From: a virus
Taxonomy: Duplodnaviria > Caudoviricetes
Virus record (IMG/VR): IMGVR_UViG_3300006483_000009
Span: 1 to 32,361 of that record
Direction: 5' to 3' (one strand)
DNA length: 32,361 bases
Part shown: positions 1 to 32,361 of the stretch, in pieces
Layout of the letters: the number at the start of each line of letters is the position of its first letter
Numbering within the stretch: the first letter of the stretch is position 1
Made by a program: the position numbers and the translations under genes
Notes under the pieces: model-generated
What the model saw: the letters and a program-made list of their open reading frames with translations, nothing else
Database searches by the model: none
Told to the model about the DNA's origin: nothing

Positions 1-14
1 AAGTGAACGATGCA

Positions 15-63
15 AAAATAAAAAATACAGAGTGAGAATTTCTCGCTCTGTATTTTTTATTTT
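15..63. terminator. Bidirectional intrinsic terminator
   Basis: 23-bp inverted repeat AAAATAAAAAATACAGAGTGAGA-att-TCTCGCTCTGTATTTTTTATTTT with one G-U/mismatch and A/T tracts on both sides. Confidence 0.8.
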
Positions 64-329
64 AATTGATTCTCCTCAGACTCTACCAGCCTTACTCATC
101 CAGGTCATAGATAAAATATGATACCAAAATGACTGTTTTTCTCTTTTCCTATTAGCCCCAAATCACTATAGGTCTATTACTGTTTACGTTACCATTTCTT
201 GTTTATCAATCTAGTCCGTTTGTTAAAGTAGAAAATTACTGAATCAACTGTTAAATCTATTTTACATACTCAAATTCCGAAAAACAATCGGATGTATAAT
301 TTATTTTTTTTTTAAAATCCTCAACAATC

Positions 330-389
330 ATTACCTCCTGTGGCTATTAGGTAGAGGAACTTTCCTCTGACTATATCGCAGGAGGTAAT
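330..389 (+). promoter_or_regulatory. Leader hairpin occluding the antirepressor RBS
   Basis: ATTACCTCCTG (330-340) is the exact reverse complement of CAGGAGGTAAT (379-389), which contains the SD for ATG 394; inner stem AGAGGA/TCCTCT (353-368). Confidence 0.6.
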
Positions 390-393
390 TCGT

Positions 394-1146
394 ATGGACG
401 AATTAGTAAAAATCAACTATGAAAATCAGCGACCAACCGTACTCGGTCGTGATTTACATGAAGCCTTGGAAGTAAAGACCGCTTATAAAGATTGGTTTCC
501 AAGAATGTGTGAGTACGGATTTGAGGAAGGGTCAGACTTTAGCTCATTTTTGAGCGAAAGTACCGGAGGCAGACCGAGCATAGACCATCAGTTAACAATC
601 GATATGGCAAAAGAGCTATGCATGATACAGCGTACCCCAAAAGGGAAAGAGTGCCGTCAATACTTTCTTGAAATAGAAAGACGCTGGAATTCCCCCGAGG
701 CCATTATGGCAAGGGCTTTACAGTTTGCCAATCAGCAACTAATTCAAGTAAGGAATCAAAATAAAGTGCTTGAAGGTACGGTTGCGGTTCAGAATCAGCA
801 AATTGCAGAAATGAAACCGAAAGTCTCTTATTACGATGTGGTTTTAAATTGTAAAGACCTCATTTCCACATCAGCAATTGCCAAAGATTACGGCAAATCC
901 GCTATTTGGATGAACCGCTATCTCAATAAAAAGGGCATTCAGTTTAAACAAGGTGGTATCTGGCTTTTATATCAGAAGTATGCGGAAAAAGGCTACACCA
1001 GCACTAAGACACATAGCTACCTTGGCAGTAATGGGCAGCAGCATACAAAGGTCCATACATACTGGACTCAAAAAGGTAGACTCTTCATTTACGAATTGAT
1101 GAAGGCGGACGGTATTTTGCCTCAGATAGAAATGGAGGGTGCGTAA
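394..1146 (+). CDS. Phage antirepressor (AntA/AntB N-terminus plus ANT/KilAC C-terminus)
   Basis: N-term GRDLHEALEVKTAYKDWFPRM..GFEEGSDF..GGRP..DMAKEL..RQYF; C-term KPKVSYYD..IAKDYG..WTQKGRLFIY; SD GGAGG at 381-385. Confidence 0.9.
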   Translation: MDELVKINYENQRPTVLGRDLHEALEVKTAYKDWFPRMCEYGFEEGSDFSSFLSESTGGRPSIDHQLTIDMAKELCMIQRTPKGKECRQYFLEIERRWNSPEAIMARALQFANQQLIQVRNQNKVLEGTVAVQNQQIAEMKPKVSYYDVVLNCKDLISTSAIAKDYGKSAIWMNRYLNKKGIQFKQGGIWLLYQKYAEKGYTSTKTHSYLGSNGQQHTKVHTYWTQKGRLFIYELMKADGILPQIEMEGA

Positions 1147-1580
1147 TGGGAATCAACAAATTTAATCATGAAGGATACCATGACCCAACTCCCCATGAAG
1201 CACTGACCAACATAATGAAAAAGGAAAAGGCAGAGAAAAAACCTGCCTTTAAGCCGCTTGTATATATCTGTTCTCCCTATTCCGGTGATGTAGAAGGAAA
1301 CGTTAAAAAGGCCCGTAACTTTTGTAGATTTGCCTTGGAGAGTAATTGTATCCCAATTGCTCCCCACCTTATGTTTCCGCAGTTTATGGATGATGAAAAT
1401 CCAGTGGAACGGGAGCTTGCCATATTTATGGACATCGTGCTTATGGGCAAATGCTCCGAGGTGTGGGTGCTGGGCAATACCATCTCAAACGGTATGGCGA
1501 GGGAAATTGAAGTAGCCAAGAAACGCAGACAAACGGTTAGATATTTTAGTCCGGAGCATGAGGAGGTCGAAAGTTTATGA
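1146..1580 (+). CDS. DUF4406-like protein (nucleoside deoxyribosyltransferase-like fold)
   Basis: VYICSPYSG..PIAPHL..CSEVWVLG..ISNGMAREIEVA pattern; TAATG overlap with the upstream gene. Confidence 0.7.
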   Translation: MGINKFNHEGYHDPTPHEALTNIMKKEKAEKKPAFKPLVYICSPYSGDVEGNVKKARNFCRFALESNCIPIAPHLMFPQFMDDENPVERELAIFMDIVLMGKCSEVWVLGNTISNGMAREIEVAKKRRQTVRYFSPEHEEVESL

Positions 1581-3943
1581 AAATTGCAGTGGGCAATAGC
1601 CGGATGGACAGGAAATGGAAAAACAAAGATATCTCCTGGGAGGATTTTTGCTCCCGTGTAAAGACAACACAGCGGACCACAGAAACAGTACAAGAATATC
1701 GGAAACTTAAAAAAGGTCATCAAGATGATATCAAAGACGTCGGTGGCTTTGTCGGAGGGCATTTAAAAGAAGGAAGGCGAAAGAAGGGCAATGTTCTGTG
1801 TCGTTCTTTGCTTACCCTTGACATGGATTACGGTAGACCAGATATTTGGGAGCAAATCTCAATGCTTTTTGATTTCAAATGTTGCGTTTACTCCACCCAT
1901 AAGCACACACCGGAAAATCCGAGACTCAGGCTTATCGTTCCCCTTGCTCGTGAGATCAGCGAAGAAGAATATGCAGCTGTTGGACGTATGGTGGCAAAAG
2001 AAATTGGTATTGATCTTTTCGATGATACGACATATGAAGCCCATCGCCTTATGTATTGGCCATCCACTTCCTCTAATGGTCAATTTGTCTATGAAGAGCA
2101 GGATGGAGCATTACTTGACCCGGATATTTATCTTGCAAAATATGAAAATTGGCGAGATACGTCAACTTGGCCCGTATCAAGCAGGCAGTCTGAAGTTATT
2201 AATCGCAGTCTGAAAGAACAAGCAGATCCTATTTTAAAGGAAGGTGTGGTAGGAACTTTCTGTCGCACCTATTCCGTTCGTGAAGCAATTGATAAATTTT
2301 TAAGTTCAGTTTATGCACCATCTGTAATGGAAGGACGCTATGACTATATTCCAGCGGACAGTAGCGCGGGTGTGATTATCTATGATGATAAATTTGCATA
2401 CAGCCACCATGCTACTGATCCAGCAAGCGGCCTGCTTCTTAATGCTTTTGATCTCGTTCGTATTCATAAATTCGGCTCTTTAGATGATAGAGCTTCCACT
2501 ACTACGGCTCCTGGCAGGATGCCGTCTTTTGTGGCAATGTGCGAGTTTGCTATAAAAGATGAAGCGGTAAAAGCTGAGTTCGCAAAGGAGAGACAGGCTC
2601 AGGCTGAAGAGGAGTTTAGTGATGAGGATTGGCAGACAGGTTTGGAGCTGGATAAGCAAGGTCGGATAAAAGACTCTTTAGACAACATCGTTCTGATTAT
2701 TCGGCATGATGAGGAATTACAACATATCGCTTTCAATTGCCACCGTGATGGGATCGATGCCAAAGGTGGTCTGCCTTGGGAACAGATTAAGATGGGTTGG
2801 AATGATTTGGATAACGCACTTCTTAAGGTGTACTTAAGCAGCAAATACGGAGTCTATTCACCTACCAAGACCAAGGATGCTGTGTTAGCGGTAGCGTCAG
2901 AACGAGCCTACCATCCTGTTAAAGAGTATTTAGACTCCCTGCCAAAATGGGATGGTATTAGCCGAGTGGAAAATCTGCTCATTGATTATTTCGGTGCAAC
3001 AGATAATTCCTATACAAAAGCAGTGATTCGCAAAACAATGGTTGCAGCGGTAGCCCGCATTTATAGACCAGGTACAAAGTTTGATAGTGTTCTAATCTTA
3101 AACGGGCCTCAAGGTATCGGTAAGTCAACCTTCTTTGCCAAGCTTGCTAGAGACTGGTTTTCAGATAGTTTGACTATTACAGATATGAAGGATAAATCCG
3201 GGGCTGAGAAACTTCAGGGATATTGGTTACTGGAACTAGGAGAGCTTGCTGGAATGCGTAAGACGGATGTGGAGGTTGTAAAGTCCTTTATTTCAAGGGC
3301 GGATGATAAGTACCGTGCCAGTTATGGGGTCAATGTCGAAAGCCATCCCCGTCAGTGTGTAATTGTAGGTTCTACGAATGCAGAAAGCGGATTTCTTCGA
3401 GATATTACGGGCAATCGTAGATTTTGGCCAGTCCGCATTAACGGTAACGGTAAAAAGAAAGCTTGGCAGATGACCAAAGAGGAAGTACAGCAGATTTGGG
3501 CAGAGGCACTAGTGCTTTATGAGAAGGGCGAAAAACTCTACCTTGAAGGTGATGATGTATCCATGGCGACGAGTGAACAGGCAGATGCGATGGAAACAGA
3601 TGAACGAGAAGGACTGGTTCGTACCTATCTGGATACGCTCTTGCCGAATGATTGGGACACGATGTCTTTGTACGAGCGTAGAAATTTCCTCGGCGGTAGC
3701 GAATTTGGCGGCGGCACCCGTGTTGGAACAGTAAAAAGGACCCTTGTTTGTAATATGGAAATTTGGTGTGAGTGTTTCGGTAAAGAGGCATCCATGTTAA
3801 AACCATCAGATTCCTATGCCATCGGTGCCATTATGAGAAAGATCAGTGAGTGGAACAAGTACACCGGGAACAAGAATGGTGTCGTAACGTTTCCTGTCTA
3901 CGGAAAGCAACGAGCTTATTCCCGAGTCGAGGAACAACGCTAA
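1577..3943 (+). CDS. Primase-helicase: AEP-like N-terminus plus VirE/VapE-family P-loop domain
   Basis: LTLDMD, YSTHKH..PRLRLIVPL, RLMYWPS in the N-term; Walker A GPQGIGKST, WLLELGEL, STN, GNRRFWPV in the C-term. Confidence 0.9.
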   Translation: MKIAVGNSRMDRKWKNKDISWEDFCSRVKTTQRTTETVQEYRKLKKGHQDDIKDVGGFVGGHLKEGRRKKGNVLCRSLLTLDMDYGRPDIWEQISMLFDFKCCVYSTHKHTPENPRLRLIVPLAREISEEEYAAVGRMVAKEIGIDLFDDTTYEAHRLMYWPSTSSNGQFVYEEQDGALLDPDIYLAKYENWRDTSTWPVSSRQSEVINRSLKEQADPILKEGVVGTFCRTYSVREAIDKFLSSVYAPSVMEGRYDYIPADSSAGVIIYDDKFAYSHHATDPASGLLLNAFDLVRIHKFGSLDDRASTTTAPGRMPSFVAMCEFAIKDEAVKAEFAKERQAQAEEEFSDEDWQTGLELDKQGRIKDSLDNIVLIIRHDEELQHIAFNCHRDGIDAKGGLPWEQIKMGWNDLDNALLKVYLSSKYGVYSPTKTKDAVLAVASERAYHPVKEYLDSLPKWDGISRVENLLIDYFGATDNSYTKAVIRKTMVAAVARIYRPGTKFDSVLILNGPQGIGKSTFFAKLARDWFSDSLTITDMKDKSGAEKLQGYWLLELGELAGMRKTDVEVVKSFISRADDKYRASYGVNVESHPRQCVIVGSTNAESGFLRDITGNRRFWPVRINGNGKKKAWQMTKEEVQQIWAEALVLYEKGEKLYLEGDDVSMATSEQADAMETDEREGLVRTYLDTLLPNDWDTMSLYERRNFLGGSEFGGGTRVGTVKRTLVCNMEIWCECFGKEASMLKPSDSYAIGAIMRKISEWNKYTGNKNGVVTFPVYGKQRAYSRVEEQR

Positions 3944-4137
3944 GTTGTACCTTACATTGTTCCCATACTTGTTCTTTCCCTAAAGTTAGTAATGATAAGG
4001 AAAATCAACGGTTCGGAACAAGTGGAACAAGAAGTAACCTATTTATTTATAAATAGTAAAAAGAAATAATAGGAGCCTGTGCGTACACGCATACACGCGC
4101 GTATAGGAAAATTGGTTCAAAGTTGTTTTCTTGTTCC
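3852..4137. repeat. GGAACAAG iteron-like cluster; putative replication origin
   Basis: Forward copies at 3852, 3867, 3931 (GGAACAAC), 4015, 4024; reverse copies at 3944, 3956, 3968, 4130; AT-rich stretch 4040-4070; directly after the primase-helicase. Confidence 0.65.
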
Positions 4138-4161
4138 GGCCTTTTTATATGGGAGGTATTT

Positions 4162-4443
4162 ATGCTTGAAAAATATATCGAAAAGAAACTGGTGGCTGAG
4201 GTAAAAAAGATGGGAGGCATCGCTGCGAAGTTTGTTAGCCCAGGTTTAGATGGAATGCCAGACCGCCTAGTGCTTTTACCGCATGGGAAGATGGCATTTG
4301 TGGAATTAAAGGCTCCCGGAAAGAAACCTCGCCTGTTACAGATTAGAAGAATAAAGCAATTACAGAAGTTAGGCTTTGCCTGCTATGTCATTGATGATGT
4401 TAAGCAGATTGGAGGGATGCTGGGTGAAATACAATCCTCATAA
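4162..4443 (+). CDS. VRR-NUC domain nuclease
   Basis: EKYIE..GMPDRLVL..FVELKAPG..LQ PD-(D/E)xK pattern; start moved to ATG 4162 because of GGGAGG at 4151-4156. Confidence 0.9.
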   Translation: MLEKYIEKKLVAEVKKMGGIAAKFVSPGLDGMPDRLVLLPHGKMAFVELKAPGKKPRLLQIRRIKQLQKLGFACYVIDDVKQIGGMLGEIQSS

Positions 4444-5785
4444 ATATCAGACCTATGCAACGAACTTCATTCTAGAGCATCCCATTGTTGCTGTGTTTTT
4501 AGAAATGGGTCTTGGCAAAAGCGTCATTACTCTAACGGCTATATTCGACCTATGTCTTGATAGTTTTGAAGTTGGAAAGGTTCTGGTCATTGCTCCACTT
4601 CGTGTAGCAAGAGATACTTGGCCAGCTGAGATAAATAAGTGGGAGCATTTAAAAGGACTCAAGTTTTCGGTAGCAATCGGTACAGAGCAGGAGCGATTGG
4701 CGGCTCTAAGGAAACCTGCAAGTGTCTATCTTATAAACAGAGAAAATGTTGACTGGTTGGTAAATAAAAGTGGCATACCTTTTGATTATGACATGGTGGT
4801 CATTGATGAGCTTTCATCTTTTAAGTCCTATGGAGCAAAAAGGTTTAAAAGTTTACTAAAAGTAAGACCAAGGGCAAAACGGATTGTGGGTCTTACAGGT
4901 ACACCTTCCAGTAATGGATTAATGGATTTGTGGGCAGAGTTTCGTATTCTCGACATGGGTAAAAGACTCGGCAGATACATAACTCACTACCGCAATTCCT
5001 TCTTTACACCAGATAAACGCAATCAGCAAATCGTATTTTCATATAAACCATTGCCAGGTGCTGAAGATGCTATATATCGGCTCATTTCGGATATTACCAT
5101 TTCCATGAAGTCGATAGATTTTCTAAAAATGCCTGAATGCGTGATCAATGAAGTGCCTGTGTATCTTAATGCTAAAGAACAATCAGTATATGACCACTTT
5201 CGTGAAGAGATGGTCCTTGAATTTGGCGATGAAGAAATAGATGCCATGAATGCAGCTGTCCTTTCAGGCAAACTCCTGCAAATGGCAAACGGTGCTATCT
5301 ATGATGATGATAAAAACCCCCGTATTATCCACGACCGCAAGCTAGATGCTCTTGAGGATTTAATTGAAGGTGCTAACGGCAAACCTGTGCTTATTGCCTA
5401 TTGGTATAATCACGATTTAGAGCGTATTAAGGCAAAATTCAATGTCAGAGAAATTAAAAATTCCAAGGATATTAAGGATTGGAACAACGGTGATATTTCT
5501 GTGGCAGTTATCCATCCTGCATCAGCGGGACACGGTCTCAACTTACAAAGTGGAGGTTCAACGCTTATCTGGTTCGGACTTACTTGGAGTCTGGAACTCT
5601 ATCAACAAACAAATGCGAGACTTTGGAGACAAGGACAAAAAGAGACAGTGGTAATCCATCACATCATTACTAAAGGTACAATTGATGAAGATGTGATGAG
5701 AGCCTTGAAACGAAAGGAAAAGACACAATCCGATCTTATTAATGCGGTCAAAGCAAATCTTGGGAAAGAGAGGGATGCTGTATGA
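4424..5785 (+). CDS. SNF2-family (SF2) helicase
   Basis: FLEMGLGKS, VVIDELS, LTGTP, HGLNLQ, QTNARLWRQGQ; GTG start 4424 after GGAGGG at 4411-4416. Confidence 0.9.
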   Translation: MKYNPHKYQTYATNFILEHPIVAVFLEMGLGKSVITLTAIFDLCLDSFEVGKVLVIAPLRVARDTWPAEINKWEHLKGLKFSVAIGTEQERLAALRKPASVYLINRENVDWLVNKSGIPFDYDMVVIDELSSFKSYGAKRFKSLLKVRPRAKRIVGLTGTPSSNGLMDLWAEFRILDMGKRLGRYITHYRNSFFTPDKRNQQIVFSYKPLPGAEDAIYRLISDITISMKSIDFLKMPECVINEVPVYLNAKEQSVYDHFREEMVLEFGDEEIDAMNAAVLSGKLLQMANGAIYDDDKNPRIIHDRKLDALEDLIEGANGKPVLIAYWYNHDLERIKAKFNVREIKNSKDIKDWNNGDISVAVIHPASAGHGLNLQSGGSTLIWFGLTWSLELYQQTNARLWRQGQKETVVIHHIITKGTIDEDVMRALKRKEKTQSDLINAVKANLGKERDAV

Positions 5786-6003
5786 TGGATGCATTTGAAA
5801 AACTGGCAAATGCCATTATTCTACAGGCAGTCAAGGATTATCGTTTTGCTTTAAAAAGACTAGCAAAACACCCTCGCAATGATTCTGCTTTATATACAAA
5901 ACGTGAGGTTGAGTGCTTCCTTCATTCTGAATTGTTCAATGTCCTTACCTCTCTCAACCCTGACATGTTAATTCAACAGCTACAAGAGGAGGTGGTGCGA
6001 TGA
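5782..6003 (+). CDS. Small hypothetical phage protein
   Basis: 73-aa ORF with ATGA overlaps at both ends; LANAIILQAVKDYR motif typical of this position in related phages (recall). Confidence 0.75.
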   Translation: MMDAFEKLANAIILQAVKDYRFALKRLAKHPRNDSALYTKREVECFLHSELFNVLTSLNPDMLIQQLQEEVVR

Positions 6004-6413
6004 TGACAGCTAAGGAATTCTTAAAACAGGCTTACCGTTTGAATGAATTGATTAACTCAGACCTTGAAGAGTTGCAAAACTTAAGGGATTTATCAAGAAG
6101 TGTTTCATCCCCTGTGCTTGATGAGAAAGTCAGTCGAACCAAGAGTACTGACCCACCCTTTGAAAAGTATGTGATTAGGATAATAGATTTGGAGCAACAG
6201 ATACAACATGAGGTTGAACGATTAATAAAGCTGAAATCAGATATCCGTGAAGCGATTAACCAGATGGAAAACGTGGATGAGAAGCTGCTCCTTCGCTACC
6301 GATACATTAACTTTCTTAACTGGGAAGAAATCTGTGTCAATCTTAATGTTTCTATGAGAACCGTTCATAGACTTCATTCATCCGCTTTGCAACACTTAAA
6401 GGTCCCCAAATAA
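6000..6413 (+). CDS. RinA/ArpU-like late transcriptional activator (DUF1492-like, sigma region-4 HTH)
   Basis: TAKEFLKQAY N-term; LLRYRYINFLNWEEICVNLNVSMRTVHRLHSSAL HTH; last gene before the packaging module. Confidence 0.8.
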   Translation: MMTAKEFLKQAYRLNELINSDLEELQNLRDLSRSVSSPVLDEKVSRTKSTDPPFEKYVIRIIDLEQQIQHEVERLIKLKSDIREAINQMENVDEKLLLRYRYINFLNWEEICVNLNVSMRTVHRLHSSALQHLKVPK

Positions 6414-6416
6414 AAG

Positions 6417-6481
6417 TTGGCACACTTTGGCACAGTTTGGCATATGATGACACTGTTTGTCCGTGGTGAAAGTTATATAAT
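6417..6481 (+). promoter_or_regulatory. Activator-dependent late promoter with 10-bp-phased direct repeats
   Basis: TTGGCACA 6417, TTGGCACA 6427, TTGGCATA 6437, ATGACACT 6447, TTGTCCGT 6457; TATAAT at 6476-6481 without a consensus -35. Confidence 0.75.
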
Positions 6482-6506
6482 GGTAGTATGGAATATTAGT
6501 AAACGG

Positions 6507-6546
6507 AAGCCTTCACGGGAGCATTTCTCCTGCGAGGGCTTTTTGT
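6507..6546 (+). terminator. Terminator-like hairpin upstream of HNH
   Basis: AAGCCTTCACGGGAG-cattt-CTCCTGCGAGGGCTT (14 of 15 pairs including G-U) running into a T tract. Confidence 0.6.
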
Positions 6547-6568
6547 ATGGGCAAAAGGAGGTGCAAGT

Positions 6569-6928
6569 ATGCCAAAGAAACCTAAGCGACCGTGCTCTTA
6601 CCCCGGTTGCCCAGAGCTAACTGACAAGCGCTTTTGTGAAGAGCATAGCAAGAAGGAAGCTGCACGGTATGAGAAGTATCAGCGTGATCCAGCAACCCGT
6701 AAACGTTATGGTCGTGCTTGGAAAAGGATACGTGACCGTTACATTGCAGCCCATCCTCTTTGTGAGGAATGTAAAAGACAAGGAAAGCTGACCCCAGCGG
6801 CTGAAGTGCATCACATTCTTCCTCTTGCAAGAGGAGGAACTCACGATAGAAGTAATCTGATGGCTCTTTGTACTCCTTGCCACTCTGCAATCACTGCAAG
6901 AGATGGAGACCGTTGGGGAACCCGGTAG
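6569..6928 (+). CDS. HNH endonuclease (HK97 gp74-like packaging cofactor)
   Basis: PLCEEC..EVHHI..GGTHDRSNLMALCTPCH; N-terminal CSYPGC..FCEEH; immediately upstream of terS. Confidence 0.9.
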   Translation: MPKKPKRPCSYPGCPELTDKRFCEEHSKKEAARYEKYQRDPATRKRYGRAWKRIRDRYIAAHPLCEECKRQGKLTPAAEVHHILPLARGGTHDRSNLMALCTPCHSAITARDGDRWGTR

Positions 6929-7000
6929 GGGGAGTCAAATCTCTACAGCTTTTCATTTGTGTAACGGGCGTGGGGTAACGCGTGAAAATTCGCGGTTTCA
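6929..7000. other. Candidate cos region
   Basis: HNH-terS intergenic space with G-rich core AC-GGGCGTGGG-GT (6964-6976) and CGCG..CGCG dyad (6979-6994). Positional inference only. Confidence 0.45.
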
Positions 7001-7039
7001 AACGAGGTAATAGGCCCATCGATGAAAAGAGGTGAGTGA

Positions 7040-7591
7040 ATGGCCAAAGATGGAACAAATCGAGGCGGCGCCCGTATAGGCTCCGGTCAAAAGAAAAAAC
7101 CACTTGCTGACAAAATTGCAGAGGGAAATCCCGGTAAAAGAAAGCTTGAAGTCGTCGAGTTCAAGAATACTGCTGACCTGAAGGGGCAGGAAATGCCAAA
7201 GCCAAGGGCCATGCTCTCCGCAGTGCAAAAGGATGGGAAAACCCTAGTAGCGAGTGAAATCTATGAAATTACATGGAAATGGCTTGAGGAGCGAGAATGT
7301 GCCCATTTGGTACTTCCACAGCTTCTAGAACGGTATGCCATGAGTGCGGCCAGATGGATACAGTGTGAGGAAGCGGTAACCGAGTTTGGTTTCCTAGCCA
7401 AGCATCCAACAACCGGCAATGCAATTCAAAGTCCTTATGTAGCAATGAGCCAAAGCTTTATGAGTCAGACAAACAGGCTATGGATGGAGATATATCAAAT
7501 CGTTAGGGAGAACTGTGCTACAGAGTACTCTGGTTTAAACCCACAGGACGATGTGATGGAGCGACTGCTATCTGCCCGCAGAGGAAAATAA
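7040..7591 (+). CDS. terS: Terminase small subunit (P27 family)
   Basis: RGGARIGSGQKKKP..GNPGKRKL..LERYA..NAIQSPYV; follows HNH; SD GAGGTGA at 7029-7035. Confidence 0.85.
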   Translation: MAKDGTNRGGARIGSGQKKKPLADKIAEGNPGKRKLEVVEFKNTADLKGQEMPKPRAMLSAVQKDGKTLVASEIYEITWKWLEERECAHLVLPQLLERYAMSAARWIQCEEAVTEFGFLAKHPTTGNAIQSPYVAMSQSFMSQTNRLWMEIYQIVRENCATEYSGLNPQDDVMERLLSARRGK

Positions 7592-7611
7592 AGATGAGGA
7601 GATATGATGTA

Positions 7612-8778
7612 ATGAGTAAGAGATATTTAACAGCAGAAAGTGTATGTGCTGGACATCCTGATAAACTATGCGACATTATTGCAGATAGCATTTTGGAAGC
7701 ATGCCTACGTAAAGATAAGGCATCACGTGTCGCTTGTGAGGTAATGGCAACCAAGGGAAAAATTATCGTGGCGGGCGAGATCTCCTGCAGCGAGAAAGTG
7801 AATATTAGAGACATTGTAAAAACTGTACTAAAGGATGTGGGATACAATCCTCTAAAATTTTTGATTTATGTATATGTACATAATCAAAGTGTAGATATTG
7901 CGGCTGGTGTGAACACCGCACTGGAAGCACGAAATGGGATAAACGAACAGTACGGTTCCATCGGTGCTGGAGACCAGGGAACTATGTATGGCTATGCTAC
8001 AAGGGAAACAAGAGAAATGCTTCCCCTGCCCCTTGTACTTTCCCACAGAATCGTAAAGAGACTGGATGATTGTCGCAAAGGAAAACTGATAAAAGGGATT
8101 CTTCCTGATGGTAAAGCACAGGTAACTGTGGAGTATGAAGATGACACTCCAGTAAGAATAAAGACGATTGTGATTTCGGTACAGCATGATAAGAATAAAA
8201 CACAGGACGAACTTAAGGCGGATATCCTTAACAATGTCTTATGGCAGTGCTTTGAGGACTTCCCTTTTGATGATGAAACCGAGCTTCTTATCAATCCGTC
8301 GGGGCAGTTTGTTCTTGGTGGTCCCGCTGCCGATACGGGTTTGACTGGAAGAAAAATCATGGTCGATACCTATGGAGGGCTTGCATCCCATGGGGGTGGT
8401 GCTCTTTGTGGCAAAGACCCAACCAAAGTTGACCGAAGCGGTGCTTACATGACTCGGTATATTGCCAAACATATCGTTTGGTGCGGTTATGCCAAGAAAT
8501 GTGAAGTGAGTATTTCCTATGCCATTGGTAAGGCAAATCCTGTAGCCTTTACTGTAAATACCCTTGGCACTGGAACTGTTTCTGATGAAATACTAACTAT
8601 TGCTGCTCAGGAGACTTTCAACTTAAGACCTGCGGCCATCATTGAAAAGCTGCGTCTAAGAAATGTGATTTATTCTGATACAGCGGTTTATGGTCACTTT
8701 AATAGTTGTCTGTTCCCATGGGAGGATGTAAATAAGTACAGTGAATTTAGAAAGGCGGTGGAAAAGTATGTTGATTGA
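7612..8778 (+). CDS. metK: S-adenosylmethionine synthetase (phage-encoded)
   Basis: ESVCAGHPDK, GAGDQG, PDGKAQV, DTGLTGRKIMVDTYGG, HGGGALCGKDPTKVDRS, YGHF; start 7612 after GAGGAG at 7596-7601. Confidence 0.95.
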   Translation: MSKRYLTAESVCAGHPDKLCDIIADSILEACLRKDKASRVACEVMATKGKIIVAGEISCSEKVNIRDIVKTVLKDVGYNPLKFLIYVYVHNQSVDIAAGVNTALEARNGINEQYGSIGAGDQGTMYGYATRETREMLPLPLVLSHRIVKRLDDCRKGKLIKGILPDGKAQVTVEYEDDTPVRIKTIVISVQHDKNKTQDELKADILNNVLWQCFEDFPFDDETELLINPSGQFVLGGPAADTGLTGRKIMVDTYGGLASHGGGALCGKDPTKVDRSGAYMTRYIAKHIVWCGYAKKCEVSISYAIGKANPVAFTVNTLGTGTVSDEILTIAAQETFNLRPAAIIEKLRLRNVIYSDTAVYGHFNSCLFPWEDVNKYSEFRKAVEKYVD

Positions 8779-10009
8779 AAAGATTAAAACAAAACAACTC
8801 ATCCCCGCTGACTATAACCCAAGGAAGGATTTAAAACCGGGTGATCCAGAGTACGAGAAACTTAAACGTTCCCTTGAGGAGTTTGGGTATGTAGAACCCG
8901 TTATATGGAATAAAACCACAGGAAGAGTTATCGGAGGTCACCAACGCTTGAAAGTCCTGCTGAGTATGGGCATGGATGAAATAGAATGTGTAGTAGTTGA
9001 AATGGATGAGCAAAAAGAAAAGGCTCTGAACATTGCACTAAATAAAATAAGTGGTGATTGGGATAAAGATAAATTGGCGCTACTTATCACAGACCTAAAT
9101 GCTTCTGACTTTGATGTATCTCTAACAGGTTTTGACCCAGGAGAATTGGATGATCTTTTTAAGGATTCCCTTAAGGATAATATAAAAGAAGATGATTTCG
9201 ATGTAGATAGCGAGCTGAAAAAGCCCGCTATTTCGCATTTAGGGGATGTTTGGATACTTGGACAGCATCGACTTGTCTGTGGAGATAGTACAAGGAAAGA
9301 CACCTTTGATGTCTTGATGGATGGAAAAGCTGCCAATCTGGTAGTTACGGACCCTCCATATAACGTCAACTATGAAGGTTCTGCTGGAAAAATAAAAAAT
9401 GACAATATGGGTAATGAAGCGTTCTATGATTTCCTGCTTGCAGCATTCCAAAATACTGAAGCAGCGATGGCAAAGGACGCTTCTATTTATGTATTTCATG
9501 CCGATACGGAAGGACTCAATTTTAGAAGAGCATTCTCCGATGCAGGGTTTTATCTTTCCGGCACTTGTATTTGGAAGAAGCAATCCCTTGTTCTCGGTCG
9601 TTCCCCTTATCAGTGGCAACATGAACCGGTACTCTTTGGATGGAAAAAGAAAGGCAAGCATCTCTGGTATTCAGACCGCAAGCAGACCACCATCTGGGAG
9701 TTTGAGAAACCAAAGAAAAATGGCGACCATCCAACCATGAAACCAGTGGCACTTGTGGCATACCCCATTATGAATTCGAGTCTTAGTAACTGCATCGTGC
9801 TTGATCCCTTTGGTGGTTCAGGAAGTACATTGATTGCTTGTGAGCAGACCGATAGAATTTGCTACACCATTGAACTGGATGAAAAGTACTGTGATGTCAT
9901 TGTGAAAAGGTATATTGAGCAAGTCGGAAACTCGGATGGTGTGTTTCTTTTAAGAGATGGTTCGAAATTTAGATATGGTGACCTGCCGGAGGTGAATGCA
10001 GATGAGTAA
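8768..10009 (+). CDS. ParB/Srx-fused N6-adenine/N4-cytosine DNA methyltransferase (beta-class motif order)
   Basis: N-term YNPR..FGYVEPVIWN..IGGHQRL; DPPY (motif IV) precedes HPTMKP and LDPFGGSGST (motif I). Confidence 0.92.
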   Translation: MLIEKIKTKQLIPADYNPRKDLKPGDPEYEKLKRSLEEFGYVEPVIWNKTTGRVIGGHQRLKVLLSMGMDEIECVVVEMDEQKEKALNIALNKISGDWDKDKLALLITDLNASDFDVSLTGFDPGELDDLFKDSLKDNIKEDDFDVDSELKKPAISHLGDVWILGQHRLVCGDSTRKDTFDVLMDGKAANLVVTDPPYNVNYEGSAGKIKNDNMGNEAFYDFLLAAFQNTEAAMAKDASIYVFHADTEGLNFRRAFSDAGFYLSGTCIWKKQSLVLGRSPYQWQHEPVLFGWKKKGKHLWYSDRKQTTIWEFEKPKKNGDHPTMKPVALVAYPIMNSSLSNCIVLDPFGGSGSTLIACEQTDRICYTIELDEKYCDVIVKRYIEQVGNSDGVFLLRDGSKFRYGDLPEVNADE

Positions 10010-12164
10010 ATTGACACTCGGTTCCCTTTTTGATGGTAGTGGTGGTTTTCCTCTAGGTGCTCTGCTTTGTGGAATTGAGCCGTTATGGGCTTCTGAAATT
10101 GAACCATTTCCTATAAGGGTCACGACTAAACGCATCCCACAGATGAAGCATTATGGGGATATCAATAAACTAAATGGTGCGGAGCTTCCGCCTGTAGATA
10201 TCATAACATTTGGTTCGCCTTGCACCGATATGAGTGTGGCAGGTAAAAGAGCTGGTCTAGACGGAGAGCAATCCGTCCTTTTTTATGAAGCAATACGAAT
10301 TATTAAAGAAATGAGGTGTAAGACCAATGGACAATATCCAAGGTACGCAGTCTGGGAAAATGTCCCTGGCGCATTCTCGTCAAATAAAGGAGAAGACTTC
10401 AAGGCAGTCCTCGAAACGGTCATCAGCGTCAAAGAGCCGAACACCTCGGTGCCTTTACCTGAAAAAGGACGATGGCCATACGCAGACATCTACATGGGAG
10501 ACGGATGGAGTGTGGCATACCGAACTATTGATGCGCAATATTTCGGAGTCCCCCAGCGTCGTCGTAGAATCTACCTTGTCGCAGATTTTGCAGACAGATG
10601 TGCCGGAGAAATACTATTTGAGTCCGAAGGCTTGTCAAGGGATTTTACGCCGAGCGGCAGCCCGTGGAAAAGAACTGCCGGAAATGCTAAAAACAGCACT
10701 GGAAAAGCAGGCGATAGCATAACTTGCCTAAATGACCAAGGCGGGAAAGTGATGTCTGTTTCGGAGGATATTACCGCCACACTTCGGGCGGAGGAACATG
10801 GACATCAGCCTTGCGTAATGCAGTCAAGTGGATTTTGTACCGAACACAGCGCCAAGAGCCGAAGTGTAGGTTATGAGGAAGAACGCTCTCCTACCCTTCG
10901 TGCAGGGGTTGTTCCAGGTACAGTCATGTCCTTTGAACCTGGTGCTGTTTCACGCATTGGTGGCCATACAGATAAAAACTTAAGTGGATCACTTCGTGCA
11001 AACATGGGAGATAACCAAACGGCTGTTGTCATTGAAAATCATCCAACTGATAGTCGTGTAAAACTGTCAGAGGATAATAAAGTACAGACGCTGACCTCTC
11101 GGATGGGGACTGGCGGTGGGAATGTACCCCTTATTATGAACACACCTAAAACATTAAAAATCCGCTCTGGCTGTGAAGGCGGCGGTAAGGGTGCATTGAT
11201 ACAGGATAATAAGTCTGCCACTCTTGGATGCAATAATGACCAGACCGTTTTTGTACCTACCGCATATGGCATCTGTTCTAATAAAAGTAATTCTATGCAG
11301 TCAAGCAATCCACATAGCGGTATATATGAAGCGGATACTTCTCGAACCATTGATGCCAATGGAGGAAATCCAGGATGTAATCAAGGTGGTATTGCAGTTG
11401 TTGCTTTGCAAGGCTCGATGATTGGAAGAGAGGATAAAAACGGTCCCCAAGGAAGCGGTATAGATGAAGATGTTTCTTTTACGTTGAATACCACGGATCG
11501 TCATGCTATTGCCTATGTTATGACAACCGGAGCCTATGCACAGGTTGAAGAAGATAAAGCACCAACTTTATTGTCGAGAGATTACAAGGATGCCCCTGTA
11601 GTAACTCAACCTTCTTACGGTATTGATCGGGCAGCCTTTAATCAAGGAAAGAACGCGCTATATAAACCTTCAATAGATAAAGAACAGCAACCTACACTCA
11701 CGGCAAAGGGGCCTGGAGCAGTGGCACAACCAGCATCCTTTTACCCTCAGATGAAAGCTGAAAGTCAATGCTATAGGCAGGATGGTACATCAAATGCGCT
11801 TATCAATGGCACTAATCCAGGTTATCAAAACGGATTGGTTGAACCAGACTATATCGTCAGAAGGCTTACACCAACCGAGTGTGCTAGATTGCAAGGCTTC
11901 CCCGATGATTGGTGTGATGATCTTGGTACGGAAAATCCTACAGAAGATGAAATTTTATTCTGGACGGAGGTTTGGGAAACCCACCGCAAAATCATAGGTA
12001 AAAGCAGTAGACCAAAAACAAGAAAGCAGATTATAAAATGGCTTAACAATCCTCATTCAGATTCAGCCGAATACAAAATGTGGGGCAATGGTGTAGCACT
12101 TCCATGCGTCTGTTTTGTGTTGACTGGCATTGTGTTATCTACACAAAATACCGCCGATGAATAA
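10002..12164 (+). CDS. C5-cytosine DNA methyltransferase with a very long variable region
   Basis: LFDGSGG (I), GSPC (IV), WENVPG (VI), PQRRRR (VIII), RRLTPTECARLQGFPD (IX), GNGV (X); SD GGAGG at 9988-9992. Confidence 0.93.
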   Translation: MSKLTLGSLFDGSGGFPLGALLCGIEPLWASEIEPFPIRVTTKRIPQMKHYGDINKLNGAELPPVDIITFGSPCTDMSVAGKRAGLDGEQSVLFYEAIRIIKEMRCKTNGQYPRYAVWENVPGAFSSNKGEDFKAVLETVISVKEPNTSVPLPEKGRWPYADIYMGDGWSVAYRTIDAQYFGVPQRRRRIYLVADFADRCAGEILFESEGLSRDFTPSGSPWKRTAGNAKNSTGKAGDSITCLNDQGGKVMSVSEDITATLRAEEHGHQPCVMQSSGFCTEHSAKSRSVGYEEERSPTLRAGVVPGTVMSFEPGAVSRIGGHTDKNLSGSLRANMGDNQTAVVIENHPTDSRVKLSEDNKVQTLTSRMGTGGGNVPLIMNTPKTLKIRSGCEGGGKGALIQDNKSATLGCNNDQTVFVPTAYGICSNKSNSMQSSNPHSGIYEADTSRTIDANGGNPGCNQGGIAVVALQGSMIGREDKNGPQGSGIDEDVSFTLNTTDRHAIAYVMTTGAYAQVEEDKAPTLLSRDYKDAPVVTQPSYGIDRAAFNQGKNALYKPSIDKEQQPTLTAKGPGAVAQPASFYPQMKAESQCYRQDGTSNALINGTNPGYQNGLVEPDYIVRRLTPTECARLQGFPDDWCDDLGTENPTEDEILFWTEVWETHRKIIGKSSRPKTRKQIIKWLNNPHSDSAEYKMWGNGVALPCVCFVLTGIVLSTQNTADE
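10327..10722 (+). CDS. Nested +1-frame gene inside the C5 MTase (M.EcoHK31I beta-subunit-like)
   Basis: GAGGTG at 10313-10318, 8 nt before ATG 10327; 131 aa ending STLSQILQTDVPEKYYLSPKACQGILRRAAARGKELPEMLKTALE, which resembles C5-MTase segments. Confidence 0.7.
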   Translation: MDNIQGTQSGKMSLAHSRQIKEKTSRQSSKRSSASKSRTPRCLYLKKDDGHTQTSTWETDGVWHTELLMRNISESPSVVVESTLSQILQTDVPEKYYLSPKACQGILRRAAARGKELPEMLKTALEKQAIA

Positions 12165-12197
12165 ACAGTAACTTCTACAGAAAGATACTCTAAATGA

Positions 12198-12241
12198 CTT
12201 GATATTAACAGCCTTTAGAGTGATATATGTACGTACCGAAA
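12198..12241 (+). promoter_or_regulatory. Promoter-like repeat, copy 1
   Basis: CTTGATATTAACAGCCTTTAGAGTGATATATGTACGTACCGAAA; 36/44 identical to 13237-13280; lies just upstream of an RBS. Confidence 0.7.
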
Positions 12242-12260
12242 ATAGAAAGGCGGTATGAAA

Positions 12261-12953
12261 ATGAAGATTAACTATAATGTTACAGGACCCAAAAGAAAAG
12301 CACTGGTTAACGCAATCAGCCAAGAACTGAATGTTCCTATTAAATACCTCGGGGCACCTACATTTGCCTATGAGGTGGCGGACTACAATATTGACAAAAA
12401 CGGAGTACTCAGTGGGCCAGATAACTCTGAACTGGTTGGTAATCTATTGGGACTTCACGACTTAAAGCCAATTTCAGAAGAATTTGGTACACCATCTCAG
12501 AAAAAAGAAGCGAATGAAACTGAAGAATCTATCAATCTGATAATTCAAATGCCACGGGCAGATTTTACCGACACAGCCCTTGAGAACTTAAAAGGATTGG
12601 TAGAGAGTAAAGCAGCTCTTATAAAGACAGCACTTGATACGGACTCCATTCCAATCAATGTAACTGAAGAAATTGTCGCCTTCCCTTGGTTTCAAGGTGA
12701 GTGCTCAACAGAAGAAGTTAAGGCCTACACCCATTTTATAACAGCACTTTGCGAAATGGCGAAAAAACAGACACGCGTCAACTCCACCGAGAAATCAGTA
12801 GAGAATGAAAAGTACGCTTTTCGTTGCTTCCTTCTCAGGCTTGGCTTCATCGGCCCAGAATATAAAACGGAACGAAAGATTCTCCTCTCCAAGCTATCAG
12901 GTAGCTCTGCTTTCAAAAGCGGGGCGGCCAAGCAGGAGGTGAGTGAACAATGA
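12261..12953 (+). CDS. Phage 'virulence-related'-type protein; apparent degenerate paralog of the amidoligase
   Basis: YLGAPTFAYEV N-term; C-term ENEKYAFRCFLLRLGFIG..LSGSSAF aligns with the C-term of 13312..14211; SD AAGGCGG at 12247-12253. Confidence 0.75.
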   Translation: MKINYNVTGPKRKALVNAISQELNVPIKYLGAPTFAYEVADYNIDKNGVLSGPDNSELVGNLLGLHDLKPISEEFGTPSQKKEANETEESINLIIQMPRADFTDTALENLKGLVESKAALIKTALDTDSIPINVTEEIVAFPWFQGECSTEEVKAYTHFITALCEMAKKQTRVNSTEKSVENEKYAFRCFLLRLGFIGPEYKTERKILLSKLSGSSAFKSGAAKQEVSEQ

Positions 12954-13177
12954 ATATCATTCACCCAGAAATGTTAAAGCAACTTAGAAGCTATTACACT
13001 CCAGGAACCCGTGTCATGCTACTTAGAATGAACGACCCATATACAAAACTTCAACCTGGAGCTAAAGGCACGGTTACTAGTGTTGATGACATCGGAACGA
13101 TTCACGTCAGTTGGGATTCCGGTGGTTCCCTTGGAGTGACCTTTGGTGAGGATTTATGCAAGAAAATCGAAGAGTAA
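12950..13177 (+). CDS. DUF4314 domain protein (small beta-barrel)
   Basis: YTPGTRVMLLRMNDPY..GAKGTVTSVDDIGTIHVSWDSGGSLGV..GED; ATGA overlap. Confidence 0.85.
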   Translation: MNIIHPEMLKQLRSYYTPGTRVMLLRMNDPYTKLQPGAKGTVTSVDDIGTIHVSWDSGGSLGVTFGEDLCKKIEE

Positions 13178-13236
13178 CCATACACATTTCGAGCCAAATA
13201 TGGCAGTAAATATGTAGATTTATATTGCGAAATTGT

Positions 13237-13280
13237 CTTGCTATAAAAGCCTTTTAGAGTGATATATGTACATGCCGAAA
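13237..13280 (+). promoter_or_regulatory. Promoter-like repeat, copy 2
   Basis: CTTGCTATAAAAGCCTTTTAGAGTGATATATGTACATGCCGAAA; shares a perfect 19-bp core TTTAGAGTGATATATGTAC with copy 1. Confidence 0.7.
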
Positions 13281-13311
13281 GGACACACACACTTTAGAAG
13301 GAGCGAGAAAA

Positions 13312-14211
13312 ATGTTAAACGCAAAATTTGGAATCGAAATCGAGTTCACAGGAATCACAAGGGAAAGAGCAGCAAAGGTTGTTACTGAATTTCTACAAGG
13401 TACTTATGCTGAAGGCGGGACCTATTACGATACGAAAAAGGTAACAGCACCAGACGGTAGGGTTTGGAAGTTTATGAGTGACGGGAGCATCCACTGCCAA
13501 AGAAAAGAAGGTGGAAGGAAGGTTGCCGCTGGCAGAGAATACAGCGTCGAGTTAGTCAGCCCCATTCTTACCTACCAAGAGGATATTGAAACATTACAAG
13601 AGCTGGTGAGAAAGCTCCGCAAAGCCGGAGCCTTTACAAATACATCTTGCGGCATTCATATTCATCTAGACGGTGCTAAGCATACACCAAGAAGTATTCG
13701 AAACTTTGTAAATATCATCGCAAGCAAAAACGACTTATTTTACAAAGCACTTCAAATTGCACCGCAGAGAATGAACTACTGCAAAAAGATGGACAGCATT
13801 TTGGTTGAGAAAATGAACCGCAAGAAGCCTAAAACTTTGAGAGAAATTGAGGACATTTGGTACGAAGGTTACAGTGAGAGTAGAAGCGCCCACTATCACA
13901 ATAGCCGCTACCATTTCCTCAACCTTCACAGCTTTTTTACTGGAAACCATACAGTTGAACTTCGAGGGTTTAACAGCGAGCTTCATGCTGGGAGGATAAG
14001 AAGCTACATTGTTCTAGCACTCGCCATTAACCACCAAGCCTTAACGCAAAAGTGTGCATCGACAAAGAAACCTCAAATTGAGAATGAGAAATTCGCCATG
14101 AGAACCTACCTAAACCGAATTGGTTTTATTGGCGACGAATTTGCAAACTGCAGAGAACATTTAACCGCAGCACTTTCGGGTTCAGCTGCATGGCGGTTTC
14201 GGGCGGCCTGA
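13312..14211 (+). CDS. Putative amidoligase (Amidoligase_2, COOH-NH2 ligase fold)
   Basis: FGIEIEF, SDGSI, ELVSPIL, CGIHIH, RYHFLN, TVELRGFN motifs. Confidence 0.88.
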   Translation: MLNAKFGIEIEFTGITRERAAKVVTEFLQGTYAEGGTYYDTKKVTAPDGRVWKFMSDGSIHCQRKEGGRKVAAGREYSVELVSPILTYQEDIETLQELVRKLRKAGAFTNTSCGIHIHLDGAKHTPRSIRNFVNIIASKNDLFYKALQIAPQRMNYCKKMDSILVEKMNRKKPKTLREIEDIWYEGYSESRSAHYHNSRYHFLNLHSFFTGNHTVELRGFNSELHAGRIRSYIVLALAINHQALTQKCASTKKPQIENEKFAMRTYLNRIGFIGDEFANCREHLTAALSGSAAWRFRAA

Positions 14212-14249
14212 GCTGCCCTTAAACCCAAAAGCTAAGAAGGAGGATGACA

Positions 14250-14708
14250 ATGAATAGTAAATTATATCTTGCCTATGGCTCCAACCTCAACCTGGAGCAG
14301 ATGTCCAACAGATGCCCCACAGCGAAGGTGGTAGAAACAAGCCAAATCGATAATCACCGCTTGTTATTTAGAGGGGCACACGCGGGCGCTGTGGCAACCA
14401 TTGAGCCTTTTAAGGGAGACAGTGTACCCGTGTTGGTGTGGGAAATCACACCGGCTGATGAGGCAGCACTTGACCGCTACGAAGGATGGCCTTTCCTTTA
14501 TCGCAAGGAAACCGTAAAAGTGAAATTGAACGGCAAAACCGTCAAGGCGATGGTCTACATTATGAATGACGGAAGACCGCTTGGACAACCGAGCTGTTAT
14601 TATTACAGTACCATTTTAGAAGGTTATAAGAGTGCGGGCTTCGATGTGGATATCCTGCGCAAAGCGACAACCGATTCAGCTGAATCGGAGGAGGCAATCA
14701 ATGAATGA
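14250..14708 (+). CDS. Gamma-glutamylcyclotransferase (AIG2/GGCT-like)
   Basis: YLAYGSNL, ATIEP..VPVLVWEI, LDRYEG..YRK; SD AGGAGG at 14238-14243. Confidence 0.9.
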   Translation: MNSKLYLAYGSNLNLEQMSNRCPTAKVVETSQIDNHRLLFRGAHAGAVATIEPFKGDSVPVLVWEITPADEAALDRYEGWPFLYRKETVKVKLNGKTVKAMVYIMNDGRPLGQPSCYYYSTILEGYKSAGFDVDILRKATTDSAESEEAINE

Positions 14709-14889
14709 GATAATTAAGGAACAAATCCTTTCCATCCGTAAAAGTGGAGTCACAAATATGTTTGATGTGAACCGAGTCCAGTATGAAGCAAATGAACGAG
14801 GGTTTTATGAATTGGTAGTCTATTTAATAGACCATAAAGCGGAATATGCTCATTTCATAATGACAGGGGAAGTGGATGGAAATAAGTAA
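14701..14889 (+). CDS. DUF5049-like small protein
   Basis: MNEIIKEQILSIRKSGVTNMFDV..GFYELV..YAHFIMTGE; GGAGGAGG upstream; overlaps the GGCT stop. Confidence 0.8.
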   Translation: MNEIIKEQILSIRKSGVTNMFDVNRVQYEANERGFYELVVYLIDHKAEYAHFIMTGEVDGNK

Positions 14890-14910
14890 ATAAAATTAAA
14901 CAGGATAAGG

Positions 14911-14949
14911 AGAAGGGCTTCATCTATAGGATTGAGGCTCTTTTCTTTT
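14911..14949 (+). terminator. Intrinsic terminator closing the amidoligase cassette
   Basis: AGAAGGGCTTCA..TGAGGCTCTTTT 12-bp stem with G-U pairs, followed by CTTTT. Confidence 0.7.
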
Positions 14950-14977
14950 GTCCTTTTTCATAAAAGGGGCGGTGTTT

Positions 14978-16582
14978 ATGCGGAAACTGAAGAAATATAA
15001 GCCGACCGCCTTTATAGCTGATGGGTCATATTACGATAAGGATGCTGCTGATTACGCTGTGGCTTTTATCGAAGCACTCTCCCATACGAAAGGTTTATGG
15101 GCAGGTAAGCCTTTTGAACTTATCGATTGGCAGGAGCAAATCATCCGTGATTTATTCGGGATTTTAAAGACAGATGGATATCGGCAGTTTAACACTGCTT
15201 ATGTAGAAATACCTAAAAAGATGGGAAAAAGCGAGCTTGCCGCAGCAATTGCACTTCTTCTCACTTGCGGTGATGGTGAAGAACGGGCGGAGGTATACGG
15301 TTGTGCCGCCGACCGCCAGCAGGCATCAATTGTATTTGAAGTAGCAGCCGATATGGTGCGCATGTGTCCAGCACTAAATAAACGTGTAAAGTTGCTGGCT
15401 TCAACTAAGCGATTGGTGTACCTGCCGACCAACAGCTTCTATCAGGTATTGTCGGCTGAAGCCTACTCTAAACACGGCTTCAATATACATGGTGTTGTTT
15501 TTGATGAACTTCATACTCAGCCAAACCGGAAGTTATTTGACGTTATGACGAAAGGATCTGGGGATGCTAGAACTCAACCACTCTATTTTCTTATCACCAC
15601 TGCTGGGACGGATACCCAAAGTATATGCTACGAAACACACCAGAAAGCGGTTGATATTATTGAGGGCAGAAAATACGATCCCACGTTTTACCCTGTAATC
15701 TACGGAGCTAAAGAAGAGGATGATTGGACAGACCCAAAAGTGTGGAAAAAAGCAAATCCAAGCTTGGGAATTACAGTTGGAATTGACAAGGTAAGAGCTG
15801 CTTGTGAAAGTGCAAAGCAGAACCCAGCTGAGGAGAACAGCTTCCGGCAATTGCGCTTAAATCAGTGGGTTAAACAATCTGTCCGATGGATGCCAATGGC
15901 AAAGTGGGATGCCTGTGCATTTCCAGTTATACCAGAAAGTCTCGAAGGACGGGTCTGTTATGGAGGTCTTGACTTATCTTCTACAACAGATATTACAGCC
16001 TTTGTATTAGTTTTCCCACCGGAGGATGAAACAGATAAATACATTGTTCTTCCGTATTTTTGGATGCCAGAGGACAACATTGACATCCGAGTCCGAAGAG
16101 ACCATGTACAATACGATCTTTGGGAGAAACAGGGATATATTCTAACCACAGAAGGCAATGTAGTGCATTACGGCTACATTGAGCGGTTTATTGAAGAACT
16201 TGGCGAAAAGTATAACATTCGAGAAATTGCATTTGACCGTTGGGGAGCAGTTCAAATGGTTCAGAACCTTGAAGGAGCAGGCTTTACTGTCGTTCCATTC
16301 GGTCAAGGCTTTAAAGATATGTCACCGCCAACCAAAGAACTAATGAAATTGACATTAGAAGAAAGAATAGCGCACGGTGGGCATCCAGTGCTTCGTTGGA
16401 TGATGGACAACATCTTTATAAAAACTGACCCAGCAGGTAACGTGAAACCGGATAAGGAAAAAAGTACAGAAAAGATAGATGGTGCGGTAGCGACCATCAT
16501 GGCACTTGATCGTGCTATCCGTTGCGGCTCAGGTAATAGCGGAGATTCAGTGTATGACGAGAGAGGTTTGATTGTCTTTTAA
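14978..16582 (+). CDS. terL: Terminase large subunit (HK97-like)
   Basis: LIDWQ, IPKKMGKSE (Walker A), VVFDELH (Walker B), ITTAG, GGLDLS, KIDGAVA. Confidence 0.96.
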   Translation: MRKLKKYKPTAFIADGSYYDKDAADYAVAFIEALSHTKGLWAGKPFELIDWQEQIIRDLFGILKTDGYRQFNTAYVEIPKKMGKSELAAAIALLLTCGDGEERAEVYGCAADRQQASIVFEVAADMVRMCPALNKRVKLLASTKRLVYLPTNSFYQVLSAEAYSKHGFNIHGVVFDELHTQPNRKLFDVMTKGSGDARTQPLYFLITTAGTDTQSICYETHQKAVDIIEGRKYDPTFYPVIYGAKEEDDWTDPKVWKKANPSLGITVGIDKVRAACESAKQNPAEENSFRQLRLNQWVKQSVRWMPMAKWDACAFPVIPESLEGRVCYGGLDLSSTTDITAFVLVFPPEDETDKYIVLPYFWMPEDNIDIRVRRDHVQYDLWEKQGYILTTEGNVVHYGYIERFIEELGEKYNIREIAFDRWGAVQMVQNLEGAGFTVVPFGQGFKDMSPPTKELMKLTLEERIAHGGHPVLRWMMDNIFIKTDPAGNVKPDKEKSTEKIDGAVATIMALDRAIRCGSGNSGDSVYDERGLIVF

Positions 16583-16625
16583 ACCTTAATGGTTAACACA
16601 AAGTTTATATTCGGAGGTGACGCCT

Positions 16626-17870
16626 ATGAATCTAATAAGAGGACTGTTTCGGTCAAGGGACAAACCGCAAAACCGTGTGGGTAGTGCATTTTCCTTCCTG
16701 TTTGGTGGTACGTCATCTGGCAAAACAGTGAACGAGCGTACTGCAATGCAAGCAACAGCAGTGTATGCCTGCGTAAGGATACTAGCTGAAGCGATTGCAG
16801 GACTGCCACTTCATGTATATAGATATCGTTCAGATGGAGGTAAAGAAAAGATTCCTTTTCACCCGCTGTATTACCTTCTTCATGATGAACCAAATCCAGA
16901 GATGACTTCATTCGTGTTTCGAGAAACACTGATGAGTCATCTTTTGCTTTGGGGAAATGCCTTTGCACAGGTGGTCAGAAACGGTCGTGGGCAGGCAGTG
17001 GCGCTTTATCCCCTACTCCCCAACAAGATGCAAGTTAGTCGAGCAACAAATGGTGAGCTGGTCTATACCTATTACCGTGATACGGACGAAAGTGGCCTAA
17101 ATCCAAAAGGCGGCTATGTCACACTCCGTAAAGATGAGGTTCTTCACATTCCTGGCTTAGGTTTTGATGGACTCATTGGTTATAGCCCTATCGCCATGGC
17201 GAAAAATGCAATCGGCATGTCACTTGCTACTGAAGAGTACGGTGCGGCATTCTTTGCCAATGGCGCAAATCCCGGAGGTGTGCTGGAACACCCAGGAGTA
17301 ATCAAAGATATACAGAGGGTCAAGGATAGCTGGAATAGTGCCTACCAAGGCACAGGCAATGCTCACAAAATTGCTGTATTGGAAGAGGGCATGAAGTTTC
17401 AAGCCATTGGTATCCCACCGGAACAGGCACAATTTCTTGAAACACGGAAATTCCAAATTAATGAGATTGCGAGGATTTTCCGAGTGCCGCCCCATATGGT
17501 GGGTGATCTTGAAAAGTCTAGTTTCTCCAATATTGAGCAGCAATCGTTGGAATTTGTAAAATACACCCTCGATCCGTGGGTGGTTCGATGGGAGCAAAGT
17601 CTCCAGCAATCGCTTATTTTGCCTTCTGAGAAAACTTCACTATTTATTAAGTTCAATTTGGATGGACTGCTTCGTGGTGATTACCAAAGTCGTATGAATG
17701 GCTACGCTACAGGTCGACAAAATGGCTGGATGTCAGCCAACGATATCCGTGAACTGGAGGATATGAACCGCATACCAGCTGAGGAAGGTGGCGACTTATA
17801 TCTAGTTAACGGAAATATGACAAAACTGGCTGACGCAGGTGCGTTTGCCAAAACCAAAGGAGGTCAGTAA
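16626..17870 (+). CDS. HK97-family portal protein
   Basis: AVYACVRILAEAIAGLP, PNPEMT, LLLWGNA, GYSPI, FFANGANPGGVL, IARIFRVPP, NDIRELED. Confidence 0.96.
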   Translation: MNLIRGLFRSRDKPQNRVGSAFSFLFGGTSSGKTVNERTAMQATAVYACVRILAEAIAGLPLHVYRYRSDGGKEKIPFHPLYYLLHDEPNPEMTSFVFRETLMSHLLLWGNAFAQVVRNGRGQAVALYPLLPNKMQVSRATNGELVYTYYRDTDESGLNPKGGYVTLRKDEVLHIPGLGFDGLIGYSPIAMAKNAIGMSLATEEYGAAFFANGANPGGVLEHPGVIKDIQRVKDSWNSAYQGTGNAHKIAVLEEGMKFQAIGIPPEQAQFLETRKFQINEIARIFRVPPHMVGDLEKSSFSNIEQQSLEFVKYTLDPWVVRWEQSLQQSLILPSEKTSLFIKFNLDGLLRGDYQSRMNGYATGRQNGWMSANDIRELEDMNRIPAEEGGDLYLVNGNMTKLADAGAFAKTKGGQ

Positions 17871-18560
17871 ATGAGGAAGTTCTGGAACTGGGTGCGTGAT
17901 TCTGATGAAGAGCGTACCCTCTATTTAAATGGAGTGATATCTGAAGAAACGTGGTGGGGCGATGAAGTCACACCTAAGATTTTTAAAGATGAATTGCTGG
18001 CAGGCACCGGCAATATTACGGTGTGGATTAATTCCCCTGGTGGTGATGTGTTCGCAGCAGCTCAGATTTATAACATGCTCATGGAGTATACCGGAAAAGT
18101 CACTGTAAAGATTGATGGACTTGCGGCAAGTGCAGCTTCCGTTATTGCAATGGCGGGTGGAGATGTATATATGTCCCCGGTTTCCATGCTAATGATTCAT
18201 AACCCATCAACGATTGCGATCGGTGACAGTGAGGAAATGCTTCGAGCAAAGGCCCTATTAGATGAGGTCAAGGAAAGTATTATTAATGCCTATGAGTTAA
18301 AAACGGGTCTTTCCCGAACAAAACTCTCCCATCTGATGGATGCAGAATCATGGATGAATGCAAATAAGGCTATTGAACTTGGTTTTGCAGATAAAATCAT
18401 GTTTATGGAAAGTGAAACACTAGATTTGAAGGATAGTCTTATTTTTAGCAGGATGGCGGTTACTAACTCGCTTATCAACAAACTGCCAAAACAACCAAAA
18501 CAGAAAACAGGTACACCCATTGAGTCGCTGGATAAGCGGCTTTCTTTAATTTTGAACTAA
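17871..18560 (+). CDS. ClpP-like prohead maturation protease
   Basis: INSPGGDVF, GLAASAAS, MIHNP, AIELGFAD; between portal and capsid. Confidence 0.95.
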   Translation: MRKFWNWVRDSDEERTLYLNGVISEETWWGDEVTPKIFKDELLAGTGNITVWINSPGGDVFAAAQIYNMLMEYTGKVTVKIDGLAASAASVIAMAGGDVYMSPVSMLMIHNPSTIAIGDSEEMLRAKALLDEVKESIINAYELKTGLSRTKLSHLMDAESWMNANKAIELGFADKIMFMESETLDLKDSLIFSRMAVTNSLINKLPKQPKQKTGTPIESLDKRLSLILN

Positions 18561-18579
18561 TTTAAAGGAGGAAATAACG

Positions 18580-19773
18580 ATGAGTAAAATTCTTGAATTG
18601 CGTGAGAAGCGCGCTAAAGCATGGGATGCAGCAAAGGCATTCCTTGATTCAAAACGTGGCGGTGATGGACTGTTATCCGCCGAGGACACGACAACCTATG
18701 AAAAAATGGAAGCCGATGTGGTGGCACTTGGTAAGGAAATCGAACGTTTGGAACGCCAAGCATCTATCGACTTAGAACTGTCAAAAGCAACCAGTAACCC
18801 AATAACGAATGAACCTACTAGAACTGGAGAGGAAAAGACCGGACGCGCAAGTGCTGAATATAAAAAAGCTTTCTGGAATGCAATGCGTGACAATGTCAGC
18901 TATGAAGTAAGGAACGCTCTAAAGATTGGCACTGATTCTGAAGGTGGATTCCTTGTACCAGATGAGTTTGAGCGTACGCTAGTAGAAGCCCTAGAGGAAG
19001 AAAATATTTTCCGTAGGTTAGCCAATGTCATCACTACATCTTCTGGTGACCGCAAGATTCCTGTTGTTGCAAGCAAAGGCACTGCAAGCTGGATCGATGA
19101 AGAAGGAGCTATTCCTGAGAGCGATGATAGCTTCGGTCAAGTATCCATTGGGGCTTATAAACTGGCAACGATGATTAAAGTGTCAGAGGAACTGCTAAAC
19201 GATTCCGTGTTCAATCTCGAAAGCTACATCACAAGAGAATTCGCACGACGTATTGGTAACAAGGAAGAAGAAGCCTTCTTTATAGGTGACGGTACAGGAA
19301 AGCCAACAGGGATTTTGAATGCTACTGGTGGTGGTCAAGTTGGGGTTACTACGGCAAGTGCCACTGCCATTACTTTGGATGAGGTATTAGATTTATTCTA
19401 CAGCTTAAAAGCACCGTATCGAAATAAGGCAGTATTCGTAATGAATGATGCCACTATAAAAGCTATCCGTAAATTAAAAGACGGAAACGGACAGTACTTA
19501 TGGCAACCTTCTGTCCAAGCGGGAACACCTGATACGATTCTTAACCGCCCGCTGTACACCTCGTCATATGTACCTACTATTGAAGCAGGTGCAAAGACTG
19601 TGGTATTCGGTGATTTTAGTTATTACTGGGTGGCAGACCGTCAAGGACGAGTATTCAAACGATTAAATGAACTCTATGCTGTTACAGGTCAAGTAGGATT
19701 TATTGCGACTCAACGAGTTGATGGAAAGCTTATCTTACCGGAGGCCGTTAAGGTACTCCAACAGAAAGCTTAA
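18580..19773 (+). CDS. HK97-fold major capsid protein with N-terminal delta domain
   Basis: Coiled-coil N-term; GGFLVPDE, VSEELLND, GDGTGKPTGI, LKDGNGQYLWQP, FGDFS, RVDG. Confidence 0.96.
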   Translation: MSKILELREKRAKAWDAAKAFLDSKRGGDGLLSAEDTTTYEKMEADVVALGKEIERLERQASIDLELSKATSNPITNEPTRTGEEKTGRASAEYKKAFWNAMRDNVSYEVRNALKIGTDSEGGFLVPDEFERTLVEALEEENIFRRLANVITTSSGDRKIPVVASKGTASWIDEEGAIPESDDSFGQVSIGAYKLATMIKVSEELLNDSVFNLESYITREFARRIGNKEEEAFFIGDGTGKPTGILNATGGGQVGVTTASATAITLDEVLDLFYSLKAPYRNKAVFVMNDATIKAIRKLKDGNGQYLWQPSVQAGTPDTILNRPLYTSSYVPTIEAGAKTVVFGDFSYYWVADRQGRVFKRLNELYAVTGQVGFIATQRVDGKLILPEAVKVLQQKA

Positions 19774-19785
19774 CGGAGGTGCTTT

Positions 19786-19998
19786 ATGAGTTATAACACG
19801 AAGAATTATACCGAACAAGGCGGAGAAAAAACTGTCATCGGTGGTGTTTTAGAAATTAAAGAAGGGGCCTCGGTTACGGGGCTTCCTATTGCTGAAAACC
19901 AGGTAGACAGCACCGCCATCGATGTTGCTGGTCTAGTTACGGACTTTAACGCTCTGCTTGCCAAACTAAAAGCAGCGGGGCTTATGGAGTCTGACTAA
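19786..19998 (+). CDS. Small head decoration / 'head fiber'-type protein
   Basis: NYTEQGGEKTVIGGVLEI..DFNALLAKLKAAGLM; directly after the capsid gene. Confidence 0.7.
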   Translation: MSYNTKNYTEQGGEKTVIGGVLEIKEGASVTGLPIAENQVDSTAIDVAGLVTDFNALLAKLKAAGLMESD

Positions 19999-20024
19999 GG
20001 TGGAATGTAAAGGAGGTTGGTGGT

Positions 20025-20345
20025 ATGGCAGTGGCAGATAATCTCTTGCCTAAAGTTAAAGCGAACTTAATTTTAGCACATGATCAGGATGATGCCCTCC
20101 TTATTGGATTTATCACTGCTGCAGTCTCCTATGCACAGAGCTATCAGCACGTTCCTGAAAACTATTATGAAACTCATTCTATGCCTCCAACAACAGAACA
20201 AGCAGTGATTATGTTGTCGAGTCATTTCTATGAAAGTAGAGATGGCTCGACGGCAGGTTTCTTTGCTGATAGCGTACAGGCGGGGCAACAAGTATGGAAC
20301 ACGGTGAACTTGCTTTTACGACTTGATCGAGAGTGGGGTGTTTAG
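20025..20345 (+). CDS. Head-tail connector (HK97 gp6-like)
   Basis: VKANL..DDALLIGFITAA..AVIMLSSHFYESR. Confidence 0.88.
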   Translation: MAVADNLLPKVKANLILAHDQDDALLIGFITAAVSYAQSYQHVPENYYETHSMPPTTEQAVIMLSSHFYESRDGSTAGFFADSVQAGQQVWNTVNLLLRLDREWGV

Positions 20346-20346
20346 C

Positions 20347-20682
20347 GTGAGCTTTGGGAAGATGAACACCTTCATCGATATCATTAGAACGATACCCATA
20401 AAGGATGAGGAAGGCTTCGCCACAAAAGGTGACAACATACTCGCAAGTGTACTTGCTTACAAGGAAGATCGGCATGGCAGTGAGCGATGGACGAATATGG
20501 CATCATTTTCATCTGCAACTTCCCTATTCAGGTTTAGGAAAATCTTCGGACTTAAGGTGACCAATGAAATGGTTATCGTCTGCCATGATGGCAGATATCA
20601 AATTTTAAGTGTTGAGGATGTAAGAAATCGAGGTATGTATGTCGAGGTTTTAGCCGAAAAGCTAGAACCAACTGTGAGGTGA
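20347..20682 (+). CDS. Head closure / head-tail adaptor (SPP1 gp16-like)
   Basis: GKMNTFIDI..DEEGF..FRFR..GRYQILSVED; position; GTG start inferred. Confidence 0.8.
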   Translation: MSFGKMNTFIDIIRTIPIKDEEGFATKGDNILASVLAYKEDRHGSERWTNMASFSSATSLFRFRKIFGLKVTNEMVIVCHDGRYQILSVEDVRNRGMYVEVLAEKLEPTVR

Positions 20683-20687
20683 TGGAT

Positions 20688-21119
20688 ATGGCAAAAGTGA
20701 ATATAAAGATGCCAGAAGAATTCCTTTTAAAGGTATCCCGATTAGCTGACCAAACCGATGTGATTCTTCCTAAGGTTTTGGAAGTTGGCGGTGAAGTGGT
20801 GCTAGATAAAGTCAAGGGAAATCTAAGTAAGGTGGTTGGCAAGGACACGAAATATCCATCCAAAAGTACTGGAGAATTGCTATCTTCACTGGGCCTTTCT
20901 GGTGCAAAGCAGGATAGAAACGGTAACTTCAATGTAAAAGTCGGCTTTGCAGAGCCACGTTCTGATGGTGAGAGCAATGCTAAACTTGCCAGCATCATTG
21001 AATATGGGAAGCATGGTCAGCCTGCAAAACCCTTCCTAAAGCCTGCGAGGAATGCATCTAGGAAACCCTGCATCAACGCAATGGTCGCCAAACTGGAGGA
21101 GGAGATCGACAAAATATGA
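20688..21119 (+). CDS. HK97 gp10-like tail component
   Basis: STGELLSSL..IEYGKHGQPAKPFLKPA signature. Confidence 0.88.
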   Translation: MAKVNIKMPEEFLLKVSRLADQTDVILPKVLEVGGEVVLDKVKGNLSKVVGKDTKYPSKSTGELLSSLGLSGAKQDRNGNFNVKVGFAEPRSDGESNAKLASIIEYGKHGQPAKPFLKPARNASRKPCINAMVAKLEEEIDKI

Positions 21120-21457
21120 ATATCTTAGAGGAATTAATTACACTTGTGATCGCCATACCGCTCCCCGTGGAAACCGGGGTTTTTTCAGGTTTGGCACCAG
21201 ATGAGTATGTCGTGATTCTCCCTCTTTCGGATATTTTTGAAGTTCATGCGGATAATCGTCCAGGCTTTGATGTGCAGGAAGCGAGGATATCACTGTTTTC
21301 AAAAAATAATTACCTAGAGCGGAAACGTCAGCTCACAACTGCTTTAATAAATGCGGATTTTACTGTGACTGAACGAAGATATATCGGTCACGAGGATGAT
21401 ACTGGATATCACCATTACGCCATCGATGTGGCGAAAAACTATAGAATGGAGGAATAA
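21116..21457 (+). CDS. Tail completion/terminator protein
   Basis: Position before the major tail gene; PDEYVVI..ISLFSKNNY..DTGYHHYAID. Confidence 0.75.
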   Translation: MNILEELITLVIAIPLPVETGVFSGLAPDEYVVILPLSDIFEVHADNRPGFDVQEARISLFSKNNYLERKRQLTTALINADFTVTERRYIGHEDDTGYHHYAIDVAKNYRMEE

Positions 21458-21460
21458 AAA

Positions 21461-22051
21461 ATGGCAACAATCGGTCTTGATAGACTGTACTATTCAAAAA
21501 TAACAGAGGACGCTAACGGTGAGGAAACTTATGCCCAACCTTCTGTACTTGCAAAAGCCATCACTGCTGAACTTTCGGTTGAACTAGTGGAAGCCATTCT
21601 GTATGCTGACGACGGTGCGGCTGAGGTTGTGAAAGACTTTAACAGTGGTACTCTCACTCTCGGTGTAGACGACATTGGTCCGACGGTCGCAGCGGATTTA
21701 ACTGGCGCTTCTACTGATGACAATGGGGTCCTAATCTCTGCTAGTGAAAACGTAGGTACACCCGTTGCAGTGGGGTTTCGTGCGCAAAGGGCTAATGGAA
21801 CATATCGCTATTTTTGGCTGTATCGCGTTAAGTTCGGACTACCAGCAACAAACTTACAGACTAAAGCTGACTCCATTACTTTTTCCACACCCACCATTGA
21901 AGGAACCGTTATGCGCAGGAATAAGCTGGATGGATTGGGCAAACATCCATGGAAAGCTGAAGTTACAGAAGGTGATCCTGGTGTTTCATCGACCACCATA
22001 ACAGGTTGGTTCACTGAGGTCTATGAACCTGTTTATACACCTGTACCATAG
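21461..22051 (+). CDS. Major tail tube protein (phi13-like family)
   Basis: IGLDRLYY, LYADDG, VAVGFR, WLYRVKF, TPTIEG. Confidence 0.9.
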   Translation: MATIGLDRLYYSKITEDANGEETYAQPSVLAKAITAELSVELVEAILYADDGAAEVVKDFNSGTLTLGVDDIGPTVAADLTGASTDDNGVLISASENVGTPVAVGFRAQRANGTYRYFWLYRVKFGLPATNLQTKADSITFSTPTIEGTVMRRNKLDGLGKHPWKAEVTEGDPGVSSTTITGWFTEVYEPVYTPVP

Positions 22052-22062
22052 GAGGAGAAATC

Positions 22063-22449
22063 ATGGATAATGAGAGAAGTGCCACAATTAACATTGGTGA
22101 CAAAGAGTATGAACTGGTTTTAACAACACGTGCAACAAAGGCCATTGCCGGTCGTTACGGTGGTCTTGAAAACCTTGGAGAAAAACTGATGAAATCAGAA
22201 AACTTCGAGATGGCACTGGACGAGATTGTTTGGTTAATCACGCTGCTTGCAAACCAGTCCATTTTGATTCGCAACCTTAATAATAAGAACGCACCAGAAG
22301 AATTGCTTACAGAAGAAGAAGTGGAGCTTCTTACCTCACCACTTGACTTGGCGGCATATAAAACTGCAATTACCGAGGCGATGTTCAAAGGTACAAAGCG
22401 AAATGTAGAAAGTGAGGAGGAAACTTCAAAAAACGTGGAAGTCGGGTAA
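22063..22449 (+). CDS. Tail assembly chaperone (gpG-like)
   Basis: Between tail tube and tape measure genes; ends ..TCA AAA AAC GTG GAA GTC GGG TAA. Confidence 0.85.
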   Translation: MDNERSATINIGDKEYELVLTTRATKAIAGRYGGLENLGEKLMKSENFEMALDEIVWLITLLANQSILIRNLNNKNAPEELLTEEEVELLTSPLDLAAYKTAITEAMFKGTKRNVESEEETSKNVEVG

Positions 22450-22637
22450 CGGACGTTGAGGTCTTTACCCGGCTTCTTTATTATGGAACAGTTCAGATGG
22501 GCATGGAGGCAGAGGAATTCTGGCTTATGCCAATTGGGCTGTTTTTTGATTTATGGACTTGTCATAAACAATGGCATGGTATTGAAAAGCCAAAGAAAAC
22601 ACGGACCATTGACGATATTATCCCACCAGGTATTTAG
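22428..22637 (+). CDS. -1 frameshift extension of the tail chaperone (gpGT-like); absent from the ORF track
   Basis: Slippery A AAA AAC at 22428-22434; -1 frame reads RGSRVTDVEVFTRLLYYGTVQMGMEAEEFWLMPIGLFFDLWTCHKQWHGIEKPKKTRTIDDIIPPGI to TAG 22635-22637. Confidence 0.85.
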   Translation, partial: KKRGSRVTDVEVFTRLLYYGTVQMGMEAEEFWLMPIGLFFDLWTCHKQWHGIEKPKKTRTIDDIIPPGI

Positions 22638-22651
22638 GAGGAGGTGAAGGC

Positions 22652-25072
22652 ATGGCAGATAATTTTGGTTTAAAGATAGGTGTTGAAGGCGAGCGTGAAT
22701 TCAAGAACGCACTGCGGGAAATCAATCAATCATTTAAGGTATTGGGCAGTGAAATGGCACTTGTGACTAGCCAATTTGATAAGAATGATAAATCCATTCA
22801 GTCGGTCACCGCTCGTAATGCTGTTCTAAATAAGGAAATTGACGCACAGAAGGAAAAGATTTCTACCCTTAAGGCTGCCCTTGATAATGCCTCCTCCTCT
22901 TTCGGTGAAAATGACCGCCGCACCCAAAACTGGCAAATCCAATTAAACAGGGCTCAGGCTGAACTAAATCTTATGGAGCGTGAACTTGAACAGTCCACAA
23001 TTGAAGCGGATAATCTCGGTGAAGAGTTAGAGGATTCAGGTAAAAGTGCAGAGGATGCTGGTGGCAGATTTGAAAAGCTTGGCGGTGTACTAAAGGGAAT
23101 TGGTGTGGCGATGGGGGCGGTTGCTGTTGCAGCCGGAGCCGCTGCTATTAAGTTAGGTAAAGAAGTAGTCACTCAATTTGGAGAGCTGGAACAAAACCTA
23201 GGCGGATCGGAGGCGGTTTTTGGAGCATATGCTGCATCGATTCAGAAAACTGGTGAGGAAGCCTATAAAAATCTTGGTGTTTCCCAAAGTGAGTATCTTG
23301 CAACCGCCAACAAAATGGGTGCATTGTTACAAGGTTCTGGTATACAGCAACAGAGGAGTCTTGAGCTAACTGAAAAGGCCATGCAACGTGCGGCAGATAT
23401 GGCATCTGTTATGGGTATAGATATGTCTTCTGCTATGGAGGCAGTCACTGGGGCGGCAAAGGGTAACTTTGATATGATGGATAACTTAGGTGTTGCGATG
23501 AACGCTACAAACATCGAAGCCTACGCTCTTGCAAAGGGCCTGGATTTTACTTGGAATACTGCAACACAAGCGGAAAAGGCTGAAGTAGCAATGCAGATGT
23601 TCTTTGAGAACACGGAGCAGTATGCTGGAAATTTTGCGAGAGAGTCAACTCAAACAATTTCTGGCTCTATTGGATTATTACAGGCTGCACTTGGTTCTTT
23701 TACAGCCGGACTTGGTAATGCCAATGCGGATATGACAAATCTGACTGAGAATCTTGTGGAGGCTTTTGAGGCAGTTGTTACTAATATCGTACCGGTCTTG
23801 GAAAATATCGTAGCCGCATTACCAACAGCAACGGGCGCAATATTAGCAGCGGTAGCAGACTTGCTTCCAATGCTTCTTGAATTAGTTACAAATATATTCA
23901 CGCAGGTACTGGAAACAATTTTGAGCCTTTTACCCGAACTTATTCCAGCTACGGTAAGTGCTCTAATGACGATTGTCGGTGCATTAATAGATAACCTTCC
24001 ATTGCTGATAAATGCAGCAATCGAATTAGTAACAGCGCTTGTGGAGGGTATCGGCATAGCTTTACCACAGCTCATCCCTGCGGCTGTTTCTGCTGTTACG
24101 CAGATTGTCAAAGGATTGATGGATAACCTACCACTTATTTTAGATGCCGCTTTGCAGTTGATTATAGGGTTGGCAAAGGGATTGGTCGATGCAATACCCC
24201 AGCTTACTTCAGCCTTGCCTGTCATTATCAAAGCAATAGTGGATTTTATCATTGAATCCATTCCACAGATTATTGAAGCAGGTATTCAATTATTGACCTC
24301 ACTGGTCACAGCTTTGCCTACTATAATTACAGCAGTTGTGGAAGCAATCCCGCAAATTATCGACAGTATCATCGGTGCTGTTATTGGGTCGATTCCTTTA
24401 ATAATTGATGCAGGTATCCTGCTTTTAGTAGCGCTCATTCAAGCCTTGCCGCAGATTATTACTACTGTTGTAGGTGCCATTCCCAAGATTGTAGCTTCGT
24501 TGGTAAATGCCATTATTGGTAACATCGATAAGATCATTTTAGCGGGTGTTCAACTGTTCGTGGCACTGATTGCAAATCTACCAAGGATAATCGTGGAGAT
24601 CGTTAAAGCAGTACCACAGATTATATCTGGACTGGTCAAAGCCTTTACGGGTTATATCGGTCAAATGTCTCAGGTGGGTGGCAATCTGATTAAAGGGTTG
24701 TGGAAGGGGATTTCAGACGCTGGGGCATGGTTATGGAGTAAAATTTCTGGATTTTTTGGAAATGTTGTATCAAGGATTAAAGACTTCTTCGGTATTCGCT
24801 CCCCATCAACTCTATTTGCTGGAATTGGCCACAACATGGGTGAAGGTATCGGTGTAGGTTTTGAGGATGCAATGACAGCAGTTTCAAGGGATATGCAAAA
24901 TGCAGTACCAACCAGCTTTGATTTTAATTACAGAGGTGTATCTGGGCAAGGGAATGCTACAGGTGCAAGTATTACTCAAAATATTTCAGTTGTGACACCT
25001 AAGCCTCTATCAGAAAAAGAACTAGCACGGGAGTTTAAGAACCTATCCCGTAAACTGGCACTGGAATTGTAA
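22652..25072 (+). CDS. Tape measure protein
   Basis: 806 aa; GLKIGVEGEREFK N-term coiled coil; 11/22-aa periodic Pro/Ile/Leu repeats; FFGIRSPS near the C-term. Confidence 0.93.
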   Translation: MADNFGLKIGVEGEREFKNALREINQSFKVLGSEMALVTSQFDKNDKSIQSVTARNAVLNKEIDAQKEKISTLKAALDNASSSFGENDRRTQNWQIQLNRAQAELNLMERELEQSTIEADNLGEELEDSGKSAEDAGGRFEKLGGVLKGIGVAMGAVAVAAGAAAIKLGKEVVTQFGELEQNLGGSEAVFGAYAASIQKTGEEAYKNLGVSQSEYLATANKMGALLQGSGIQQQRSLELTEKAMQRAADMASVMGIDMSSAMEAVTGAAKGNFDMMDNLGVAMNATNIEAYALAKGLDFTWNTATQAEKAEVAMQMFFENTEQYAGNFARESTQTISGSIGLLQAALGSFTAGLGNANADMTNLTENLVEAFEAVVTNIVPVLENIVAALPTATGAILAAVADLLPMLLELVTNIFTQVLETILSLLPELIPATVSALMTIVGALIDNLPLLINAAIELVTALVEGIGIALPQLIPAAVSAVTQIVKGLMDNLPLILDAALQLIIGLAKGLVDAIPQLTSALPVIIKAIVDFIIESIPQIIEAGIQLLTSLVTALPTIITAVVEAIPQIIDSIIGAVIGSIPLIIDAGILLLVALIQALPQIITTVVGAIPKIVASLVNAIIGNIDKIILAGVQLFVALIANLPRIIVEIVKAVPQIISGLVKAFTGYIGQMSQVGGNLIKGLWKGISDAGAWLWSKISGFFGNVVSRIKDFFGIRSPSTLFAGIGHNMGEGIGVGFEDAMTAVSRDMQNAVPTSFDFNYRGVSGQGNATGASITQNISVVTPKPLSEKELAREFKNLSRKLALEL

Positions 25073-25085
25073 GGGAGGTACGGCA

Positions 25086-25937
25086 ATGGAACTAACATAT
25101 ACAAATAGAGATGGAGAGAGCATTACGCTTAAGCAAAGCCGACCGTACTTTCTTACGAAGGTAGACGGCACTGGCAATATGCGTCAAACCGTCAACACTT
25201 TCAAGGCGCCAGATCAGGATGGCGCTTTTTATATTTCCTCCACGTTAGATATGCGAAACATAACAATTGAAGGTACGGTTGTTGCTGATACCCCCGATGA
25301 GGCCTATAAAAGGAGACAGCGCTTCCTTCAAATATTCAGTCCAAAGTTATTAGGGACGCTTCAATACCGTGAGCGACAGATATCCTGTGTGGTGGAGGAG
25401 GCAGGTTTTAGTGTTTCTAATCGGCAACGAATACCAAACTTCTTTGTCAGTCTACTCTGCCCGTCCCCTTTCTTCGAAACATTAAACGAGGTGCGAGAGG
25501 AACTGGCATCATGGATACCGCTATTTGAGTTTGAATTAGAAATCCCAATGAGCGGGATGGAGTTTGGAATGCGTCAGCCTAGCCAGATCATTACGGTAGA
25601 AAATATCGGGGATGTATCTTGCGGATGTGAGATTGTGTTCCGAGCTTTAGGTACTGTGTCGAACCCTGAACTTTTAAATATAGACACAGGAGAATATATC
25701 CGGCTTCTCACTACAATGAACGCTGGGGATGAACTTCGTGTATATACCCATTTCGCTGGTAAGCGTGTAGTCCAGATTGATGGGTCAACGATTACAAATG
25801 CATTTTCACTGTTAGATACGAATTCGGTGTTCTTTCAACTAGCGGCAGGTCTAAATACACTGCGTTACGATGCTTCTGTCAATATGGAATTGTTAGAGGT
25901 TAGTATTTACTTTCGTCCGCAGTTTCTGGGGGTGTAA
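25086..25937 (+). CDS. Distal tail protein (Dit, Sipho_tail-like)
   Basis: Follows TMP; DGAFY..RNITIEG, LLCPSPFF, VENIGDV, FFQLAAGLNTLRY. Confidence 0.85.
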   Translation: MELTYTNRDGESITLKQSRPYFLTKVDGTGNMRQTVNTFKAPDQDGAFYISSTLDMRNITIEGTVVADTPDEAYKRRQRFLQIFSPKLLGTLQYRERQISCVVEEAGFSVSNRQRIPNFFVSLLCPSPFFETLNEVREELASWIPLFEFELEIPMSGMEFGMRQPSQIITVENIGDVSCGCEIVFRALGTVSNPELLNIDTGEYIRLLTTMNAGDELRVYTHFAGKRVVQIDGSTITNAFSLLDTNSVFFQLAAGLNTLRYDASVNMELLEVSIYFRPQFLGV

Positions 25938-25939
25938 AA

Positions 25940-27877
25940 ATGGAACTGTATATCTACAACTCAAACCGAGAGCTTGCGGGCATTGTGGAATCCTTCGAGT
26001 ACTTGCGCTGGACGAGGCGCTATTCCCAGTGTGGCTCATTTGAATTAAAAGCGATTGCAACTCCGGAGGATACAGAACTCTTAAAGGAAGGGAATATCAT
26101 CTGGAAAAATGATGATGAGGAAGCGGGGATCATCGAGCATCTGGAACTTTCTCAAACTGAGCATGAAATTATTACTGCAAGTGGTCGCTTTGCAACTTCC
26201 TTCCTTTCCCGCCGCATTGTATGGCAAACGGAGAAACTCTCTGGTGACATTTCTGTATGTGTAGAGCAGCTGATAAATAATAATCTTATCAATCCTTCTG
26301 ATGTAGCAAGGAAGATTTCGAACATAACCTTTTCTGCTCCAAACTTAAATGTTCCCATTAGCACACAGGTATCGTACCGAAATTTGATGGATGCTGTGAC
26401 GGAACTATGTGTTGCATCGGATGTTGGCATTAAGACTGTGTTCACTCCTGCTACAGGGGTTTTTACCGTAGCGTTATATATGGGAACGGAATCACAAGCT
26501 GTATTTTCTAAGGAATATGAAAACCTTACAGAACAGATTTATACAATAAGTGCTGGAGATTATGCGAACACTGCCCTTGTTGGTGGTGAAGGAGAAGGTC
26601 CAGACAGAACTTTTGTTGCAATTACAAGTGGCTCTGGTGAGACAAGGCACGAAATTTTTGTGGATGCTAAGGACTTACGGGCAGAAGACTTTGGTTTAGA
26701 TTACATTGATACACTAATCTTTCGAGGTCAAAGTAAGCTGAGTGAGCAGGCAATACGCTATTCATTTGATACATCAGTCAATCCACACGGTAATTTGAAA
26801 TATAAGATAGACTTCGATCTTGGGCAGACCGTCAAAGTCATTTCCAAAGCATGGGGTGTATCCATGACGACACGCATCACCGAAGTCGAAGAAACCTATG
26901 ACGCAGATGGCCAGAGTATCAGTGTAGTATTCGGAAAAGCTGAATTGACAATAGCGCAAAAATTACACTCCGACTTGAGCGAGGTGAAAACAGCAATATC
27001 GGCTCCAACTGGCATATCTGAAATTGCACAGGCTTTAGGAGCAGTGGAGGATACGCTAGTAACAGTTGAGGAAACCTTAGGCGACTTGACGGAGGTAGAT
27101 TCAAAGATTCAAGGAGACAACGTAGCATCTACTATCAACAATCTGTATGGAAAACTACCTGCGCTCGAAATCAATGTTGGCGGAGGAACTATATCGATTG
27201 GACAATATGCGTTGTATTATATGAAACCTGGAGATGCCTTTTATTTCACATCATGGAGTGGCAATAAGTTTAGTGACCAGCCAAGTGACGACGGTCATGT
27301 CTTTTTGATAAAACATAGTGGGGACAATACGGGAAATGGATATCAGCGAGCAATGGGTTTCTTTATTTCTCGCAATACGCTGACATTCTATGTGATTTCT
27401 GTTTTCGTATTTAATAACCCTTCTGGACAAGCAAACTGGCTTAATATCAATAATGAACCTGTAACTACTGCAAGAATTGTCAATGGAGCAGTTACAGGTT
27501 TAAAAATTGCAGACCGTACAATTACAGCTACTAAAATGGTTTCTTCTTTTAGCGACTATTCAACTACAGAACAAAACACTGGGCGACTATGGATAGATGG
27601 TAAGACGATTTATCGCAAGCAAGTGAATCTTGGGTCACTTACAAATACGACACCGAAAAGCGTAGCTCACGGCATATCAAACCTCAGCACTATTGTCAGT
27701 TTAACAGGCTTTGCGACAAATGGGACCGTATTCTTGCCACTGCCCCTTGCCCGGTACAACAACTTCGCATCGCAAATCGGACTCTTCGCAAATAAGACCG
27801 ACATTGTAGTCGAACCAGGCAATGATAGAACTGCGTATACAGGCTATGTAGTAATAGAGTATACAAAAACGGAATAG
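25940..27877 (+). CDS. Baseplate hub/Tal-like (ReqiPepy6 Gp37-like) protein with a C-terminal fibre/receptor-binding extension
   Basis: LRWTRRYSQCGSFEL, NTALVGGEGEG, EIFVDAKD, DFDLGQTV; then coiled coil, knob-like region and YSTTEQNTGRLWIDGKTIYRK..EYTK domain. Confidence 0.8.
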   Translation: MELYIYNSNRELAGIVESFEYLRWTRRYSQCGSFELKAIATPEDTELLKEGNIIWKNDDEEAGIIEHLELSQTEHEIITASGRFATSFLSRRIVWQTEKLSGDISVCVEQLINNNLINPSDVARKISNITFSAPNLNVPISTQVSYRNLMDAVTELCVASDVGIKTVFTPATGVFTVALYMGTESQAVFSKEYENLTEQIYTISAGDYANTALVGGEGEGPDRTFVAITSGSGETRHEIFVDAKDLRAEDFGLDYIDTLIFRGQSKLSEQAIRYSFDTSVNPHGNLKYKIDFDLGQTVKVISKAWGVSMTTRITEVEETYDADGQSISVVFGKAELTIAQKLHSDLSEVKTAISAPTGISEIAQALGAVEDTLVTVEETLGDLTEVDSKIQGDNVASTINNLYGKLPALEINVGGGTISIGQYALYYMKPGDAFYFTSWSGNKFSDQPSDDGHVFLIKHSGDNTGNGYQRAMGFFISRNTLTFYVISVFVFNNPSGQANWLNINNEPVTTARIVNGAVTGLKIADRTITATKMVSSFSDYSTTEQNTGRLWIDGKTIYRKQVNLGSLTNTTPKSVAHGISNLSTIVSLTGFATNGTVFLPLPLARYNNFASQIGLFANKTDIVVEPGNDRTAYTGYVVIEYTKTE

Positions 27878-27892
27878 AAGGAGGAGTGATTG

Positions 27893-28396
27893 ATGGAAAA
27901 AAGCGGATTTTTCAATTCATCCGATGGTGATAGAGTCTATGATGCAACGGACTTCGCTGCATATTTTGGAAGCCTTGTCTCGAATGGTGTATTTTATGTG
28001 ACACCAACAAACTTACTGGTATCTCCTGGGATTGGATTAGCAGTAACCATAGCACCGGGCAGTGCATGGATTAATGGTTATAGATATGAAAATACGGATG
28101 TTTTAAATAAACCCCTTGCTACAGCAGATGGGAGCAATCCTCGCATAGACAGGGTTGTGGTTCGTTTAAGTCAAATTACGAGAAGCATTCAGCTCGCCAT
28201 TGTTACTGGTACTCCAACGGCATCGCCCATAGCTCCGGAGTTGACAAGAACAAGCGATGTCTATGAACTTGGTATTGCTGATGTTCTAGTACCTTCAGCT
28301 GCTACATCGATTTCAGCAAATAACATTATTGATACTCGGTTGAATACTAGTCTTTGCGGGTTGGTAAACTCGCTAGTTTCTGCGGTTTATGAATAG
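27893..28396 (+). CDS. Minor tail/baseplate structural protein
   Basis: EKSGFFNS..DRVYDA, GSAWINGY, PRIDRVVVRL, YELGIADV, IIDTR..CGLV. Confidence 0.8.
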   Translation: MEKSGFFNSSDGDRVYDATDFAAYFGSLVSNGVFYVTPTNLLVSPGIGLAVTIAPGSAWINGYRYENTDVLNKPLATADGSNPRIDRVVVRLSQITRSIQLAIVTGTPTASPIAPELTRTSDVYELGIADVLVPSAATSISANNIIDTRLNTSLCGLVNSLVSAVYE

Positions 28397-28409
28397 GAGG
28401 TGAATATAA

Positions 28410-30764
28410 GTGGCGGATATTAACGGCATCACCCTGCAGGCGGGTTCCAGCCCGACCGTTTATTACACGATTACTTATACTAAAAGCCGACCTAATAATA
28501 GCCAAATGACATACAATTTTACCATATCCGCTGCATTGGGTTCATCAGGTTCCTTCATCCATAATGGTTATGCATTGCTTTGTACAATGACTGTAAATGG
28601 ATCTTCTTCGCAGGTGAGAATCAAAGCGGCGGACGGGGATAACTGGGATGGAACTACACCAAGACTCAGGTATGTTTCGGTGACCTGTGCTTCTAATACA
28701 GGTAATGCAACCCAGCCAGTCACATTCAAAGTGGTATCTGATGGACGATTGCCATTATCCTCTGGTGTAATTACCAATTCGAGTTATACGGTATTAAGCT
28801 CTCCTTTGCTTACTACAGCGTGTGGAGCACCGACATCTTGTACGGTTTCCCCAACACTTGCGGAAGGGAATGTGACTCTTTCTTGGAGTGGGGCTTCTGG
28901 GGGCATCAATAATACGATTTCCAGTTATGAGATTCAATATAGTGATTCTGCCGATAACATCACATGGGGAGCATGGACTGCTCTGACAACGGTGAACACC
29001 ACAGCATCAAGTGGCAGTGTATCAGTAGCACCGCCCTTAACGCGAGGTAATTATCGAAGATTTCAGGTAAGGACGCGTGGTACAGCAGGTGCTAGTTATT
29101 ACTCTATCTGGAAAGTATCCACAAACAGCGTCCGCAGAAATACTGTGCCAAAGCCAGCAACGACTGCTGTTGCTTCCCCAGCAGCATATAGTGATGAGAT
29201 TATCACGCTTACTTGGAGTGGAGCGTCAAGTGGTACGAGTCCAATTAAGGGATATCAAATTGCCAGCCGCACATCCACAGATAACAGCACATGGAGTGCA
29301 TGGAATGTGTTAACCATATTGACATTGGCGGCAAGCGGTGGTAGTTATAACCCAACTGTATCGAGGGCTCCAGGAACATACACACAATTTGGTATTTGGA
29401 CAATCGACACATTGGATGTTTACTCAATAGAGACAATTAGCAATAGTATCTATTGTAATGTAACAGCTTGTGCAGCACCGACCGTTTGTACGGTAAGCGC
29501 AACATTATCTGAAGGAAATGTTACCCTCTCTTGGAGCGGAGCGTTAGGTGGTGCGGGAAATCCTATCACTTCCTACGAAATACAGTACAGTGATTCGCCT
29601 GATAACAGTAATTGGGGTGCCTGGATGGCATATGCTATAGTCAATACATCTGCAACAAGCAGTATTTTAAATGCCAGTCCACCTGCTACACGGGGCCATT
29701 ATCGTCGTTTCCGAATAAGAACCCGTGGTACGGCTGGAGAGGATTTTTACTCAGACTGGACTATATCCAGCAATACTGTACGCAAAAATATACTACCCAT
29801 ACCGCCGACTACTTTTGCCGCAAACCCTCCTATATATGAAGCTAACACAATAAATCTTTCATGGAGTGGAACAGTACCTGGGACCAGTGCCATTAAGCAA
29901 TATGTCATACAACAGGCTACATCGACAGATAGTGTGAATTGGTCGGCATACGAAGCACTGACAACTATTGTTTCAAACAATTCTTCAGGTAACCTTCAGG
30001 TAAATGCGTCACAGATAGCCGGTAGGTATACCCGTTATCGAATAAGCGTTACGGATGCACTTGATGCAGTTTCTGCTTTTGTAGTTAGCAACACGGTAAA
30101 GAAAAACAGCCCACCTGCAGCACCGGTAGTTGACTGTCCAATGTCTGGTAATTTTACTTATAACACCATACCACGTTTTATGATCACAACAGGTATTGAA
30201 CCAGATGGACAACCACAAATAGTGGAGGTAAGGATTGATTCTGGTCCATGGCAAAACAGCGTAGACAATCCTGAGAGGTTTTCCATAAGCGGCTACCTTG
30301 GTAACGGGGTCAGGACCGTTTACCAGGCTGAGCCGCTGTCTGTAGGAAGCCATACAGTTACTTTCCGTTGTCTTGACAGTGATATCGAATCAGCAAGCAC
30401 AGAAGTTGTTCGTACCTTCACGATTTTAGCATTACCTTTTGAAATCATCACTGCTAATGTAACACACGTAAAGGCAGCGCATATTCAGACGCTTCGAACT
30501 GCTATAAACAGGGTGCGTAGCTATTACAACCTATCCCCTATGACTTGGAAAGAGGAGATTGTCGTAGGAAAGACCACTGTTAAGAATTGGCCATTTCATA
30601 TCGTTGAAATGCGCAAAGCAATTGATGCGATTATTATGATGATTAATAGTTTTGATTTTTCCCAGACATTCGATATACCACCTGTCACATGGTTGCCTAT
30701 CGGTACAGGACGACCCAAGGCAGATGTAATGCAACAAATTCATGACCTAATAAAAATAATGTAA
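28410..30764 (+). CDS. Fibronectin-III/Ig-like repeat virion protein
   Basis: Four units with xLSWSG/TLTWSG..I..Y.IQ..W.AW..Y..F pattern; Ser/Thr-rich; SD AGGAGGTG before GTG 28410. Confidence 0.75.
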   Translation: MADINGITLQAGSSPTVYYTITYTKSRPNNSQMTYNFTISAALGSSGSFIHNGYALLCTMTVNGSSSQVRIKAADGDNWDGTTPRLRYVSVTCASNTGNATQPVTFKVVSDGRLPLSSGVITNSSYTVLSSPLLTTACGAPTSCTVSPTLAEGNVTLSWSGASGGINNTISSYEIQYSDSADNITWGAWTALTTVNTTASSGSVSVAPPLTRGNYRRFQVRTRGTAGASYYSIWKVSTNSVRRNTVPKPATTAVASPAAYSDEIITLTWSGASSGTSPIKGYQIASRTSTDNSTWSAWNVLTILTLAASGGSYNPTVSRAPGTYTQFGIWTIDTLDVYSIETISNSIYCNVTACAAPTVCTVSATLSEGNVTLSWSGALGGAGNPITSYEIQYSDSPDNSNWGAWMAYAIVNTSATSSILNASPPATRGHYRRFRIRTRGTAGEDFYSDWTISSNTVRKNILPIPPTTFAANPPIYEANTINLSWSGTVPGTSAIKQYVIQQATSTDSVNWSAYEALTTIVSNNSSGNLQVNASQIAGRYTRYRISVTDALDAVSAFVVSNTVKKNSPPAAPVVDCPMSGNFTYNTIPRFMITTGIEPDGQPQIVEVRIDSGPWQNSVDNPERFSISGYLGNGVRTVYQAEPLSVGSHTVTFRCLDSDIESASTEVVRTFTILALPFEIITANVTHVKAAHIQTLRTAINRVRSYYNLSPMTWKEEIVVGKTTVKNWPFHIVEMRKAIDAIIMMINSFDFSQTFDIPPVTWLPIGTGRPKADVMQQIHDLIKIM

Positions 30765-30775
30765 AGGTAACATTC

Positions 30776-30806
30776 AGCGCTCTTGTAATTTGCAGGGGCG
30801 CTTTTC
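30776..30806 (+). terminator. Terminator-like hairpin before the holin
   Basis: AGCGCTCTTGTA-att-TGCAGGGGCGCT 12-bp stem (3 G-U) followed by TTTC. Confidence 0.55.
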
Positions 30807-30838
30807 TATATGGAAATACACGAATGGAGGTGTCTTTA

Positions 30839-31279
30839 ATGAAAGAGATTTGGAATTGGATACAACTGGCTATTGCCACAGTCGGTGGATTTCTTGGGTG
30901 GTTTCTCGGCGGTTATGATGGATTTCTTTATGCATTGGTAGCCTTTATTGTCATCGATTATGTGACGGGAGTGCTCTGTGCCATTATAGATAAAAAGTTG
31001 TGTAGTGAAATAGGTGCCAAGGGAATTTTCAAAAAGGTACTCATCTTTGCAATGGTAGGTATCGCTCATATTATTGATACACAAATTTTAGGTAGCATTG
31101 GAGATAATAGTGGAGCCTTACGCACAGCAGTAATCTTTTTCTATCTAAGTAATGAAGGAATATCCATTTTAGAGAATGCTGGTCATATTGGGCTGCCTAT
31201 CCCAGAAAAACTAAAATCGGTTCTTCAGCAATTACATGGACGTGATGAAGAACCTCGTAAGCCGGGTGATGGAATATGA
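30839..31279 (+). CDS. Phage holin (holin_4_1 / 'toxin secretion-phage lysis' family)
   Basis: GWFLGGYD, DYVTGV, GAKGIFKK, FYLSNEGISILEN..GLPIP; hydrophobic segments; SD GGAGG at 30826-30830. Confidence 0.92.
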   Translation: MKEIWNWIQLAIATVGGFLGWFLGGYDGFLYALVAFIVIDYVTGVLCAIIDKKLCSEIGAKGIFKKVLIFAMVGIAHIIDTQILGSIGDNSGALRTAVIFFYLSNEGISILENAGHIGLPIPEKLKSVLQQLHGRDEEPRKPGDGI

Positions 31280-32361
31280 TTGACTTAACGAAAGCGGTAA
31301 CGGTGTTCATAGGTCGCCGAGGTGAACATCACTATCGAAATATTGAATTTGATGTATCTAGCTTATTGGAAGAAAAATACCCCAGTGCCTCTTTGAATGC
31401 AATTTTCAAAAGACCCGATGGTATTGCCTATCCAGTGGTCACAAATTACGCTGACGGGGTTCTTGCCTGGTCGCCTAGTGCAACGGATACATCTATTGTC
31501 GGTGTTGGACGTCTTGAAATAAGGGTTACTTATGGAGAGGTGGTCGGAAAAAGCATTCAGATACTAACCATTGTAGAAGATGCCCTTGTTGATGGGATTG
31601 TCGAGCCGCCCGAACCTCCTGCTCAAGAATGGCTTAATCAGGTTCTTTCTACATTAGCTGGACTAGATATTAATGAAATAAATAATCTACTAAATCTCAT
31701 CTACAGCCTGTTAAATAATAACTATGATTTGCTGAATACCACACACGGCCTAGTCGAGGATATGCGAGACACACTATACACTCGGACTGGAATTATCCTT
31801 AACCATTTACACCCGATAGAAACTGCTACTGCACCGGACATGGTAAGCCGGAGAGCATCCATCACATTTACGAGCATAAATAGCGGCAACAACGTAGTAC
31901 TTGGCACGGTAACCTATACATTTGTTACATCTTTGGGCAGTCCCACAGCAAACAATGTGCAGGTGCTAATTCAAGGCACTCTCCGCAATACTGTAAAGAA
32001 ACTTGCCGAAGCCATAAGGGGAATTCAAGATGTAGCGAACATAGCCTATGGCATAGGGACAGCCCCGAACCCAACTTGTATGGCTTATTGGACGAGTCGA
32101 GTTTTCTCCATTGGTGATGTTACTGTTCCTTCCGGTGAGAGTCTATTCTTATTGGAAAGAGCTGAAAATGCTACGACACCATTGACCCTAACCTCTACCG
32201 CAACAGCTACTATCAACGCATTTACCAGAGCAAGCTATTTGAGATATGTCTTAAGCGGTAATGCTACAGGTGGGAGCGGTATTAACAGTGTTCGAGGCCC
32301 TTTGCACACATTATTGCCCATTGGTAGCGTGGTTATAGGCGGGCAGGGTGGATTGCTTTAT
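31276..32361 (+). CDS. Partial ORF (>=362 aa, runs off the window); BppU-like N-terminus, probable tail fibre/baseplate protein
   Basis: ATGA overlap with the holin stop; my translation is open to the end: MIDLTKAVTVFIGRRGEHHYRNIEFDV..KRPDGIAYPV..LAWSPSATDT..GVGRLEI..VGKS..EPPEPPAQEWLNQV, then a heptad region and a beta-rich region. Confidence 0.75.
   Translation, partial: MIDLTKAVTVFIGRRGEHHYRNIEFDVSSLLEEKYPSASLNAIFKRPDGIAYPVVTNYADGVLAWSPSATDTSIVGVGRLEIRVTYGEVVGKSIQILTIVEDALVDGIVEPPEPPAQEWLNQVLSTLAGLDINEINNLLNLIYSLLNNNYDLLNTTHGLVEDMRDTLYTRTGIILNHLHPIETATAPDMVSRRASITFTSINSGNNVVLGTVTYTFVTSLGSPTANNVQVLIQGTLRNTVKKLAEAIRGIQDVANIAYGIGTAPNPTCMAYWTSRVFSIGDVTVPSGESLFLLERAENATTPLTLTSTATATINAFTRASYLRYVLSGNATGGSGINSVRGPLHTLLPIGSVVIGGQGGLLY

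Follow-up and report, generated by a model that had tools for sequence, protein, structure and literature searches.

The C5 Methyltransferase Locus and Its Neighborhood

The stretch of DNA analyzed here (the window) comprises positions 1-32,361 of IMG/VR record IMGVR_UViG_3300006483_000009, a linear virus record assigned to Caudoviricetes, and its genes for terminase, portal, Clp protease, capsid, and tail identify it as a tailed phage. At 7594-12164 it encodes MetK, a ParB-N6/N4 methyltransferase, and a C5 methyltransferase, flanked by the small and large terminase genes, and downstream of the C5 gene (12255-14708) lie an amidoligase-like gene, DUF4314, an amidoligase, and gamma-glutamyl cyclotransferase-like genes. 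Among the neighbors scanned (MetK, the ParB-N6/N4 methyltransferase, the amidoligase-like gene, and DUF4314), no cognate endonuclease adjoined the C5 gene, and the adjacent partner by which a Type II restriction-modification system is recognized was thus absent from this set. The window matched no Rfam family and contained no relevant tandem repeat. Close homologs of the methyltransferase are carried by Bacillota genomes. Two further same-strand alternative-frame open reading frames (ORFs) were observed, one of 113 aa (9399-9740) within the N6/N4 methyltransferase gene and one of 140 aa (1791-2213) within a VapE-like gene, both free of Pfam matches.

The main ORF of the C5 gene (alpha; 9996..12164, plus strand, 722 aa) matched PF00145 with an E value of 7e-42. 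Its residues are numbered here from the ATG at 9996, although the ATG at 10002 is the likelier start by Shine-Dalgarno (SD) spacing; the upstream gene ends at 10009 and overlaps the alpha start (9996-10004). The features of a C5 methyltransferase were all observed, with motifs I-X in order and with P75-C76, E121-N-V, and Q187-R189-R191 invariant in 77 aligned rows. Motifs I-VIII are followed by a long variable region of about residues 243-620 (10722..11855, plus strand), which contains nine TL/TI units, is mosaic among homologs, and provides putative target-recognition modules; in the 44 of 57 representative homologs (defined below) that could be delimited, this region measured 208-429 aa with 3-11 TL/TI units. 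Phage C5 methyltransferases of the SPR/phi3T type are multispecific and carry several exchangeable target-recognition domains with one specificity each; the earlier note raised the possibility that the window enzyme, too, has several such domains. Beyond the variable region, motif IX (residues 621-639; 11856..11912, plus strand) was placed by alignment to M.HhaI and to residues 151-169 of an EcoHK31I-type beta chain, and motif X (12060..12131, plus strand) by alignment to M.HhaI and to the EcoHK31I-type locus. The alignment of motifs IX and X to M.HhaI (from residue 270 on) upheld the view, held in an earlier note made from the letters of the window, that the main frame keeps its own motif IX. 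The predicted alpha fold also matched M.HhaI; the model was confident over about residues 1-210 and 620-722 but not between, with pLDDT mostly below 50 in the variable region.

A Nested Open Reading Frame and Its Start Signals

Inside the alpha gene, a second ORF is read in the +1 frame of the same strand (10327..10722, plus strand, 131 aa; hereafter beta). It spans main codons 111 (start) to 242 (stop), covering motifs VI-VIII and about 45 codons more. The GAGGTG SD sequence (10313-10318) is spaced 8 nt from the ATG at 10327, and the earlier description of a 131-codon ORF over motifs VI-VIII with this signal was confirmed in the sequence. The SD overlaps a +1-frame TGA (10312-10314), and this composite element (10312..10318, plus strand), spelled by main codons M106-R107-C108, shuts the +1 frame five codons upstream of the beta start. 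Among 310 scored ATGs in the 11 long ORFs of the window, the beta SD ranked fifth, and two of the four better ones belong to real gene starts. Residues 1-40 of beta are rich in Ser, Lys, and Arg and are predicted to be unfolded, whereas residues 57-128 (10495..10710, plus strand) form a conserved core, delimited by homology to residues 37-109 of an EcoHK31I-type beta and to the stretch that single-chain enzymes carry after motif VIII. The nested protein matched neither Pfam nor NCBIfam; in PHROGs it matched phrog_16143 (DNA methyltransferase) at E 4e-5.

Selection on the +1 Frame

We gathered 160 loci with the main-frame core (residues 1-240), which were hence not chosen by their +1 frame (the best 80 of at least 600 matches plus the best 80 of at least 560). 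In 137 of them the main ORF was complete and at least 500 aa long; the remaining 23 were dropped, 14 as cut by a contig or locus end and nine as short or broken, and all nine of the latter, read separately, retain the open +1 stretch. The loci kept were reduced to 57 representatives below 90% nucleotide identity, window included, with a mean identity of 73%; they are related and do not constitute independent trials, and no P value is attached to their counts.

Taken alone, the window is weak evidence, with 2.67 +1 stops expected under synonymous recoding and a probability of 0.039 for no stop. Across the 57 related representatives, however, not one +1 stop was observed in codons 111-240 against 128.9 expected under synonymous recoding, and the frame was open in all 57 compared with 6.05 expected. 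The upstream control region contained 337 +1 stops against 320 expected; within the overlap, the +2 frame had 283 stops where 426 were expected. Reduced synonymous variation was also found: identity at four-fold third bases was 0.39 over codons 1-104, 0.60 and 0.68 in the intervals that follow, 0.91 over codons 211-241, and 0.34 over codons 620-715. Stop avoidance and reduced synonymous variation in homologs were the two signs of a hidden gene that the earlier note had named for checking. Over about codons 211-240, amino-acid identity was 0.93/0.76/0.67 in the +1 frame versus 0.55/0.47/0.30 in the main frame; by this comparison, main codons 211-241 (10626..10718, plus strand) are a stretch in which the main frame is the passenger.

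The start signals were likewise conserved. GAGG and the +1 TGA five codons upstream were both present in 138/138 sequences, of which 123 start beta with ATG and the other 15 with GTG. R107 is encoded by AGG in 57/57 representatives, compared with 139 of 1186 Arg codons elsewhere, and E105 is GAA in all 57. Invariance of the SD and start codon is confined to the Firmicute group; among distant members, the first open +1 codon varies between main codons 9 and 106. Judged on these sequence comparisons, the nested ORF is real and under selection, and the pattern is unlike that of a shadow frame.

Relationship to M.EcoHK31I

M.EcoHK31I is an alpha/beta C5 methyltransferase with the target YGGCCR (accessible parts of PMC2836561 and PMC3404938); the former describes a required beta chain that carries motif IX and whose gene lies within that of alpha in a different frame. 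This kind of enzyme is also treated in the accessible part of PMC5944983. We found an EcoHK31I-type locus via one primer given in the accessible text of PMC2836561, which matches 81 of 5,426 complete E. coli genomes. The locus used here (L331, from NZ_CP024886.1) is a near-identical allele in which a 309-aa methyltransferase faces a restriction endonuclease. Its beta (L331:3841-4371), a 176-aa +1 ORF from alpha codon 104, is unannotated in the RefSeq E. coli record; its ends, Met17, and Met26 agree by eye with the primers and accessible text of PMC2836561, one residue differing.

Residues 57-128 of the window beta and 37-109 of the L331 beta share 41% identity over 73 aa (pairwise E 4e-15), and homology was also detected by profile at E 1.6e-15 in a search of two sequences, so that the comparison with M.EcoHK31I drawn in the earlier note was borne out. 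The alpha cores are 34% identical over 236 columns. As in M.EcoHK31I, the small chain of the window lies wholly in the +1 frame inside alpha, starts near alpha codon 104-111, and has a homologous core. The two systems differ, however, in that the EcoHK31I beta of 176 aa ends with the motif IX that its alpha lacks, whereas the window beta has 131 aa and motif IX stands on alpha; moreover, the EcoHK31I alpha has 309 aa and lies beside a restriction endonuclease, whereas the window alpha has 722 aa, a long mosaic variable region, and the setting of an orphan phage gene. Because motif IX is on alpha and not on beta, the window enzyme is a variant of the M.EcoHK31I type and not a strict member of it. 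The suggestion that SPKACQGILRRA in beta resembles motif IX did not hold: motif IX of the L331 beta (residues 151-169) aligns with the window alpha at 621-639, away from the nested protein, and that main-frame stretch is the true motif IX.

In truncations of the EcoHK31I beta, according to the accessible text of PMC2836561, protection begins falling at delta-37, and deletions of 41, 46, and 50 residues have cited Kd values of 2.4, 5.3, and 7.1 uM, respectively. Since the shared core begins at W37 and protection falls from delta-37, these published association data would concern the part shared with the window. The word accessory, used for the nested subunit in the earlier note, therefore probably understates its part, by analogy with the EcoHK31I truncations that enter the shared core and weaken association and activity (accessible text of PMC2836561).

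Identity of the Beta Core and Predicted Complex

A profile of beta matched residues 178-225 of the single-chain enzyme BT12, directly after motif VIII (probability 95%, E 3e-8), and matched SpyI weakly (probability 38%, E 3e-4), which agrees with the earlier remark that beta resembles the segment following motif VIII. The beta profile had no match in the alpha profile, as expected from the accompanying claim that this segment is missing from the main frame. In BT12 (L335) and SpyI (L166), an LxxIL...V.EKY.LS segment stands in frame directly after motif VIII; unlike the window enzyme, both consist of one chain with no overprinting, and both are distant from the window alpha (long branches). From these profile matches, the shared core is the segment after motif VIII of single-chain enzymes, rather than motif IX.

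Neither a profile search nor Foldseek with the beta model (pTM 0.30), which was confident only over about residues 91-130, matched beta to a solved structure. A complex of alpha with beta 40-131 was predicted at a score of 0.72, the best of three controls scoring 0.00; this is a model, and because alpha and beta amount to a single protein cut in two, the score may come from likeness to solved single-chain methyltransferases. The score required was reached by 116/157 solved pairs versus 2/215 mismatched pairs, counts that are only roughly valid with the alignments used. The runs shared at least 63% of contacts, with a partner pLDDT of at least 76, and the best predicted contacts joined beta 83-97 to alpha 622-631 (motif IX) and 186, and beta 70-74 to alpha 176-182 and 208-209.

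Distribution among Phages and Relatives

Predicted proteins of about the same length included 734 relatives of the nested protein, and phage records with a match to it (E up to 1) numbered 226, plasmid records 535. Twelve phage records were fetched. The match was in the +1 frame in ten (P1, Lucky2013, a Vibrio phage, Bcep22, CcrC3, CobraSix, Javan105, MM1, IPP14, and phi-SsuSSJ27) and in frame after motif VIII in two (SpyI of phi1207.3 and BT12), a biased share, as 11 of the 12 had been chosen as nested-protein matches. Among 12 phage records that have the +1 form and whose annotation at the match was read, a nested gene is listed in MM1 only. When 82 diverse viral C5 enzymes were sampled without such bias, 18 matched a beta profile built from Firmicutes only, all 18 in the +1 frame with 121-217 open codons; with this Firmicute-trained profile the segment was not found in any frame of the other 64, which suggests that some C5 enzymes do without the segment or hold an unrecognized form of it. 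The same +1 motif was found in enzymes whose main chains share only about 30-40% identity. Among 71 P1-like loci, three lacked the anchor motif and the remainder represented 46 distinct cores, all of which (46/46) were open in the +1 frame for at least 140 codons. Every relative whose frame was read retained the +1 core. In a quick tree (99 rows, 172 columns), all 64 beta-less enzymes fell to the same side of a branch (94), while the 33 beta bearers needed three changes, a result that decides neither for nor against a single origin of beta.

Fused and Permuted Arrangements

Of the 120 longer matches listed, 93 consist of beta followed by motifs IX and X, and 71 of those 93 also end in motif I; natural fusions of beta to the variable region, IX, and X thus exist among relatives. 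With one fused protein as query, which over-samples the fused form, 80 sister gut-phage loci (L336-L415) were fetched, most sharing one collection prefix. Their methyltransferases are circularly permuted, alpha starting at motif III and motifs I-II lying at the gene end. Of the 80 loci, 52 carry the C-terminal half as a continuation of alpha and 21 as a continuation of beta; it is broken in one, and six were not called. A G run after the beta core was G7 in 20 alpha-type loci and G8 in 12 beta-type loci (e.g., L345 vs. L382), and G6 in three beta-type, two alpha-type, and one broken locus; this G7/G8 run is possibly a slippage switch and possibly an assembly or homopolymer error. The intact fused form was called in none of the 160 relatives of the window itself.

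Counting EcoHK31I, one set of parts is divided over two frames in three different ways, which would fit two chains that together form one enzyme. M.AquI, a natural two-chain C5 enzyme, is split after motif VIII and resembles the fused beta-variable region-IX-X relatives; its small chain holds half the variable region and motifs IX-X, whereas in the window these parts stay on alpha, a distinction drawn from the description in the accessible part of PMC3404938. A split of this type, with the distal variable region and IX-X on the small chain, does not occur in the window, where beta ends before the variable region.

A Probable Two-Chain Enzyme and Its Alternatives

Taken together, we propose that the phage cytosine methyltransferase is probably a two-chain enzyme from one stretch of DNA, in which alpha is joined by a predicted partner beta that supplies the segment after motif VIII. 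The proposal starts from the nested ORF, the selection on it, its homology to the EcoHK31I beta and to the in-frame segment, and the absence of that segment from alpha; the further steps are ones that we infer. Ribosomes would initiate independently at 10327 from the SD of beta itself, whereas the main frame would give the catalytic chain with motifs I-VIII, the variable region, IX, and X. Beta would bind alpha as a heterodimer, as modeled, and its core would pack between motifs VIII and IX, holding the recognition domain on the catalytic domain, and methylation by alpha would need beta. The heterodimer might then methylate the phage DNA and shield it from host restriction, the role of protection given to orphan phage methyltransferases in the accessible part of PMC8637289.

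The strongest competing account, which we consider unlikely, accepts that beta is translated and bound to alpha but makes it a modulator (a stabilizer, inhibitor, or specificity factor) of an alpha that, with its motif IX, is active alone. The window alpha, unlike that of EcoHK31I, has all ten named motifs, so that a count of motifs gives no evident reason for it to need beta. Without beta, the alpha core and C-terminal part are still modeled with confidence, and the need of EcoHK31I for its beta could rest on motif IX, which is present in that beta and absent from the window beta. However, EcoHK31I truncations that spare motif IX but enter the shared core lower both association and activity (accessible text of PMC2836561), and what single-chain enzymes hold in frame includes a match to the core, which is retained in all relatives read.

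Access to the +1 frame by programmed ribosomal frameshifting from the main frame, in place of an own start, appears very improbable. Proteins in which the alpha N-terminus is fused to beta do occur (15 of the 120 longer matches listed, plus P0008 and P0038), but they lack motifs VI-X and have varied joins, as in broken genes or assembly errors, and the fixed SD codon, the start codon in 138/138, and the +1 stop five codons upstream favor initiation. We give still less credence to the idea that main-frame codon constraints or a nucleic-acid signal keep the +1 frame open and that no functional protein is made from it. The probability of 0.039 for the window alone and the Ser/Arg/Lys bias of beta residues 1-40, which is that of a shadow frame, would suit such an account; against it stand the 0 versus 129 expected stops, the better conservation of +1 than of main amino acids at codons 201-240, the same +1 protein motif where main chains are only about 30-40% identical, the homology to the EcoHK31I beta as a proven subunit, and the lack of an Rfam match. 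The conservation of the +1 start and protein and the EcoHK31I homology already contradict this account.

Known Systems and Implications

The alpha/beta kind of enzyme is already known from EcoHK31I, and a nested ORF from the MM1 record; new here are the direct link to EcoHK31I and the relatives with the C-terminal half on either chain, often set by the G7/G8 tract. In the full-text literature, with subscription journals and REBASE outside the scope, we found no description of a wide family of overprinted beta subunits and none of the variant with motif IX kept on alpha. In Streptococcus phage MM1 (AJ302074.2), the nested +1 ORF14 is annotated "putative methyltransferase" inside the C5 methylase ORF13; it has the layout of the window, with a match to the beta core profile at E 2.6e-10 and motifs IX and X kept in the main frame, but its core is shorter and lacks the last helices, and its start is earlier.

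A broader proposal, toward which we remain somewhat skeptical, is that an ancient two-frame cassette exists in a wide group of phage C5 enzymes, P1 Dmt included, in which the parts after the beta core may lie on either chain, and that in the sister family a G7/G8 slip would change the subunit make-up without killing the enzyme. If true, these parts would all stand on alpha in the window and P1, EcoHK31I would have only motif IX on beta, and other members would have the variable region, IX, and X there; M.EcoHK31I, cited as a rare oddity, would become one branch of a widespread overprinted two-chain family whose subunit is mostly unannotated, and the contribution of beta would be redefined as the segment after motif VIII rather than motif IX. 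Recoded or codon-optimized copies would lose the hidden subunit and appear inactive, which would counsel caution in recoding such genes, and the arrangements would offer a natural series of split points for split-methyltransferase engineering and for the study of overlapping-gene persistence. There would also be testable ground for re-examining the unassigned cytosine activity of P1 Dmt.

In P1 Dmt (NC_005856.1), the C5 half carries a +1 beta core, as in the window, but is fused to a Dam-like domain. Within the P1 dmt gene (L417:6413-8677), the +1 frame stays open for 163 codons (NC_005856.1 66710-67201) and includes the beta core, unannotated in the reference record. We considered and rejected dmt-B as this nested gene, dmt-A/dmt-B being a split in P1vir according to the accessible part of PMC10695390; the accessible parts of PMC9024508 and PMC6755750 contain nothing on a nested P1 gene. 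In mycobacteriophage Lucky2013 (genes 113-114; L162:1634-2834), alpha ends without IX-X, and the overlapping next ORF, annotated as hypothetical, carries IX and X; with its +1 beta, this enzyme would be made of three pieces or encoded by a frameshifted gene.
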